The notes below the pieces were generated by a model. That model was given only the letters and a program-made list of their open reading frames with translations, did no database searches and was not told the DNA's origin. From contig JAFVYC010000003.1 in assembly GCA_017500855.1 (NCBI GenBank), positions 2,144-66,143 on the forward strand: 64,000 bases of DNA, read 5' to 3'. The position numbers and the translations under genes were made by a program. Below are positions 1-64,000 of the stretch, piece by piece. This DNA is from Clostridia bacterium. Its GTDB lineage: Bacteria > Bacillota > Clostridia > Christensenellales > CAG-314. Each line of letters opens with the position of its first letter. The stretch's first letter is position 1.

Positions 1-460
1 GGTAGGGCATTGCTTGGCGAACGGTTTTGACAACGGCTGGGTCAACGGACATCACGGCAAGGTCACGCACGTTGAGAGTTGTTTGGTTGTAGCCAATGAA
101 GGCTTGCGCAACTTCGTCGTTAGCAATGTACACAACGGGCAAAATCTTTTTGTCCAACTTGGCGTACACTTCGGCAAAAGTGCCAAGGCTTTGTCCGTCC
201 GAGCCAACTACGTTGCAGTTCTTGTCCAACGTGAGAATTGCGTTGGATGGCTTTTCCGTAGAGTTGAGCCCTGCCAACATTCCCGGCGTTCTCACTTCGG
301 CAATGATTGCAGGTTCGTTGATTAGATTTGTTTGGTTTTGGTTGGTTTGTGTGAGCGTGGAATCTACCACGAGCTGTGCCGTGTCGGCTTGAGAAACAGG
401 CAAAACTGCCAAACTAAGCACCAAAGCCAAACAAAATAGCAAAGAAAAAATACGTCTCAT
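1..460 (-). CDS. secreted protein of unknown function, N-terminal ~153 codons (gene runs off left edge)
   Basis: ATG at 460-458 (minus) with GGAGAAAC SD just upstream. My translation starts MRRIFSLLFCLALVLSLAVLPVSQADTAQLVVDSTLTQTNQNQ (signal peptide). Frame stays open to position 1; absent from ORF track because it has no stop in the window. Confidence 0.6.
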   Translation of the reverse strand, partial: MRRIFSLLFCLALVLSLAVLPVSQADTAQLVVDSTLTQTNQNQTNLINEPAIIAEVRTPGMLAGLNSTEKPSNAILTLDKNCNVVGSDGQSLGTFAEVYAKLDKKILPVVYIANDEVAQAFIGYNQTTLNVRDLAVMSVDPAVVKTVRQAMPY

Positions 461-610
461 TTTGTTTCTCCTTGTTATACCGCCTTGTGGGCATAGTAGT
501 ACACATAGATTATAATACAAAAAACAAGTAATTTCAATAGTTTTTGAAAAATTGTTGACGGTTTTTTTTGCGAGATTTTGCACCACGCCTTGCAAATAAC
601 GGGCAAAATT

Positions 611-1125
611 GCCCACCCGTGGCAACCAATGTCTTGTTGAAAACGACAAGCCACAGCGCAAAAACGCACCACGTGTGCGAGAGTTTGCAACACAATCACA
701 AAAAACAGACCAAAACACAACAAAACCCCCACCACGGGGTGGAAAAATTAGAAAGACGCGCAGGAACTAGGAATATAGATTTGCCAACAGCAAAGCCTTG
801 GCGCACGGGCAAAAACCTTGACTACGTGTGCGGAAATTTCGCCGGTTAAAACAAAAACCCTCACTCAAAACGCAAAAAACCCCACCACGGGGTGGGAAAT
901 TAGAACTCATTGCTCACGAACAAATTGATTTGTTGCGCAATGCCTAGCAGTGTTGAAACTTGCTTCACTCCCTAAAAACCCACCACGGGGTGCGGAAATT
1001 GCAAAGAAAACAATATTTTCCACAAATTGGCACGTCGTGACGTTGCCCACTTTCACAACGGCAACACGTGCGTGCATTTTTCCAAATCATACGTGCAAAC
1101 AGGCAAAAACCCCAACACGGGGTGG
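611..1125. repeat. intergenic array of the GC-hairpin repeat (4 clean copies at 726-742, 880-896, 979-995, 1110-1125; degenerate copies at 611-623, 666-678 and ~810-830)
   Basis: Each clean copy reads AAAAACCCCACCACGGGGTGGRAAATT: a 5-7 bp GC stem, an ACGG loop, an A-run on the left and AAATT on the right. Spacing is irregular (~100-155 nt). Confidence 0.75.
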
Positions 1126-1132
1126 AAAATTG

Positions 1133-1163
1133 CAAAAAAAAATCCCCTCGGAAATCCGAGGGG
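1133..1163 (-). terminator. intrinsic terminator of lipoprotein gene 1178-1711
   Basis: CCCCTCGG-AAAT-CCGAGGGG hairpin (1144-1163), followed on the minus strand by a T-run (plus-strand A-run 1133-1142), 15 nt after the stop. Confidence 0.7.
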
Positions 1164-1177
1164 AAAATTCAAGTTTA

Positions 1178-1711
1178 CTACTTTGTGAAAGTCCAAGTTG
1201 TGGTCACCGTGCCGTTTGTTGTTGTGTAGGCAACAACAATGTTTTGCAAGTGTGTGCCAAAGTTGGCAACAACCGTCATGTTGGAACATTGCACTTGTGT
1301 GCCCAAAAATGCTTGCACATCGGCAACTGTTGCCGAAAGGCTTGTTTCCGTCAGGTTGACGTCGGCAAGGCAGTTTTGGTTGAAGTTGTAGGAACAGTTC
1401 AACGTGGAGCCGTCCATTGTGTTGCTACCCGTTTCGGTGATGACGGGGTTGTTCAACACGCTTTCGCCAAACTCAGCAAGGCGTTGAGTTGTGTAGTCCA
1501 CGGAGATGACGTTGTTGTTCAACGTGTACACGAACGTGTCCACAAGCACAAACTCGCCAACGGTTGTTTTTGTTTCCACTTTGATGGACGTGTAGCTTTG
1601 TTGAGCCATGCTGTTTACCTTGTCTAGCGACATTGGTTCAACGGGTGGTTGGCAAGCAACAAAAAGTGTTGCAAGGCAAACAAGAAGAGCCAAAATTGCA
1701 AATTTTTTCAT
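1178..1711 (-). CDS. lipoprotein, unknown function
   Basis: ORF-track 1178..1717 starts at a GTG. The ATG at 1711 has AGGAGG 8 nt upstream. N-terminus MKKFAILALLVCLATLFVAC is a lipobox signal peptide. Confidence 0.75.
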   Translation of the reverse strand: MKKFAILALLVCLATLFVACQPPVEPMSLDKVNSMAQQSYTSIKVETKTTVGEFVLVDTFVYTLNNNVISVDYTTQRLAEFGESVLNNPVITETGSNTMDGSTLNCSYNFNQNCLADVNLTETSLSATVADVQAFLGTQVQCSNMTVVANFGTHLQNIVVAYTTTNGTVTTTWTFTK

Positions 1712-1723
1712 TTCCACTACCTC

Positions 1724-4684
1724 CTAGAAAAACCTTTTGCCAACTACAAATGCGCAAATTGCCAACAACGCAACTGCTTGTGCGCAAACCACAGCGTTTG
1801 CCGTGTTGCTTGCTTGTTGATGAACGTCGTTTGCATTTTGTACCGTTGTGTTGTAGTCATCCATTGCTTGTTGCAACGATGCACGTTGTGTTGCTACTTC
1901 GGCTTGTTGTTCCGCACTCAAAGAGTTGTAGAAAGCAAGCGCATTGTTGATTGCTTGGAACTGTTGTTGCATTGTGCCAACGCCAAGTTGATCAACGTAG
2001 GGTTGGAATGCTTGCGTTGGTGTGAGTGGGTCAACTTCCCTTGATTGACGACCGCCACAGTCTTGGCAAGTGCGTTGTTCTTCGCCCTTGCTGGTCAACG
2101 TTGGTTGAAGGGCAACTTGCCATTCGCCGTAGTTGTGGTCAAGTTTGTCAATTTGTTCCGTCTTGGTTTGTCCGCAAACAAGGCAAGTCGTGTGCTTGGA
2201 GCCCGGCTTTTTGCAAGTTGCTTCTTGGTCTACTTCCCACTCGCCAAAGCTACATTCGCCAAGTGGAAGCGTCAAGTCTGTCACAAGCGTTCCTTGCTCG
2301 TTGTAGGTTTTGCCACAAACGGTGCAAAGGAAGTGCGCCATTGTGCCGTGTTGTTGGCAAGTAGACGGTTGTTCTTCCACCCAGTTGTTAAGTTCGCAGT
2401 TGCCTGCGGGAACAACGATTGTGGAAAGTTGTTGTTTGTTTTGATCGAAGTACTTGTTGCAAAGTGTGCATTGATAGTGGCCAAGTTGACCTGGCTCTAC
2501 ACAAGTTGCCGAGTATCCTTGGTTCCAACTGCCCAAACTGTGTTGTCCGTTTGTGTCTACAATTGTGGAAAGTGGGTTTTTGTTGCTGTCGAAGTACTTG
2601 TTGCAAACGGTGCATTGGTAGTGACCAACTTGGCCGTTTTCCACACACGTTCCTGCATAACCTTGATTCCAAGCGCCCAAACTGTGGTCTGCCTTGGCAA
2701 TTGTGAGGTTGGTTATTTCTTGCTTGTTGGCATCAAAGTAGGTGTTGCAACCTTGGCAGTAGTAGTGGCCAACGGTACCTGTTTGTTGGCAGGTTGCAGG
2801 CACTTCGGCTTGCCAAGAACCGTAGTTGTGAACGTGCTCTTGTTGCTCTGCTTCGCCGTAGGAAACGGAAATGGACTCGATGTACCACACGCCCGTGCTC
2901 TTGTAGTTGATGGCAAAGTACTTGTCGGTTGTGTTGATTGTCCAAGTTGTGGGCTCAGCGCCAACGGTTTTGATGCCGTGGGAAGTTCCGCCCGTTGCAA
3001 TCTTGGAAGAACCGGGTGTGAAAGGTGTGTTGGACGTGAGAATTTCCACGTTCTTGCCTTCCGACTGCGATGTGATTGTGATTGTCAACAAGGAACCGGG
3101 AAGTTCCGTTGTGTTGTAGATGTAGTAGTAGGATTTGCTACTGTTCATTTGGATGGCGCTTGTGTTGCCACCGTACATGAACGCCTTGCCGGAAATTCCG
3201 TCCGACGTCCAAGTTTGCCATGCGTAGGCGCCACTACCGGAGAAACTGGACCTTGTGATGTCGAAGGACTTCATTTGCACGGAAGAAACGGTGATGCCCG
3301 AAACTGTTTGTTCAAGGTTGCCCAACACGCAAAGCACGCTTGTGGAGCCCTTGGAAAGCGCTGTTTGCCGTGTTGTTGCATCCAACCAACTACAACTGTC
3401 GTTGGCAATTGTTGCCGTTGTGCCGTCGGAGTAGGTCGCCACAACCTTGAGCCCTGCAGGGTTGAAAGTTTCCCCTGCGTAGTAGGAAGTTTTGGTTGGA
3501 GTGCCGGAAACGGCAATGCTTTGGACGCTTTTTACCGTTACCGTTGCCGTTGCCTTGACACTTGGGTTGGATTGGCTGTACGCCGTGATGGTTGCCGTGC
3601 CGTTTGCAACGCCCTTTACCACACCGCTTGCAACTGTTGCAACTGCGCTGTTGGATGTTGTCCACACCAAATCATTCTTGGCGTTGGATGGGGAAAGGCT
3701 GATGCCCAACGAAACGCTTTGTCCTGCAACAACGCTGATTGTGGATGGGTTAATTGTGATGCTTTCCACTTGCGCATTGTTGTTGCCGTACTGCGCAACA
3801 ACTTGCTTCAAAACGTTGTTGTAGCTTTCGCCATCGTAGCAGTAGATTTTTTCGGCATATTCCGGGTGGTCGATGAATGGGTTGCGATTGCCTTGGATGC
3901 CTGCAACCACGTTGTTACGGTAGATTTCTTCCTCGGTTGGCGGTTCTTGCAAGTGCCACTTCATCAAATCGGAAATTTTGCCGATGGTTTTGTTGTTGCC
4001 GGCTCTGTCTACAAAAGACAAACTGTACTTGTCGCCCCAACGAACTTGCAAGTACATCAAAATGCGTGCCGTTGCGCCACGGTAGCCTTCGCCGGGGTAG
4101 AACAACGTTCCGTCGGACGTGGACGCTTGGTAGCAAAGGTTTGTGGAATCGAAGTAGACACCGTTTTTGCCCACGACGTTGGCGTTGGTTTGTGGAACTT
4201 CGCCAAAGCTGTTGTTGCTACGGGTGGAGTTCAAACTGCTGTCGCATGGGCGCAAATGGTGAGCATCCGAGCCTGCCTCGCTGGAAGCAGGGAACGCACT
4301 GCCGTTGTTCTTGGGCCAAACGTGCTCACGGTTGATGCCGTCGTTGAAACTGCCGGAGAACGGAACGGATTTACCCGTGTAGAACAACAAAATGTTGCCC
4401 GGATTGTTTGGGTCGGCATCGGACTGCTTGAACACTTCCCTCAATCCGTCGTAGGTGGTTTGAGTTTTGTGCGTGCTTGTGATGAGTGTTGCAAGTTGCG
4501 CACGGAAGTCGACGCCCGTCAAACTTTCGTTCAAGTTTGCGTAGTAGTTGCCTTCGCCTGTGGTTGTTGCGCTTGCTTCAATTTGCGGAGTGATGCCAAT
4601 CCATCCTGCAAAAGACGCTGTGAACAACACCAGCGCAATGGCAAACAAGCAAATGCGAGTACAAATTCTTTGTTGAGTTTTCAT
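1724..4684 (-). CDS. membrane-anchored extracellular nuclease: endonuclease I (EndA/NucM-type) domain, Ig-like (Big_2/Big_3-type) domains, six Cys-rich modules, C-terminal TM helix
   Basis: Real start is MKTQQRICTRICLFAIALVLF at ATG 4684; the first 65 aa of the track ORF are a spurious extension. Endonuclease I motifs REHVWPKNNG, DAHHLRPCDSSLNSTRSNNSFGEV, NRNPFIDHPE. Big_2-like ITINPSTISVVAGQSVSL...GTATITAYS. C-terminal AVVCAQAVALLAICAFVVGKRFF. Confidence 0.8.
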   Translation of the reverse strand: MKTQQRICTRICLFAIALVLFTASFAGWIGITPQIEASATTTGEGNYYANLNESLTGVDFRAQLATLITSTHKTQTTYDGLREVFKQSDADPNNPGNILLFYTGKSVPFSGSFNDGINREHVWPKNNGSAFPASSEAGSDAHHLRPCDSSLNSTRSNNSFGEVPQTNANVVGKNGVYFDSTNLCYQASTSDGTLFYPGEGYRGATARILMYLQVRWGDKYSLSFVDRAGNNKTIGKISDLMKWHLQEPPTEEEIYRNNVVAGIQGNRNPFIDHPEYAEKIYCYDGESYNNVLKQVVAQYGNNNAQVESITINPSTISVVAGQSVSLGISLSPSNAKNDLVWTTSNSAVATVASGVVKGVANGTATITAYSQSNPSVKATATVTVKSVQSIAVSGTPTKTSYYAGETFNPAGLKVVATYSDGTTATIANDSCSWLDATTRQTALSKGSTSVLCVLGNLEQTVSGITVSSVQMKSFDITRSSFSGSGAYAWQTWTSDGISGKAFMYGGNTSAIQMNSSKSYYYIYNTTELPGSLLTITITSQSEGKNVEILTSNTPFTPGSSKIATGGTSHGIKTVGAEPTTWTINTTDKYFAINYKSTGVWYIESISVSYGEAEQQEHVHNYGSWQAEVPATCQQTGTVGHYYCQGCNTYFDANKQEITNLTIAKADHSLGAWNQGYAGTCVENGQVGHYQCTVCNKYFDSNKNPLSTIVDTNGQHSLGSWNQGYSATCVEPGQLGHYQCTLCNKYFDQNKQQLSTIVVPAGNCELNNWVEEQPSTCQQHGTMAHFLCTVCGKTYNEQGTLVTDLTLPLGECSFGEWEVDQEATCKKPGSKHTTCLVCGQTKTEQIDKLDHNYGEWQVALQPTLTSKGEEQRTCQDCGGRQSREVDPLTPTQAFQPYVDQLGVGTMQQQFQAINNALAFYNSLSAEQQAEVATQRASLQQAMDDYNTTVQNANDVHQQASNTANAVVCAQAVALLAICAFVVGKRFF
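2024..2839 (-). repeat. six tandem ~45-48-codon Cys-rich modules inside the nuclease gene
   Basis: Protein repeats of the form H-x-x-G-x-W-x(6-8)-(A/S)TC-x(3)-G-x(3-5)-C-x-x-C-x(~20), e.g. HSLGAWNQGYAGTCVENGQVGHYQCTVCNKYFDSNK and HSLGSWNQGYSATCVEPGQLGHYQCTLCNKYFDQNK. Confidence 0.8.
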
Positions 4685-4738
4685 AGGTACCCCTTGTTCG
4701 TGTAGATTTTTGTGCTTTGCACAAAGTTTCCTGTTTAC

Positions 4739-4767
4739 ATTATATACCAAATGTTGCAAGCCGTCAA
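4739..4767 (-). promoter_or_regulatory. sigma-A-type promoter of the nuclease gene
   Basis: Minus strand reads TTGACG (4767-4762), a 17-nt spacer, then TATAAT (4744-4739), ~55 nt upstream of ATG 4684. Confidence 0.55.
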
Positions 4768-4917
4768 TGCAAAACGGCAAAGTACTTGAAACAAAAAACT
4801 TTGCCACGCAAAAGAAAAGATTTGCCAATTTTCCCAAACGTTGCGCCATCTTGCCCCACCACGCCAAAAAAACCAACAAAATTGGCGCAAAATATACTCA
4901 TTTTGCATTTTGCCTAC

Positions 4918-4946
4918 TTGACACCTTGCCAATTGTGGTCTATACT
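4918..4946 (+). promoter_or_regulatory. sigma-A-type promoter of the aldo/keto reductase gene
   Basis: TTGACA (4918-4923), 17 nt, TATACT (4941-4946), 62 nt upstream of ATG 5009. Confidence 0.55.
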
Positions 4947-5008
4947 GTTTTTGTGGAAGTTTGCCTTTCGCAATACAACAAGGAGCGCACGACTGCCGTG
5001 CAACAAAA

Positions 5009-5893
5009 ATGAGTAGAATTGCTTTGGGATTGATGCGACTTGACTTTTCAACTGCCGGTCAAGTGGAAAAACTGATTGAAGAAAGTTTGAAGATGGGAAT
5101 TGACAAATTCGACCTTGCCGACATCTACGGCAACGGCCATTCGGAAAAACTTGTGGGCGAAGTGTTGAAAAAACGCCCCGAATTGCGCCAAAAAATGTAC
5201 ATTCAAACAAAGGTTGGCATTGTGAAGGGCAAGGGCTACGACTTGAGCCACGACTACATTGTGGAACACACCAAGCAATGCATCCAGCGCATTGGCTGTG
5301 GCTACTAGGACTGCTTGCTGTTGCACCGCCCCGACATACTGATGGACAACGAAGAAATTGCGCAAGCCATTGCAGAATTGCAAGAACAAGGGCTTGTGAA
5401 AGACTTTGGCGTTTCCAACTTTTCGCCAAGCGAAATTTTGTACTTGGAGGACACATTGAAAACTCCCATTTTGTACAACCAAGTGCAACTTGGGCTGGGC
5501 AACACCACCATGCTTGACCAAACCATGTACACCAACATTCCATCCAAAATTGTAAGCAAGGAAAGCGACAGTTTGCTGTTCTTCCTGAAACGCAAAAAAA
5601 TTACCATTCAATGTTGGAGCCCCTACCAAATGGGCTTGTTTGGCGGTTCAATTTTCAACGAATTGCGATTCCCCAAACTCAACGCCGTGTTGAACAAGTA
5701 CGCACAAAAGTACAACACAAGCAAGTGCGCCATTGCCACGGCATTTTTGCTTGCGGTAGACAAAAACTTGTGGGTTATCACAGGCTCAACCAACCTCAAG
5801 CACATTGCGCAATCGTTAGACGGCGAAAAAGTGCCCCTTTCCAAAATGGACTGGTACGACATCTACCGCCAAAGCGGAAAAATGTTGCCCTAG
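5009..5893 (+). pseudogene. aldo/keto reductase (YdhF-like oxidoreductase) interrupted by one in-frame TAG at 5306-5308
   Basis: Track ORFs 4961..5308 and 5315..5893 are in the same frame. Read through, they give ...QRIGCGY*DCLLLHRPDILMD..., the conserved AKR block (D-Y-[IL]-D-L-L-L-x-H-R-P-D). N-terminus MSRIALGLMRL...DLADIYGNGHSEKLVGEVL fits the family. Confidence 0.65.
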
Positions 5894-5905
5894 TTGAGTG
5901 GAAAA

Positions 5906-5920
5906 CCCCACCACGGGTGG
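5906..5920. repeat. GC-hairpin repeat copy
   Basis: AAAACCCCACCACGGGTGGCGAAAAA, 13 nt after the AKR stop. Confidence 0.6.
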
Positions 5921-5975
5921 CGAAAAATGCTGTGAACCAACCACACTACAACCCCTGTATCAGCAGGGCAAACAG

Positions 5976-5994
5976 CTCCCTTTACACAAGGGAG
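5976..5994. repeat. palindromic element CTCCCTTTACACAAGGGAG (second copy, inverted, at 32988-33008)
   Basis: 7-bp stem CTCCCTT/AAGGGAG with a 5-nt loop. The same core occurs as CCTCCCTTGTGTAAAGGGAGG at 32988-33008. Confidence 0.55.
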
Positions 5995-6117
5995 CCTTGT
6001 TTTTGTGCAAAATCCAGTCCTTCAAATTGCAACACAAAGGCATTTTGCAAAACGTTGCTTTGCCACCCCGTCATCGCTGATAAAGAAACAAACGTCTTGC
6101 TCAAAAAATCAACAAAA

Positions 6118-6134
6118 CCCCACCACGTGTGTGG
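6118..6134. repeat. GC-hairpin repeat copy (CACGTG-loop variant)
   Basis: AAAACCCCACCACGTGTGTGGAAAAAC. Confidence 0.55.
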
Positions 6135-6142
6135 AAAAACGC

Positions 6143-6179
6143 AAAAAAAGGCGACTGAAAAATCAGTCGCCAATTTTTG
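6143..6179 (-). terminator. intrinsic (bidirectional-looking) terminator of the GH5-lipoprotein operon
   Basis: GGCGACTGA-AAAA-TCAGTCGCC (6150-6171) flanked by an A7 run on the left and a T5 run on the right; lies 27 nt beyond the stop at 6206. Confidence 0.7.
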
Positions 6180-6205
6180 TTTAGGATGCTATGCAAGCAG
6201 TCAAA

Positions 6206-8719
6206 CTATGCTGCTGCAGAAACGATCAAAACAGGCATATCCCAGCTGATTGTGAGTGTGTACACTTTGCCACCAACTGTGATTGTTTCGCCTTCTGTAC
6301 CGCCCTTAACGTCAACTCTGGAGTCGCCGTTGTGAAGGTGAGGCCACAACCATGTGCTGTCTGCTGCAAGGTCTGTAACGTTAACAACAACTTCGTAGGT
6401 TCCTGCTGCTGCGTCGAAGTTTACAGAGCAAAGACCTGCTGCGAAGTCAACTCCACCAGATTCAAGGTCAACTGTGAGTGCGTTGAGTTGATCAGCTGTC
6501 ATGTTTTCGTAGGTACCTGTAACAATGTAGCATGCTTTGCCTTCTCTTTCTTCAAGGTGTGCACCGGAGATAGAGATAGATGGAGCGCCTGCTTCCTTGA
6601 TGTAGATGATAGCCAAGCCACCCATCCAGCTTGCGCAGTCACCGTTTGGAGCGCCCATTGTCCATTCGAAGCCACCCCAATGGATTGTTGCAGGTGTAAA
6701 AGGTGTGCTCATGTTGCTTCCACCAAGGTGTCCGTAGATGATGTCGCCGTGAGCCCAACCTTCGCCCTTGGAAAGGTCGCACCAAATTTCGAATGCGCCG
6801 TTTTCAGCCTTGATTGTGTAGTTGTTGCCTTCTTCAGTGTGACCGTACCAACGGTATGGCCAGCTTGGGTATTGTTGCAAGCTGAGACCATCGCCGGAAG
6901 CTGCAAACAATGCGTCTGCTTCTGCTGTCAAAGTTTCAATTGTGTGTGCGCTACCATAAGTACCGGAAAGTACCATGTATGGTGTGTCGTTGTCCAATTT
7001 GAGTGTTACGTCTGTGAACTTGATTTCGTGTCCAACGTCGATTGCTCTCAAGTATGGTTCGTTCCAGTCTACACCGTAGATGTATTGGTAACCGTTTGCG
7101 GACATGAACTTGTTAGCGTAGAGACGTGGGCTGCCACCTTCTGGGTCGTAGTCGAAGATTGTGGAGCAACCGATGAGGTCAAGTGTGCTTGCGTTATAAA
7201 CAACTTTGTCGCCCATCTTAACTTCTACTGTGGAGAATGTGCTGTTGAAGCCGTCTTCCAAAGCGGAAAGAGCAAGTGTTGCGTGGAATGCGCCTGTTGC
7301 GTCTACTTCGCCTGTTACAACTTGGCTACCAACTGTCATGCTGATTGTGCCACCTGTGAATGTTTCGCCTTCTTCAAGAGTGAGGTGGTTGAGGTTTACG
7401 TTACCGTCCATTTTGAGAACAGGTTGTCCGTCTACGTCTTCAACGTTCATTGTGTAGGTAACTTTGTTTTGGTTGAAGTATACCTTCAAGGATTCTTTTG
7501 TGCCAGAAACGTAGGTGATGAAGCGGTAGCAGTAGTCTTCGTCGCAAACCATCTTACCAGGTTGTGCCAAAGGAGCGCTGTGGTCGATAGCGAAGTCTGT
7601 TGTGTAGTCCTTGCCACCGATTGTTGTGTTAACACGGATATCCATCCAGCCACCAGCAAATCTGCCACCTTCTGCAGTTGCAAGTTTGTTGAGGTCGAAC
7701 ATCAATGTTTCTGTGGAACCTGTTGTACCGGAGATTTCTGTGCCCTTGAGTTCGTACAAAGAGTTACCTTCGTAGAGGAAGAGGTAAGCGTTTTCTACAC
7801 CGTCAAGTTGAACTTCGATTGTGAGGTAGCACTTTCCGCCCATTTCAACAAGGTCAATGCTCTTGAATGTTACAAGAACTGCATCCCAAACAGCTTCTAC
7901 TACAAGGCTTGTGTTGAGAGAAGCAGGGATTGCTGTGCCGTAGTCCCAACCATTGAATGTCCACCTTTCGTAGCCTGCTTGAGGTGTGAGTTGTGGCAAT
8001 GCAATGTCACTTTCCAATGCAAGGAATGTGAATGTGATAACGCCGTCGTCTGCTTGTGCGTAGTTAGCAATGTCTGTTCTTGCTTCCATAGCTTCAAGGA
8101 ATTCTGCTGGGAATTGACCTGCAGCAGGTTTGATTGTTACTTGTGCTGCAACTGGAGCTGCAAGTTGAACTGCTTCGGATTCTACGCCGTCGAACTTAAC
8201 TTTGAAGGATGTGTCGCCAAGTCCGAATGCTTCGCCTGCATTGTAGATGATGCTGTAGTTATCTACAGTTTCTGTTCTGCCTGTTGCAGCGTAGGTAACT
8301 GTGACAACCATGCCTTCTGCGTTGAGTGCTTCGCCAACAAGGTAGTTGAGTTGTGTGGGAGCAGATGTAACAGCAACGCTTGCAATTTGTTCGCTTGTGT
8401 TAACAACGATTTCTACCGACTTGGATGCTGTGTAGGTGTACTTGCCGTTGCTTCCGCTAACTTTTTTACCACCGGCAACAACGCTGTCGATTTGGTAGTT
8501 TTCACTTGGTGTAACTGTGAAAACAAGTTTTGTTCCCTTTACAACTTCTGCAGGAAGTTCTTCGTAACCTTCCACTGCTACTGTTGCGTTTGTCATTGTC
8601 CAGGTGAGTTGTACTTTTTCAGCGCCAGCGTCTGGGTCACATGCTACAAGAGCAAGTGTGCTGAAAACGAAAACTACAGCCAAAACAAGAACTAGAATAG
8701 AACGTTTTGTGAGTTTCAT
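6206..8719 (-). CDS. 837-aa surface lipoprotein, unknown function (one Ig-like Big_3-type repeat near the N-terminus)
   Basis: ATG 8719 with AAGGAGGAAAATT upstream. MKLTKRSILVLVLAVVFVFSTLALVAC is a lipobox. SVAVTSAPTQLNYLVGEALNAEGMVVTVTYAATG resembles the Ig-like surface repeat. Codon style matches rpmE (ACA/GCA/GTT/CTT/AGA). Sits directly downstream of GH5. Confidence 0.8.
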   Translation of the reverse strand: MKLTKRSILVLVLAVVFVFSTLALVACDPDAGAEKVQLTWTMTNATVAVEGYEELPAEVVKGTKLVFTVTPSENYQIDSVVAGGKKVSGSNGKYTYTASKSVEIVVNTSEQIASVAVTSAPTQLNYLVGEALNAEGMVVTVTYAATGRTETVDNYSIIYNAGEAFGLGDTSFKVKFDGVESEAVQLAAPVAAQVTIKPAAGQFPAEFLEAMEARTDIANYAQADDGVITFTFLALESDIALPQLTPQAGYERWTFNGWDYGTAIPASLNTSLVVEAVWDAVLVTFKSIDLVEMGGKCYLTIEVQLDGVENAYLFLYEGNSLYELKGTEISGTTGSTETLMFDLNKLATAEGGRFAGGWMDIRVNTTIGGKDYTTDFAIDHSAPLAQPGKMVCDEDYCYRFITYVSGTKESLKVYFNQNKVTYTMNVEDVDGQPVLKMDGNVNLNHLTLEEGETFTGGTISMTVGSQVVTGEVDATGAFHATLALSALEDGFNSTFSTVEVKMGDKVVYNASTLDLIGCSTIFDYDPEGGSPRLYANKFMSANGYQYIYGVDWNEPYLRAIDVGHEIKFTDVTLKLDNDTPYMVLSGTYGSAHTIETLTAEADALFAASGDGLSLQQYPSWPYRWYGHTEEGNNYTIKAENGAFEIWCDLSKGEGWAHGDIIYGHLGGSNMSTPFTPATIHWGGFEWTMGAPNGDCASWMGGLAIIYIKEAGAPSISISGAHLEEREGKACYIVTGTYENMTADQLNALTVDLESGGVDFAAGLCSVNFDAAAGTYEVVVNVTDLAADSTWLWPHLHNGDSRVDVKGGTEGETITVGGKVYTLTISWDMPVLIVSAAA

Positions 8720-8772
8720 AATTTTCCTCCTTGATATTTCCTAATATTTCACTGCATTTTTGCAGTTATTAG

Positions 8773-10113
8773 CTATTGAAGTGCTTCGTAGTTGGGTGTT
8801 TCCGTGTAGCCCCTTTGCAAAACGGCGTACAAGGTGTTGCCCGACTCAAACGTGTGCAGTTTGAAATCTTCGTGGGCTGTGTCAATTCTGTACCATTTGT
8901 CCAAAATTGTGTCCCAATCGTCGGTTTGCGCTTGAACGTTGTCGCAAGTGGAAACGAAAATTCCCCATCCGCCGTAGCGACGTGCATTTGGACCGGAAAT
9001 TTTGTAGAACCAGTTGTGCCAACTCCATCCGTTGGCGTTGAACAGTTCCATGGTTTGCTTCCAACTTTCTTCGTTGTTGTAGGCTGTGAATTCGCCCATG
9101 TGAAGGGGAACGCCAAAGTTTTGTGCATGAACACCGTTGAGTTTGTTCCTCATGTGCGACATGTGACCTGCAACTTCGTACTGACTTGTGTAGTTGTGGA
9201 AGGAGTACATGACGTTTTGCCAGTTGTAGTCCCTTGGATGTGGCAAGTTGTTGCCATCCCAACAAGATTCAATAATGACTACGTGGTCTTCGTCCACACT
9301 GCGAATTGCATCGTACAACACGTCGAAGTAGTCCCAGTGGTACTTCGTTGTGGATTCAGCCTTTTCGCCCGGTTCGTTCAAGATGTCGTAGCCTGCAACT
9401 GCAGGGTTGCCCTTGTAGTGCTCGGCAATGGCTTTCCACATTTCGGTGGTTTTGTTTTTGTTTTCCTCGTTGGTGTAGAAGTCAACTTGTTCTCTGTTCA
9501 AACTTTCGCCACTGTGGTCTTGGCCGTTGTGCGAGCCGTAGGCGCCGTGCATGTCCAAAATTGTGTAGATTCCGTAGTTAGCGGCAGTTTCCACAAACCA
9601 GTCCAATTCGTTGAAGTTGTACTTTTCCCCTTCGATGCGAGCCACGTTGTTGTAGTCCGGGTCGAGAGTCATGTAGGTGAATGGAAGGCGAATGCTGTTC
9701 ATGCCCATTTCCTTGCAAATGCGGAAGTCTTCCTCCGTCCAAAAATTTTGACGGTAGTATTCCCAAAGGTCAACTGCTCCTTCTGCGCCAAACCTTTCAA
9801 CAAACAAATTGGTGACGTCCTTGTGGTCGGTGTAGCTACCGTTGGTACCACGAACGGGCGACATCCATTGTTCGGTAACGTACAGTCCGCCGGCATTTAC
9901 GCCACGAAGCGTGATTGGGTCGCCGGAACCGCTGTTCTTGCGAAGAACGGTGCCGTTGGCTTTGATGAAGTCAGCCTCGGTGAAGATGCCCCATCCCGCA
10001 GTTGATTGCGATGGTTTGATGGGATCCGGTTGGGGTGGAACGCAAGCGCCCAACACCGCAAGAGAGAACAGGCAACAAAGTGCCAAGCAAATAACAGACA
10101 AATTTCTTTTCAT
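8773..10113 (-). CDS. glycoside hydrolase family 5 (cellulase/beta-glucanase type) lipoprotein
   Basis: Start is ATG 10113 (MKRNLSVICLALCCLFSLAVLGAC, lipobox). GH5 blocks: ITLRGVNAGG, NSIRLPFTY, ILDMHGAYGSHNGQDHSG, GYDILNEPG (acid/base Glu), PLHMGEFTAY (nucleophile Glu). Confidence 0.85.
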   Translation of the reverse strand: MKRNLSVICLALCCLFSLAVLGACVPPQPDPIKPSQSTAGWGIFTEADFIKANGTVLRKNSGSGDPITLRGVNAGGLYVTEQWMSPVRGTNGSYTDHKDVTNLFVERFGAEGAVDLWEYYRQNFWTEEDFRICKEMGMNSIRLPFTYMTLDPDYNNVARIEGEKYNFNELDWFVETAANYGIYTILDMHGAYGSHNGQDHSGESLNREQVDFYTNEENKNKTTEMWKAIAEHYKGNPAVAGYDILNEPGEKAESTTKYHWDYFDVLYDAIRSVDEDHVVIIESCWDGNNLPHPRDYNWQNVMYSFHNYTSQYEVAGHMSHMRNKLNGVHAQNFGVPLHMGEFTAYNNEESWKQTMELFNANGWSWHNWFYKISGPNARRYGGWGIFVSTCDNVQAQTDDWDTILDKWYRIDTAHEDFKLHTFESGNTLYAVLQRGYTETPNYEALQ

Positions 10114-10377
10114 AGTTTCCGCCGTGTAGTTAGTTTGCGTAGAAATTTGCAAAAAACGCATGCTTGCATAATTTGCCATTATCTACCATACCTATTTTAC
10201 AATATAGCACAAACTATTTCAATAGACTATTTTGCAAAAAGTCTACAAATATACCAAATAACAAATTGGTTTGGAACAGGACGGGCAATATATTCATTAT
10301 TGATTTGCCCCACTACTCCACCGACTAGACCATTTTGCACTTTGGTATATTTTAGCGCTCTTTTTTGAAAATGTACA

Positions 10378-10406
10378 TTGAAATTGCAATTGCAATTGGC
10401 TATAAT
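10378..10406 (+). promoter_or_regulatory. sigma-A-type promoter of GH3 gene 10466, with a 16-nt perfect palindrome in the spacer
   Basis: TTGAAA (10378-10383), 17 nt, TATAAT (10401-10406). The spacer contains AATTGCAATTGCAATT (10382-10397), a perfect palindrome. Confidence 0.55.
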
Positions 10407-10465
10407 TTGTATAGAGTAGTAAAATACTTATATAATGAAAATTTTTTTTATTTATAGGAGGAACT

Positions 10466-13459
10466 ATGAGCAAAACAAAAATTGTAAATTTGTCTATCAT
10501 CGCTGTTTTGTTGGTTGTTCTGATTGTCATCAACGCAATTTGTGGCGTTATGGCAGAAACAATCGACCGCTTCCTTGGCATCGGCGCAATAGCAGACGAA
10601 GAGACTTTGCAAAAAAACGAAGCCCAAGGCGAGGCACTTGCTGAACTCATCGAAGGTGAAGGCATTGTTCTTTTGCAAAACAAAGACAACTTGCTTCCAA
10701 TGAACCAAGACGCAGTGACAGCAGTCAACGTGTTTGGTTGGGGCGCAACACAATGGATAACGGGTGGTTCCGGATCCGGTCGTGTTGTAAACAACAGGGG
10801 CCAACGAGATGCAGAAACTGGCATTTTGGAAGCATTGGAAAAGGCTGGAATCGAGTACAACACCGAACTCATCGACATGTACAAGAGATTCTGCGGTAGC
10901 AGACCTTTCCACACTGCTAGTCAAGGTACGTTGCACGCTTCCGACTACGAGTACTATCGTATTATTGAACCGGACATTGAAAAGGACTACACCGAAGAAA
11001 TGCTTGCAAACGCTGAAGCATTCTCCACCACAGCAATCGTGGTTATCACAAGAGATGCCGGCGAAAGCACCGATGCTCCAAAAGTTCAATACAAGGGCAA
11101 CAGCACAAGCACCAGAATCGACGACGAAACTCGCACCTACTTGGAAATCTCCACAGAAGAAGAAGCATTGCTTGAGTACGTTGGTTCCACGTTCGAAAAC
11201 GTTATCGTGCTCATCAACAGCACAAACACAATGGAACTTGGCTTCCTTGAATCCATCGACGGTTTGGACGCTGCATTGATGGTTGGTGCAAGTGGTATCA
11301 ACGCTGCAACTGCTATCCCCAAGGTTATCTTTGGTGAAATCAACCCAAGCGGTAGACTTGCAGACACATACGCATACGAACTTGAAACTGCAGCAAGCTA
11401 CGCTAACGCAGGTCAAGACGGATTGAACTTGTACACAAACGGCAACGGTTTGTACCCAGCAGACGGCACATCTCAACCTAACCTTAGTGCAAGCAAACCA
11501 TACCCCGGCGTTGCATACGTAGACTACAAAGAAGGCATCTACGTTGGCTACAAGTGGTACGAAACTGCCGATGCAGAAGGTTTCTGGGACAGCTACGGTG
11601 GCTACGACGCAGTAGTTCAATATCCATTTGGCTACGGCTTGTCCTACACCACTTTCGAATGGGAAGTTGTTTCTCTTTCCATCCCCAACAACAGCAAACT
11701 TGCTGAAGACGACACAATTGAAGTTACCGTTCGTGTTACAAACACAGGCGACGTTGCAGGCAAAGACGTTGTTCAATTGTACTACACAGCACCCTACACA
11801 AAGGGCGGAATTGAAAAAGCATCCGTAAACCTTTGCGCATTTGCAAAAACACAAATCCTTGCACCTGGCCACTACGAAGACTTGAAACTCTCCGTAAAAG
11901 TTGAAGACATGGCTAGCTACGACGTTTACGACAACAACGCCAACGGCAACATCGGTTACGAACTTGATGCAGGCGCATACCAACTCAAATTGATGAAGAA
12001 TGCGCACGAAGTTGCAGAAATCAACGCTACTACAGCACTGATGAAGGAAGAAGGCGTTATCGACTACAGAATTGACAACGAAATTTTCTACAACACAGAC
12101 AGCGCAACAGGCCACATTGTTGAAAACAGACTCACAGGCGACGACAGCATGGACGGCGCTTCCATCGACGGTAGCCACAGTGGCGTAGAAATCGTTTGGT
12201 TGACACGTGCAGACTTCGAAGGAACGTTCCCCGAACTTGCCGAAGCAAGAGCAATTGCCGACATTGAAAAGTACTACAACTTGTACACATCTCAAATGGC
12301 AAACGACTACATCAACAGTGGCGACCAGCCCATCACAACAAACGCAAAGAACAACATGCCCGTTTACGCAAACGGCGAATTCACACAACTCGGTTTGGAC
12401 CTTGGCGCAGACTACAACCACGAAGATTGGGATGCAGTTCTTGACCAATTGACATTCGACGAAATGAAGAAACTTGTTCTTCACGGCTACACCCACTTGG
12501 AAGCATTGCCATCCATTGGTTTGCCAGCAACAAAAGACTTTGACGGTCCTCAACAAATTGGTTCTTTCAACGCACCAAACCGTGGTGTTGGATACCCCAA
12601 CGCAACAACAATGGCTCAAACGTTCAACAGCCGTCTTATCTACGAATTCGGTATTGCTTTGGGTAGAGAAGCAAGAAGCTATGGTATCAACGGCTGGTAT
12701 GGCCCCGGTATCAACATGCACCGTTCTCCATTTGGTGGACGTAACTACGAATACTACAGCGAAGACAGCTACTTGACAGGTACAATGGGCGCAAATGCAG
12801 TTAAGGGCGCAAAGAATGTTGGCGTATACAGCTACTTGAAGCACCTTGCATTGTACGAACAAGAATCCTACCGTGACGGTTGCTACACATGGCTCACAGA
12901 ACAAGCGCTTCGTGAAATCTACTTGAAGCCATTCCGTATGTGCATTGTAGAAGGTGGTTCTGTAGGCATCATGACATCCTACGGCCGTATCGGTGGCACA
13001 TGGACAGGTGGTAGCAGAGGCTTGCTGACAGGCATTCTTCGTGACGAATGGGGCTACAACGGCGTGTTCTTGACAGACTACGCTGACCACCAAAAATTCA
13101 TGATCATCGACCAAGCACTCCGTGCAGGCGGTGACTTGTGGATGGACGGTTTTTCCAACAATGGTAACTTCAGAATGGAAACATCCTCCAACACCTTCAA
13201 CAAAGAACTTCGCCGTGCAAGCAAGAACATCATCTACATGCGCTTGAACACTGCTTACACAGAATCCATCTACGATCCCGAAAAGGACGGCGTTGAAATT
13301 CAAACAGGCGAAATGACAGAAGTATTCAGCTGGTGGGTACCTGTTCTTATCGGCTTCGACGTTCTGTCCCTTGGCGGACTTGGTTTCTGGGGCTACAAAA
13401 CTTTCACAAAGAGAGAAGAAGAAGCACCTGTTAACATCGACGAAGACTACGAAGACTAG
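10466..13459 (+). CDS. glycoside hydrolase family 3 (beta-glucosidase type) with N- and C-terminal TM helices
   Basis: ATAGGAGGAACT SD before the ATG. N-terminus MSKTKIVNLSIIAVLLVVLIVINAICGV. GH3 blocks: GWGATQWITGGSGSGRV, INMHRSPFGGRNYEYYSEDSYL, KHLALYEQE, GVFLTDYADH. C-terminus WWVPVLIGFDVLSLGGLGFWGY. Confidence 0.9.
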   Translation: MSKTKIVNLSIIAVLLVVLIVINAICGVMAETIDRFLGIGAIADEETLQKNEAQGEALAELIEGEGIVLLQNKDNLLPMNQDAVTAVNVFGWGATQWITGGSGSGRVVNNRGQRDAETGILEALEKAGIEYNTELIDMYKRFCGSRPFHTASQGTLHASDYEYYRIIEPDIEKDYTEEMLANAEAFSTTAIVVITRDAGESTDAPKVQYKGNSTSTRIDDETRTYLEISTEEEALLEYVGSTFENVIVLINSTNTMELGFLESIDGLDAALMVGASGINAATAIPKVIFGEINPSGRLADTYAYELETAASYANAGQDGLNLYTNGNGLYPADGTSQPNLSASKPYPGVAYVDYKEGIYVGYKWYETADAEGFWDSYGGYDAVVQYPFGYGLSYTTFEWEVVSLSIPNNSKLAEDDTIEVTVRVTNTGDVAGKDVVQLYYTAPYTKGGIEKASVNLCAFAKTQILAPGHYEDLKLSVKVEDMASYDVYDNNANGNIGYELDAGAYQLKLMKNAHEVAEINATTALMKEEGVIDYRIDNEIFYNTDSATGHIVENRLTGDDSMDGASIDGSHSGVEIVWLTRADFEGTFPELAEARAIADIEKYYNLYTSQMANDYINSGDQPITTNAKNNMPVYANGEFTQLGLDLGADYNHEDWDAVLDQLTFDEMKKLVLHGYTHLEALPSIGLPATKDFDGPQQIGSFNAPNRGVGYPNATTMAQTFNSRLIYEFGIALGREARSYGINGWYGPGINMHRSPFGGRNYEYYSEDSYLTGTMGANAVKGAKNVGVYSYLKHLALYEQESYRDGCYTWLTEQALREIYLKPFRMCIVEGGSVGIMTSYGRIGGTWTGGSRGLLTGILRDEWGYNGVFLTDYADHQKFMIIDQALRAGGDLWMDGFSNNGNFRMETSSNTFNKELRRASKNIIYMRLNTAYTESIYDPEKDGVEIQTGEMTEVFSWWVPVLIGFDVLSLGGLGFWGYKTFTKREEEAPVNIDEDYED

Positions 13460-13485
13460 TTGCTAGTTCAAAACCCAACAAAATT

Positions 13486-13515
13486 GAGAGTTCCGTTTTG
13501 GAACTCTCTTTTTTT
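13486..13515 (+). terminator. intrinsic terminator of GH3 gene
   Basis: GAGAGTTCC-GTTTT-GGAACTCTC followed by T7, 27 nt after the stop. Confidence 0.8.
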
Positions 13516-14161
13516 GCGCAATTTGCACCACTTGCGTAGAAAACAACGGCACGTTGCCACGTTTGCGCACCAACACACCATTGCATTGTTGAAAAGGTGG
13601 TTTGCCCAAAACTGCACGTTTGCCCCACGGCTTGCGTTTGAAGTTGCACAACACGCCTTGAAAAAACACGGGAAAAGTTTGCAAAACAAACAATTTGCAC
13701 CACTTGCGTGCGAATTATGGAAAGTGAGTTGTGATTTCCAAACAACGCACACAATCCGTGGCATTGGGAAGTGGCGGGAAAAGCGCCACGACTGCACGTG
13801 TTGCCAAAAGCAAGCACAAGCTTTGCCAAGCGTTCTACGCAATTGCCACAAAACCAATATGCCAAACCACAAAGCAAAAACCAAAACGGTGTTGCTATGG
13901 TACGCAAAAGAAGTAGCGTTTGGAAGGGTGGGAAAGTCGATGCCGACAATATGGTTTGCCAAAAGCAAGCGAAAGTTTTCAATCGTTGCAAGACGTTGTT
14001 GCAAAATCCGCAAAACAAACGTCACGGCAACAGTTGAATGTGTGGGGCTAGAATTGGGCTGTGAGCCATTTTATAATGTAAGTTATCAACCAGTATAATA
14101 TATATAAATATATGCATAGAAGTCAAAACAAAGGGCAACAATTGACAAAAAGGAGTAGCCC

Positions 14162-14305
14162 ATGAATTGCAAAAATTGCCAAAACCAAGTCAACCAAGAA
14201 GACTACTGCATTTGCACCAAGTGCAAAGAGCACATTTGCCCACGTTGCGCAAGCCAGCGCAGTTTTGTGTGCGATTGCGGTGGCGACATTGCCTACCTGT
14301 CCTAG
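14162..14305 (+). CDS. 47-aa nine-cysteine (double zinc-ribbon-like) protein
   Basis: Below the ORF-track size cutoff. AAAAGGAG SD 6 nt before ATG 14162. My translation: MNCKNCQNQVNQEDYCICTKCKEHICPRCASQRSFVCDCGGDIAYLS, stop TAG 14303-14305. TATAAT boxes lie 60-90 nt upstream and a strong terminator downstream. Confidence 0.55.
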   Translation: MNCKNCQNQVNQEDYCICTKCKEHICPRCASQRSFVCDCGGDIAYLS

Positions 14306-14359
14306 ACAACAAAACCACACTCATGTGGGCGCAAAACCCCACCACAAAACCCCCGTTTT

Positions 14360-14375
14360 CCCCACCACGGGGTGG
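14360..14375. repeat. GC-hairpin repeat copy
   Basis: TTTTCCCCACCACGGGGTGGCAAAT. Confidence 0.6.
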
Positions 14376-14400
14376 CAAATCCCACCAAAACCTTGGTCGG

Positions 14401-14451
14401 AAAAAAACAAAAAAATTGCGTGTTGTCCATTGCGGACAACACGCTTTTTTT
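14401..14451. terminator. bidirectional intrinsic terminator between convergent genes 14162-14305 (+) and 14490-17096 (-)
   Basis: GCGTGTTGTCC-ATTGC-GGACAACACGC (14418-14444), with an A-rich run on the left and T7 on the right. Confidence 0.8.
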
Positions 14452-14489
14452 CACACACGGGGTGCGGATTTTGTTGGAAACGTTTGAAA

Positions 14490-17096
14490 CTACTTTGCAG
14501 GAGCAAGTTGACCTGTTTGCGCATCGTAGGTCCAGAAGTCTGCGCCTGTGTTTTGTTCGCCAACAAACAGTTCGCCAAGTTCAGCGCCAACGCTTTCGCC
14601 AAGGTTTTGGCGTGGGCTGTTTTCCAAAACGGGCGCTGCAGGTTCGTTCCAAAGTTGACCGTAGATGAGGTCGGCGTTGGAGCGGTAGTTGCTTTGCAAA
14701 ACTGTGTTCTTGATGAGAACGCCATCTTCCGCAGCAACGCCACCATAGTAGCCGAATGCATCGTTGGTTGCGCCCGGGGTTGCGCTGACGCTCATTTTGA
14801 GAACAACAAAGTTTGTGTGAAGTTTGGATTGACCATCAATTGCGCCAATCAAACCACCGAATGCCACCATGTTCTTGTTGATTTCCACGTTGATTTGGCA
14901 GTTTTCCACCGTCATCACGGGGCTACCGTCCGATTGACCAACAAAGCCACCGTTGCGTTCGTCGGAAGCACCCGTTGCATCAGTCATGTAGCCAAGAATG
15001 GATTTGCTGATGGAAATTGTGCTACTGCCAAGCGCACCGCCACTGAAGCCACCGGAACGGCTTACTTTGCTACCGGTTTGAACAAATTGCGCTTGAACAG
15101 CGGAAACTTGCAAAACTGCCTTACCGTCCACAGCGCCACAAATGCCACCGAAGTAGGTGCAGTTGTCGCAACTGATAGCAAATACCGTGCCGTGGGTGTT
15201 GGAAATTGTCACTTGTGGGCCGTTGACTCTACCAAACAAACCACCAACGTTGTTGAGTTCGCTTGCGTTTGCTTGAACAAGGCCTACGCTTTCTTCAACG
15301 GAAATTACCATGTTGCTAGAATCGGCATAGCCAATCAAACCGCCAATGTAGTTGCTGTCAGCTTCGGAAATGCTGATTACGCTTGTGCAAGAAACAATTG
15401 AGATTTTGCTGTTGTAGTTTGCAAGACCAATCAAACCACCAACACGTTCGCCCGTGTAGCCAACAATCTTCATATTTACGTCGCAGTACTCAAAAGTGAT
15501 GTCGCAACTTGCGCCCTTGATCCAACCAACAAGGCCAACCTTGTTGCTTTCGCCTTGTACCTTGAGGTTGACAACGTCCACGTTGGAAACTTGGATTACA
15601 TTGTTTGCAGGTTCGTCGTTAGAACCAAACAACAAACCAACGTTTTCCGCATTTGCTGTGATTGTTGCGTTAACAAAGGTCACGTCCTTGAACACGGCAG
15701 GTGTGCGAGCAGTTTTGAACAAGCCTGCGTTTGTTTCGGATGCAACAATGTTCAAGTTGAAGATGTAGTAGCCTGCGCCGTCGAATGTGTGACGGTAGCC
15801 GGAAAGGGTTGGAGCGTACTCTTCGCCACCGGCATCGATGTTTGCGCCAAGCACAATGTCTTGGTCAACCTTCAACGCTTCCTTCAGTTCTGCCCAAGTT
15901 GTGATTGCGCCTGTTTCTGGAAGAACGTAGAAGTCTTCTGCCGTCCATTGCAATGCAAGAACGTCGGTTGTTTGTGTTGTTGTTGCAATTTCGCCCTTTT
16001 CCACAATTACGTACTGCATTTGTGTGATGCTTTGGCTTGCAACGGGAAGAAGAACCATGTTGTCGCCTTGGCTAACTTCCACGGAAATTGCGTTTTCGTG
16101 GTTGATGATTTGGCTACGGCTGTAGTTGCCATCGCCCATCACGAAGTACAAAACGCCGTCGATTGGGGAAGCGATTGTTGCAATGGAGTTTGCAGGGCTT
16201 TCCACAACAACGTGTCCTTGCGCAAGTTCCGCTTGTGCTTGCAATTCGGCAGGTTTTGTGTCGAAATCCAAAACGGTAACTGTGATGCTGTCGGTAAAAC
16301 CACCGTCTTCCGTAGTCACGGTGATTGTTGCCGTGCCCCTGCCAACTGCAGTAACAATGCCACCACCGTTTACCGTTGCAACGTTGTCGTCGCTACTTGC
16401 CCAAGAAAGATTTTTGTTGGATGCATTGCTTGGGAACACGTTTGCCGAAAGAATGAGTGTTTTGCCTGCATAGAGTTGGGCGTCGTCTTGTTCAATTTCC
16501 ACGCCACCAACAGGCATCAAAACGGAAACGGTACAGTTTGCCGTGTGGCCACCGTCTGCCGTTGTGACTGTGATAACTGCCGAGCCCTTGCCCGTTGCAG
16601 TCACAAGTCCGTCCACAACCGTTGCAACGCTTTCGTTGGAAGAAGACCAAGAAATTGCAGGGTTGGATGCTCCGTCGGGGCTGACTGTTGCCGTCAGTTG
16701 AAAACTTTCGCCGTAGTTGATTACCTTTTGTGTTTGGTCAAGAAGCACTCCGCCAACGGGAAGCAAAACTTCAACGTTGCAGGTTGCGGAAAGTTCCGTT
16801 TCGGCAATGGCAACGGTGATTGTTGCAGTACCTTTGCCCATTGCTGTCACTTTGCCGTTTTCCACCTTGGCAACTGCTTCGTTGCTACTGCTCCATTGCA
16901 AAACGGAGTGTTCCACAGCCTTGTCTGGAAGCACAGTTGCAGAAAGCGTGATGCTTTCGCCAACGTTGAGTGTTGCCGAAGTTTTGTCCAACGTTACCGA
17001 TTCGGCAGGCGTTTGGCAAGCGCAAAGCAAAGCCAACGACAAGCACATCACGGCAACAAGCGTCAGAACAACAATTTTGTTTGTTTTTGTACTCAT
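14490..17096 (-). CDS. cell-surface protein: signal/TM, three Big_2 domains, C-terminal GLUG-motif repeat region
   Basis: Start is ATG 17096 (AAGGAGGA SD): MSTKTNKIVVLTLVAVMCLSLALLCAC. Three Big_2-like units (...GKGTATITV, GKGSAVITVTT, GRGTATITVTT). Repeated GGLIG/GGLFG/GGICG/GGFVG motifs typical of GLUG repeats. Confidence 0.8.
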   Translation of the reverse strand: MSTKTNKIVVLTLVAVMCLSLALLCACQTPAESVTLDKTSATLNVGESITLSATVLPDKAVEHSVLQWSSSNEAVAKVENGKVTAMGKGTATITVAIAETELSATCNVEVLLPVGGVLLDQTQKVINYGESFQLTATVSPDGASNPAISWSSSNESVATVVDGLVTATGKGSAVITVTTADGGHTANCTVSVLMPVGGVEIEQDDAQLYAGKTLILSANVFPSNASNKNLSWASSDDNVATVNGGGIVTAVGRGTATITVTTEDGGFTDSITVTVLDFDTKPAELQAQAELAQGHVVVESPANSIATIASPIDGVLYFVMGDGNYSRSQIINHENAISVEVSQGDNMVLLPVASQSITQMQYVIVEKGEIATTTQTTDVLALQWTAEDFYVLPETGAITTWAELKEALKVDQDIVLGANIDAGGEEYAPTLSGYRHTFDGAGYYIFNLNIVASETNAGLFKTARTPAVFKDVTFVNATITANAENVGLLFGSNDEPANNVIQVSNVDVVNLKVQGESNKVGLVGWIKGASCDITFEYCDVNMKIVGYTGERVGGLIGLANYNSKISIVSCTSVISISEADSNYIGGLIGYADSSNMVISVEESVGLVQANASELNNVGGLFGRVNGPQVTISNTHGTVFAISCDNCTYFGGICGAVDGKAVLQVSAVQAQFVQTGSKVSRSGGFSGGALGSSTISISKSILGYMTDATGASDERNGGFVGQSDGSPVMTVENCQINVEINKNMVAFGGLIGAIDGQSKLHTNFVVLKMSVSATPGATNDAFGYYGGVAAEDGVLIKNTVLQSNYRSNADLIYGQLWNEPAAPVLENSPRQNLGESVGAELGELFVGEQNTGADFWTYDAQTGQLAPAK

Positions 17097-17382
17097 TTTT
17101 TCCTCCTTGTAGTGTGTGACAAAGCGCACTTTGCCACCAAAATTTTATTTTTATATACTAATTGTATAATCTTTTTTCTTTCACTTCAATATACAATTTA
17201 TAATAAAATATAATTTATATACCTTTTGAAAAATGTTCTACTTTTGCCACCATTTGCAAAACAGGCTACTTGAAAAGAATGGAATGATGCTATATAATAA
17301 ATATAATCAGTATTATGTTGTTGCTGAGGATGCACATTGAACAATTTTTTGAATAGCGAGTGCGCTCGCAAAGGAGAAAAAC

Positions 17383-19077
17383 ATGAAAAAATCACTACTT
17401 TGTTTCTTGGCAGTTGTGTGCCTTGTTGCAATGTTTGCCACAACGCTTGTTGCGTGCAAACCGGATAACCAAGACCCACCAACTCCACCAGAACCCGAAA
17501 AGATTGCTGTCACAGGTGTTTCGCTGGACAAAACTGCTGTGAGCTTGCTTGTTAACGAAACAGCGCAACTCAAAGCAACCGTTGCGCCTGCCGATGCAGA
17601 CAACAAGCGTGTTACTTGGACCAGTTCCGACAACAACGTTGCCGAAGTTTCCGTTACAGGCGTTGTAACAGCAAAGGCAAACGGCACTGCAACCATCACT
17701 GCAAAGACAACCGACGGTGGCTTTACTGCAACTTGCACGGTTACAGTTAGCAGTATTGAAGTTACAGGTATCGATATCAGCGCAACAAGCGCAAGTTTGA
17801 ACCTTGGCGAACAACTTGTTTTGGCTGTTGAACTTCTTCCCGAAAACGCATCCAACAAAAACGTTATGTGGACAACTTCCAACGAAAGCGTTGCAATTGT
17901 TAACAACGGCGTTGTTACAGCGTTGAAAGCAGGCGAAGCAGTTATCACAGCAACAACAGTCAGTGGCAACCTCCGTGCAAACTGCACAGTGACAGTTAGC
18001 GGACAAGGCATTGACTACAGCACCTACACACACATCAAAACTGTGGAAGACTACAAAAAGATTGTTCCCGGCAACGGCAAGTACTGCTTGGACAACGACA
18101 TTGACTTTGGTGGCGAAGACGTTGGTTGCATCGGCAACAGCGGGGACTACACAAAAGTTAACTTCACAGGCGTGTTCGACGGCAGAGGCTACTCCATCAA
18201 GAATGCATACTTTGTGAGCAACGGCAAGGACACCGAAACTGGCGAAAACAACAACTCCGACTGCGCAATGTTCTGGAAAGTCAACGCAGGTGGCGCTGTT
18301 AGAAACGTAAACTTTGTAGACTGTGTTTCCGAAGGTCTTGTGTACAACGCAATCGTTGCAGTTTGGGTAGAAGGTGGCACAATTGAAAACTGCTACATCC
18401 AAGGCCACGTTGCAAACAACAACGACTACTGGGATGGTTGGACACTTGGCGGTATGATTGCTTGCGTTATCAAAGTTGAAAACGGCGTTCCTGCAAGAAT
18501 CCGCAACTGCATTGTGTACGGCACAAGCGCAGGCATCACCTACGGTTTGGTTGGCTCCAACTACACCGAAAGCCCAACACACCGTGCTGTTGAAAACTGC
18601 TACATGATCACAGCAATGGACGGCACACCAATGAACATGGTGGGCGACATCTCCGCAGAATGGAGCGGTGGCGCACAACCTGCTTTCGACTGCTACTCCA
18701 TCACAGCAGAAGAAGCGCTCGTTGCCGACACGTTCAAAGTTCTCAACCCCTACTACTGGGTAGTTGAAGACGGCAGAGTTCCCTACCTTCGCACAGAAGA
18801 AGGCATTGTTCGTGACCACCAAGGCTACGAATTGAAAATTATTGTTATCGTTGATGCAACAAAAGAAATTTCCTTGGGTTCCGGCCAAAAGAAACTTTCC
18901 GTAGAATTCAAACCTGCAGGACAAGAAGTTTCCTTGAATTGGGCAAGCAGTGACGAAACCGTTGTTAAAGTAGACAACGCAGGCATCCTCACACCTGTTT
19001 CCACAGGCACGGCAACAATCACCATCACAACAAGCGATGGCTACACCGCTACTTGCATTGTTACTGTTGTAGACTAG
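17383..19077 (+). CDS. surface lipoprotein with two N-terminal and one C-terminal Big_2 domains around an unassigned central domain
   Basis: AAGGAG SD. MKKSLLCFLAVVCLVAMFATTLVAC is a lipobox. Big_2-like units: VSLDKTAVSLLVNETAQLKATV...NGTATITAKTTDGGFTATCTV and two more. Confidence 0.85.
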   Translation: MKKSLLCFLAVVCLVAMFATTLVACKPDNQDPPTPPEPEKIAVTGVSLDKTAVSLLVNETAQLKATVAPADADNKRVTWTSSDNNVAEVSVTGVVTAKANGTATITAKTTDGGFTATCTVTVSSIEVTGIDISATSASLNLGEQLVLAVELLPENASNKNVMWTTSNESVAIVNNGVVTALKAGEAVITATTVSGNLRANCTVTVSGQGIDYSTYTHIKTVEDYKKIVPGNGKYCLDNDIDFGGEDVGCIGNSGDYTKVNFTGVFDGRGYSIKNAYFVSNGKDTETGENNNSDCAMFWKVNAGGAVRNVNFVDCVSEGLVYNAIVAVWVEGGTIENCYIQGHVANNNDYWDGWTLGGMIACVIKVENGVPARIRNCIVYGTSAGITYGLVGSNYTESPTHRAVENCYMITAMDGTPMNMVGDISAEWSGGAQPAFDCYSITAEEALVADTFKVLNPYYWVVEDGRVPYLRTEEGIVRDHQGYELKIIVIVDATKEISLGSGQKKLSVEFKPAGQEVSLNWASSDETVVKVDNAGILTPVSTGTATITITTSDGYTATCIVTVVD

Positions 19078-19178
19078 AACAAGGCTAGTTGCAACGGTAT
19101 AGCATCACACAAACATTCGGCTGTTGCAAAACGGTACGTCCGCATTGTGACAGCCGATTTTTTCCAGAGAGGACCAAA

Positions 19179-22055
19179 ATGAAACAACTAATCAAAAACA
19201 ACAAAGGGGCAGTTGTGGCAATGGCAATCATCCTTGCCATCACAATTGCAGTCAACGTTGCAGCAGGATTGTTTGCCGACGTCATCACCAACTTTTTGTT
19301 TGGTTGGGGCGTTAGTTTCGACGGCGAAGAATTTGAAAAAACTGCTGCCGAAAGCGACAAACTTTGCGAAGAAATTGCCGGCGAAGGCATTGTTATGTTG
19401 GAAAACAACGGCGCTTTGCCACTTGCTTCGGCAGGCAACGTCAACGTGTTTGGCTGGGGCGCAACGGACGGCGGATTTGTTATGTCCGGCAGTGGCTCGG
19501 GCAACTCCGTTGGCACACAAAAAACAACTTTGCTACAAAGTTTGGAACAATCCGGCTTCACGGTCAACCAAGAAATCATTTCCGCACTGACCAACTTCCA
19601 AAGCAAGCGTGAAGGCTCGTCCTTGGGCAGTACCGAAGAAGTGTTCTACCGCATGTACGAACTTTCTGCCGAAACCTACAACGGGCTTTTGGACAACGCA
19701 TTGGCGTTTTCCGACACGGCAATCGTGGTTATTTCCCGCCTTGGTGGCGAAGGCCGTGACCTTCCCTTCAAGCAATACAAGCGCACCGACAAGGGCAATT
19801 CCACCGATGCAAATCGCACCTACTTGCAACTGACAACGGAAGAAGAGGACATGTTGTACCTTGTTTCCAACGCAGGATTCCAAAACGTAATTTTGCTCAT
19901 CAACTCCTGCAACGTGATGGAACTTGGGTTCATCGAGTACTACCCCGGCATTGACAGCGTGCTTACCATTGGCGCACTTGGCATCAACGGCGCAAAGGCT
20001 GTTGGCAAAATGCTGAAAGGGGAAATTCTTCCATCCGGCAAAACGGTAGACACCTACGCCTACAGCATGATGGACGACCCCACCTACGCAAATGCGGCAA
20101 GCAAGGGCGTGACAAACTACTCCAACGGTGGCAAGTACATCGACTACGTGGAAGACATCTACGTTGGCTACAGGTACTACGAAACGGCTGCTCACGAAGG
20201 TTTCATCGACTACGACAATGCCGTTCAGTACCCATTCGGCTACGGACTTACCTACACTTCCTTCGAGTGGGAAGTGACGCAAACAATTCCGTCGGCAGGC
20301 GCAACGCTTGAAAAAGGCCAAGACATCACCGTGAAAGTGATGGTAACAAACGTTGGCCAACAAAGCGGGCAGGACGTTGTTCAACTGTACTACACGGCGC
20401 CCTACGTAAACGGTGAAGTGGAAAAAGCCTACGTAAACTTGTGCGCTTTTGCCAAAACCGAAGTGTTGAAACCCGGTCAAAGCCAAGAATTGACCTTGAA
20501 ATTCAACTTGTTCGACATGGCAAGCTACGACTGCTACGACAAAAACAACAACGGTAGCGCAACCTACGAACTTGATGCAGGCAACTACGAAATCAAGCTT
20601 CAAACCGACTCGCACACAGTCAAACGTTGCGAAAACGCCGTTATCAACTACACCGTTAGCCAAGATATCATCTACGACACCGACCCCGTGACGGGCGAAA
20701 AGGTGGAAAACCGCTTCACAGGCGCAAATGCCTACGGTGGCGTGGCAATAGACGGCTCAACAAGCAATGCAAACATCGTGTACCTTTCCCGTGCCGACTT
20801 TGCAGGAACGTTCCCCTACGCAAAGGCTGCATCCCGAAGCAAGGGCTACACCATTGGCGCCAACTGGTACGACAAAAATGCCACGGTTGACCAAACAGTT
20901 CCCGGGCAAGGCATTGCAAGTGGGCTTCTGCTAACTTCCAACAACACCATCAACGACGAATTGATGCGTTCGCTTGGCTCCGACTACGACAATCCGCTGT
21001 GGGATGACCTTGTGAGCCAAATGTCCACCAAGGACTTGGAACGCTTGATTCAAGAAGGCGGCTACCGCACGGCAAAAATCGACAGCATTGGCAAACCACT
21101 TTGCTACGACTTCGACGGTCCAAGCGGATTGAACACCAACAACTCCTCCATGTCCTCAACAAAATGGACGGCTTTCCCATCGGAAACAACAATTGCTTCC
21201 ACTTGGAACACATGGCTTAGCTACACCTTCGGTTTGGCTGTGGGCAAGGAAGCAAGCGACACGGGCGTTTCCGGTTGGTATGCGCCTGCTGTCAACATCC
21301 ACCGTTCTCCGTTTGGCGGACGCAACTACGAGTACTACAGCGAAGACCCAATGCTCAGTGGCATCATGGGTGCGGAAACTGTGAAAGGCGCAATGACAAA
21401 CGGCTTGTACTGCTACGTGAAGCACTTTATCGTCAACGAAACGGAAACGGACCGTGGCGGATTGAACACCTGGCTGACCGAGCAAGCGCTCAGGGAAATT
21501 TACTTGCGCCCATTTGAAATTTGCGTGAAGCAAGGCAAGGCAAACGCCATCATGACTTCCTTCAACAACCTTGGCGCAATTTGGACGGGTGGTAACAAAG
21601 CGTTGATGACGGACATTCTTCGCACCGAATGGGGATTCCGTGGTTCCACAGTTACCGACTACGCCGACGGCACAAGCGACGGTTGGATGAACTACAACCA
21701 AGGCTTGCGTGCCGGCCAAGATTTGTGGCTTGCAGGTGCGTACCCCGGTGGTATCTACATGAACATTTCCATGTCGTCCAACACCGACATGTACTACGTG
21801 CGCCAAGCATGCAAAAACATTTTGTACACCTACGCCAACACCTACTACGTTGCTGTGACAACGGACGTAGACTCCGACAGATTTGGCGGAACAATTGGCT
21901 ACAAAGGTCAAGAAGAAAACTCCTACTGGGCTGTGACGCTCATTTTGGTGGCAATTGACATTGTTGCGCTTGGTGGCATTGCGTTGTGGGTGCTGAAACT
22001 CATCAAAAAAGGTCAAATTGCAACAAAAGTTAGCGAGGTGAACGATGACAACTAG
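19179..22055 (+). CDS. glycoside hydrolase family 3, paralog of 10466-13459, also with N- and C-terminal TM helices
   Basis: Start is ATG 19179 (MKQLIKNNKGAVVAMAIILAITIAVNV). Shares blocks with the paralog, e.g. VVQLYYTAPYVNGEVEKAYVNLCAFAKT and VNIHRSPFGGRNYEYYSEDPML. C-terminus WAVTLILVAIDIVALGGIALWVL. Confidence 0.9.
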   Translation: MKQLIKNNKGAVVAMAIILAITIAVNVAAGLFADVITNFLFGWGVSFDGEEFEKTAAESDKLCEEIAGEGIVMLENNGALPLASAGNVNVFGWGATDGGFVMSGSGSGNSVGTQKTTLLQSLEQSGFTVNQEIISALTNFQSKREGSSLGSTEEVFYRMYELSAETYNGLLDNALAFSDTAIVVISRLGGEGRDLPFKQYKRTDKGNSTDANRTYLQLTTEEEDMLYLVSNAGFQNVILLINSCNVMELGFIEYYPGIDSVLTIGALGINGAKAVGKMLKGEILPSGKTVDTYAYSMMDDPTYANAASKGVTNYSNGGKYIDYVEDIYVGYRYYETAAHEGFIDYDNAVQYPFGYGLTYTSFEWEVTQTIPSAGATLEKGQDITVKVMVTNVGQQSGQDVVQLYYTAPYVNGEVEKAYVNLCAFAKTEVLKPGQSQELTLKFNLFDMASYDCYDKNNNGSATYELDAGNYEIKLQTDSHTVKRCENAVINYTVSQDIIYDTDPVTGEKVENRFTGANAYGGVAIDGSTSNANIVYLSRADFAGTFPYAKAASRSKGYTIGANWYDKNATVDQTVPGQGIASGLLLTSNNTINDELMRSLGSDYDNPLWDDLVSQMSTKDLERLIQEGGYRTAKIDSIGKPLCYDFDGPSGLNTNNSSMSSTKWTAFPSETTIASTWNTWLSYTFGLAVGKEASDTGVSGWYAPAVNIHRSPFGGRNYEYYSEDPMLSGIMGAETVKGAMTNGLYCYVKHFIVNETETDRGGLNTWLTEQALREIYLRPFEICVKQGKANAIMTSFNNLGAIWTGGNKALMTDILRTEWGFRGSTVTDYADGTSDGWMNYNQGLRAGQDLWLAGAYPGGIYMNISMSSNTDMYYVRQACKNILYTYANTYYVAVTTDVDSDRFGGTIGYKGQEENSYWAVTLILVAIDIVALGGIALWVLKLIKKGQIATKVSEVNDDN

Positions 22056-22989
22056 TTTTTCTGCGCAAAAAGCCTTTGCGCTACTTTTGGTGGCTGTGTT
22101 GGCAACGGCAATGCTTCTTGTTGGATGCACGCCACCAACACCACCAACACCACCCGAACCGGAACCACCCAACACAATTTGCTCCGACGGGTTCGACACA
22201 CAGTACTGCTCCTTCTACGACTGTTTTGACGGAACGGAAGTGGATCGCACCAAGTGGGACTTCCAGTACGGCGACGGCTCCATGTACGGCAACCCCGGTT
22301 GGGGCAACAACGAACAGCAGTACTACCGTGAAGAAAACGCCTACGTGCAGGACGGTTGCTTGCACATTGTTGCGCAAAAGGAACAATTCGACAACAAGCC
22401 CTACACTTCCAGCAAGCTTGTGACAAAGGGGTTGTTCAGCCAAGCCTACGGCCGTTTTGAAGCACGCATTCGCCTGACAAAAGTTGCGCAAGGTTTGTGG
22501 CCGGCATTTTGGATGATGCCACAAGACAGTGTGTACGGCGGTTGGCCCTACTCCGGCGAAATTGACATCATGGAACTGAAGGGCCGTTTCCCCAACCAAA
22601 GCAGTTCGGCAATTCACTTTGGTGGCAAACCCCACACCTACAAGTACGGCGAAATTCAATTTGAAAACGACGCCGACTACACGGAATTCCACCTGTACAG
22701 CGTGGATTGGACGGAAGAAGAAATCTACTTCTCGGTGGATGGCGTTGTGTTTGCGCACTTCACCAAAGATCAATGGTGGTCTAACCGTGCCATGGACGAC
22801 GACAACGCACCTTTCGACCAAGAGTTCTACATGATTTTGAACTTTGCCATTGGTGGAAATTTCGACGGCGGACGTGTGCCACCGGATGAGATTTTCCCTG
22901 TGGAACTTGTGATTGACTACGTGCGTGTGTACCCGTTGGAAAACATTCCATTGGTGGATGGCGCCGAGCAAGAAACACCACAACAATAA
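22045..22989 (+). CDS. glycoside hydrolase family 16 (laminarinase/licheninase type) lipoprotein
   Basis: ATG 22045 overlaps the GH3 stop by 11 nt. LLVAVLATAMLLVGC is a lipobox. GH16 blocks: GWGNNEQQYY, WPAFWMMP, GEIDIMEL (ExDxxE catalytic motif). Confidence 0.9.
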   Translation: MTTSFSAQKAFALLLVAVLATAMLLVGCTPPTPPTPPEPEPPNTICSDGFDTQYCSFYDCFDGTEVDRTKWDFQYGDGSMYGNPGWGNNEQQYYREENAYVQDGCLHIVAQKEQFDNKPYTSSKLVTKGLFSQAYGRFEARIRLTKVAQGLWPAFWMMPQDSVYGGWPYSGEIDIMELKGRFPNQSSSAIHFGGKPHTYKYGEIQFENDADYTEFHLYSVDWTEEEIYFSVDGVVFAHFTKDQWWSNRAMDDDNAPFDQEFYMILNFAIGGNFDGGRVPPDEIFPVELVIDYVRVYPLENIPLVDGAEQETPQQ

Positions 22990-23060
22990 TTCGGCACGTT
23001 GTGCCCGAACAAATCGGCAAAACCTCCTTTATATAATTCTTTTCTTTGCATTTGCCGAGC

Positions 23061-23096
23061 AAAACCCCCACCACGTGTGGGGGTTTTGTGTTTTTT
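23061..23096 (+). terminator. intrinsic terminator of the GH3-GH16 unit, built from a GC-hairpin repeat copy
   Basis: AAAACCCCCA-CCACGTG-TGGGGGTTTT followed by a T-rich tail. Confidence 0.75.
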
Positions 23097-23293
23097 GATG
23101 GGCAAAACCTTGACGGAAACGCACGAAAAACGCAAGCATAGTGTTTGTTAATGTAGGGAACACCGTTTTCAGCACCCCGTCTTTTTTTTGCACCACGTAC
23201 CTTGCTTTTTTGTTTGTGCGTGTTGTTTTGATTGTCGTTCCCGAACGTTTCGGGCAGGGGAAGAATGTCGGATGATTGACAAAACAATGTTTT

Positions 23294-23563
23294 CGGACCG
23301 TCGGGGACGCCGGTCCCTACAAGGGCAACAAGTTGCTTGTTGAAAAAACAAATATAATCCGTCAACCTGCTTGTTTGTTCAAACCGAATTGTTTTGCAAG
23401 AGCAACAACAATCATATTAAAAAATATATATATCGCCCATGAAATGAAATATAAACAACCCACAAAATGAAATATCATCTCTCCACAAAGTCGAACACAA
23501 TTTACATTTTTTGTACAACTCAAATCTACAATAAATGTAGGGACCGGCGTCCCCGACGGTCCG
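23294..23563. repeat. 28-nt perfect inverted repeats flanking a 214-nt AT-rich core (REPIN/MITE-like unit)
   Basis: Left arm CGGACCGTCGGGGACGCCGGTCCCTACA (23294-23321) is the exact reverse complement of the right arm TGTAGGGACCGGCGTCCCCGACGGTCCG (23536-23563). Each arm is itself partly palindromic (GGACCG...CGGTCC). Confidence 0.7.
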
Positions 23564-23574
23564 CCCCTTGCGTA

Positions 23575-23614
23575 CAAATTCCACCAAACGCTTGGTCGGC
23601 ACACTTTGGTCGGA
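23575..23614 (+). repeat. repeat unit CAAATTCCACCAAACGCTTGGTCGG-CACACTTTGGTCGG (copy 1 of 3)
   Basis: Near-identical to 24593-24632; the first 25 nt also match 24821-24845. Confidence 0.7.
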
Positions 23615-23626
23615 GTTGCAAACCGG

Positions 23627-23655
23627 TTGCCTTTTGCACGGCGTTGTGCTATAAT
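23627..23655 (+). promoter_or_regulatory. sigma-A-type promoter of gene 23687
   Basis: TTGCCT (23627-23632), 17 nt, TATAAT (23650-23655), 31 nt before the ATG. Confidence 0.5.
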
Positions 23656-23686
23656 GTTGCTGTATTTCACAAAAGGACAAAGAAGA

Positions 23687-24538
23687 ATGAAAAACAACAG
23701 AATTGCCAGCATTGTCTACGTGCTTGTTGCCTACGTTGTGGCAACAGTGGTTGGCGTGCTTGTGTACAAAAAATTGAGTTTCCCCATTGCGTACAGTTTG
23801 CTTGTTGCAGACGTTGTTGCCACAATTGTGGTGTTTGCATTCGGTTGCATTGTTGGCAACGCATCCGTCTACGACCCCTACTGGAGCGTTCAACCGTTGA
23901 TCATTGGCGTTGCAATGTTTTCTACCTACGGCATTTCGCCCTTGTCGCTGTTGATGTTTGCAGTAGTTTTTGTGTGGGGCGTGCGCCTGACGGGAAATTG
24001 GCTACACGAATTTCACGACCTTACCTACCAAGATTGGCGCTACACCATGCTTGCGCAAAAAACAAAGTTTTTCTACCCCGTGGTCAACTTTTTGGGCATT
24101 CACCTTGTTCCTACGCTTGTTGTGTGGGGTTGCGTGTTGCCGTTGGTGGATGCAATTGTTTACCGTTTGGAACTAAACGTGTTCAGCGTGGTTTTTGTTG
24201 TGCTTGGCTTGGGCGCAGTTGCGTTGCAAACTGTTGCCGACGTGCAAATGCACAAATTCCGCAAAAACCGCACTTCCACCTTTATGCGACAAGGCTTGTG
24301 GAAGTACAGCCGTCACCCAAACTACCTTGGCGAAATTTGCCTGTGGTGGTGCATGGCGTTGGCGTGTGTTTGCGCCCACCCATCCATGTGGTACCTGTGC
24401 GCAGGCGCCCTTGCAAACACAATGTTGTTTGCCTTTGTAAGCATTCCAATGGCAGATGGCAGGCAAAGCAAAAAGCCCGGTTGGGATTCGTACAAAAAGC
24501 AAACACGAGCATTGTTGCCCATCTACAAAAAGCAGTAG
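23687..24538 (+). CDS. DUF1295 / steroid 5-alpha-reductase-like polytopic membrane protein
   Basis: Start is ATG 23687 (MKNNRIASIVYVLVAYVV). Multiple TM helices; C-terminal motif WKYSRHPNYLGEICLWW is typical of the family. Confidence 0.75.
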   Translation: MKNNRIASIVYVLVAYVVATVVGVLVYKKLSFPIAYSLLVADVVATIVVFAFGCIVGNASVYDPYWSVQPLIIGVAMFSTYGISPLSLLMFAVVFVWGVRLTGNWLHEFHDLTYQDWRYTMLAQKTKFFYPVVNFLGIHLVPTLVVWGCVLPLVDAIVYRLELNVFSVVFVVLGLGAVALQTVADVQMHKFRKNRTSTFMRQGLWKYSRHPNYLGEICLWWCMALACVCAHPSMWYLCAGALANTMLFAFVSIPMADGRQSKKPGWDSYKKQTRALLPIYKKQ

Positions 24539-24543
24539 AACAC

Positions 24544-24574
24544 AAGGCGTTTCCGTTTGGAAGCGCCTTTTTTT
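24544..24574 (+). terminator. intrinsic terminator of gene 23687-24538
   Basis: AAGGCGTTTCC-GTTT-GGAAGCGCCTT (11 bp including one G-U pair) followed by T7. Confidence 0.75.
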
Positions 24575-24592
24575 GCACCACGTACCTTGTTG

Positions 24593-24632
24593 CAAATTCC
24601 ACCAAACGTGTGGTCGGAACACTTTGGTCGGC
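24593..24632 (+). repeat. repeat unit CAAATTCCACCAAACGTGTGGTCGG-AACACTTTGGTCGG (copy 2 of 3)
   Basis: See 23575-23614. Here it sits directly after TTTTTTGCACCACGTACCTTG (24569-24589), which also occurs at 23184-23204. Confidence 0.7.
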
Positions 24633-24820
24633 ACTTTCAACAAAACTCCAAAAAGTTCGGGCGTGTACCGAACCTTTTTGCCCTCACGGGGGATGCTGGG
24701 GTATGTGGCTCCCCAGCTATGTCAAATTAAAATAAGGGTTGCGGAGTAACCCTTCCTTGGAAGTCCGACTTTGGTGGGCAAAAATTTGCTAGCACAAAGC
24801 AACGCAGTTGCGACTGCTTG

Positions 24821-24845
24821 CAAATTCCACCAAACGCTTGGTCGG
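24821..24845 (+). repeat. repeat unit CAAATTCCACCAAACGCTTGGTCGG (copy 3 of 3, short form)
   Basis: 25/25 identical to 23575-23599. Confidence 0.7.
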
Positions 24846-24908
24846 AGCAAAAAAAATGCATACTTTCCCCCACTTTTGGCAAAACTAGGCAAAAAAGGAG
24901 ATTTCCCC

Positions 24909-25562
24909 ATGCGAAAAATTGCCGAAAAAATTGCCGTTGTTGCGCAAACGTGCATTGCGCTTGTGTTTGTGGCAACAACATTGTTGCAAAACCTTGCCGT
25001 GCAACAAATTGCCATCACTTCCGTTGCCATTTGGGTGCTTGCCATTGTGTGGGTGGCATGCACGCTGTACGTTGTGTGGTGCAACTTTTCCACCAAGCAA
25101 TCACTCAAAAAAATTCTTGTGGCAAGCAGTTGCAACAGCGCCACCACCACAAACCACCGTGTTGTGGGCAAAACAATTGCCAAGTGCGCCCAACTTGTGC
25201 AGGGCGTAAAGTTGAAAAAGTACCAACTTTCCACCGACGAAAAGCACGGATTTGTGCTGAACCTTGCCATCAACTACCACGGCAAGGACGTTGCCTTTGC
25301 CACGGAAAAACTGCGTTGCTTGCTTGTGGATGCCTTTGCCAGCACGCTTGGAGTGGCATTCAACACCATCACTTTTGAAATTTGCAAGTTTTCCACAACC
25401 TACACGCCCAACGTGGAGCAAGCGAACCACACTGCCGAGCAACTTGCCCAAGATGCCGAGCAAACTGCCCAACAAAGCCAATGCAACACCTGCACGGCGG
25501 AAGAAAAAACCGACCCCCTGCCCCCAACCGACACACCACAGCCCACGTCCGAAACGGACTGA
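24909..25562 (+). CDS. membrane-anchored protein, tentatively Asp23/Gls24-like, with an acidic/Pro-rich tail
   Basis: AAGGAG SD 8 nt before ATG 24909. Two N-terminal TM helices. The core VVGKTIAKCAQLVQGVKL...GFVLNLAINYHGKDVAFATEKLRCLLVDAFASTLGVAFNTITFEI follows the Asp23 pattern; the family call is by eye only. Confidence 0.5.
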   Translation: MRKIAEKIAVVAQTCIALVFVATTLLQNLAVQQIAITSVAIWVLAIVWVACTLYVVWCNFSTKQSLKKILVASSCNSATTTNHRVVGKTIAKCAQLVQGVKLKKYQLSTDEKHGFVLNLAINYHGKDVAFATEKLRCLLVDAFASTLGVAFNTITFEICKFSTTYTPNVEQANHTAEQLAQDAEQTAQQSQCNTCTAEEKTDPLPPTDTPQPTSETD

Positions 25563-25565
25563 ACG

Positions 25566-25976
25566 CCCACCCCGTGTGCGTGTTTTTGCAATGGCAACCA
25601 ATTGCGCCCTTGCCACCACTTTGCCCCACAACTGCAAGCCAAAAAGTGCGTTTTTGCCACCACGGGGTGGCTTTTTGATTGCAATTTGCCAAAACACCCC
25701 ACCCGCACGCTTTTGCCAATGCGTTGAAATTTGCCCACAAAACACAAAAATCGCACCACGGGGTGCCACTTTTCCACACCGGCGCAAAACAAACTGCCAT
25801 GGGTGCAAACAATTCCCCACCACCGTGAACCAAAACGTTGGCCACGGGTGTTTGCCACAAGCAACCATCTACAAAACTACAAAAACAGCACCACGGGGTG
25901 GCATTTTGCAAAACAAACGATAGCAATTCCGTTGGCAAAACACCTTGTTGCAACGCAAATTTTGCACCACGGGTGC
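25566..25976. repeat. intergenic array of GC-hairpin repeat copies (clean copies 25656-25671, 25753-25766, 25888-25902, 25964-25976; degenerate copies elsewhere)
   Basis: GCCACCACGGGGTGGC, GCACCACGGGGTGC, GCACCACGGGGTGGC and GCACCACGGGTGC sit in a 620-nt gene-free gap with irregular ~75-135 nt spacing. Confidence 0.75.
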
Positions 25977-26117
25977 CGTGTTTTGAACACTTGTGCTTGC
26001 TATGCGTTTCCTTGTGGGCTACAAGCAAACTTTGCAACGCTTCCACACCAACCAACCTTGTTGCCACTTGCCAACAAAAACAAAACACAAAATGTGGGCT
26101 CTTTTGCAAATTTGCTG

Positions 26118-26146
26118 TTTACACTTTGCAAAAAATGTGGTACAAT
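26118..26146 (+). promoter_or_regulatory. sigma-A-type promoter (extended -10) of the GH2-tadA unit
   Basis: TTTACA (26118-26123), 17 nt ending in TGG, then TACAAT (26141-26146). Confidence 0.5.
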
Positions 26147-26184
26147 TGTTGGTAGAACACAACTCACATTGGAGGCGACACAAA

Positions 26185-27927
26185 ATGGCACTTCAACAAC
26201 TCAAAACAACTTGGGGCGAGAACGTTGGCGACATGCCCTTGCAAGAATACCCACGCCCACAGTTTCAACGCAAAAGTTACTTGAATCTCAACGGTTGGTG
26301 GGATTGCACTTTTAGCAAAAACCAACAGTTGCCCAAGCACTACGACACAAAAATTCTTGTGCCATTTTCCCCAGAGACGACTTTGTCCGGGGTGGGCAGG
26401 CAATTGCAACCGGACGAATTCCTGTTCTACCGCAGAACAATTTCCTTGGCAAAAAGTTTCAACAAAGGATTGGTTTTGCTCAACTTTGGCGCAGTAGACA
26501 GCATTTGCGACGTGTTTGTCAACGGAGTGCATTGTTGCCACCACGAAGGGGGCTACAACGCATTTTCTACCGACATCACCAAGGCCCTTTCCAACACGAT
26601 GCAAAACGAAATTGTTGTGCGTGTTGCCGACTACTCCGACACAAAGCACTACACCAACGGCAAGCAAGCCTTGAAGCGTGGCGGAATGTGGTACACGGCT
26701 CAAAGCGGAATTTGGCAAACGGTGTGGATGGAAAGCGTGCCCACCGAGTACATTGCTAGCGCACGCATCACGCCGGACATTGACCTTGGCCAAGTGACCA
26801 TTGAACTGGACTGCAACTTCAAAGACAACGTTACCGTTACCGTGTTGGACGGCGACAAGGAAGTTGCCAAAGCCGACGGCAAGGACAAAATTGTTGTGAA
26901 GATGCCCGGCGACTTCAAACTGTGGAGCCCGGAACACCCGCATTTGTACAATTTGTTGCTTGTTTCCCGCAGGGACATGGTACAAAGTTACTTTGGAATG
27001 CGCAAGTTTGGCGTGGAAACCGTTGGCAAGTACAAGCGACTGATGCTCAACAACCAACCCTACTTCCACAACGGATTGCTAGACCAAGGCTACTGGAGCG
27101 ACGGTTTGTACACGGCGCCAAGCGACCAAGCGCTGGTGTTCGACATTCAAACAATGAAAGACCTTGGCTTCAACATGCTTCGCAAGCACATCAAGGTTGA
27201 GCCAATGCGTTGGTACTACCATTGCGACAGGCTGGGAATGCTTGTGTGGCAAGACATGCCAAGCGGTGGCACCTACCAACACAAAATGTCCACTTTGTAC
27301 ATTCCGCACGTGTTCATGTGCATGCGCAAAATGAAAGACAGCAACTACAAGCGTTTTTCCCGCCAAAGCGAACAAAGCAGGGACATGTTCCACACCGAGT
27401 ACGTGGAAATGCTAGACCAACTGTACAACTGCACTTGCATTGCAATGTGGGTTCCGTTCAACGAAAGTTGGGGGCAGTTCGATGCAAAGCAAATTGCCCA
27501 ATTCACCAAGGAGTACGACCCAACAAGAACGGTAGACCACGCAAGTGGTTGGCACGACCAAGGCGGTGGCGACTGCAACAGCATGCACGTTTACTACCGC
27601 AAAATGCGCACCAAGCGTGACAAAAAGCGTGCCGTGGTGCTTTCGGAATTTGGTGGCTACTGCTTGAAAGATGCCGAACACAGTTTCAATCCAGACAAAA
27701 CCTACGGCTACAAACTGTTGGAAAGCAAGGAGCAATTTGGCCAAGAACTTGCAAAACTGTTCCAACGTGACGTGGAAAAACAAATTGCCAAGGGGCTGTG
27801 CGCATCGGTGTACACACAAGTTTCCGACGTGGAAGACGAAGTCAACGGTTTGCTTACTTTCGACCGAAAAGTTCTCAAAGTAGATGCCGACACAATGCGT
27901 GCCATCAACAAAAAGGTAAAACTATGA
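26185..27927 (+). CDS. glycoside hydrolase family 2 (beta-galactosidase/glucuronidase-type)
   Basis: GGAGG SD 9 nt before ATG 26185 (MALQQLKTTWGENVGDMPLQEYPRPQF). GH2-like blocks: FNMLRKHIKVEP, CIAMWVPFNESWG (acid/base NE). Confidence 0.8.
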   Translation: MALQQLKTTWGENVGDMPLQEYPRPQFQRKSYLNLNGWWDCTFSKNQQLPKHYDTKILVPFSPETTLSGVGRQLQPDEFLFYRRTISLAKSFNKGLVLLNFGAVDSICDVFVNGVHCCHHEGGYNAFSTDITKALSNTMQNEIVVRVADYSDTKHYTNGKQALKRGGMWYTAQSGIWQTVWMESVPTEYIASARITPDIDLGQVTIELDCNFKDNVTVTVLDGDKEVAKADGKDKIVVKMPGDFKLWSPEHPHLYNLLLVSRRDMVQSYFGMRKFGVETVGKYKRLMLNNQPYFHNGLLDQGYWSDGLYTAPSDQALVFDIQTMKDLGFNMLRKHIKVEPMRWYYHCDRLGMLVWQDMPSGGTYQHKMSTLYIPHVFMCMRKMKDSNYKRFSRQSEQSRDMFHTEYVEMLDQLYNCTCIAMWVPFNESWGQFDAKQIAQFTKEYDPTRTVDHASGWHDQGGGDCNSMHVYYRKMRTKRDKKRAVVLSEFGGYCLKDAEHSFNPDKTYGYKLLESKEQFGQELAKLFQRDVEKQIAKGLCASVYTQVSDVEDEVNGLLTFDRKVLKVDADTMRAINKKVKL

Positions 27928-28370
27928 CAGAAAACAAATTTATGCAAAAGGCGTTGATGCAGGCGCAAGTTTCGCTACGGCAGGACGAAGTGCCAATTGG
28001 CGCTGTGGTTGTCAAAAATGGAAAGGTTATTGCACGTGCGCACAACACACGCAACAAAAGCAAAAACGCCGTGGAACACGCCGAACTGGTTGCCATACAG
28101 CGTGCATGCAAAAAACTTGGCGATTGGCGTCTTGTTGGGTGCGACTTGTACGTCACGCTTGAACCGTGCGTGATGTGCCTTGGCGCTTGCTACAACGCAC
28201 GCATTTCCAACGTTTACTTTGGCGCTTACGATTTGAGTGGGGCAGGGTGCGTTGCCCTTTCGGAAATGATTGGCAGAACGCTCAACCACGAACTGCAACT
28301 GTGTGGTGGCGTGATGGAAAAGCAATGCTCGGAATTACTGACAAACTACTTCAAAAGCAAACGAAACTAG
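27924..28370 (+). CDS. tadA: tRNA-specific adenosine deaminase
   Basis: ATGA overlap with the GH2 stop. CDA motifs: HAELVAIQ and LEPCVMCLGAC. Confidence 0.9.
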   Translation: MTENKFMQKALMQAQVSLRQDEVPIGAVVVKNGKVIARAHNTRNKSKNAVEHAELVAIQRACKKLGDWRLVGCDLYVTLEPCVMCLGACYNARISNVYFGAYDLSGAGCVALSEMIGRTLNHELQLCGGVMEKQCSELLTNYFKSKRN

Positions 28371-28387
28371 AACTTTTCAACAGCAAG

Positions 28388-28420
28388 GCAAAAGAAAACA
28401 CAATTTTCTTTTGCTTTTTT
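28388..28420 (+). terminator. intrinsic terminator after tadA
   Basis: GCAAAAGAAAA-CACAA-TTTTCTTTTGC followed by T6. Confidence 0.75.
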
Positions 28421-28432
28421 GCTTTGTTACAG

Positions 28433-28461
28433 TTGACAACACGCTTGCAAATGGCTATACT
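28433..28461 (+). promoter_or_regulatory. near-consensus sigma-A promoter of the ABC-importer leader
   Basis: TTGACA (28433-28438), 17 nt, TATACT (28456-28461). Confidence 0.65.
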
Positions 28462-28494
28462 AGTGCCATTACAAAACAAAAAGGGCTACATTTC

Positions 28495-28554
28495 ATGACA
28501 AAACGCTTTTTCGCAGTTGCATACTACTTTTACTACTACTTTACAAACAAGTAA
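28495..28554 (+). CDS. candidate 19-aa Tyr/Phe-rich leader peptide (attenuation sensor)
   Basis: AAGGG (28481-28485) lies 9 nt before the ATG. My translation: MTKRFFAVAYYFYYYFTNK, stop TAA 28552-28554. It sits between a strong promoter and an intrinsic terminator, upstream of an aromatic-amino-acid-family ABC importer. Confidence 0.5.
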   Translation: MTKRFFAVAYYFYYYFTNK

Positions 28555-28616
28555 CAGTAGCGATTGCCGATGGGAAAAAGTAGATTGTAGTTCAACACGA
28601 TTTTTTGCAGTTACTT

Positions 28617-28647
28617 AACTCTTTCGAGCAATCGAAAGAGTTTTTTG
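28617..28647 (+). terminator. intrinsic terminator inside the 5' leader of the ABC operon (attenuator)
   Basis: AACTCTTTCGA-GCAA-TCGAAAGAGTT followed by T6; 52 nt upstream of ATG 28700. Confidence 0.8.
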
Positions 28648-28699
28648 TTTTGCTTGGACGTTTTTGCTTTGTACAAACACCCGAAGGGAGGAGAAGAAA

Positions 28700-29683
28700 A
28701 TGAAAAAGACACTTATTGCGTTGGCACTTGTTGTTGTGATGACACTTGGCTGTTTGGTTGCTTGCACACCCACCGTCACCATTGACCCCAACAAACCACA
28801 CTACGTTGTTGGTATTTGCCAACTGATTCAGCACCCTGCGTTGGACAGCGCAACACAAGGTTTCAAGGACGGCTTGACACAAGCGCTTGAAGCAGAAGGA
28901 CGCACCGTTGAGTTCGACGAAAAAAATGCGCAAGGCGATCCAGACACTTGCGGAACAATTGTCAACACGTTTGTGGCAAAGGGCGTTGACCTTATTCTTG
29001 CAAACGCAACGGCAAGTTTGACTTCGGCAGTCAGCGCAACACGCAACATCCCCATTTTGGGAACTTCCATCACCGACTACGCATCGGCGTTGAACATTTC
29101 CAACTGGAACGGCGTTGTTGGTGGCAACGTTAGCGGAACAAGCGACCTTGCACCACTGGACAAGCAAGCGGAAATGATTACCGAACTGTTCCCCAATGCC
29201 AAAAAAGTTGGTTTGCTGTACTGCTCGGCAGAAGCAAACAGTTTGTACCAAGTGACGGAAATTACAAAGTTCCTTCAACAACAAGGCGTTGAAACAAATA
29301 AATTTGCCTTTGTGGACACAAGCGACCTGCCCGCAGTTACAACTGCAGCATGCGCTTGGAGTGACGTTATCTACGTGCCAACGGACAACATCGTTGCAAA
29401 CAACACTTCCATCATCGACAGCATTTGCCAAGGCGCAAACACACCCGTTGTTGCCGGCGAAGAAGGCATTTGCACAGGCTGTGGCGTGGCAACACTTTCC
29501 ATCAACTACTACCAACTTGGCGTTATCACAGGGCAAATGGCTGCAAAAGTTTTGCTTGGCAAGCAAGACATTTCCACTTTGGCAATTGCTACCGACAGCA
29601 ACCCAACGTTCAAATTTGTTGCAAGTCGTTGCGAAAAGTACGGCATTGAAGTACCTTCCAACTACGTGGCAATTGAAGAATAA
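28700..29683 (+). CDS. ABC importer substrate-binding lipoprotein, ABC_sub_bind (COG2984) family, 'putative Trp/Tyr transport system'
   Basis: GGGAGGAG SD. MKKTLIALALVVVMTLGCLVAC is a lipobox. Family blocks: VVGICQLIQHPALDSATQGF, NAQGD, NVSGTSDL, VGLLYCSAEANS, IYVPTDN, LSINYYQLG. Confidence 0.85.
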   Translation: MKKTLIALALVVVMTLGCLVACTPTVTIDPNKPHYVVGICQLIQHPALDSATQGFKDGLTQALEAEGRTVEFDEKNAQGDPDTCGTIVNTFVAKGVDLILANATASLTSAVSATRNIPILGTSITDYASALNISNWNGVVGGNVSGTSDLAPLDKQAEMITELFPNAKKVGLLYCSAEANSLYQVTEITKFLQQQGVETNKFAFVDTSDLPAVTTAACAWSDVIYVPTDNIVANNTSIIDSICQGANTPVVAGEEGICTGCGVATLSINYYQLGVITGQMAAKVLLGKQDISTLAIATDSNPTFKFVASRCEKYGIEVPSNYVAIEE

Positions 29684-29710
29684 CAGCATTTCTACAATAG
29701 AGAGGTTTGT

Positions 29711-30607
29711 ATGATCTACTTGAACGCCCTTCCCGGAACAATTGGACAAGCGTTGATTTGGGGCATCATGGCGATAGGTTTGTTTATTTCCTACAAAATT
29801 TTGGACTTTGCCGACTTGACGGTTGACGGCTCGTTGGTGACGGGCGCAGGCACTTGCGCCGTGCTACTTGCAAACAACGTGCACGTTGCCATTGCAATTT
29901 TGGTGGCTATGCTTGCAGGCATGCTTTGTGGGCTTGCAACTGCGCTTTTGCACACCAAAATGGGCATTCCACCCATCATGAGCGGTATTTTGACACAACT
30001 TGCGTTGTGGTCGGTAAACTTGAAAATAATGGGCAAAGCCACCATTTCGTTGGTGGGCAAGCAATTGCTTGTTGCCAGAGCCGACATTGCAACTTCCATC
30101 ATCATTTTGGTGGTGTTTGTTGGCGTTGTGATTGGCGCTTTGTACTGGTTTTTTGGCACCAAACTTGGTTGCGCAATTCGTGCAACGGGTTGCAACGAGG
30201 ACATGGCCCGTGCGCAAGGCGTAAACACCAACACAACCAAAATTTTGGCGCTTGTTATTTCCAACGGACTTGTGGCGCTTTCCGGTGCGCTGTTGTGCCA
30301 GTACAACGGCTCGGCAGACATCAACATGGGGCGTGGCGCAATTGTTATTGGGCTTGCAGCGGTTATTATTGGAAACGTGATTGTTTCCAAAATAAGCAGT
30401 AACTTTGCCGTTCAGTTGATTGGCGCAATTGTTGGTTCCATTGTGTACTACCTTGTGTACCAACTTGTTATTTGCTTGGAGTGGGACACCGACTTGCTCA
30501 AACTGCTTTCCGCAGTGCTTGTGGCTGTGTTCCTTGCCGTTCCACATTTCAAACAAAAGTTTGCAAAACCGCACATCGTGCTTGACGGAGGTGAAAACAA
30601 TGCTTGA
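29711..30607 (+). CDS. ABC importer permease (COG4120 type)
   Basis: Polytopic membrane protein in an operon with the SBP and ATPase; family-typical blocks LTVDGSLVTGAG and RATGCNEDMARAQGVN. Confidence 0.85.
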   Translation: MIYLNALPGTIGQALIWGIMAIGLFISYKILDFADLTVDGSLVTGAGTCAVLLANNVHVAIAILVAMLAGMLCGLATALLHTKMGIPPIMSGILTQLALWSVNLKIMGKATISLVGKQLLVARADIATSIIILVVFVGVVIGALYWFFGTKLGCAIRATGCNEDMARAQGVNTNTTKILALVISNGLVALSGALLCQYNGSADINMGRGAIVIGLAAVIIGNVIVSKISSNFAVQLIGAIVGSIVYYLVYQLVICLEWDTDLLKLLSAVLVAVFLAVPHFKQKFAKPHIVLDGGENNA

Positions 30608-31385
30608 CGTACAAAATTTGCTAAAAGTTTTCCACCCCAACACCGTAAACCAAAAAGTTGCGTTGAACGGCATCAGCCTGCACCTTGACGAAGGGGATTT
30701 TGTCACCGTTATTGGTGGCAACGGCGCAGGAAAAAGTACCTTGCTCAACTGCATTGCAGGCGTGTTTGGCATTGAAGGCGGAAGCATTCTTATCGACGGC
30801 GTGGACGTGACAAAAATGCCTGAGCACAAACGTGCCAAGTTTGTTTCTAGAGTGTTCCAAGACCCAATGAAGGGCACTGCTGCCAGCATGAACTTGGAAG
30901 ACAACCTTGCGCTTGCAAGCCAACGTGGCAAAATTCACGGTCTCAAATGGAACGTTTCCAAGAAGGACAAGGCGCACTTTGCACAACTTGTTGAGTCGCT
31001 TGGTTTGGGCTTGGAAAGCCGAATGGGCACCAAAGTTGCGCTGTTGAGTGGCGGTCAACGCCAAGCGCTGACGTTGCTGATGGCAACGATGAACAAGCCA
31101 AAACTGTTGTTGTTGGACGAACACACGGCTGCGCTCGACCCCAAAACTGCCGAAAAGGTGCTTTCGCTGACACGTGACATCACTGCGCAAAACAACCAAA
31201 CGACGGTGATGATAACGCACAACATGAAGGACGCCATTGAAATGGGCAACAAACTGATCATGATGAACGAAGGTCGCATCATCTACACTGCAAGTGGCGA
31301 AGAAAAACGCAACCTCACCGTAGACGACTTGTTGGCAAAGTTCCGAGAAATTGGCCAACAAAACGACAGAATTTTGCTTAGCTAA
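30600..31385 (+). CDS. ABC importer ATP-binding protein (COG1101 type)
   Basis: ATG 30600 overlaps the permease end. Walker A GGNGAGKST, signature LSGGQRQ, Walker B LLLLDEHTAALD. Confidence 0.9.
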   Translation: MLDVQNLLKVFHPNTVNQKVALNGISLHLDEGDFVTVIGGNGAGKSTLLNCIAGVFGIEGGSILIDGVDVTKMPEHKRAKFVSRVFQDPMKGTAASMNLEDNLALASQRGKIHGLKWNVSKKDKAHFAQLVESLGLGLESRMGTKVALLSGGQRQALTLLMATMNKPKLLLLDEHTAALDPKTAEKVLSLTRDITAQNNQTTVMITHNMKDAIEMGNKLIMMNEGRIIYTASGEEKRNLTVDDLLAKFREIGQQNDRILLS

Positions 31386-31418
31386 CACACAAAAATTTGA
31401 CGGTCGGCGCACAAAGCG

Positions 31419-31447
31419 TTGACCGTTTTGCTTGTTAGTGGTACAAT
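31419..31447 (+). promoter_or_regulatory. sigma-A-type promoter (extended -10) of nagA
   Basis: TTGACC (31419-31424), 17 nt ending in TGG, then TACAAT (31442-31447). Confidence 0.5.
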
Positions 31448-31477
31448 GAAGAAAAACAAACGCAAAGCGAGGTTACC

Positions 31478-32575
31478 ATGATTCTGTACAAAAACGGACT
31501 TGTGCTTTTGGGCAAAAAACTTGTCAACACAAGCATTGTTGCCAACCGTGGCAAAATTGTTGAAATTGCGCCGGACATTGTTGCCGACAGCCAAACGGAA
31601 GTTGTTGACTGCACGGGCAAATTCATTTTGCCTGCATTCGTGGATTTGCACGTTCACGGGGGAGGGGGGTACGATTTCAACACTGCCAACCTTGAACAAA
31701 TGGGCAAAATTGTTGAGTTCCACGCCAACCACGGTGTGGGCACTTTGTTCCCAACGCTTGTTGCCGACAGCGACGAAAACCTCTCGAGGCAACTGCAACT
31801 GATAGCCGAACTTGCCAAGGAGTACCCTGAAATCAAGGGCATCAACTTGGAAGGCCCGTTCCTGAGCAAACAAAAGTGTGGAGCAATTGCGCCACAATTT
31901 TTGCAAAACCCAAGCATGGAAAAATTCTTGCACTACCAACAATGCGCAAAGGGAATGATCAAAATTGTGACCGTTGCGCCCGAACTGCCCAACGCCATCA
32001 GTTTGACGGAAGAACTTTCGGCAAACGGCGTGATTGTTTCGCTGGGGCACAGCAATGCGCCTGCAAGCGTTGTGGAAAAGGCGTTGGAAGCCGGTGCAAA
32101 ATGCTTCACACATTGGGGCAACGCAATGAGCCAAATTGACCGACTGGACGTTGGCGTGATGGGTAGCGCACTTGTAGACGACGGTTGTTTTGTGGAAGTC
32201 ATTTGCGACGGACACCACGTTTCCAAACAAGCCGTGCAGTTGCTTGTCAAAACAAAAGGCGCAAACAAAGTTGTGGGCATTTCCGACAGCATCATGGCAA
32301 CGGGGCTTGCCGACGGCAACTACAAATTGGCTGGTCAAGACGTGGTTGTTCAAGGCGGACAAGCATTTTTGACAGACGGCAAAACTCGTGCGGGAAGCAC
32401 CTTGACACTTGACGTTGCGTTGGCAAATTTGGTGACTTTTTGCAAACTTCCACTTGCCGAAGCCATTGCAATGCTCACCACCGCCCCTGCAAAACTTGTT
32501 GGACTTTCCCACCGAATTGGCACGATAGAAATTGGCAAGGATGCCGACTTCACCATTATGGGTGGCATGGCGTAG
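31478..32575 (+). CDS. nagA: N-acetylglucosamine-6-phosphate deacetylase
   Basis: Amidohydrolase metal motif FVDLHVHGGGGYDF, plus VSLGHSNA and FTHWGNAMS blocks typical of NagA. Confidence 0.88.
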   Translation: MILYKNGLVLLGKKLVNTSIVANRGKIVEIAPDIVADSQTEVVDCTGKFILPAFVDLHVHGGGGYDFNTANLEQMGKIVEFHANHGVGTLFPTLVADSDENLSRQLQLIAELAKEYPEIKGINLEGPFLSKQKCGAIAPQFLQNPSMEKFLHYQQCAKGMIKIVTVAPELPNAISLTEELSANGVIVSLGHSNAPASVVEKALEAGAKCFTHWGNAMSQIDRLDVGVMGSALVDDGCFVEVICDGHHVSKQAVQLLVKTKGANKVVGISDSIMATGLADGNYKLAGQDVVVQGGQAFLTDGKTRAGSTLTLDVALANLVTFCKLPLAEAIAMLTTAPAKLVGLSHRIGTIEIGKDADFTIMGGMA

Positions 32576-32617
32576 ACCTTTGCAAAAACTGTTCACCATT
32601 TTGTTTTGGAAAAACAC

Positions 32618-32646
32618 TTGACTATTTTTAAGTTACAATATATAAT
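32618..32646 (+). promoter_or_regulatory. sigma-A-type promoter of rpmE
   Basis: TTGACT (32618-32623), 17 nt, TATAAT (32641-32646). Confidence 0.6.
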
Positions 32647-32701
32647 GTTTAGGTGCGCAAGGGGATGCCCTTGTAGAATATCAAAAGCGAGGTAAGCGAA
32701 A

Positions 32702-32908
32702 ATGAAACAAGGTATACATCCGAATTATCATGAAGCGACTGTTGTATGTGCTTGTGGCGCTACATTCACCACAGGAACAACAAAGGACACTAACACAATC
32801 AAAGTTGAAATTTGCAACAAATGCCACCCCTACTTCACAGGCAAACAAAAGCTTGTTGATGCTGGCGGACGTGTTGACAAGTTCAAGAAGCGTTACGGTC
32901 TTAAGTAA
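32702..32908 (+). CDS. rpmE: 50S ribosomal protein L31 (Cys-containing type A)
   Basis: [27 protein letters not shown]...[13 protein letters not shown]. Confidence 0.95.
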
Positions 32909-32925
32909 TATACCACAGATACTTC

Positions 32926-32961
32926 AAAACTCCGAACAAGTTTCGGAGTTTTCTTTTTTTT
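32926..32961 (+). terminator. intrinsic terminator of rpmE
   Basis: AAAACTCCGAA-CAAG-TTTCGGAGTTTT followed by a T-run. Confidence 0.8.
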
Positions 32962-32987
32962 GACTAGACTATATTTCCGCAACAAAG

Positions 32988-33008
32988 CCTCCCTTGTGTA
33001 AAGGGAGG
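32988..33008. repeat. palindromic element CCTCCCTTGTGTAAAGGGAGG (inverted copy of 5976-5994)
   Basis: Its reverse complement, CCTCCCTTTACACAAGGGAGG, contains the 19-nt core seen at 5976-5994. Confidence 0.55.
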
Positions 33009-33137
33009 TGGCACGCTTGCCGTGACGGAGGGATTATTTGCCCTGTGGTGGGATTGTTGACAGTTTACACATTTGACGCTTGCGCAGATTGTAGCTTTGT
33101 GATAGAATATAGTCATTGTTATAAGCAGGAGGTCACC

Positions 33138-33593
33138 ATGAGCGCATGCATTTTTGTTGCTTCCAACTTGCCGTTAGAAGAACATCATCCTTCAAAAAAT
33201 TTTCCAATTCAAATAGATTTGCAAAACAACACTTGTTTTGATGGCAATGCTGATGACAACTTTTTTCTTGAAACTTTTCAAGACGTAGACGTGTACACGG
33301 GCAAAACGCACGGGGTTTGTTTGCAATGGATCTACACCGATGGCAGAGCAAAACAACTGGTGGATTATTTGAAAAATGCTGTTGAACAAAGTGGCGTTGT
33401 GGAACTTTGGCACGTGTGGCTGGATGACTACTACGAATTTGAAACCCGACCGTTTGTTCACAAGCAAACCATGCAAATAGACAGCCTGACAATTGACAAC
33501 ATAAAAGAAATATGCCAAGCGCAAATTTGGAACTCGCCCGATAAACAGCATCCACAACGACCGTCTTTCTACTGTTTGGAACTGACAAAGTAA
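33138..33593 (+). CDS. hypothetical 151-aa cytoplasmic protein
   Basis: AGGAGG SD 6 nt before ATG 33138 (MSACIFVASNLPLEEHHPSKNF...). No motif I recognise. Confidence 0.6.
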   Translation: MSACIFVASNLPLEEHHPSKNFPIQIDLQNNTCFDGNADDNFFLETFQDVDVYTGKTHGVCLQWIYTDGRAKQLVDYLKNAVEQSGVVELWHVWLDDYYEFETRPFVHKQTMQIDSLTIDNIKEICQAQIWNSPDKQHPQRPSFYCLELTK

Positions 33594-33698
33594 TCCACAA
33601 AAGGCTTTTTGTCCACAAAAACAGGGCAAACAATCAATGGTTGAGTGCATTTTCCACTTTTGGTTGCGTGAAAAGGCGCAAAGTCAACAAACAAGTTG

Positions 33699-33727
33699 TT
33701 TACAGCGGGCAAGCAAAGTGGTATAAT
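33699..33727 (+). promoter_or_regulatory. sigma-A-type promoter (extended -10) of the XRE operon
   Basis: TTTACA (33699-33704), 17 nt ending in TGG, then TATAAT (33722-33727). Confidence 0.55.
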
Positions 33728-33755
33728 TGTGGCAACAAACCAAGGGGGAATTGCA

Positions 33756-34253
33756 ATGAACACAATTGGAAAAAGAATTGCAAATTTGAGAAAAGAAAAA
33801 CAACTGAAACAAGACGACCTTGCGCAAATGCTTGGCGTAAGCCCACAGGCCGTTTCCAAGTGGGAAAACGACCAAACCTGCCCGGACATCACGTTGCTAC
33901 CAGACCTTGCCAAAATTCTTGGTGTGACGGTAGACGAACTGCTCAGCGGAAAACAAGCCGTGCAACCTGCCGTGACACTTGTGCCGGAAGAAAAGCGCAA
34001 AAGCTTGGATGAACTGATGTTCCGCATTGTTGTGGACAGTTCCGACGGCGACAAAGTGCGTGTGAACCTTCCGCTAAAACTACTGCAAATTGCCATGGAA
34101 ATGGGCGTGGAAATGCCACAAGTTTCCTCCAACGACGCATTGAAAAACATCAACTGGTCGCAAATTTTGCAACTTGTGGAACAAGGTGCAATTGGCAACC
34201 TTGTGGAAGTGGAAAGTTCCGATGGCGACACCGTTCGCATTTTTGTGGAGTAG
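33756..34253 (+). CDS. XRE-family HTH regulator with a C-terminal SHOCT-like repeat domain
   Basis: MNTIGKRIANLRKEKQLKQDDLAQMLGVSPQAVSKWENDQTCPDITLLPDLAKILGVTVDELL is a classic Cro/C1 HTH. The C-terminal part carries two (V)DSSDGDKVRV / ESSDGDTVRIFV motifs. Confidence 0.85.
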   Translation: MNTIGKRIANLRKEKQLKQDDLAQMLGVSPQAVSKWENDQTCPDITLLPDLAKILGVTVDELLSGKQAVQPAVTLVPEEKRKSLDELMFRIVVDSSDGDKVRVNLPLKLLQIAMEMGVEMPQVSSNDALKNINWSQILQLVEQGAIGNLVEVESSDGDTVRIFVE

Positions 34254-34256
34254 CAA

Positions 34257-34502
34257 ATGAAAATTGTTGTGCAAGAAAATGGCGAAAAACCCATCAAAAT
34301 GTTGATACCCACCTGGCTTTTTGCAAACAGAGTGGGCGCAAACCTTGTTGCCAAAAAGTTGCAAGAGCAAGGAATACACCTAGACAAAAAGCAAGCGTTG
34401 GCTCTTGTGAAGTACCTCAACGCCTACCGAAAAAAGCACAAAGATTGGGTGCTTGTGGACGTGCAAAGTGCCGACGGATCTTGTGTGACAATCAAGGTGT
34501 AG
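34257..34502 (+). CDS. 81-aa protein ending in a SHOCT-like motif, co-transcribed with the XRE gene
   Basis: ATG lies 4 nt after the XRE stop. The C-terminus LVDVQSADGSCVTIKV echoes the motif in the regulator's C-terminal domain. Confidence 0.6.
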   Translation: MKIVVQENGEKPIKMLIPTWLFANRVGANLVAKKLQEQGIHLDKKQALALVKYLNAYRKKHKDWVLVDVQSADGSCVTIKV

Positions 34503-34550
34503 CACGGGCGCAAGGTACTTGAACACGGGTTTTTGCCCAAACAAAACAAA

Positions 34551-34586
34551 AAAATCCCCACCACGTGGTGGGGATTTTGCTGTTTT
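34551..34586 (+). terminator. intrinsic terminator of the XRE operon, built from a GC-hairpin repeat copy
   Basis: AAAATCCCCACC-ACGT-GGTGGGGATTTT followed by a T-rich tail. Confidence 0.75.
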
Positions 34587-34782
34587 TGCCACGCATTGAT
34601 GCGCAAACAAAAATGCACGTGCAACACAAAACCACAAAGCAACAAAAAAGAGCAAACCAACAAGACAAAAATCTTGAAAGTTTGCTCTGTTTTTTTATCA
34701 AAGTGCAGTGCCACTAGGCACGGCTACCAGTTTTTTGCGCCACTTCCCCCACAAAACTGCAGGGGCGTGTGCCAAAATTACA

Positions 34783-37116
34783 CTAGTTTACAGCGTTGGG
34801 AGCAACAACTGCAAGGTAGTCCACGTTGGTTGCATCGCTGGCAATTGTTGTGATGACAATTGTGTTTGCGCCTTGTTTGAGTTCAAGTGCAGCCAATGGA
34901 ATTTCTACCCATGCGTGCCAGTTTTCTTCGCCACCGCTAACAGCAAGCACGTAGTATTCTTCAATTTGAACGTCCTTTCCGTTTACTGTAAGTTTGAACC
35001 AATCCAAAAGCATTGCTTCGTAGTCACGCTTGGAAACGTTCAAAATCAAACCAACCTTTTGGTCTGCTGTGGAGTTTACCGTGAAGGTGATTGTTTTGCC
35101 TGCGCCACCTGCAACGTTGCCAACGTAGCCGTTGCCGTGGGAGCCATTGCCTTGTTTTGCATTAATGCCACCGGCAATTTGTGCGCTTTCTGCTTCGAAA
35201 ATGTACTTGGTGCCTTGAACTTTCAATGCTTCACTTTCCGGCAAAGCTGCTTGGCCAATCCATTGTCTGTCGAGGTAGCCAAAGCGTTTTGTCAACCATC
35301 TCTTCAAGTAGTCGGCTGCTTCACGTTCCGTTCTGTAGCTGTTGAGCTCATTTGTAAGTTCGCCGTTGCCGTAGATAACACGGTTTTCCCAACGTTCGAA
35401 GTTGTGGTCGTAGTATTCTTTGTAGTGAGTTGCAAGTGTTTCGATGTTGGTCAAAAGTGCGTTGAGCAATCCCTTTTCCTTCAAGGAAACCCACTTGTCT
35501 TTTACCATTTCTTGGAACCAGTCTTCGTTGATGAGAACAACTAGCCATGGGTTGGAGTTGTTTGCAGCGTACATGCCTGTTGCGCTGTTCATGAAACCGG
35601 ATCTGATACCGTACGCAGAGTCCTTGTCCCAAGGTGCTTCAAGGCGCAATCTCTTTTCCCCTTCGGGGCCAAAGTCTACGTGGAGATAGAAGCTGGACCA
35701 ACCAATGTCGGGGTCGCACATGATTTCGTGCATGATGTACGTATCAACAAAGGATTGAATGTCTACGTATTGGTTGAGATGGTCGTACACAGAGCCGGAA
35801 ATTGTTGTTTCCACAAGCGCTGTGTAGTCGTCGTTGAACTTGTAGTACTTGTTGTTTACTGCTGCTTGGTACAACATCTTGAACACGTTGTTTGTGTAGT
35901 TCTTGATGAAGTTGCGTTGTGCTGTGGAGTAGGTGTCGCTCTTGATTGTGTAGCCGTTCACACCTGGGTTACGACGTTGTCCGTCCAAACCAATAAGTTG
36001 AACGTTGCCGTAGTCGATGGAGAACGTGTAGTCGCCACCCTTGTTTGGATCTTCCAAATTCCAGTAGCCGTCGTACTCGAACAAGTAGCCGATGTCGGTG
36101 CCTTCGTAGTCGTCGTCCGGTTCGGTTGTGTCCAAACGGTTGGTTTGTTGTTGTTCAACAAGCAAGTACACGCCCCAGTACTGTCCGTTCAAGTAAACTT
36201 CAACGTGGGTGTAGTCACTGCTGTACAATCCGTCTTCTTCCAAGATGTATTGACCCATCAAGAAAGTTGTTGCGTTTTGTTGAAGAGAAAGGTCTTTCCA
36301 GTCGGCAAGAAGAACCCAGCTCTTGAACTTTTCGCCCTCGTTCAAGCCAAGCATTGCTTGCTTTTTGTTGAACTTCAAGCGGATGGGCTTCTTTTCGTAT
36401 TCCAAAGTGTAGTTACCACGAACTTTTACTTCGCAAGGCAAATCTTCAAGAACCCAATCTTCAGGGCAACGGCTAACGGAAACTGTGCTGTCTACGTAGT
36501 CGATAATTCCTGCAAGTTTGTCGTTGCGGTTGTACTTGGTAGCCCATTCGTTGGAACCGTCTTCGGTGTTGATGTCGATGCGAGGCATTTCGTCGAAGAT
36601 GTGTGGTTGGTATGCAAATGGTTCAACGTCTCCGTGGCCTTGGCACTTGTCCTTGCAAACGTCTTCCGTGCAGGAAGAGTTTGTGCATTTTCCGCAAATT
36701 GCACAAACGTTTTGGCAAGTGTGGGCAGGTTCGTCCTTGCAGTCGCACTTTCTAGCGCAAGCTGCCTCGGCGCAACTCAAATCTTTGCAACCACCGCATT
36801 CGGGGCAAACACTTTCACAAACGTGCGCCGGAGCATCGTTGCAAGTGCATTTTTGCGCACATGCATCTTCCGTGCAAGTTTTGTCGGTGCATTTTCCGCA
36901 TTCGGGGCAAACACTTTCGCACTTGTGTGTGCCATCGCAATTGCACTTGTTAGCGCAAGCAGGGTCTTCGCAACCTACGTCTTGACAACCGCCACAAACT
37001 TCACACGCTGTGGAACATTCGTGTGGTTTCGGCGGTGTTGGTGGTTGACAACCAACAATACTGAACAGCATGCAACAAAGCATGAGCACAGCAAAGATCT
37101 TTGTAAAAGTTTTCAT
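34783..37116 (-). CDS. CotH-family protein: lipoprotein with four N-terminal Cys-rich modules and a C-terminal CBM6/35-like domain
   Basis: AGGAGGAAAAC SD. MKTFTKIFAVLMLCCMLFSIVGC is a lipobox. CotH-like core: VKVRGNYTLEYEKKPIRLKFNKK, WVLLADWKD, GVYLLVEQ. The C-terminal block YIFEAESAQIAGG...NGYVGNV...VDYL looks CBM-like. Confidence 0.8.
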   Translation of the reverse strand: MKTFTKIFAVLMLCCMLFSIVGCQPPTPPKPHECSTACEVCGGCQDVGCEDPACANKCNCDGTHKCESVCPECGKCTDKTCTEDACAQKCTCNDAPAHVCESVCPECGGCKDLSCAEAACARKCDCKDEPAHTCQNVCAICGKCTNSSCTEDVCKDKCQGHGDVEPFAYQPHIFDEMPRIDINTEDGSNEWATKYNRNDKLAGIIDYVDSTVSVSRCPEDWVLEDLPCEVKVRGNYTLEYEKKPIRLKFNKKQAMLGLNEGEKFKSWVLLADWKDLSLQQNATTFLMGQYILEEDGLYSSDYTHVEVYLNGQYWGVYLLVEQQQTNRLDTTEPDDDYEGTDIGYLFEYDGYWNLEDPNKGGDYTFSIDYGNVQLIGLDGQRRNPGVNGYTIKSDTYSTAQRNFIKNYTNNVFKMLYQAAVNNKYYKFNDDYTALVETTISGSVYDHLNQYVDIQSFVDTYIMHEIMCDPDIGWSSFYLHVDFGPEGEKRLRLEAPWDKDSAYGIRSGFMNSATGMYAANNSNPWLVVLINEDWFQEMVKDKWVSLKEKGLLNALLTNIETLATHYKEYYDHNFERWENRVIYGNGELTNELNSYRTEREAADYLKRWLTKRFGYLDRQWIGQAALPESEALKVQGTKYIFEAESAQIAGGINAKQGNGSHGNGYVGNVAGGAGKTITFTVNSTADQKVGLILNVSKRDYEAMLLDWFKLTVNGKDVQIEEYYVLAVSGGEENWHAWVEIPLAALELKQGANTIVITTIASDATNVDYLAVVAPNAVN
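36622..37026 (-). repeat. four tandem ~33-codon Cys-knot-like modules in the CotH gene
   Basis: H-x-C-x(3)-C-x-x-CG-x-C-x-D-x-x-C-x-E-x-x-C-x-x-KC-x-C, e.g. HKCESVCPECGKCTDKTCTEDACAQKCTC and HVCESVCPECGGCKDLSCAEAACARKCDC. Confidence 0.8.
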
Positions 37117-37391
37117 GTTTTCCTCCTAAATTAGTGTTTTTTTTTGGGGATTTTTGTTCTCTCTGCAATGGGAAACCCTTGTTACCCATTATAGTACTTA
37201 TATTTTAACAAATAACAAAGTATATATCAATACACATTTTTTCAAACAGGCACAAAAAATGTACCAAAAAACTAAAAAGTTCACATGTTTATTTTATAAC
37301 AAAATTGTGCCACGCAAACAAGCAATTTGGCAACGACTTTTGCATTTCCTCACAAAACGCCAAGGTTATGCCGAAAAACAGCCGTTTGCAA

Positions 37392-37415
37392 ACAAAAAAG
37401 GGCAAAAACGCCCTT
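37392..37415 (-). terminator. intrinsic terminator of the PHP phosphatase gene
   Basis: Minus strand reads AAGGGC-GTTTTT-GCCCTT followed by a T-run, 20 nt after the stop at 37436. Confidence 0.65.
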
Positions 37416-37435
37416 GAAATTGTGGTTTTGAAAAT

Positions 37436-38200
37436 TTACGGCAAGGCAACTGGCTTGCGATTTTGGAAGTAGCACAACGTTGCGCCGTTGGGGATGGTTG
37501 CAAGCACTTGCTCGAAACCACTGCAAAGAGTGTCGGCGCTGTGGCTGTCGCTGTTGAGTTGCACAAACTTGCCACCACAGCTCAAGTAGTGCAAAATACC
37601 GTTTGCATCTGCCATTGGCAAAGTTTTGCCACGACGAAGGGAAGAAGTGTTGAGTTCCGGAACAATGCCGTACTTTGCGCAACGCTCCAACGTGCCAAGC
37701 ACCATTTGGCTGTCCTCGGCGTAGTCGTCGTGCATGCGCTTGGGCAAATCCACGTGGGCAAGCACGTCGAAACCACCTTCTTCCACCATTTCCCGAACGC
37801 ACTTGTTGTACAGCATTTGGTAGTGCGAATTGCTACATTTGCCTGCTACGGGGTAGTAGTTTAGCGGATAGTGCACACCACCAATGATAACGTCCGGTTG
37901 CAAACTTTGCACAAATTTGAGTTCTTGCAAATGGCGATGTGGCGAACCGAATTCGTAGCCAAGCAACAGCAAAATTTGCTTGCCGTACTTTGCCTTGAGC
38001 AAGTGGAACTCTTGGGCACGTTTGCCAAAATCCATTGTGGAAAAGGTGGAAATTTTGTTGGTGAGTTCAATGTGGTCGGTAAAACACAGCGCTTGAACAG
38101 CGGTTTCCAACGCCTTTTGCACGTACTCTTCCATTGAAGTTTGGCTGTCGTAGCTATAGTTGGTGTGTAGGTGCAAATCGCACAAAAAGTTGCTTTTCAT
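37436..38200 (-). CDS. PHP-domain phosphoesterase (HisJ-type histidinol-phosphatase family)
   Basis: N-terminal metal motif CDLHLHTNYSYDS; further His-rich blocks HIELT and GGVHYP. Confidence 0.78.
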   Translation of the reverse strand: MKSNFLCDLHLHTNYSYDSQTSMEEYVQKALETAVQALCFTDHIELTNKISTFSTMDFGKRAQEFHLLKAKYGKQILLLLGYEFGSPHRHLQELKFVQSLQPDVIIGGVHYPLNYYPVAGKCSNSHYQMLYNKCVREMVEEGGFDVLAHVDLPKRMHDDYAEDSQMVLGTLERCAKYGIVPELNTSSLRRGKTLPMADANGILHYLSCGGKFVQLNSDSHSADTLCSGFEQVLATIPNGATLCYFQNRKPVALP

Positions 38201-38272
38201 GCTTCAATGATACAACAACCTGTGGCAATTGTCAACAAAAAGGGTGGGGCGTGGTTGATTTTTGCAAAAATT

Positions 38273-39136
38273 CTACGCTTTGTTTGCCCTTGCAACGCTG
38301 TTGAGTAGCCTGCGTGGCAAATCCAAATTTTGCTTCAAAATTGTGGCAAACTGACTGTAGGGGAAGGGGTGACAGAATTTGTCACTGCCCACTTCCACGG
38401 TGAAAGACGGAATGCCCAAGCTTTGAACACACCAATCCTTGTAGCCACCAACACTGCCCTTTGGCGTGCAAACACGGTACCCCGTGTAGCGAGAAATGCC
38501 GTGGGCAAGCCTTTTGTCACGCTCTAGCCTTTGCCCCGTTTGCCCAAACTCCCAGTAGATTTCCTCCCCCTTCAAGTGATAGGAAAGAGTTGCAACGGGC
38601 TTTACAAAATTGGTGAAATCCACAAGCGCCTTTGTTTCCGGCTCGCTACAAGGGTGTTGCCCAACGTAGTTTTGCCAAGAAGGCTCAAACACGTTGCTTG
38701 TTCCCTTGCCCCAATTTGCAGGGAAGTTGACGTTCAAGTCCACGCCACGCACATTGGCTTTCCACAAAGAAAAATCCTTGCCGTGCTTGCCGTTTATTTT
38801 GACAAGTTGTTTTGCCAAATGTGGCGCAAAATCCACCCCCTGTTGGCAAAGACACACGCCGTCCGGATTGACCATTGGCACAAAGTAGATGCCACCGTCC
38901 ACAAGCAAATGGCTGTTTTTGACCAAATGTTTGGCAAGGCACACCACAAGCAGGCTTGTCAGGTGTTCTCTTGCGTGAATTCCACCTTGCACCACAAGGC
39001 AGTTGCCACCCTTTTTGCCAACGAAAACGTAGGGAATGCATTGATCCAACACACTTTGGCCAATGTTGCCCGTTTCCACGCCAAAATTGCAAAATTTTTC
39101 CATTTCCAACAGCAAATCTTTGTACGTAAACACCAC
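38273..39136 (-). CDS. M14 zinc carboxypeptidase (gamma-D-glutamyl-meso-DAP peptidase-like)
   Basis: Zn motif QGGIHAREHLT, then SYHLKGEEIYW and FTVEVG blocks. The start is uncertain. The track start 39211 lies inside the hpt terminator, so I place it at GTG 39136 (VVFTYKDLLLEMEKF); alternatives are GTG 39133 and ATG 39103. Confidence 0.72.
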   Translation of the reverse strand: MVFTYKDLLLEMEKFCNFGVETGNIGQSVLDQCIPYVFVGKKGGNCLVVQGGIHAREHLTSLLVVCLAKHLVKNSHLLVDGGIYFVPMVNPDGVCLCQQGVDFAPHLAKQLVKINGKHGKDFSLWKANVRGVDLNVNFPANWGKGTSNVFEPSWQNYVGQHPCSEPETKALVDFTNFVKPVATLSYHLKGEEIYWEFGQTGQRLERDKRLAHGISRYTGYRVCTPKGSVGGYKDWCVQSLGIPSFTVEVGSDKFCHPFPYSQFATILKQNLDLPRRLLNSVARANKA

Positions 39137-39151
39137 ACACCCCACAAAAAT

Positions 39152-39164
39152 GCCACCCCGTGGC
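39152..39164. repeat. GC-hairpin repeat copy, opposite orientation
   Basis: GCCACCCCGTGGC. Confidence 0.5.
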
Positions 39165-39209
39165 TCAAAATCTAGTAGTAGTGTATGCCAAAAGCGTGCA
39201 AAATTGACC

Positions 39210-39242
39210 AAAAAAAAAGAGCCAACACAACTGTGTTGACTC
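39210..39242 (-). terminator. intrinsic terminator of hpt
   Basis: Minus strand reads GAGTCAACACA..TGTGTTGGCTC (one mismatch) followed by T8 (plus-strand A-run 39211-18), 12 nt after the stop at 39254. Confidence 0.65.
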
Positions 39243-39253
39243 TCAAAAATATT

Positions 39254-39784
39254 CTACTCGTTGGGCACGCAAACGTCACGCAAATGGCGCATGCGACCGT
39301 CCCAGTCCAATCCGTAGCCAATAACAAACTTGTCGGGAATTTCAAAGCCAATGTACTTGACGTCCACGTCGACAATTCGGCGAGAAGGTTTGGACAAAAG
39401 CGTTGTCATTTCCACGCTTTTTGCCTTGCGACCAAGAAGCAACTCCTTCAAGCGAGAAAGCGTGATGCCACTGTCCACGATGTCTTCCACAACAATGACG
39501 TCTCGGCCTTCGCAGTCTACCGACAAGTCCTTGACGATGGTGATTCCACCACTTGTTTGACGGCCGTTGCCGTAGCTGGAAACGGACATGAAGTCTACGT
39601 CGCAATCCACGTCAATTTCCCTAAGCAAATCTGCCATGTACACCCACGCCCCCTTCAAAACGCCAATGAAAAGTGGGGTTTTGCCTTGGTAGTCGTTGGA
39701 AATTTGTTGCCCCAACTCCTTGATGCGTTGCTTGATGCTTTGTTCGTCGATCAAAACTTCCTTGATGCTACTGTTGTGTTGCAT
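39254..39784 (-). CDS. hpt: hypoxanthine phosphoribosyltransferase
   Basis: AAGGAG SD before ATG 39784. PRPP-binding motif DVIVVEDIVDSGITL; C-terminus GFEIPDKFVIGYGLDW. Confidence 0.9.
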   Translation of the reverse strand: MQHNSSIKEVLIDEQSIKQRIKELGQQISNDYQGKTPLFIGVLKGAWVYMADLLREIDVDCDVDFMSVSSYGNGRQTSGGITIVKDLSVDCEGRDVIVVEDIVDSGITLSRLKELLLGRKAKSVEMTTLLSKPSRRIVDVDVKYIGFEIPDKFVIGYGLDWDGRMRHLRDVCVPNE

Positions 39785-41054
39785 TGCCTTGTTCTCCTTG
39801 TTGTTTGATGTAGTATGTTTGGGACGTTTGGTCCGTTTTGACTTGGTTGGAAATTTCCACGCCACACACAATGAGCACGTTGTTGCCATCGGCAACCACC
39901 ACCAAATTTTGCCGTTGTCGCTGTGGAATTTTTTTGTCTATCAAATACTTGTTGAGTGGTTTTGTGCCACCGCCGAATTTTGTGAACACGTCGCCACTTT
40001 GCGGTGTGCGAAAAACTGCCGTTTGTGGAATTTTGGCAAGGTCGAAGGTCAACGCCCCTTGCGTTTTGCTTGTGGAAACGTCCACCAAACCAACCGGGGT
40101 TTGTGTTGTTCCAACGGCAAAAGGCATGGAAAACGAGGGGACGTCCCTGCCACTTTCTGCAAAAATGCAAATGCTGTTGTAGTCGTTGACGGCAACAAGC
40201 CCAAACGGCAAACAGACTTTTTTGCCACCGTTGTTTTTGGCAAGTGCCAACACGTCGTCCAAATGCACCTTTTCCAGGTCGTGCGTGTAGCCCATTGTTG
40301 CAAACACTTTTTGCAACACACGAACAGCCAACGGGCGTGGTTGAACAAGCAATTCAATGGGGATTTGCGCTTGGTTGCCATCAAACCGTACTGTCGAAAC
40401 GTCGGCAAGTCCGTCCAAAAAGTCGCTGTCTTGCTTGATGGCGTCGGCAAAGCGCAACAAGTTGGTTTTTGCGCCGGGATAGATGCCTTGCAAAAGCGGA
40501 AAAACTTGGTTGCGAATGGCGTTGCGTGCGTGGTTGTTGCACGCATTCGTACTGTCCTCCACGTGTGGCACGCCGTGTTGCTTGGCGTAGCTAGCAATTT
40601 GTTGCCTGTCAAGGCAAAGCATTGGGCGAAGATACTTGCCGTTTTGCCTTTGCATGCCTTGCACGCCGTTTGCCCCACTTCCACGAAGAAGGTGCATCAG
40701 CACGCTTTCGGCATTGTCGTCGGCGTGGTGCGCCAAACAAACGAAATCGCACGGCAAACTTTCAAAAACTTGGTAGCGCAAAATGCGTGCGCCCGTTTCC
40801 ACCGAAAGTTTGTTTTGTTGGCAAAAGCCCACCACGTCTACGGAAATTGTTTGGCAAGGCACGCCAAGCGTTTGGCAAAAGTCCTGCACGAATTGGCAGT
40901 CGGACGAAGCCTCCTTGCGCAAATTGTGGTTGATTGTCACCACGGAAAACTTGGCGGATTTGTGCGTTGTGGCAAACATGTGAAGCATCACCATGCTGTC
41001 CACCCCACCGCTCACGGCAAGCACGTAGGTTTTGGATGTGTCAATTTGTTGCAT
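39768..41054 (-). CDS. tilS: tRNA(Ile)-lysidine synthetase
   Basis: Start is ATG 41054 (MQQIDTSKTYVLAVSGGVDSMVMLHMF; PP-loop SGGxDS). Overlaps hpt by 17 nt; tilS-hpt is the standard Bacillota order. Confidence 0.9.
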   Translation of the reverse strand: MQQIDTSKTYVLAVSGGVDSMVMLHMFATTHKSAKFSVVTINHNLRKEASSDCQFVQDFCQTLGVPCQTISVDVVGFCQQNKLSVETGARILRYQVFESLPCDFVCLAHHADDNAESVLMHLLRGSGANGVQGMQRQNGKYLRPMLCLDRQQIASYAKQHGVPHVEDSTNACNNHARNAIRNQVFPLLQGIYPGAKTNLLRFADAIKQDSDFLDGLADVSTVRFDGNQAQIPIELLVQPRPLAVRVLQKVFATMGYTHDLEKVHLDDVLALAKNNGGKKVCLPFGLVAVNDYNSICIFAESGRDVPSFSMPFAVGTTQTPVGLVDVSTSKTQGALTFDLAKIPQTAVFRTPQSGDVFTKFGGGTKPLNKYLIDKKIPQRQRQNLVVVADGNNVLIVCGVEISNQVKTDQTSQTYYIKQQGEQGNATQQ

Positions 41055-41064
41055 AAAGCACCTG

Positions 41065-41898
41065 CTAGTTTGCGCCCATTTGCACAAGGGCGTTGCTGAG
41101 TTCCACAAACTGTTGTGTGGAAAGTTCTTCCCCACGGCAACCAAGTGGCAAATTGCATTGTTCAAGCAACTGCTCGGCTGTGGCACGTTGCAATTTGAAG
41201 CCCACCATCAAGTTGTTTACAAGCGTTTTGCGACGCATTGCAAAAGCTGCCTTGACGGTTTTGCGGAACATTGCGTGGTCGGCAATGTCGTGCTTGTTTT
41301 TTGCCATGTCAATGCGCACAACGGCGCTGTCTACGTTTGGTTGTGGGTAGAAAAGTGTGCGTGGCAAAATGCGTGTGATGCTGACGTTGGCAACGGCATC
41401 CACGGCAACGGTGATTGCGCCGTAGTCCTTGGTGCCGGGCTTGGCTGCAAGTCGAAGGGCAACTTCCTTTTGGATGGTCAAAGTCATGCTGGAAACCTTG
41501 TTGCCATGCTCAACAAAATTCATGATGAGGGGGGATGTGATGTAGTAGGGGATGTTGGCAACCAATTTGTAGTCGCCGTTGAACATTTCTTCCACTTGTT
41601 GCACTTTGTACTTCATCACGTCGCCAATCACAACCTTGACGTTGGGGCAATCGGCAAGCGTTATTGCAAGCACCTTTTCCAAATTGCGGTCAATTTCAAA
41701 CGCAACCACGTGGTCGGCATTTTTGCTCAAAGCACGGGTGAGAGTGCCTGCGCCTGCGCCAATTTCCAACACGTTGCCACCGCAAATTCCCGCATCTTCG
41801 GCAATGCCTTGAAGCAAATTGCCGTCGGTGAGAAAGTTTTGCCCAAACTGCTTGTTGAAGCGGAAGCCTGCATCTTTCAAAATTTGTTTTACGTCCAT
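41065..41898 (-). CDS. rsmA: 16S rRNA (adenine1518/1519-N6)-dimethyltransferase
   Basis: Start is ATG 41898 (MDVKQILKDAGFRFNKQFGQNFL). SAM motif VLEIGAGAGTLT; NIPYYITSP block. Confidence 0.9.
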   Translation of the reverse strand: MDVKQILKDAGFRFNKQFGQNFLTDGNLLQGIAEDAGICGGNVLEIGAGAGTLTRALSKNADHVVAFEIDRNLEKVLAITLADCPNVKVVIGDVMKYKVQQVEEMFNGDYKLVANIPYYITSPLIMNFVEHGNKVSSMTLTIQKEVALRLAAKPGTKDYGAITVAVDAVANVSITRILPRTLFYPQPNVDSAVVRIDMAKNKHDIADHAMFRKTVKAAFAMRRKTLVNNLMVGFKLQRATAEQLLEQCNLPLGCRGEELSTQQFVELSNALVQMGAN

Positions 41899-42123
41899 TT
41901 TGCACCTTTTGTGTGGTTTTGTTGTTGCCGTTGGCAAAGCAAAGGGAAATTCCCCAAAAATTTGCCACCCAAACCGCCTTGAAAGTTGACAACAAAACAC
42001 TGTTCTAGTGTATATTATACAACAAGATAAAAAAAGTGTAAACATTCTGCAAACAAAAGTTGGCGCTTTTGTTGCAAAAAAAACCGTTTGCAAGTATAAT
42101 GTAGGTACAAAGGAAAAAATCTC

Positions 42124-42687
42124 ATGAAGTACACAGTTTTTGACGTGGAAACACCAAACATGGCAAACGACAGCATCAGTAGCATTGGCGTGTGCGTTGT
42201 GCAAAATGGCACAATTACCAAAACGTTTGCAAGCTTGGTCAATCCTGAAACACATTTCGACATTTTCAACAGCCAACTGACGGGCATCACACCGCAAATG
42301 GTGCAAGGCAAACCCAACTTTGCCGACTTGTGGCCAACGCTGAAACCCATGTTTGATGGGGCAATTCTTGTTGCGCACAATGCCCCCTTCGACATGGGCG
42401 TGCTTGCCAAAGTGCTTGCGCACTACAACATTGCTTGGAAACCATCGGTGCAATGCGCTTGCACGGTGCGAATGGGGCGCAAATGCTTCCCCCACTTCCC
42501 CAACCACAGGCTAGACACAATGTGCCGTCAACTTGACATCCAGTTGGACCACCACCGTGCCGATAGCGACAGCACGGCAACAGCCAACTTGCTTGTGACC
42601 TACCTTCAACAAGGCATCAAGGTGGAAGACTTTGCCAAGCAGTACAAACTGCCCATGCCCATTTCCACGCAAACGTCGCTTTTCTAG
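42124..42687 (+). CDS. DnaQ-like (DEDDh) 3'-5' exonuclease
   Basis: Exo I FDVET, Exo II LVAHNAPFDMGVL, Exo III HHRADSDS. A TTGCAA-17-TATAAT promoter lies ~25 nt upstream. Confidence 0.8.
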   Translation: MKYTVFDVETPNMANDSISSIGVCVVQNGTITKTFASLVNPETHFDIFNSQLTGITPQMVQGKPNFADLWPTLKPMFDGAILVAHNAPFDMGVLAKVLAHYNIAWKPSVQCACTVRMGRKCFPHFPNHRLDTMCRQLDIQLDHHRADSDSTATANLLVTYLQQGIKVEDFAKQYKLPMPISTQTSLF

Positions 42688-42725
42688 CACTCTGCAAAAC
42701 AACTTGAAACACAAAGGAGAAACAA

Positions 42726-43496
42726 ATGAACAGCCCCAAAGACATTGCAAACAACTACATTTCCGTGGCAAAAAACAAGGTTGCCACACCCGTTGCCAAA
42801 ACTTTGGTTCTGGCATTTTTGGCAGGCGCATTCATTGCGCTGGCAGGCATTTCCTCCACAATGGCATCGTGGAAACTTGTTGACGGCTGGTCTACAGTGG
42901 TGAAAGGTTGCATTTTCCCACTTGGACTTGCGCTTGTTGTGCTGTGCGGAAGCGAACTGTTCACAGGCAATTGCTTGCTTGTTGCGCCACTGCTCAGCAA
43001 GGAAATTCCCCTTGGCAAAACTGCCAAAAACTTGGCGTTGGTGTACGTTGGCAATTTGGTTGGGTCGATTTTTGTTGCGCTACTAGTCAGCCTTTCCCTT
43101 GCAAACGCCGTGGACGGACTTGCCGAACACCTTGTTGCCGTTGCCACCGACAAAGCCAACTTGGGCTTTGGCAATGCGTTTGTGCTGGGCATTTTGTGCA
43201 ACATCCTTGTGTGCCTTGCAGTGTGGATGACAATGGCTTCCAACACAGCAGGGGGCAAAATTTTGGCGCTGTTTTTGCCGGTGGCGTGCTTTGTTATTTG
43301 TGGCTTTGAACACAGCGTGGCAAACATGTACTACCTGTTTGCAGGATTGTTTTGCCAAGGCATCCACAACGTGCAAGCAAACCTTGGATTGTTGGACGTG
43401 CTTGTTGGCAACCTGTTGCCCGTGACACTTGGAAACATGGTTGGCGGAATGGTGTTTGTTGCGCTCCCCTACTGGTTTGTTTACCTCAAAAAGTAG
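42726..43496 (+). CDS. formate/nitrite transporter (FNT) family channel
   Basis: AAAGGAG SD. Six-TM profile with FNT blocks GSELFTGN and GFEHSVANMY. Confidence 0.85.
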   Translation: MNSPKDIANNYISVAKNKVATPVAKTLVLAFLAGAFIALAGISSTMASWKLVDGWSTVVKGCIFPLGLALVVLCGSELFTGNCLLVAPLLSKEIPLGKTAKNLALVYVGNLVGSIFVALLVSLSLANAVDGLAEHLVAVATDKANLGFGNAFVLGILCNILVCLAVWMTMASNTAGGKILALFLPVACFVICGFEHSVANMYYLFAGLFCQGIHNVQANLGLLDVLVGNLLPVTLGNMVGGMVFVALPYWFVYLKK

Positions 43497-43610
43497 CACA
43501 CGTGGTGGCAAAAAACTTTGTGTAGCCCACTGTTGACACGCACATTGCTCCCTTGATTGGTTGGAAAACATGCAACCGGATTTCAACGAAAATTTGCAGG
43601 AGAAAATTCA

Positions 43611-44153
43611 ATGTGGTTTAGAAGAAATATTACCATTACCGTAGCTTGCGTCGTTACGGAATGTTTGTTAAGTTTAGCGCCCGCAATAGTCATTATCTAT
43701 CTGTTCTTTCTCCCAGACAAAATGACTGAAATATGGTCAACTTTGTTGATTGTGCCCTATCTTATATTGATACTAAATGTTGTTTTTGTTTTGATTTCGG
43801 CAATTGCGAATATATTTGTTGATACCAAATATTTTGTGGGCGAAACCAAAATAACTGTTTTGTCTAAAGATAAACGCACAGAGATATCCTACGGTGAAAT
43901 TTCCGCCATTGCCTATGATTTTGGGGATTTGTCCCTACGACACACAAAAGCGACACGATTGACATTGGTTGATAAAGAACATAAACAATTGTTATCCGTG
44001 AACAATCCACCAATTTTGATGGTTCACAAAATCAAAAAGAAATGTAAAAACATAAAGATGGATTACTATCACAGCAAAAGATTCCTATATTTAATGTCTA
44101 TAATCAACGGAACTATTCTTTTGATTTCGGTGTTGGCAAAATTATTTTTATAA
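43611..44153 (+). CDS. orphan membrane protein (TM helices at both ends, central beta-rich/bPH-like segment), AT-rich islet 1
   Basis: AGGAG SD before ATG 43611 (MWFRRNITITVACVVTECLL). Codon style switches to A/T-ending with frequent TTA/ATA. No motif recognised. Confidence 0.6.
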   Translation: MWFRRNITITVACVVTECLLSLAPAIVIIYLFFLPDKMTEIWSTLLIVPYLILILNVVFVLISAIANIFVDTKYFVGETKITVLSKDKRTEISYGEISAIAYDFGDLSLRHTKATRLTLVDKEHKQLLSVNNPPILMVHKIKKKCKNIKMDYYHSKRFLYLMSIINGTILLISVLAKLFL

Positions 44154-44281
44154 TTGTGAAAAAACAAAATCTTCTAGAAGCAGGTGCGTTTCAAAATGGT
44201 AAGTTCGTTTGCCACACACATAATTTTACTTGAAAAAACCTGCAATATTAAAAAATACAAAGGAGGTTCTACCGTACATTT

Positions 44282-44779
44282 ATGAGTAATCTAGTTGCTT
44301 TTTTAGTATATGATACAATGGAATACGAAGAAATGGTAGCAGTATCAAAAAGCATCACAAAGTATTGTTTGAACAAAGATATTGGCGCTATTTTCAATTT
44401 TCTTGGATATAGTGAAAAACTGATAACAGACTTGAACCCCAATTTTTACTTTTCAATTTCCGATGATTTTCTTCAACTAAACAGCGAATGGTTGAGTACT
44501 TCATCTATCGAAAATATTGCGGAAGAAGAAGGAAGGGTGGAATTTTGCGACAAGTTTTCCTTCTTGGAAGATATCTACGCAATACTGGATAGTTATGGGT
44601 TGCAATCCGTCAAATTGCTTGTGTCTTCGAGCGGAACCGAGTCGATTGAAGATTTTCTTTTGGTAGATGCGGGATTGGAATCAATAACCAATCTGCTGTA
44701 CAAAAGTATTATTGAAAACCACGCTACCTATGCCTATGGATTTACAGATATAATTATAAATCTAAAAAGCAATGTGTAG
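44282..44779 (+). CDS. orphan acidic cytoplasmic protein, AT-rich islet 1
   Basis: AAAGGAGG SD. MSNLVAFLVYDTMEYEEMVAVSK...; Asp/Glu-rich, no TM helix, no motif recognised. Confidence 0.6.
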   Translation: MSNLVAFLVYDTMEYEEMVAVSKSITKYCLNKDIGAIFNFLGYSEKLITDLNPNFYFSISDDFLQLNSEWLSTSSIENIAEEEGRVEFCDKFSFLEDIYAILDSYGLQSVKLLVSSSGTESIEDFLLVDAGLESITNLLYKSIIENHATYAYGFTDIIINLKSNV

Positions 44780-44985
44780 TTTATAAGCAAATGAGGCATT
44801 TGTTTGTTTTTGGCAAATTGCCGTGCAAATGCATTACAATATGCAACGCCAAAAACGGTGATTGTTGCGCAAAAACCCACCACGGGGTATACAATTCATC
44901 GTTCGGAAGAACACTTTTGCAACAAAGACGCTCGAGGTTCAAAGTCAAAGTTATTGAGCCAAATTTCAAACTAGAAGGTGTTACC

Positions 44986-45468
44986 ATGATAGAATTTGAG
45001 GGAATCCCATCTGGCAAATTGAGAAAACATATTATCAGTGCAAACAAAAAACTAGGCCTTATTAGTAGCCTTTTTGGTGTTATTGTTGCTTCAGCAATTA
45101 TCATCTACTTGACAATCAAGTTCAATCAACCCATAATTTTGCTTGGGGGATTTGTTTGGCTTGCGCTGTTCGTTGTTTTGATGGCCTTGCAGCCATTCAA
45201 AAAAGACGTTCCAAAACTTTTTGCAACAAAACTTACCATTTTTGAAGATGGCAAAATGATTGCTGTTGGCTACGACCAATCTTACCATAATTCTGTAGAG
45301 TTTGTAAAAAAAGTTCTGGATGTAGGGGATGGATATGTTTTTGAATTTATGTTCAAAGCTAGAAATCCATATTTCCATTGCCAAAAATCTCAAATCACAA
45401 AAGGCACAATAGAACAATTCGAGGAACTTTTCAAAGATAAGATTGTCCGTTTGGACAGCAATAGTTAG
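44986..45468 (+). CDS. orphan two-TM protein with a C-terminal beta-rich (bPH-like) domain, AT-rich islet 1
   Basis: GAAGGTG SD before ATG 44986 (MIEFEGIPSGKLRKHIISANKKLGLISSLFGVIVASAIIIYL). Confidence 0.6.
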   Translation: MIEFEGIPSGKLRKHIISANKKLGLISSLFGVIVASAIIIYLTIKFNQPIILLGGFVWLALFVVLMALQPFKKDVPKLFATKLTIFEDGKMIAVGYDQSYHNSVEFVKKVLDVGDGYVFEFMFKARNPYFHCQKSQITKGTIEQFEELFKDKIVRLDSNS

Positions 45469-45566
45469 CCATCGTTTGAAACTGTGGCATAATGGCAAAT
45501 AGAAAACAAAACACAAACGGCGGAAGGAAACTTTCGCTGTTTTTTTTGTTGGCAAAAAAGCAAAAA

Positions 45567-45585
45567 CCCCACCACGGGGTGGGGG
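45567..45585. repeat. GC-hairpin repeat copy at the right border of islet 1
   Basis: AAAAACCCCACCACGGGGTGGGGGATT. Confidence 0.65.
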
Positions 45586-45601
45586 ATTGGCAACACAAAA
45601 C

Positions 45602-45638
45602 AAAAAAAGTGGGGCATTGCGTTGTTGCAATGCTCCAC
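45602..45638 (-). terminator. intrinsic terminator of the ung-hydrolase-ABC-small-protein unit
   Basis: Minus strand reads GGAGCATTGC-AACAAC-GCAATGCCCC followed by T7, 16 nt after the stop at 45654. Confidence 0.7.
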
Positions 45639-45653
45639 TTGTTGTTGGTAGAA

Positions 45654-46052
45654 CTAGAGTTTGAGTTTTTTGGCAAGGTCTAGCAAAATTTTGGAAACTT
45701 CGTTGTCGTAGATGTTGCGACGAATGCGTTTTTTGAGATATTCCCTGTCCTCTTGGCTGAGTTCGGGACTGTCCATCCTTGCAAAAATTTGGGCAAGCTT
45801 TTGTTGGTCGCTCAAGGTTGAATCCAAAACGTCCTTGTGTTGCTCAACAAACAGCATGAATTCGTCCACTTCCTTTTGCACAATAAGTTTTTTCAAATTT
45901 TCCACCTGCTCGGCAGAGAGTTTTTTCGTGTTGTACTTTGCCAAAATTCTGTCGGCAATCATTGCAGAAGTGGCAAGCACGTCGCCAAGAATATCTCGGT
46001 GTTTTTTGTCGTAGTCGTCGAAAATTTCCAACACAAGTTGTTCGTAGTTCAT
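45654..46052 (-). CDS. 132-aa helical protein of unknown function downstream of the ABC transporter
   Basis: AAGGAGAAACC SD before ATG 46052 (MNYEQLVLEIFDDYDKKHRDILGD). Confidence 0.6.
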   Translation of the reverse strand: MNYEQLVLEIFDDYDKKHRDILGDVLATSAMIADRILAKYNTKKLSAEQVENLKKLIVQKEVDEFMLFVEQHKDVLDSTLSDQQKLAQIFARMDSPELSQEDREYLKKRIRRNIYDNEVSKILLDLAKKLKL

Positions 46053-46112
46053 GGGTTTCTCCTTGGTTTTGGTTGTGTTGCAAGCAAAGCGATGCAATTG
46101 TTTTTTTGCTTG

Positions 46113-49103
46113 CTACTCCGTGCGAAGTGCCACCACGGGGTCTTTTTTTGCTGCACTGCGAGATGGAATAATTCCGGCAATCAAGGTGAGCAACACACTG
46201 ATTGCAACCAAAATTCCCGCAACGGCAATTGGCAAAATTGCGTTGAGCGATTGAATGCCTGTGAGTGCGTGCAAAATCAGGTTGATGGGGATTGTGAGCA
46301 GGTACGTGAAGCCCACGCCAAATAATCCGGACACAAGCCCAATAATTACCGTTTCGGCATTGAACATTGTGGAAACGTTGCGTTTGGATGCGCCCAAAGC
46401 ACGCAAAATACCAATTTCCTTGGTGCGTTCTTGCACGGAAATGAGTGTGATGACGCCAATCATGATGGAAGAAACAATCAAGGAAATGGACACAAACGCA
46501 ACAAGCACGTAGGTGATGGCATCGATGATTGTTGTGACGCTACTCATGATCAATCCAACGTAGTCGTTGTACTTGATTTTGTCGGCATCGGAAAGGTCCT
46601 TGTTGTAGTTGGCAATGTCCTCTTCCACAACGTCCTTTGCCGAGAAGGAAACCGTGTACAGGCTGATTGCGCTTGGTGCGCCAATGTCCAAACAACCGAT
46701 TTTTACCAAATTGTCTTGATAGGTGCTGTCGGAGAAGGGCATCACGCTGTCGAAGTACTCAACGCATTGTTCGTCGGTGTAGGAAGCAAACGCCATGTCG
46801 ATGAACACCGTTTGTTCCTCCGGCGTCATTGCCATCAGTTGCCTTGTGATTGCGCCAAGTTTGGTTGCTTGCGCCATGCCGGGGGCAATTGTTGGAATAA
46901 TATCTTCCAACTGTTCGTCCGTCATTTTGTTGATGGCATCGGCAATTTGTTCGCTTGTTGCGCCACCACTGCTGGATTGAAGCGCTTGCACAAGCAGTTG
47001 TTTGAGTTGTTCCTTGGGCATTGCCTTCAAGTTTTGTTCCGTTTGGGCAATTTCCTCCGCAGTTGGAATGCTGGCAATGGTCGTGAACATTTCCACACGC
47101 TTTGCCGAACTTGCCGACGAAGTGTAGTCCTTGAACAAATCAACTTTTTGTTGATCCGTCAACTTGTTGTCCTTGAAGTACAACCCTGTGAACACGTCCA
47201 CGTTGGGGCTTTGCTTTTGCGCCATGGCAATGTCGCTGTTTTGTGATTGTTCAATAACGTAGTTTGTCAGCGCAGTTGTGTAGCAAATGGAACCGGAAAG
47301 CATTGGCGTTGTGCCGTTGTCCGCAGGGCGAATGATGCCAACAACCTTGAGATCCAAGCCAACGTTGCTGTCCTCGAACATGCGTTGCAATTCGCCATCC
47401 ACTTGGCGCTTGTCGTACCAACCGTCTCCAAGTGGGCTGTAGCACTCGTAGTTGAAAATTGTTTTGTACTGTTTGCTACAAATTTGTTGATACGTCCACA
47501 CCTTTTGCGTGGTTTGTGGCAAGGTTGCGCCACTTTGCGCAGCATCAATAATTTGGTCAATTTCCGCACGGGTTTTCAACCCCAATGCGTACAAAGTGAG
47601 GTCGTCGATTTCGTTGTTGCCGTCCACCACAAGCACCACTTCGTTGTAGGCATTGGGCCAATTTCCGTACACAACGTCGTACTGGCGCTTCAAAATGTCG
47701 TTGATAAGTCCACCGTCCTTGGCGGGCAAAAGTTCCTGCCACATAGACATGCTACCTGCGCTAGACATCATTGCCGACATCATTGAACTGCCCGTTGTGG
47801 TAATTGTGGACATGTCGATGCCGTAGAAACCGCCAAGCACGTCTGCCATGATTTCGCTTGTGTCGGACAGGATGACGTTGCCATCGCCGTTTTTGGTGTA
47901 GATTTGCAAATCCAAATTGTACGAGTAGTGAACACCGTTCAAACCCTTGTACATTTCACTGTGTTCATCGGCAAGTTGCTCTTCCAAGTGCTTTTTGTAG
48001 GACGCAAGGTCGTTTTGCGTGGTTTTGATGTTGCCAAGCGCATTGGTCAGGTTGTAGAGCGCCAACTTTTCGTACACGGCATCCTTGTCGTGCGGTTGTT
48101 GCGACTGCGCCGAATCGGAAAGGGATTGGAACATTCCGCTGATGTCGGTGTGCGATTGCTCCAACACCAACGGGTAGGAAGAAAGCGTGTCTTCCTGCAC
48201 CAAATCGATGTAGGTCGTCATGCCGTTGGAAACTGCAAAAATAAGGGCAATACCAATGATACCAATGCTACCTGCAAAACTTGTGAGGATTGTTCTGCCA
48301 AGCTTTGTGAACAGGTTTTTTAGCGAAAGCCCAAAGGAGGTTGCAAAGGACATGGACGGCTTTTTGACAGGCTTTTTGCTGGGCTCCACCGGTTGTTGCG
48401 CCAAATCTTGTTGCAATTGGCTGTCCGAGTAGGGGCAGGAATCTTCCGTGATGAGTCCGTCCAACATGCGCACGATGCGTGTGGAGTACTTTTCGGCAAG
48501 TTCCGGGTTGTGCGTTACCATGATAACAAGCCTGTCCTTGGAAATCTTTTTCAAAATATCCATTACTTGAACGCTTGTTTCCGTGTCCAATGCGCCTGTA
48601 GGTTCGTCGGCAAGAACAATTTCCGGATTGTTGACTATTGCACGGGCAATGGCTACACGTTGCATTTGTCCGCCACTCATTTGGTTGGGGCGCTTGTTGT
48701 ACATGCCTTGCAAACCAACTTCGTCCAACGCCTTTTTTGCACGCTTGTTGCGCTCTGCCTTGGAAATGCCGGAAAGAGCCAACGCCAACTCTACGTTTTG
48801 CAACGCAGTTTGGTGGGGAATGAGGTTGTAGGATTGGAACACGAAACCAATGGAGTGGTTGCGGTAGGTATCCCAATCACGGTCGTTGTAGCGCTTGGTG
48901 CTTTTGCCGTTGATGACAAGGTCGCCGTCGGTGTAGTTGTCCAACCCGCCAACAATGTTGAGCAAGGTGGTTTTTCCGCAACCGGATGGGCCCAAAATGG
49001 ACACAAAGTCGCTCTTGCGGAAATTCAACGAAACGCCTTTCAAAGCATCTACGGAAAGGTCGCCCATAACGTACTTCTTTTTGATGTTTTTTAGTTGTAG
49101 CAT
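46113..49103 (-). CDS. fused ABC transporter: N-terminal ATPase plus MacB/FtsX-type permease with a large extracytoplasmic region
   Basis: Walker [10 protein letters not shown], signature MSGGQMQR, Walker [12 protein letters not shown]. FtsX-like C-terminus ...[15 protein letters not shown]...[11 protein letters not shown]. Confidence 0.9.
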
Positions 49104-49115
49104 TTTTTCTCCTGA

Positions 49116-49916
49116 CTAGTTTGGTTTGGAAGCAATTTGCTTTTTGGGAATGGGTTTTGCAAGTTTTTTGTTGGAAAGGTACTCCACAATGTCTGTGATG
49201 ACAACGTGGTCTTTGCTACCAAGAAGCATGGCGTGGCCAATGTCGTGGTGCTTGATGTACAAATTGGTTGGTAGCAAATGGCGAAGGTAGTCGATGGACG
49301 CCTCCGGCACAAGTTCATCCAATTGCCCCCAAACAAGCAAGCAGGGGGTGGAAACTTTGTGCGTTTCTATTTGATGGTTGATTGTTTTGATAAGAGCAGC
49401 GAACACCTGGAAGGTGTGCACGCTGATGTTGGGAAGCATCCTTTTGAGGGCAATATCCATGGAAACACTTGCGTTGTACAAGTGCGGTTCCAGCGCCTTG
49501 CCCGTTGTGTTGAGCCTGTGAGCAACAGAGCCACGTTGGAAAAATGCATTCTTGAATTTGCCAATGTAGAACTTGAGTGTTGCCAGTGGCGAATTGAGGT
49601 TGAAGTACTTGTTGGCAGGCGCAACCAAAACAGCCTTGCGCACCTTGCGTTTGCTACAAACGTAAGTCGCCAACGCACCACCCATGCTAAAGCCAACAAT
49701 GTCTACCGCATCGTGTTTTTCGGCAAGTTTGTCGAAGGTGCGAAGCACAGCCCTTAGCGTGGCTTGAACTGTGAATTTGGAAAAATCCACCTTGCCGTCG
49801 TGACCGGGAATTTTGCACGCAACAACTTCGTCGTACCAACCAACGTAGTCGTACAGCCTGCCAAAATCTTCCGTGTCCGTCAAAAATCCGTGAATTGTCA
49901 TCAATGCTACCGACAT
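49116..49916 (-). CDS. alpha/beta hydrolase
   Basis: Start is ATG 49916, 1 nt after the ung stop (AGGGAG SD). Nucleophile elbow GFSMGG; HDIGH near the C-terminus. Confidence 0.75.
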   Translation of the reverse strand: MSVALMTIHGFLTDTEDFGRLYDYVGWYDEVVACKIPGHDGKVDFSKFTVQATLRAVLRTFDKLAEKHDAVDIVGFSMGGALATYVCSKRKVRKAVLVAPANKYFNLNSPLATLKFYIGKFKNAFFQRGSVAHRLNTTGKALEPHLYNASVSMDIALKRMLPNISVHTFQVFAALIKTINHQIETHKVSTPCLLVWGQLDELVPEASIDYLRHLLPTNLYIKHHDIGHAMLLGSKDHVVITDIVEYLSNKKLAKPIPKKQIASKPN

Positions 49917-49917
49917 A

Positions 49918-50580
49918 CTACCAGCAAATCTCCCTGTGTTGTTTTGCCAAAAACTCGTTGGCTTTGGAAAAATGTTTGCAACCAAAAAAGCCTTGGTAGG
50001 CGGAAAGTGGGCTTGGGTGTGGGGCGGTAAGCACCAAATGTTGGGGGTTGGTGACAAGCGACTTTTTTGCCAAAGCGTTGCGCCCCCACAACAAAAACAC
50101 CACTCCACGACGGCGATTGTTGAGCGCCTTGATGACTTCGTCGGTGAAAATTTCCCAACCTTTGCCCTTGTGCGAATTTGGCATGCCGTGTTGCACGGTA
50201 AGCACCGTGTTTAGCAAAAGCACGCCTTGCTTTGCCCAAACTGTCAAATCGCCACCTTCCACAATGGACGGTCTGCCCAAGTCAGTTTGAATTTCTTGAA
50301 AAATGTTGACCAAACTTTTTGGCGCAGGCACACCCTTTGGCACGGAAAAACTCATGCCCATGGCTTGGTGTGGATTGTAGTAGGGGTCTTGCCCCAAAAT
50401 CACCACGTTGACGTCGTCGAAAGCCGTGTGGTCGAATGCGCTCAGCATCAAACTTTTTGGTGGGTACACGGTGTGCGTGGCGTACTGCTCCACCAAAAAC
50501 TTTTTGAGTTGCACAAAGTAGGGTTTTTGAAATTCTTGCAGGAACAAACTGTCCCAGCCGTTGTAGGTGCGAATTGCCAT
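49918..50580 (-). CDS. ung: uracil-DNA glycosylase (family 1)
   Basis: GGAGGAAAAC SD before ATG 50580. Motifs VVILGQDPYYNPHQAMGMSFSV and HPSPLSA. Confidence 0.9.
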   Translation of the reverse strand: MAIRTYNGWDSLFLQEFQKPYFVQLKKFLVEQYATHTVYPPKSLMLSAFDHTAFDDVNVVILGQDPYYNPHQAMGMSFSVPKGVPAPKSLVNIFQEIQTDLGRPSIVEGGDLTVWAKQGVLLLNTVLTVQHGMPNSHKGKGWEIFTDEVIKALNNRRRGVVFLLWGRNALAKKSLVTNPQHLVLTAPHPSPLSAYQGFFGCKHFSKANEFLAKQHREICW

Positions 50581-51317
50581 GTTTTCCTCCAAAACACAAA
50601 ATACATGGTTTGTTATATTTTACTACACAGCCCACATCTAAACAAGCATTTGCACGCAAATTTTCCAAAATTTTGTTTTACGTTTGTTATTTTACAACAA
50701 AATAGTCAACTATAACTAAACAAAGCAAAACTTGCCAAAAAAAGACAAGATTTTTGCACATTTTTTAGCAAGAAAAGATGTGGGCAAAATTGAACGATTT
50801 TTGTGAAACTTTTGTCGTACCGAGCCATCGTTGAACTTGTTGAGTAACGCACTTTGCCACAAACGTTTGAAAAGCGCACACGATAACACGGCTTGCAACA
50901 AGTTGCCCCATTTTGCTTGAAAGCCTTGCGCAATGGCAAATTCTCAATTGGAAAAGTTGCGAAAATACCACTTCTACAACCGAACAAGGTGCGAAAAGGT
51001 TGACACAACGGCTGTGAAACACGTGAAACATTGGCAAACGGTTGCATTAGAATTGCAATTTGTTGCAAAATGGCGTTGCAAAAACAACAGACGGTATTGC
51101 TGAGCGGAATTAGAAATTAACCGTTGACAAAAGTTACACCTGCAAAAAAGTGGCAAATGGTTGCAAAAATGGTTGCGAAATGTCAAAAGCAACTGGGCGA
51201 TGAAAGGCTTTCGGCAACTGCTGAAAACCTTTTGCGCCGTTACTTCTACGTTGAGCAACCAACGGCAAGCAAACAAAATTCACCGACAAAACTTGCTCGA
51301 ATTTGCTTGCAATCAAC

Positions 51318-51344
51318 AAAAAAAGGGAAAACGATGGTTTTCCC
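51318..51344 (-). terminator. intrinsic terminator of galM
   Basis: Minus strand reads GGGAAAAC-CATC-GTTTTCCC followed by T7. Confidence 0.75.
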
Positions 51345-51381
51345 ATTGCGTTTTCCCTGTGTGACGTATTTGAACTAGAAA

Positions 51382-52389
51382 CTACTTCCTTGTGCTAAAC
51401 ACAAAAGTTGTTGTGCTGAAAAACTGTTGACCTGCCTTGAGAACGGAAGTTGGGTAGTCGGGGTGGTTGATGGCATCCGGGTAGGTTTGTGTTTCCAAAC
51501 AGAAACCTTCGAACTTGCCGTACACGTGCTTGCCCGTTGTGTTCAAGCCGTTTGCCGTGTAGAACTGCACGCCCTTTTGGTTTGTGAAAGCATCCAACTG
51601 AATTCCGCTGTTCGGTGCGTAGATTGTGGCAAAATGCTCCGTTTCCAAACAAAAGTTGTGGTCGTAGCCACCACGTGAGTTGGCAAGGTCGGGATGCTCG
51701 GCAAGGATGTCTTGACCAATTTGCTTTGGCGTGCGGAAGTCGAACGCCGTGCCATCGACAGCAACTTTGGCAACCGGCAGGGCAATTTCGTTGTTTTGCA
51801 AGTAGTGGTCGGCATTGATTTGCGCCACGTGTTGCAAAATTGTGCCGTTGCCTTCCCCTTCCAAATTGAAGTAGACGTGGTTGGTTGGGTTGAACAACGT
51901 CGTTTTGTTGCAAACGCCTGTGTACACAATTTTGAGACTGCCGTTTTCTGCCGTGTACTGCACGGTGTAGTCTAGTTTGCCGGGGTAGCCTTCTTCGCCA
52001 TCAAGACTTGTGCGGAAAAGCACCAACGTGTTGCCTTCCACACGGCTGTTGTACACTTTCTTGGCAAAGCCGTTGGCTCCACCGTGAATGTGCAAGTTGC
52101 CCTTGTTGAGCCCAAGTTGGTAGGTTGTGCCTTCCAAAGTAAATTTGCCGTTGGCAATGTGGTTTGCGCACCTGCCAACAACTGCGCCAAGGTAGCCCAT
52201 TTTGGAAAGGTCGGCGCACTCCGTCGTGCCCAAAACAACGTCCACGGGGTTGCCGTTTTTGTCGGGAACTACCAATTTTTGTATGCTAGCGCCAAGGGTG
52301 GAAATGTCCACGGAAATGTTTGTTCCCGTCAAGGTGTACACAAACACGTCTTCCCCTTGGTAGTTTTGCAAAAATCTTTTTGAAATCAT
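51382..52389 (-). CDS. galM: aldose 1-epimerase (galactose mutarotase)
   Basis: AAAGGAG SD before ATG 52389. Blocks NKGNLHIHGG, FNPTNHVYFNL, GFCLETQ. Confidence 0.85.
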   Translation of the reverse strand: MISKRFLQNYQGEDVFVYTLTGTNISVDISTLGASIQKLVVPDKNGNPVDVVLGTTECADLSKMGYLGAVVGRCANHIANGKFTLEGTTYQLGLNKGNLHIHGGANGFAKKVYNSRVEGNTLVLFRTSLDGEEGYPGKLDYTVQYTAENGSLKIVYTGVCNKTTLFNPTNHVYFNLEGEGNGTILQHVAQINADHYLQNNEIALPVAKVAVDGTAFDFRTPKQIGQDILAEHPDLANSRGGYDHNFCLETEHFATIYAPNSGIQLDAFTNQKGVQFYTANGLNTTGKHVYGKFEGFCLETQTYPDAINHPDYPTSVLKAGQQFFSTTTFVFSTRK

Positions 52390-52431
52390 GTTGCTCCTTT
52401 GCGCCACTTGGTGGCAAAAATGTGTGTTTTT

Positions 52432-52447
52432 GGCACCACGGGGTGCC
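52432..52447. repeat. GC-hairpin repeat copy between galE and galM (possible terminator)
   Basis: TTTTTGGCACCACGGGGTGCCTTTTTT. Confidence 0.6.
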
Positions 52448-52542
52448 TTTTTTGGATGGTTGGCAAAAATTTGGGTTTGCTAGCCATTGCGCAAGGCTAC
52501 CACTTGTTTTTTTGCCAAAAGTGCCCACCCGTGTGTGGAAAA

Positions 52543-53556
52543 CTAGCCTTCGAAACCGTTGGGGTTTTTGCTTTGCCAATTCCACAGGCTTTGGCACATT
52601 TCGTCAATGCCAAGGTGCGCTTGCCAATCCAACTGCTTGTTGGCTTTGGTGCAGTCGGCAAAACAACTTGCAATGTCGCCGGGCCTTCTTGCCACAATTT
52701 GGTAGGGGATGGGTTTTCCACAAGCACGCTCGAATGCGTGGATGACGTCCAACACCGAGTAGCCCTTGCCCGTGCCAAGGTTGAACACGTGCACGCCACT
52801 GGATTGCATTTTTTCCAACGCCTTGATGTGCCCCAACGCAAGGTCTACAACGTGGATGTAGTCTCTAACGCCCGTTCCGTCGGGAGTGGGGTAGTCGTTG
52901 CCCATCACACGCACGAATGGCAACTTGCCCGTTGCAACTTGCGCAATGTAGGGAGTGAGATTGTTGGGAACGCCCTTGGGATCTTCGCCAATAAGCCCCG
53001 ATTCGTGTGCGCCAACGGGGTTGAAGTAGCGAAGCAAAGTGATGTTCCAACTGTTGTCGGAAACGTACAAGTCTTGCAAAATGCCTTCTATCATCAACTT
53101 GGTTGCACCGTAGGGGTTTGTGGTGGAAAGTCGGCAAGTTTCGTCCAACGGAAGCCTTTCCGGGGTGCCGTACACCGTTGCGCTGGAAGAAAACACAATG
53201 GTTTTTACGCCAAATTTTTGCATTGTTTGAAGCAACACAATTGTGCCGTACACGTTGTTGTTGTAGTACTCCAACGGCATTGCAACACTTTCGCCGACGG
53301 CTTTCAAGCCTGCAAAGTGAATTACCGAGCCAATTTGGTTTTCTTCAAAAATTTGTTGCATCACGGCTTTGTTGCGAATGTCGGCATTGTAGCACTTGAC
53401 ACTTTTGCCTGTGATTTGCTCCACCCTTTGCAAACAAATTGGGCTACTGTTGGAAAAGTTGTCCACAACAATGGGATCGTAGCCACGAGAAATCAGTTCC
53501 ACCAATGTGTGACTGCCAATGTAGCCTGCGCCACCCGTTACCAAAATACTCTTCAT
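52543..53556 (-). CDS. galE: UDP-glucose 4-epimerase
   Basis: GGAGG SD before ATG 53556 ([17 protein letters not shown]). YGATKLM catalytic YxxxK; [15 protein letters not shown]. Confidence 0.92.
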
Positions 53557-53597
53557 GTTGACCTCCGTGGGCAAAACGCCCAAAGTTTTGTGTTTAC

Positions 53598-53626
53598 ATT
53601 ATATACCAAGAACGCCACTTTGTAAA
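53598..53626 (-). promoter_or_regulatory. sigma-A-type promoter of galE
   Basis: Minus strand reads TTTACA (53626-53621), 17 nt, TATAAT (53603-53598). A 19-nt block including the -10 is identical to the nuclease promoter (4732-4750). Confidence 0.55.
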
Positions 53627-53865
53627 GTGGGCAATGGCTTTTTGGCGCAAATTGGCAAATTTGGCACGTTTTGAAGCGCATTTGGGAAAAAGCGCAAACT
53701 GCCACTTTCAGTTTGTTGCAATTTTGCAAAATTGACACCTTTTGGGCGTGCAATTCCGAGAAATTTGGCAAAACACCGTTGGCAACTTGTTGCAAAAATT
53801 GTCAATTTTGTCTTTTGGCAAGGCAAGCGCAACCAAGGGATTGTTGCAAATTGACAAATACTGCA

Positions 53866-53892
53866 ACAAAAAAATCCCCACGATGGGGGATT
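53866..53892 (-). terminator. intrinsic terminator of the mnmE-mnmG-rsmG unit
   Basis: Minus strand reads TCCCCCATCGTGGGGA followed by T7, immediately after the rsmG stop. Confidence 0.65.
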
Positions 53893-54570
53893 TTACAAAG
53901 GCATTTTGCGTGGTTTGTTTTGTCCACGTGGAAATTGCTTTGGCGTTGAGCGAACTTTTTTGTACACAAGCAAACAACGGCTTGCGCCACTTGGCAAAGT
54001 AAAGTTGTGATGCGCCACAAATTTCAATCCAAGCACGTCGGATGCGTGTTTTGCCAAGTCCACTTCCTGCAAGTCGGTTTTGTAGGCAAGCACAATGCCA
54101 CCAATTTTGACAATTTGCGCCGTGTACTCCAACAAAATGTTCAATGGCGCAACGGCACGGGCAGTTGCAACGTCGAACTGTTGGCTGTGCGTTTTGGCAA
54201 AGTCCTCGGCACGGCTGTGGATGAACGTGCCAACAACGCCCATTTTTTGGCAAAGCGTGGACGTGAAGTTGATGCGTTTTTCCAAACTGTCAACAAGCGT
54301 CACGTCGATGTCTGGGCGAAGAATTTTCAAAGGCAATGCGGGGAACCCTGCACCACTTCCAACGTCGCACAACGTGGCGTTTTGTGGAACAAAGGGTGCG
54401 CCAAGCATGCTGTCGGCAAAGTGCTTCTCCCAAACTTGGCTTGGCTCGGTGATTGCCGTGAGATTGTACTTTTGGTTTTCGCTTGCCAAAAACTCGCAGT
54501 AGACGTCCAATTGCTTGCACATTTCTTCCATCAGTTGCAGTTTTGTTTGTTCAAAAATGTACTGTTTCAT
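53893..54570 (-). CDS. rsmG: 16S rRNA (guanine527-N7)-methyltransferase
   Basis: SAM motif LCDVGSGAGFPALPLKI; the family-typical length and its position after mnmG. Confidence 0.9.
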   Translation of the reverse strand: MKQYIFEQTKLQLMEEMCKQLDVYCEFLASENQKYNLTAITEPSQVWEKHFADSMLGAPFVPQNATLCDVGSGAGFPALPLKILRPDIDVTLVDSLEKRINFTSTLCQKMGVVGTFIHSRAEDFAKTHSQQFDVATARAVAPLNILLEYTAQIVKIGGIVLAYKTDLQEVDLAKHASDVLGLKFVAHHNFTLPSGASRCLLVYKKVRSTPKQFPRGQNKPRKMPL

Positions 54571-54597
54571 GTTTTCCTTAGATAATTTTGCTGTTTT

Positions 54598-54614
54598 CCC
54601 ACCACGGGGTGGGG
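54598..54614. repeat. GC-hairpin repeat copy between mnmG and rsmG
   Basis: TTTTCCCACCACGGGGTGGGGTTTTTG. Confidence 0.65.
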
Positions 54615-54824
54615 TTTTTGTAGTTTTTGCCGGTTACAACAACAATTTGCAACATCGTTGACCTGTGGGTGCGCTTTAAGTAGGTTTTGCGCCATTTTCC
54701 ACACACGGGGTGCGATATTTTCAAACTGTTTGCGTGGCAATGCAATGCGTTTGTTTCTTGCAAGAAAAACCACTTTCCACTGCAATTACGCTACCACGGG
54801 TGCGTGGTTTTTGCAAAAAGTGCG

Positions 54825-56669
54825 CTACTTGCGTTGCGCAAGCCACACAATGAGAATTTGCACGTCGGCAGGGGAAACACCGCTGATTCTACCTGCTTGT
54901 CCAAGGTTTGCAGGGCGAATTTTGTTGAGTTTTTGCCTTGCTTCAATGCGCAAACCTTCAATTTTGTCGTAGTCGATGTCTAGAGGCAAAGGCTTGTTTT
55001 CCAATTTTGCCGCTTGGGCAATGGCATCCATTTCTTTTTCGATGTAGCCCTTGTACTTGGTTTCTATTTCCACTTGGTACAGGCTTTCGCCGTCCATGTT
55101 TTGCAAAAATCCCAGTTGAACAATGTCTTGCACGGTGATGTTTGGGCGACGAAGCATTTCCTCCAACGACAGCCCTTTTGCAGGCACGGGTTCGCCCTTT
55201 TGTTGGAACAACGGGCCAAACACCTTTGGCGAAAGCACCGTTTTGAGTTGCTTTTGCGCTTGCTCAATTTGTTGCTTTTTTGCAAGGAATTTTTGGTAGC
55301 GCACTTCGTCCACCAAGCCAATTTCGTGGCCAAGTTCCGTAAGGCGCATGTCGGCATTGTCTTGTCTCAACACAAGCCTGTGTTCGGCACGGCTTGTCAT
55401 CATGCGATAGGGCTCGAAAGTTTCCTTTGTGGTGATGTCGTCCACAAGCACGCCAATGTAGCTGTTGTCCCTGCGGAACACAATCGGGCTTTTGCCGTGA
55501 ACAAGCCTTTCGGCGTTGATACCTGCCACAATGCCCTGTGCGCCGGCTTCCTCGTAGCCACTTGTGCCGTTGATTTGCCCAGCAAAGAACATGCCGGGGA
55601 TTTTTTTGGACATCAGCGTTGCATCCAATTCCGTTGCGTCGATGCAGTCGTACTCGATGGCGTAGGCGTCACGCATGATTTCCACGTTTTCCAAGCCTTC
55701 AATGCTGTGGTAGATTTGTTGTTGCACGCTTGCAGGCATACTGCTGGAAGCGCCTTGAACGTAGAACTCGCAAGTATCTTCCGACTCCGGTTCAAGAAAG
55801 ATTTGGTGGCGTTCCTTGTCGGCAAAGCGCACAACCTTGTCTTCTATGCTTGGGCAATACCTTGGTCCAACGCCGTCGATAGAGCCGTTGTAGATGGGCG
55901 CAAGGTGCTTGTTTTGCAAAATGATGCGCTTTGTTTCCGCTGTGGAATAGGTGAGGTAGCAACTGCGTTTTGTTGCAGGAATGCTTTCCGTCATGTAGCT
56001 GAATGGGCGCACGTCCTCCTCGCCACGTTGCTCCACCGTTTTGGCAAGGTCGATGGACATCATGCGCACCCTTGCAGGCGTTCCCGTTTTGAAACGGCGC
56101 ACGGTAAAGCCCAAGTCCACCAAACTTTGCGTCAAAAACTGTGCGTTGGCAAAGCCGTTTGGCCCGCTGTTGCGCACGCAATTGCCCACCAAAGTGCGAG
56201 AGTTGAGGTACACACCACAACACAAAATAACTGCCTTGGAAGTGTACTGCAAGTCTACTGCCGTTGTCACAACAAAGCCGCCTTCTGTTTGCTCCACCTT
56301 TACCGCTTCGCCTTGGCGAAGGTACAAGTTGGGCGTGTTTTCTATGGTTTGCTTCATGCGGACGTGGTACAAATTTTTGTCCACTTGCGCACGTGGAGAG
56401 TACACGGCAGGGCCTTTGCCACGGTTGAGCATGCGCATTTGCAACAAACTTTGGTCGGCATTGATTGCCATTTGTCCGCCAAGGGCATCAATTTCCTTGA
56501 CGATTTGCCCCTTTGCCGTGCCACCAATACTGGGGTTGCACGCCAAAAAAGCAACTGTGTCCAAGTTGGTTGCCAAAAGCAAAGTACTGCATCCAAGCCT
56601 TGCTGTGGCAAGCGCCGCTTCGCATCCTGCGTGCCCTGCGCCAATAACTATAACGTCAAAATTTTTCAT
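54825..56669 (-). CDS. mnmG: tRNA uridine 5-carboxymethylaminomethyl modification enzyme
   Basis: FAD motif DVIVIGAGHAGCEAA; GPRYCPSIEDK; GQINGTSGYEEAAAQG-like block. Confidence 0.95.
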   Translation of the reverse strand: MKNFDVIVIGAGHAGCEAALATARLGCSTLLLATNLDTVAFLACNPSIGGTAKGQIVKEIDALGGQMAINADQSLLQMRMLNRGKGPAVYSPRAQVDKNLYHVRMKQTIENTPNLYLRQGEAVKVEQTEGGFVVTTAVDLQYTSKAVILCCGVYLNSRTLVGNCVRNSGPNGFANAQFLTQSLVDLGFTVRRFKTGTPARVRMMSIDLAKTVEQRGEEDVRPFSYMTESIPATKRSCYLTYSTAETKRIILQNKHLAPIYNGSIDGVGPRYCPSIEDKVVRFADKERHQIFLEPESEDTCEFYVQGASSSMPASVQQQIYHSIEGLENVEIMRDAYAIEYDCIDATELDATLMSKKIPGMFFAGQINGTSGYEEAGAQGIVAGINAERLVHGKSPIVFRRDNSYIGVLVDDITTKETFEPYRMMTSRAEHRLVLRQDNADMRLTELGHEIGLVDEVRYQKFLAKKQQIEQAQKQLKTVLSPKVFGPLFQQKGEPVPAKGLSLEEMLRRPNITVQDIVQLGFLQNMDGESLYQVEIETKYKGYIEKEMDAIAQAAKLENKPLPLDIDYDKIEGLRIEARQKLNKIRPANLGQAGRISGVSPADVQILIVWLAQRK

Positions 56670-56708
56670 TGTTTTTCCTCGCTGATTGCACTTTTTGCCA
56701 AGGGGGGG

Positions 56709-58001
56709 TTATTTTCCTAGGCAAAACTTGCTGTAGATTCGGTTGATGATGTCTTCCTCGGCGCTTGTTCCAGTAATTTCGCCAAGTGTTTCCCAAGCGG
56801 AACGGATCATGGACGAAACAACGTCCAACGTTACCGTTGCTTGCAAAACCTGTTGCAACTGTTGCCTTGCTTGCTTCAAGCATCCAAGGTGCCTTTGGTT
56901 GGTGATGAGCAAATCGCTCGTTTCAATGTCGCCTGCATCAAACATGTCGTACAGCATTTGCTTCAACTCTTCCACTTCGCCACCTTTTGCCGAAATGGAA
57001 AGTTGGTTTTTGCCACATTCCGCCTTGCCAAAAAGGTCGCTTTTGTTGAAGATTTTGATTACGGGCTTGTCCGTTTGGTAGGTGCTTTGGTCGGTTGGAT
57101 CGTCGGTGACGTACAACACAACGTCGGCTTTGTCGGCTGCGCATTTTGCACGGCGAATGCCTTCGGCTTCTATTTCGTCGGCAGTTTGCCTGAGCCCCGC
57201 TGTGTCCACAAAGTTGAACTTGATGTCACGGTAGAACACGCTTTCCGTCAAGGTGTCCCGTGTGGTGCCTTCAATGCCCGACACAATTGCCCTGTCTTGC
57301 CCCAAAAGCGCATTCAGCAAACTGCTTTTGCCAACGTTTGGAGCGCCAACAATGGCAACGTCTATGCCGTACTTTGCCACCTTGCCAAGCGCCGAAGTGG
57401 CAATTATTCCATCCAACTGCGCCACAACGTTTTGCAAACTTTGCGCAACGCTTTCCGCAGTTGGCAGTTCAAGATCTTCCTCGGGGTAGTCCAACGCCGC
57501 TTCGCTTGCGGAAATTGCATCCAACAGCACGTCTTGCAGTTCCACAATGCGCTTGCCCAGCTTGTTTTCCAACAAATTTGCGCCGGCTTTTGCTGCCGAA
57601 GCCGTTTCGGCATCTATCATTTCAATGATGCCTTCGGCATTGGTGAGGTTTTGCTTGCCGTTGATGAATGCTCGCTTGGAAAACTCGCCGTTTTGCGCCA
57701 TCACTGCGCCGTGTTCAAGGCAGGTTTCCACAACGGCGTTGCTAACAGCCGTGCCACCGTGGCAATGAAATTCCACCGTGTTTTCCCCCGTGTAGCTGTG
57801 GGGTGCGCAAAAATACACGCACATTGCGTGCTCGTCGAAATGCTTCGTGCGCAAAGTGCCCACCTTGAGCAAGTTGGGCTGTTTGGGGAATGGGCTGAAA
57901 AACTTTTTGGCAATTTCCAGGGCGTTGTCGCCACTCATGCGCACCACGGCAATGGCGCTTCTGCCACGAGCCGTAGACAACGCAACAATGGTACTGTTCA
58001 T
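56709..58001 (-). CDS. mnmE: tRNA modification GTPase
   Basis: MNSTIVALSTARGRSAIAVVRMSG; G1 GAPNVGKSSLLN; DTAGLR; C-terminal FCLGK. Confidence 0.95.
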   Translation of the reverse strand: MNSTIVALSTARGRSAIAVVRMSGDNALEIAKKFFSPFPKQPNLLKVGTLRTKHFDEHAMCVYFCAPHSYTGENTVEFHCHGGTAVSNAVVETCLEHGAVMAQNGEFSKRAFINGKQNLTNAEGIIEMIDAETASAAKAGANLLENKLGKRIVELQDVLLDAISASEAALDYPEEDLELPTAESVAQSLQNVVAQLDGIIATSALGKVAKYGIDVAIVGAPNVGKSSLLNALLGQDRAIVSGIEGTTRDTLTESVFYRDIKFNFVDTAGLRQTADEIEAEGIRRAKCAADKADVVLYVTDDPTDQSTYQTDKPVIKIFNKSDLFGKAECGKNQLSISAKGGEVEELKQMLYDMFDAGDIETSDLLITNQRHLGCLKQARQQLQQVLQATVTLDVVSSMIRSAWETLGEITGTSAEEDIINRIYSKFCLGK

Positions 58002-58270
58002 AAGTCACCTCGCATACATAGTTATTGTAGCATTTTTTGCAAAAAAAGCCAACTACTTGATGTGCCAAACACAAAAACTGCGCCAAATTTTTTGCATTTG
58101 GCTGTTTGTTGGAAATTTGTTGAACAAAGTTGAAAATTGTTGCAGTAAAAATTGTATTTATTGTTGAAAAAGTTGCGTATTTGTGGTATCATTTAAATGT
58201 AGAAATATCCGCTTTGAACAACTTGCACTACTTTGCACGTTGTTGCGGAAATACCTTTGGGAGCAAAATT

Positions 58271-59038
58271 ATGGGAAAAGTCATTGCGTTTTCTAACCAA
58301 AAAGGTGGCGTGGGCAAAACCACAACTGCCATCAACCTGTCTACCTACGTTGCAATGCAGGGCAAAACCGTGCTGTTGATAGACTTCGACCCGCAAGGCA
58401 ACGCAACAAGCGGTTTCGGCTTGGAAAAAAATGCGTTGGAGCAAACCACCTACGACGTGTTGATGGGGGATTGCTCGGCAATGGAAGCCATTCGCCAAAC
58501 CATGGTAGAAAACTTGTTCATTTTGCCTTGCAACATGGACCTTGCCGCTGCCGAAGTGGATTTGGTAAACGTGCCAAGCAGAGAAAGCGCTTTCAAACGT
58601 GCCATCCAACCACTGCTGGAAAAGTTCGACTACGTTTTTGTTGACTGCCCACCAAGTTTGGGCTTGATCACCTTGAACGCACTTGTTGCTGCCGACAGCG
58701 TAATCATCCCAATCCAAAGCGAATTTTTTGCATTGGAAGGTTTGAGCCAACTGATGAACACCATCAAAATTGTAAAAACAAGGCTCAACTCCAAGCTGAG
58801 AATAAACGGCGTTGTGCTGACCATGTACGACACTCGCACAACAATGTCCAAACAAGTGACGGAAGAAATCTACAAGTACTTTGGCGACCTCATCTACACC
58901 AAACCTGTGCCACGCAACATAAAGTTGGTGGAATCGCCCAGTTTTGGCATACCTGTGGAATTGCACGCACCACGCTCCACGGGCGCATCGGCCTACAAAG
59001 CGCTTGCAGAACAATTTTTGAAAAGAGAGGAACAGTAG
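58271..59038 (+). CDS. parA: ParA/Soj chromosome-partitioning ATPase
   Basis: GGGAG SD before ATG 58271. Deviant Walker A NQKGGVGKTT; DCPPSLG. Confidence 0.9.
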   Translation: MGKVIAFSNQKGGVGKTTTAINLSTYVAMQGKTVLLIDFDPQGNATSGFGLEKNALEQTTYDVLMGDCSAMEAIRQTMVENLFILPCNMDLAAAEVDLVNVPSRESAFKRAIQPLLEKFDYVFVDCPPSLGLITLNALVAADSVIIPIQSEFFALEGLSQLMNTIKIVKTRLNSKLRINGVVLTMYDTRTTMSKQVTEEIYKYFGDLIYTKPVPRNIKLVESPSFGIPVELHAPRSTGASAYKALAEQFLKREEQ

Positions 59039-59041
59039 ACC

Positions 59042-59941
59042 ATGGCAGAAAAGAAAGGACTTGGCAGAGGATTTGCATCCCTTATGGGTTTGAACGACCT
59101 AGACATCATTCAAGACGGCGTAAGTTCCAGCGCCGATGGCGTTGTGGAAATTTCCTTGTTGGACATTGACCCCAACCGAGAACAACCACGCAAGCACTTC
59201 GACGAAGGCGCATTGAACGAACTTGCCGAAAACATCAAGTTGCACGGCGTTATTCAACCCATCATTGTGACGCCAATTGGCAAGCGCTTTATGATTATTG
59301 CAGGCGAACGCCGTTTCCGTGCAAGCAAAATTGCCGGCAAAAAAACCATCCCTGCCATCATTCGCAACTACACGCCCCAACAAATAAAGGAAATAAGCCT
59401 TATTGAAAACTTGCAAAGGGAAGACCTTTCCCCCATTGAAGCGGCACGTGCAATTCGCACTTTGATGACGGAATTCAACATGACGCAGGAAACCACTGCC
59501 GACCGCATTGGCAAAAGCCGTTCCGCCGTGGCAAACACGTTGCGCCTTTTGACTTTGCACGACGACGTTATTGCGCTTATTGAAGAAGGCAGACTTTCCG
59601 CAGGGCACGCCCGCACGCTTGTTGTTGTGCCAAAGGAAAGCCAACTGAAACTTGCGTTGAAGGGTTGCGACAATCAACTTACCGTGCGTGAAATGGAAAA
59701 ACTCGTTCGTGAGTTTCTCAACCCAAAACCCGTGAAGGAAAAGCCCGTTGCGCCAAGCGAATTGAAGGAACTTGTTGGCAACATGCAACGCACGTTTGCA
59801 ACCAAAGTTTCCGCTGTTGGCAATGGCACCAAGGGAAGAATCTACATCGACTACTTCACAACCGACGATTTGGATAGAATTTGCAGGCTTGTGGAAGTTT
59901 GGATGAAAGAAAACTACAAAAAGGGCGACGACAACCAATAG
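59042..59941 (+). CDS. parB: ParB/Spo0J chromosome-partitioning protein
   Basis: ParB boxes GVIQPIIV and IAGERRFRASK; HTH QETTADRIGKSRSAVANTLRLL. Confidence 0.9.
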   Translation: MAEKKGLGRGFASLMGLNDLDIIQDGVSSSADGVVEISLLDIDPNREQPRKHFDEGALNELAENIKLHGVIQPIIVTPIGKRFMIIAGERRFRASKIAGKKTIPAIIRNYTPQQIKEISLIENLQREDLSPIEAARAIRTLMTEFNMTQETTADRIGKSRSAVANTLRLLTLHDDVIALIEEGRLSAGHARTLVVVPKESQLKLALKGCDNQLTVREMEKLVREFLNPKPVKEKPVAPSELKELVGNMQRTFATKVSAVGNGTKGRIYIDYFTTDDLDRICRLVEVWMKENYKKGDDNQ

Positions 59942-59953
59942 GAGGGGAACTGT

Positions 59954-60523
59954 ATGGGAATTGCATTTTGCGTTCTTGCGTTGCTGTGCGGTATTTTTGG
60001 CGTTTGCAAAGGTTTTGTAAACAGGCTTTTCGGTTTTTGGCTGGTGTTTTTGTACATTGCCGGAAGCATTGTTGCAACACCCATTGTGTGCGCTCAACCG
60101 TTTGTTAGCAACTTGATTCAAGACGAACTTATTCGCATGGTCGTTGTTTTTGTTGTACTGCTTTTTTCCGCTTGCATGATTTCGGCATTGGTGCGTTGGG
60201 TTTTCAAGCAAATTTTCCTTCGGGTAAAACTGTTGGGATTTTTCAACCGACTGCTTGGCCTTGCTTTCGACGTTGCCCTGATTTGGGGCATATTTGGAAT
60301 TTTTGTTGCCTGCGCCGAACTGCCCGTTGAGTTTTTTGCTCAACTTGCAAGCCCGCTTCAACAATTCAACGCCGACTTGCCACAACAAATTGCCAACGGC
60401 GTGTACGAGTTTTTGCAATCTGCAAAAAACGACGAAATTTTGACAATGATCTACGGCTACGGCAACCCCATTGGCGAGTTTATCAAAAACTTGGTAATTG
60501 GCTTGTTGCAACCGGTAGCGTAA
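59954..60523 (+). CDS. four-TM membrane protein, tentatively CvpA family
   Basis: GGAGGGG SD. The hydrophobic profile and the LLGFFNRLLGLAFDVAL segment resemble CvpA; the call is by eye only. Confidence 0.5.
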   Translation: MGIAFCVLALLCGIFGVCKGFVNRLFGFWLVFLYIAGSIVATPIVCAQPFVSNLIQDELIRMVVVFVVLLFSACMISALVRWVFKQIFLRVKLLGFFNRLLGLAFDVALIWGIFGIFVACAELPVEFFAQLASPLQQFNADLPQQIANGVYEFLQSAKNDEILTMIYGYGNPIGEFIKNLVIGLLQPVA

Positions 60524-60543
60524 CTTACAAATTTATATCTTTT

Positions 60544-60572
60544 GCCTGTTGCCCCAAAACAACAGGCTTTTG
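60544..60572 (+). terminator. intrinsic terminator of the parAB-cvpA-like unit
   Basis: GCCTGTTG-CCCCAAAA-CAACAGGC followed by TTTTG. Confidence 0.65.
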
Positions 60573-60682
60573 ATTTACTCAAAAGCAACAGTTTGCCGGG
60601 AAACAACCAACAATTATTTGTAACACCAAATGCACGGCGTACAAAGCACGGCAAATTTTTGTTGCGCTACAAAGGGAAAACA

Positions 60683-61549
60683 ATGAAAGTAGTTTCACGA
60701 GAAAAAATATTGAAAGGTTGGTCTGTAGACCAAAAATATTGTATAACGGCAGAAAACGGGCAAAGGTACCTGCTTCGAATTTCTCCACACGAGCAAGAAC
60801 TTGGCAAGCGCACGGAATTTTTGTACATGCAAAAAGCGTTTGACCAAGGAGTGAGCATGTGCCAACCGCTGGAATTTGGCGTTTGCGACGAGGGCGTGTA
60901 CTCCATTCAATCGTGGGTGGATGGTGTTGATGCAGAACAACACATCGCAACAATTCCGCCCGAAAACCAGTACACGTATGGCATTTTTGCAGGCAAACAG
61001 CTTGCCAAAATTCACAAAATCCAAGCGCCACACGACTTTCCGAATTGGGAAGTTGTGTTCAACAAAAAGATAGACCGAAAACTTGAACTGTACCAAAACT
61101 GCCCCATAAAAATTGAGAACGCCCACCACCTTGTAGAGTACGTTGAACGCCACCGTCACCTGCTTGAAGGAAGACCTTGTGTTTTTCAGCATGGGGATTT
61201 CCACATTGGCAACATGATGGTAGACAAGGATGGCAAACTGATTGTCATCGACTTCAACCGTGCCGATTTTGGCGACCCGTATGAAGAATTTAACCGTTTG
61301 GTTTGGAGTGCGCAGGCGTGCCCCTGCTTTGCAACAGGCATTGTGGACGGCTGCTTCGACGGCAACGTGCCCATTGAATTTTGGCAACTTGTTGCGCTGT
61401 ACGTTGCAACAAACACCATTTCTTCCGTTCCGTGGGCAATCCCCTTTGGACAAGAAGAAATTGACGTGATGCTCAACCAAGCAAGGGATGTTTTGCAGTG
61501 GTACGACAAAATGAAAACGTGCATTCCCAACTGGTACAAAAGGCCTTGA
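60683..61549 (+). CDS. aminoglycoside/choline-kinase-like phosphotransferase (APH fold)
   Basis: AAAGGGAAAAC SD before ATG 60683. Brenner/catalytic motif VFQHGDFHIGNMMV and IDFNRADFGDPYEEF. Confidence 0.8.
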   Translation: MKVVSREKILKGWSVDQKYCITAENGQRYLLRISPHEQELGKRTEFLYMQKAFDQGVSMCQPLEFGVCDEGVYSIQSWVDGVDAEQHIATIPPENQYTYGIFAGKQLAKIHKIQAPHDFPNWEVVFNKKIDRKLELYQNCPIKIENAHHLVEYVERHRHLLEGRPCVFQHGDFHIGNMMVDKDGKLIVIDFNRADFGDPYEEFNRLVWSAQACPCFATGIVDGCFDGNVPIEFWQLVALYVATNTISSVPWAIPFGQEEIDVMLNQARDVLQWYDKMKTCIPNWYKRP

Positions 61550-61660
61550 TTTGAACGCAGGAACAGCATTGCACCTTGCAACACGCACCGTTGACATTCC
61601 ACAAACTTGCGTGCAAAACCCAAACTAAATTGTGGTAACTCAACAACCCAAAACATGCAA

Positions 61661-61690
61661 AAAGCCCACCACGTGGTGGGCTTTTTTGTT
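61661..61690. terminator. bidirectional-looking terminator built from a GC-hairpin repeat copy, at the left border of islet 2
   Basis: AAAGCCCACCAC-GTGGTGGGCTTT, flanked by an A-run on the left and T6 on the right. Confidence 0.75.
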
Positions 61691-61714
61691 TTGTGTGGGG
61701 CAATTTTGCATGCA

Positions 61715-62287
61715 CTAGGTTTTCAAGAAAACCTTTTTTGTTCTTTCAGAAATCATGCCTTCTATGGTTTCTGTTTCTTCCTGTGTGCATACGTGACCTT
61801 CAAACTTAATTTTGTACAGCAAGTTACTTATTGCAAAGCATTTTTTTGCACTATTCTCATCTAGCGAAGATAATTGTTTAAGCAGGTCTTTTAATTCAGA
61901 AGTAGCGTTGTTGCTTGTAACAATCAAATAGTTTGCCTTGAGATACAGTTTGAAGGGCAAATATCTTGTGGTTTTTAGTGCTTCCACGTAAGTAAGAAAC
62001 TCCTTGTCGTTGCACAATTCAAAATTAGCCACAGCCAACATATACATGCAATCATCGTACAGGTGCGTGCTCTTCGCTTTTACAATACGTTTTAGTTGGC
62101 CTTCTTGTTGCAAAATATAGTTCCAATTTTTTGAACGGAACGCTTCGATGCATTTTTTGTATTTCCTGAAAGCAATCACACCAAGCGTAATGATCAAAAC
62201 AAGCGCAATTCCAAATACTACCAATAGTTCCACCAAAATGACGTCCCAACCAATGGTAACGGTTGTTAGCAAAACAATTCTTTCCAT
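61715..62287 (-). CDS. orphan single-TM protein with a helical (TPR-like?) C-terminal part, AT-rich islet 2
   Basis: AAAGGAGGGAC SD before ATG 62287 (MERIVLLTTVTIGWDVILVELLVVFGIALVLIITLGVIAF). Confidence 0.6.
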   Translation of the reverse strand: MERIVLLTTVTIGWDVILVELLVVFGIALVLIITLGVIAFRKYKKCIEAFRSKNWNYILQQEGQLKRIVKAKSTHLYDDCMYMLAVANFELCNDKEFLTYVEALKTTRYLPFKLYLKANYLIVTSNNATSELKDLLKQLSSLDENSAKKCFAISNLLYKIKFEGHVCTQEETETIEGMISERTKKVFLKT

Positions 62288-62527
62288 GTAAGTCCCTCCT
62301 TTAGAAGTTTGTTAGCTTGACTCAATACTTCGCACTATTTGATATCGCTAATTCAACAAGAAAAGAAATTAGTAAAATCTTCCAAAAGTGCTTCACAAAG
62401 ATTTCGTATCTCTTTTCGCTAGGATCGCTATAATCATCTTTTCTTTTTTTTACGCATTTGCTAATTGTCCTCCACCGTTAGATATCCAGTAAATAAGTTC
62501 ATAAGCCTTTTGGCTTGCCCCTTTGGA

Positions 62528-63100
62528 TTATTCGGCGGATTTGTTTGCTCTTTGCTCTGCTATGTATTGATTGAATTCTGCGATAATTCTATTAATTATC
62601 TTTTCTTGACGTTGAACACGCCATTTACTACATGACTTGAATAAGTAGAAATACGGTATGTTAATGACCTCCCCACTCACCAAATGAACATAAAACATAA
62701 AAATCTTCCCATTTCTATAAACTTCATCTAGCGCATGTTTACCATAAATAATATAAGTTTTAGGCGTCATACCCTTTTGTTTTGTTGCTGGAAGTTCTCT
62801 AAAATCTATGCTCAATACATCTTTCATTAATATTTTTGACTTTATTATTTTAGTATGCCCAAAATATTTGATTAGGCCTGTTTTATAGTTAAAATGAATA
62901 CCCAACCTCGGAAACACTCTCGCCCCGGCTAAAAAAAGCAAAAAGGTGATAGCAAGAATGACAAATGCCCACGGTGGTAGTTTTTCAATACTTAAAACAA
63001 AAATAATTAAACTGATAACTGAGAAAACTATTGAAAAAATTGTCCAAAAAAAATAGTCATCAAAATGTATTCGCCTATTTTTCATTGTTACAAACTCCAT
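62528..63100 (-). CDS. orphan two-TM protein with a C-terminal beta-rich (bPH-like) domain, AT-rich islet 2
   Basis: The track start ATG 63100 lacks an SD. ATG 63085 (MKNRRIHFDDYFFW) has GGAG 10 nt upstream and is the likelier start. Same architecture as 44986-45468 and 43611-44153. Confidence 0.6.
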   Translation of the reverse strand: MEFVTMKNRRIHFDDYFFWTIFSIVFSVISLIIFVLSIEKLPPWAFVILAITFLLFLAGARVFPRLGIHFNYKTGLIKYFGHTKIIKSKILMKDVLSIDFRELPATKQKGMTPKTYIIYGKHALDEVYRNGKIFMFYVHLVSGEVINIPYFYLFKSCSKWRVQRQEKIINRIIAEFNQYIAEQRANKSAE

Positions 63101-63196
63101 AATTCTGCATATATTTGTTTTTTAGGGTTTAGTAGATACGGTAAACGACTTGTCTTGTGCGCTTTCACGTGCTACAAATGCCCATCAATTGTTGTG

Positions 63197-63622
63197 TCAC
63201 TGGAAATAAGCGACAATTAAGCAAAGGACTGGTATGTTGAATGTTAACGCTCCAATTATGTACAAAACCCTGCTTTCATCTATTTGAAATACAAGTTTTG
63301 CAACAAGCATTACTAAAAAAGTAACGAGAAAGGGAACATAAAAAGTCTTGTTAGCTTGTGCTGTATCTAGATACCCCCTATCTCCAGCTGTTGCCAAAAG
63401 AATGCATATTATTCCGCCAATAAATGGAATTAGCAGAAGCCATCTTGATTTGTATATGTTTTGTTTTGCTTTTACTACAGCATTTTGTCGAGCAATTTCA
63501 ATTTCCTCGGGACTGACTATTTTTCTGTTGCATTGTATTTGCGCTTCTATAACCTTTGCTTGTTCTTCACACGAAAAGTGCTTGTCGCAATGTGGGCAAT
63601 AGTATTCCTTGCCAATAACCAA
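63197..63622 (-). CDS. orphan zinc-ribbon plus 3-TM protein; the reading frame continues upstream to ATG 63766 through one in-frame TAG (63745-63743)
   Basis: The track ORF starts at TTG 63622. The same frame upstream reads MVYFKKR*CRYCGNVLQRKRTERIVREGDADHEEYCSIGRSYHFYGDI-LVIGKEYYCPHCDKHF..., i.e. a second CxxC pair lies upstream of the annotated start. Confidence 0.55.
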   Translation of the reverse strand: MVIGKEYYCPHCDKHFSCEEQAKVIEAQIQCNRKIVSPEEIEIARQNAVVKAKQNIYKSRWLLLIPFIGGIICILLATAGDRGYLDTAQANKTFYVPFLVTFLVMLVAKLVFQIDESRVLYIIGALTFNIPVLCLIVAYFQ

Positions 63623-63919
63623 AATATCTCCATAAAAATGGTACGATCTGCCAATACTACAATATTCTTCGTGGTCAGCATCGCCTTCTCTAACAATGCG
63701 CTCCGTGCGTTTTCTTTGTAAAACATTTCCACAATAACGGCACTATCTCTTTTTGAAATACACCATCAAGTCGTTATTCTCATAAACTTTATGTATTAAA
63801 CCACTCTCAGTTGGAAATATCTTCTATAATTTGACCGAAATCAATTGAAACTTCAATGCCTGGCAAAGCGAGAGCCTTGCTGTTTTGACATTGTTTTGAT
63901 TGCCAAATTTCTTTTAATA

Positions 63920-63948
63920 ATAATATCACTATGTTAATGTTTTGTCAA
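63920..63948 (-). promoter_or_regulatory. sigma-A-type promoter of the islet-2 operon
   Basis: Minus strand reads TTGACA (63948-63943), 17 nt, TATTAT (63925-63920), ~150 nt upstream of ATG 63766. Confidence 0.5.
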
Positions 63949-64000
63949 GAGCAGAAGTATTTGTTGCAAGTTTTGCTGATTAGTTATGAAGCCAAAGAGA

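Follow-up and report, generated by a model that had tools for sequence, protein, structure and literature searches.

Attenuation of transcription by leader peptides is best known from Proteobacteria; Bacillota usually regulate such genes by T-boxes. The pheL-pheA and pheM-pheST units of Escherichia coli are classical leader-peptide attenuators of the trp/his/phe type. The locus studied here lies in a stretch of DNA of 64,000 nucleotides, called the window in the following. It resembles both E. coli units in a short leader in which codons for the cognate aromatic amino acid are clustered, in an intrinsic terminator upstream of the first structural gene, in mutually exclusive 1:2, 2:3 and 3:4 helices, of which 2:3 is a candidate here, and in the reading of tRNA charging via the position of the ribosome, which is our proposal for this locus. 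Unlike in pheL and pheM, the codons in the window are mainly Tyr and not Phe (five Tyr and two Phe in seven), the host is an Oscillospiraceae-like member of the Clostridia, the target is an ABC importer, and the leader has no sequence or Rfam similarity to the two E. coli leaders.

Leader peptides with aromatic or histidine codons have also been described outside the Proteobacteria. The aroR leader upstream of aroF in Corynebacterium glutamicum contains one Phe-Tyr-Phe triplet and responds to Phe, not to Tyr (Neshat et al. 2014, as summarised in PMC11802643). As far as this summary describes it, aroR resembles the window leader in the Phe and Tyr codons of its leader peptide, in aromatic amino acid genes as its target and in ribosome stalling, which is proposed here, but it belongs to a biosynthetic operon of the Actinobacteria, whereas the window leader has a seven-codon, Tyr-dominated run and precedes a transporter. 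His-rich leader-peptide attenuators have been predicted in the B. cereus group, Peptostreptococcaceae and Erysipelotrichales (PMC9413887). In Acholeplasma, uORFC-13-1 precedes aroF and is a predicted attenuator with an aromatic codon run (Phe, from a U run) and a terminator (PMC8632094). Like the window leader, these are predictions from comparative genomics in Bacillota or, with Acholeplasma, a wall-less relative, and they replace the usual T-box or repressor. They are rich in His or Phe, whereas the window leader is Tyr-rich, belongs to another sequence family, precedes other genes and would control this transporter. The trpX ABC importer of S. suis has a T-box leader (PMC9382623). No Tyr-run leader peptide, in Clostridia or otherwise, was described in the open-access literature searched. 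What we describe is most likely a known kind of device; we found no earlier report of its use for this amino acid or among these bacteria.

In this study, we present sequence evidence which makes it likely that a leader-peptide (ribosome-mediated) transcription attenuator sets the expression of a tyrosine ABC importer by the supply of charged tRNA-Tyr, and probably of charged tRNA-Phe.

The leader transcript and the importer operon

The leader transcript has a predicted sigma-70-type promoter at 28433-28461 (+ strand, as are the leader elements and genes below), composed of TTGACA (28433-28438), a 17-nt spacer and TATACT (28456-28461). In a consensus scan this promoter matches 11 of 12 consensus positions and is joint best in 27500-33500, and we infer a start of transcription near 28468. 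TTGACA-17-TATACT is also read upstream of six related leaders (L001, L002, L025, L081, L082 and L110). A Shine-Dalgarno-like AAGGG (28481-28485) stands 9 nt upstream of the ATG at 28495, which opens a leader ORF of 19 codons with a TAA stop (28495-28554) reading MTKRFFAVAYYFYYYFTNK. When the sequence was re-read, promoter, AAGGG with its spacing, ATG and ORF were all found where the first-pass annotation had placed them. Codons 10-16 (28522-28542) read Tyr Tyr Phe Tyr Tyr Tyr Phe, with all five Tyr codons being TAC; they form the regulatory codon run and are the proposed site of ribosome stalling. The intrinsic terminator already described for this locus is likewise present (28617-28646). It consists of an 11-bp stem with a GCAA loop (AACTCTTTCGA-GCAA-TCGAAAGAGTT, 28617-28642) and a run of six T (28641-28646), and it ends 52 nt upstream of the first structural gene.

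This gene encodes a lipoprotein substrate-binding protein (SBP; PF04392, E = 4e-56) and, together with its ribosome-binding site GAAGGGAGGAG, extends over 28684-29683. Its frame begins at 28700 and not at 28701, with ATG at 28700-28702. Genes for an ABC permease (29711-30607; PF02653 BPD_transp_2) and an ABC ATPase (30600-31385; PF00005) complete the operon, and a terminator-like hairpin (31399-31427) is located 3' of the ATPase gene. The ATPase has 261 aa, a length which is equal in homologous loci. The domain search thus agrees with the transporter type assigned at first. CD0873 of C. difficile binds tyrosine and has Glu-263 and Tyr-279 as Tyr-specificity residues (PMC6816091). CD0873 (6HNI) is the nearest solved homologue of the SBP in the window, whose E254 and Y270 align with these two residues and are invariant in 92 orthologues. 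The SBP is predicted to bind tyrosine.

Concerning known regulatory RNAs, an Rfam search of the whole window revealed no family at threshold. The absence of a T-box, stated before from inspection by eye, was confirmed: RF00230 matched nowhere in the window at its gathering score, 28300-28800 yielded no hit even at E <= 10, and the leader shows no Stem I, specifier loop or T-box sequence. The Phe_leader (RF01859) matches, of 21.3 and 15.1 bits where the gathering score is 55, are located at 28390-28497 and therefore off the element. In 33 related loci, too, no such leader family matched where the leader stands.

Conservation and exchange of the leader

Orthologous leaders without an aromatic ORF had been named as a finding that would speak against attenuation. 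In the close loci (L001, L081, L082-L084 and L216; SBP identity 79-85%) the leader ORF is kept in 6/6 distinct loci with upstream DNA, and several distant loci at 54-62% SBP identity keep it as well. Altogether nine group-A leaders precede orthologous ABC operons (SBP identity 54-85%), and the upstream neighbour gene varies, being tadA in the window and Fe-ADH or PNP_UDP in other loci. The leader peptide is conserved as MA[KQN]R[MI]FAVAYYFYYYFTK[MA] in L001, L081, L082 and L216, and reads MN[QK]QAFAFAYFY[YF][YN]YFT.. in L002, L206 and L213. Among window-type leaders the Tyr/Phe run is invariant at the level of amino acids, with one synonymous TAC/TAT change, and codons 2, 3, 5, 18 and 19 vary. 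More distant leaders mix TAC and TAT, Tyr and Phe interchange, and the codons flanking the run change non-synonymously. Every run lies in the reading frame of an ATG preceded by a ribosome-binding site, which in homologous leaders is AAAGGA, AAGGAA or AAGGGAGG at unchanged spacing to the ATG. Framing, codon drift and variable flanks are signs that the ORF is translated. All group-A and group-B leaders, as well as L054 and L110, retain the ORF with its ribosome-binding site and frame. Further leader types (L011a/b, L208, L215, L218 and L054) have in common with group A the ribosome-binding site with ATG, the Tyr/Phe run and the terminator, but little other leader sequence.

A scan of the + strand over about 0.75 Mb (the window plus 80 related loci) found Tyr/Phe runs (at least five codons, three or more of them Tyr) only within 700 nt upstream of the SBP gene, in nine sources. 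On comparative grounds, the leader unit with its Tyr/Phe ORF and terminator is not a product of chance. Two other candidates were discarded. A Tyr/Phe run on the reverse strand near L014 lies in AT-rich spacer DNA and was judged to be chance, and Trp-rich mini-ORFs upstream of L041 and L052, considered as Trp leaders, are actually the out-of-frame 3' end of the upstream gene.

A similar leader and terminator were found in front of a different operon, encoding DAHP synthase and prephenate dehydrogenase (L110; aroF-tyrA-type, tyrosine biosynthesis). A metagenome pattern scan with TAYTWYTWYTAYTAYTAYTTYAC yielded, among the matches listed, almost exclusively (TAY)n microsatellites on apparently eukaryotic or AT-rich contigs. 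Only L110 and L125 were usable among them and, since L125 is the same as L002, the breadth of a regulon rests on one locus. That gut Oscillospiraceae, Christensenella and related Clostridia have a lineage-wide tyrosine regulon, in which Tyr-codon-run leaders control the importer and aroF-tyrA-type genes, is, in our judgement, an even call. As a part of this design, some genomes would have tandem double units, with two leader-terminator units in series.

In the orthologues L085 (92.3 bits, E = 6e-21) and L040, a T-box is found in the place of the leader, as detected by a loose regular expression plus Rfam; the T-box search also matches L023 and L038. A T-box instead of the leader ORF had likewise been named as evidence against the first reading. 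It holds for these two orthologues and not for the close ones, which have the leader ORF, and we read it as turnover of the regulator and not as refutation. T-boxes in L085 and L040 indicate that the operon is under tRNA-charging control in relatives too. Their specifier is UUC (Phe) though the SBP looks Tyr-specific, so that the effector could be Tyr, Phe or both. With the T-box leaders of S. suis trpX, L085 and L040 the window leader has in common the transporter family, the location before the SBP gene and, according to our proposal, uncharged tRNA as the signal and a choice between terminator and antiterminator. A T-box binds tRNA directly and without translation, whereas the window leader has no T-box parts. 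Most of the distant orthologues have no such leader and show a simple promoter instead. Comparison of the upstream regions indicates that the regulator is swapped between relatives, being a T-box, a leader peptide or none.

Alternative leader structures and proposed attenuation

The leader fold is more stable than 200/200 shuffles (z = -4.4). Two pairings had been suggested at first: CTACTTTT (28524-28531) is indeed the exact reverse complement of AAAAGTAG (28576-28583), and the pairing of CTACTTTAC with GTAACAGTAG is imperfect. Region 1, the 5' arm of helix P1 (28493-28525), comprises the start-codon region (28493-28498) and GCAGUUGC-A-UACU (28513-28525; codons 7-11). Region 2 is the switch segment AGUAGCGAUUGCCGAUGGG (28556-28574), which can serve as partner in P1 (28556-28567, 28568-28573) or as antiterminator arm (28561-28574); within it the block GUAGCG[A/C]UUGC[C/U]GAUGG is invariant in nine leaders. 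The variable spacer hairpin P2 (28578-28616; AAGU-A-GAUUGUAG ... UUGCAGUU-ACUU), which the antiterminator would enclose, is predicted in the window leader and its homologues, where the base AAGUA/UACUU is kept and the interior varies. Region 3, UCUUUCGAGCAAUCG (28620-28634), is the candidate 3' arm of the antiterminator. Unlike in pheL and pheM, this arm takes in most of the terminator 5' arm and the loop and reaches 3 nt into the terminator 3' arm.

The P1 helix (1:2) is supported by covariation. P1 and terminator are 97.5% paired with compensatory changes, and their covariation score is above 500/500 shuffles and all slid controls; in the terminator of homologues the compensatory changes are A:U to G:C and G:C to U:G. 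RNAalifold recovers P1 unguided and with compensatory changes, and the start codon is paired with GAUGG in this prediction. A register of P1 taken from the single-sequence minimum-energy fold (GCA/UGC, CUACU/AGUAG) was abandoned, as it is contradicted by covariation, which favours GCAGUUGC/GCGAUUGC.

The first-pass annotation had found no convincing antiterminator by eye. Folding now provides a good candidate, in which 28561-28574 pairs with 28620-28634. In the segment 28555-28650 it has -22.5 kcal/mol as compared to -22.6 kcal/mol for the terminator, and it excludes both the terminator and the helix P1 between ORF and post-stop sequence. For nascent transcripts with an end at 28634-28642 it is the fold of minimum energy. 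Masking the region of a ribosome stalled at codon 10 lowers the probability of the terminator from 0.95 to 0.50, and a stall at codons 14-15 frees region 1 again. Every group-A leader folds the antiterminator once region 1 and the start region are masked; for L001, L081 and L082 one stalled ribosome is insufficient to displace the terminator in equilibrium folding, and a second, queued ribosome on the start region was assumed. The candidate 2:3 helix is conserved in group A, where a search for covariation gave none, because both strands are invariant. Compared with shuffles, its excess stability is modest (z = -1.3 and p = 0.125 for the window; p = 0.02-0.18 among group-A leaders), and a duplex-only shuffle test of region 2 against the terminator arm is weak in the window (z = -0.65), the nascent-fold version being somewhat better. 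Another pairing, GGRRAAAA/CUCUUUC, fails across homologues when inspected by eye, and CGAUUGC-CGAUGGR with YCUUUCG-(A)-GCAAUCG holds.

The strong structure of the leader would also be expected if the ORF were untranslated and the UAC-rich stretch with its flanks served as an RNA element to which tRNA-Tyr or a TRAP- or PyrR-like protein binds, this binding deciding between terminator and antiterminator. This explanation, which we consider improbable, could further account for the blocks GUAGCGAUUGCCGAUGG and CUCUUUC that are invariant at the nucleotide level, and for the hairpin GCYCGC-loop-GCGGGC conserved within the ORF of the longer group-C leaders. The invariance of the blocks is, however, also explained by their double duty in P1, antiterminator and terminator. 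Weak sub-threshold Rfam matches to the PyrR and L10 leaders point in the same direction, but these, and a match to PyrG_leader rejected with them, score well under the gathering cutoffs, with alignments that lie mostly on the terminator stem and T run. Moreover, the dissimilar leader families share only ribosome-binding site and ATG, in-frame Tyr/Phe run, stop and terminator, and swaps of Tyr and Phe (UAC to UUU/UUC) together with TAC/TAT drift would ruin a sequence-specific site or pairing with the anticodon of tRNA-Tyr, yet keep the coding logic.

Alternatively, the peptide itself could be functional, either as a small hydrophobic peptide or as a TnaC-like nascent arrest peptide that senses free tyrosine and does not count charged tRNA. 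The core A-x-A-Y-Y-F-Y-Y-Y-F-T is invariant in close relatives, and many leaders that are otherwise unrelated have F-T after the run. Both features have an explanation at the RNA level, as A-x-A is encoded by GCNNNNGC, a part of helix P1 that covaries with its partner, and UUU-ACN is able to pair with GUAA at the stop codon. Length and ends of the peptide and the order of the run differ freely among families (YYFYYYF, YFYYYYF, YYYYY, FYYYYYYF, YFYFYYF), and there would be no sense in inducing an importer, or the aroF-tyrA-type operon of L110, when tyrosine is in excess, so that we regard a functional peptide as very improbable. Least credible of all is the absence of any regulation, with a chance mini-ORF beside a leaky terminator or plain 5'-UTR hairpin and the operon controlled elsewhere: the simple promoter of most of the distant orthologues and a gap of about 280-300 nt between terminator and SBP gene in L001 and L216, which could hold another promoter, would fit it, but the whole module is conserved at 54-85% SBP identity and before a different, tyrosine-related operon, the Tyr/Phe runs are specific in place and the leader structure covaries.

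The initial proposal of a ribosome-mediated attenuator sensing aromatic amino acids is thus strengthened by the conserved ORF, the Tyr determinants of the SBP, the L110 operon and the antiterminator candidate. According to the proposed attenuation mechanism, the 19-codon leader would be translated by a ribosome on the transcript that starts near 28468. With Tyr and Phe plentiful, the ribosome would pass codons 10-16, reach the stop codon and leave; region 2 (28556-28574) would then pair with region 1 (codons 7-11 and the start-codon region) in helix P1, and, with region 2 occupied, the terminator at 28617-28646 would form and stop the transcript 5' of the SBP gene. With charged tRNA-Tyr or tRNA-Phe scarce, a ribosome stalled in the Tyr/Phe run would cover region 1, and the freed region 2 would pair with the emerging 28620-28634. 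The antiterminator would hereby precede synthesis of the terminator 3' arm, and RNA polymerase would read through to the importer genes. As a proposed element of this design, the invariant GAUGG segment may alternately close the start codon of the leader itself and the 5' arm of the terminator.

Implications for tyrosine regulation in Clostridia

If the proposed attenuator is true, leader-peptide attenuation senses tyrosine in addition to the amino acids already known, and uncultured gut Clostridia use such attenuation beside or instead of T-boxes for one transporter. If the regulon is true as well, these leaders replace the T-boxes of other Bacillota, and they would be the first class of attenuators with tRNA-Tyr as the main signal. 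The signature of ribosome-binding site, ATG, Tyr/Phe run and terminator may serve as a simple finder of tyrosine-regulated genes in metagenome-assembled genomes. A T-box, a leader peptide or none before one and the same operon would offer a clean natural case of regulator swapping. Furthermore, the leader would give regulatory support for annotating the widespread PF04392 transporter group as tyrosine (or aromatic) importers, an annotation which bears on tyrosine and p-cresol metabolism in the gut.

Leader unit and ABC operon

The leader is likely to be a leader-peptide transcription attenuator of the ABC operon behind it, as far as sequence comparison and folding can tell. The first-pass annotation had put forward a ribosome-mediated attenuator, and every element it named was found in its place. 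Read directly from the sequence, the promoter consists of TTGACA (28433-28438), 17 nt and TATACT (28456-28461). It agrees with 11 of 12 consensus positions and is joint best in a consensus scan of 27500-33500. The ribosome-binding site AAGGG (28481-28485) lies 9 nt upstream of the ATG at 28495, which opens the leader ORF (28495-28554, MTKRFFAVAYYFYYYFTNK, stop codon TAA). The intrinsic terminator AACTCTTTCGA-GCAA-TCGAAAGAGTT (28617-28642) with six T (28641-28646) follows. The gene for the substrate-binding protein (SBP) starts with ATG 28700 behind the ribosome-binding site GAAGGGAGGAG. As had been claimed for the transporter type, the operon encodes a PF04392 substrate-binding lipoprotein, a BPD_transp_2 permease and an ABC ATPase in this order. 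The five Tyr codons of the leader run are all TAC, which is explained by Tyr codon usage in the window genes, with 52 TAC and no TAT (GH2 gene, three ABC genes and nagA, 25993-32575); Phe codons in the same five genes are balanced (TTC 37 vs TTT 31).

Upstream of the leader lie a tadA-like deaminase gene and its terminator; the hairpin after this gene (28385-28417), flanked by a T run and an A run on opposite sides, is scored as a terminator in both orientations. A terminator-like hairpin (31399-31427) is located downstream of the ABC operon and is followed by nagA, which starts at 31478. A promoter-like TTGACC-17-TACAAT with upstream TG (31419-31447) overlaps this hairpin ahead of nagA.

Conservation of the leader among orthologous operons

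An SBP-alignment scan of species-representative genomes gave 80 related loci (L-numbers), and more were added by contig look-ups; percentages refer to identity with the SBP of the window. The nearest locus bearing an organism label is from an uncultured Oscillospiraceae bacterium (83%), and the window very probably derives from this part of the Clostridia. Leaders with promoter, ribosome-binding site, ATG, about 19 codons and terminator as in the window were defined as group A. They comprise L001, L216, L081 and L082-84 (79-85%, MA[KQN]R[MI]FAVAYYFYYYFTK[MA]), L002, L206 and L213 (about 57%, MN[QK]QAFAFAYFY[YF][YN]YFT...) and L025 (54%, MKNLYFASEYYYYYFTVQNVM). The gene upstream of the unit varies, being tadA in the window, Fe-ADH in L081 and L216 and PNP_UDP in L082; the leader unit therefore travels with the ABC operon. 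L054 (MKNRRFYAAYYFYYYFTVSNSCLCCA) and the group B leaders L011a (MKKTNLYFYYYFYFKS), L011b (MKRITANAFYYYYYYFRNRVI), L208 (MKKVNFVYYYYYVSVLVNN), L215 (MKKFYFYFYYFPKALV) and L218 (MKKSYFYYYYFTVLVK) show little other likeness in the leader region, yet each combines a ribosome-binding site and ATG with a Tyr/Phe run in frame, and a terminator follows its stop codon. Group C (L023, L050, L210, L042, L076, L055, L074, L038, L065) is a looser set with aromatic-rich ORFs of 28-54 codons followed by a terminator. Runs of at least five Tyr/Phe codons with at least three Tyr, sought on the + strand throughout the window and the 80 loci, were confined to the 700 nt preceding the SBP gene. Leader-bearing loci are labelled Oscillospiraceae, Christensenella, Clostridia or 'bacterium'; none of the Lachnospiraceae-labelled loci examined has such a leader. 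Retention of leader ORF and terminator before orthologous operons supports the leader-peptide interpretation.

Several loci vary this arrangement. In L011 (Christensenella, 3694-3990) two complete leader-ORF and terminator units, MKKTNLYFYYYFYFKS and then MKRITANAFYYYYYYFRNRVI, stand in tandem before one SBP gene and are a double attenuator. Group C represents a second architecture: its ORFs, 100-250 nt ahead of the SBP gene, have a strong GAAAGGAG ribosome-binding site and enclose the hairpin GCYCGC-(UAU/UUU-rich loop)-GCGGGC, after which come further Tyr/Phe codons and a GC-rich terminator. L001 (3721-4000) and L216 (900-1200) carry an extra spacer of about 280-300 nt between attenuator terminator and SBP gene, which the window lacks. 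The spacers of the two loci match at 92% over 198 nt; that of L216 has an internal repeat of GATGGCAAAAGGCCTGCACAAT, and they may carry a second promoter.

The run is always in frame with an ATG having a ribosome-binding site. Among relatives Tyr codons alternate between TAC and TAT with Tyr retained (TAT TAC TAT TAT TAC TAC in L011b), and Tyr and Phe exchange within the run. In the four leaders closest to the window type (the window leader, L001, L081, L082), codons 7-17 have invariant amino acids and one synonymous change, and codons 2, 3, 5, 18 and 19 change amino acid. Judged by these substitutions, the leader ORF behaves like a putatively translated codon counter rather than like a gene for a peptide or a simple RNA motif. 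In L206 (1249-1314) an Asn codon (AAC) replaces a Tyr codon in the run (YFYFNYF; YFYFYYF in its close relative L213), so that a single regulatory codon can be lost.

In L085 (74%) and L040 (53%) a T-box takes the place of the leader, at 411-657 in the former (92.3 bits, E = 6e-21, Rfam search) and about 300 nt before the SBP gene in the latter; regulation by tRNA charging thus recurs for this operon. For the window, a permissive Rfam scan of 28300-28800 bore out the reported absence of a T-box, and its sub-threshold matches align mainly over the terminator. No Rfam family reached threshold over the whole 64 kb, and no Rfam model matched the leader. Further elements adjoin orthologous operons: a T-box downstream of the L023 operon (7131-7375, +), a T-box divergent from the L038 operon (3237-3487, -), a lysine riboswitch in L004 (494-663, -) and a Clostridiales-1 RNA in L021 (1176-1333, -). 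Genomes with these other RNA elements do use T-boxes for other genes.

Predicted RNA structures and switching

The leader fold is more stable than 200 of 200 shuffles (z = -4.4). Unguided RNAalifold on nine group A leaders (alignment A4) predicted the terminator and a long helix P1, whose 5' arm is region 1 (28493-28525) and whose 3' side is the switch segment, region 2 (28556-28574). In P1, GCAGUUGC (28513-28520, codons 7-9) pairs with GCGAUUGC (28560-28567), UACU (28522-28525) with AGUA (28556-28559), and the start-codon region (28493-28496 and 28498) with an invariant GAUGG block (28568-28573). Compensatory changes in P1 comprise a U:A pair replaced by G:C in L025 and, at codon 2, a first-base G:C pair replaced by A:U; those in the group A terminator are A:U to G:C and G:C to U:G. 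P1 and terminator are 97.5% paired in these nine leaders, with double changes at three pairs; their covariation score was matched by 0 of 500 shuffles, and slid controls are 36-56% paired. Coming from only nine related sequences, this covariation is supportive of the predicted structures, not proof. The pairing suggested earlier between CTACTTTT (28524-28531) and AAAAGTAG (28576-28583) is exactly complementary.

Where inspection by eye had given no convincing antiterminator, folding yielded a candidate helix, although without covariation support: CGAUUGC-CGAUGGG (28561-28574) with UCUUUCG-A-GCAAUCG (28620-28634), enclosing the variable spacer hairpin P2 (28578-28616). Since it takes region 2 of P1 as well as most of the terminator 5' arm, the loop and the first three 3'-arm bases, it excludes P1 and terminator alike. 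The full leader without a ribosome has P1 plus terminator as its minimum-energy fold (terminator probability 0.95). In 28555-28650, the RNA left free with a ribosome over region 1, antiterminator and terminator are at -22.5 vs -22.6 kcal/mol, and nascent transcripts with 3' ends at 28634, 28638 or 28642 adopt the antiterminator fold. In the masked folding proposed as a check, the terminator probability fell to 0.50 with the A site on codon 10. It was 0.84 at codon 13 and 0.94 at codon 15, since the ribosome has by then moved off region 1 and left it free to pair. In L001, L081 and L082 the start region binds region 2 strongly on folding, and the antiterminator wins only with the start region also occupied, as by a queued ribosome.

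No covariation was seen in the group A antiterminator helix, both strands being invariant. Compared with dinucleotide shuffles, the antiterminator shows a modest gain in stability, with z = -1.3 and p = 0.125 for the window; p is 0.02-0.18 in group A and <= 0.05 in group B. The invariance fits a three-way pairing constraint, in which CUCUUUC would need to pair with GAAAGAG (terminator) and GAUGGR (antiterminator), and GAUGG additionally with the start-codon region. The AUG of GAUGG also opens a mini-ORF (28570-28590) without a ribosome-binding site, MGKSRL* in the window and MEKSR.. or MEKISL* in homologues. Re-initiation there, 15 nt past the leader stop codon, is conceivable; pairing with start-codon region and terminator arm accounts more simply for the conservation of GAUGG. 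In L054, L011b, group B and L110 (a leader ahead of aromatic synthesis genes), the terminator 5' arm has a pairing partner that coincides with the stop codon or directly follows it and would be hidden by a ribosome positioned on that codon. In these folding models the same switching logic appears to be present in unrelated leaders.

Probable sensed amino acid and known attenuators

The best solved homologues of the window SBP are 6HNI (C. difficile CD0873), 3LKV and 3LFT, which bind Tyr, Phe and Trp, respectively; in CD0873, Glu-263 selects the Tyr hydroxyl and Tyr-279 shuts out Trp (PMC6816091). E254 and Y270 of the window SBP align exactly with these two residues, and G-E and Y occupy the pocket positions in 92 of 92 collected orthologues. 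Its NCBIfam score near TrpX is below cut-off (215 bits vs 390), which makes the protein related, but not equivalent, to the Trp binder. The specifier of the L085 and L040 T-boxes, presumably GAA-UUC (Phe) by the published glyQ Stem I layout, mismatches the Glu/Tyr pocket residues, those of the tyrosine binder CD0873, in their SBPs. Among the listed matches of a metagenome pattern scan, L110 is the one informative locus, with a TTGACA-17-TATACT promoter, the ORF MKKSFTLASYYYFYYYFTFSGSKVTL, a terminator and two genes, for DAHP synthase (PF00793 plus ferredoxin-like domain) and prephenate dehydrogenase. These enzymes catalyse the entry step of aromatic synthesis and then the tyrosine branch. The mixture of Tyr and Phe codons in the runs makes dual sensing plausible.

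Classical leader-peptide attenuators of the trp, his and phe type work by the mechanism proposed here. In content the window leader most resembles C. glutamicum aroR, which lies upstream of aroF, has the codons Phe-Tyr-Phe and is reported to respond to Phe, not Tyr (PMC11802643). In Bacillota, His-rich leader attenuators were predicted in the B. cereus group, Peptostreptococcaceae and Erysipelotrichales (PMC9413887), and Acholeplasma aroF is preceded by a Phe-type upstream ORF (PMC8632094). The transporter family is otherwise known for T-box control, as in S. suis trpX (PMC9382623). Full-text searches of an open-access library brought up no Tyr-run leader peptide. The principle is already known; new here would be the amino-acid specificity, the lineage and the target.
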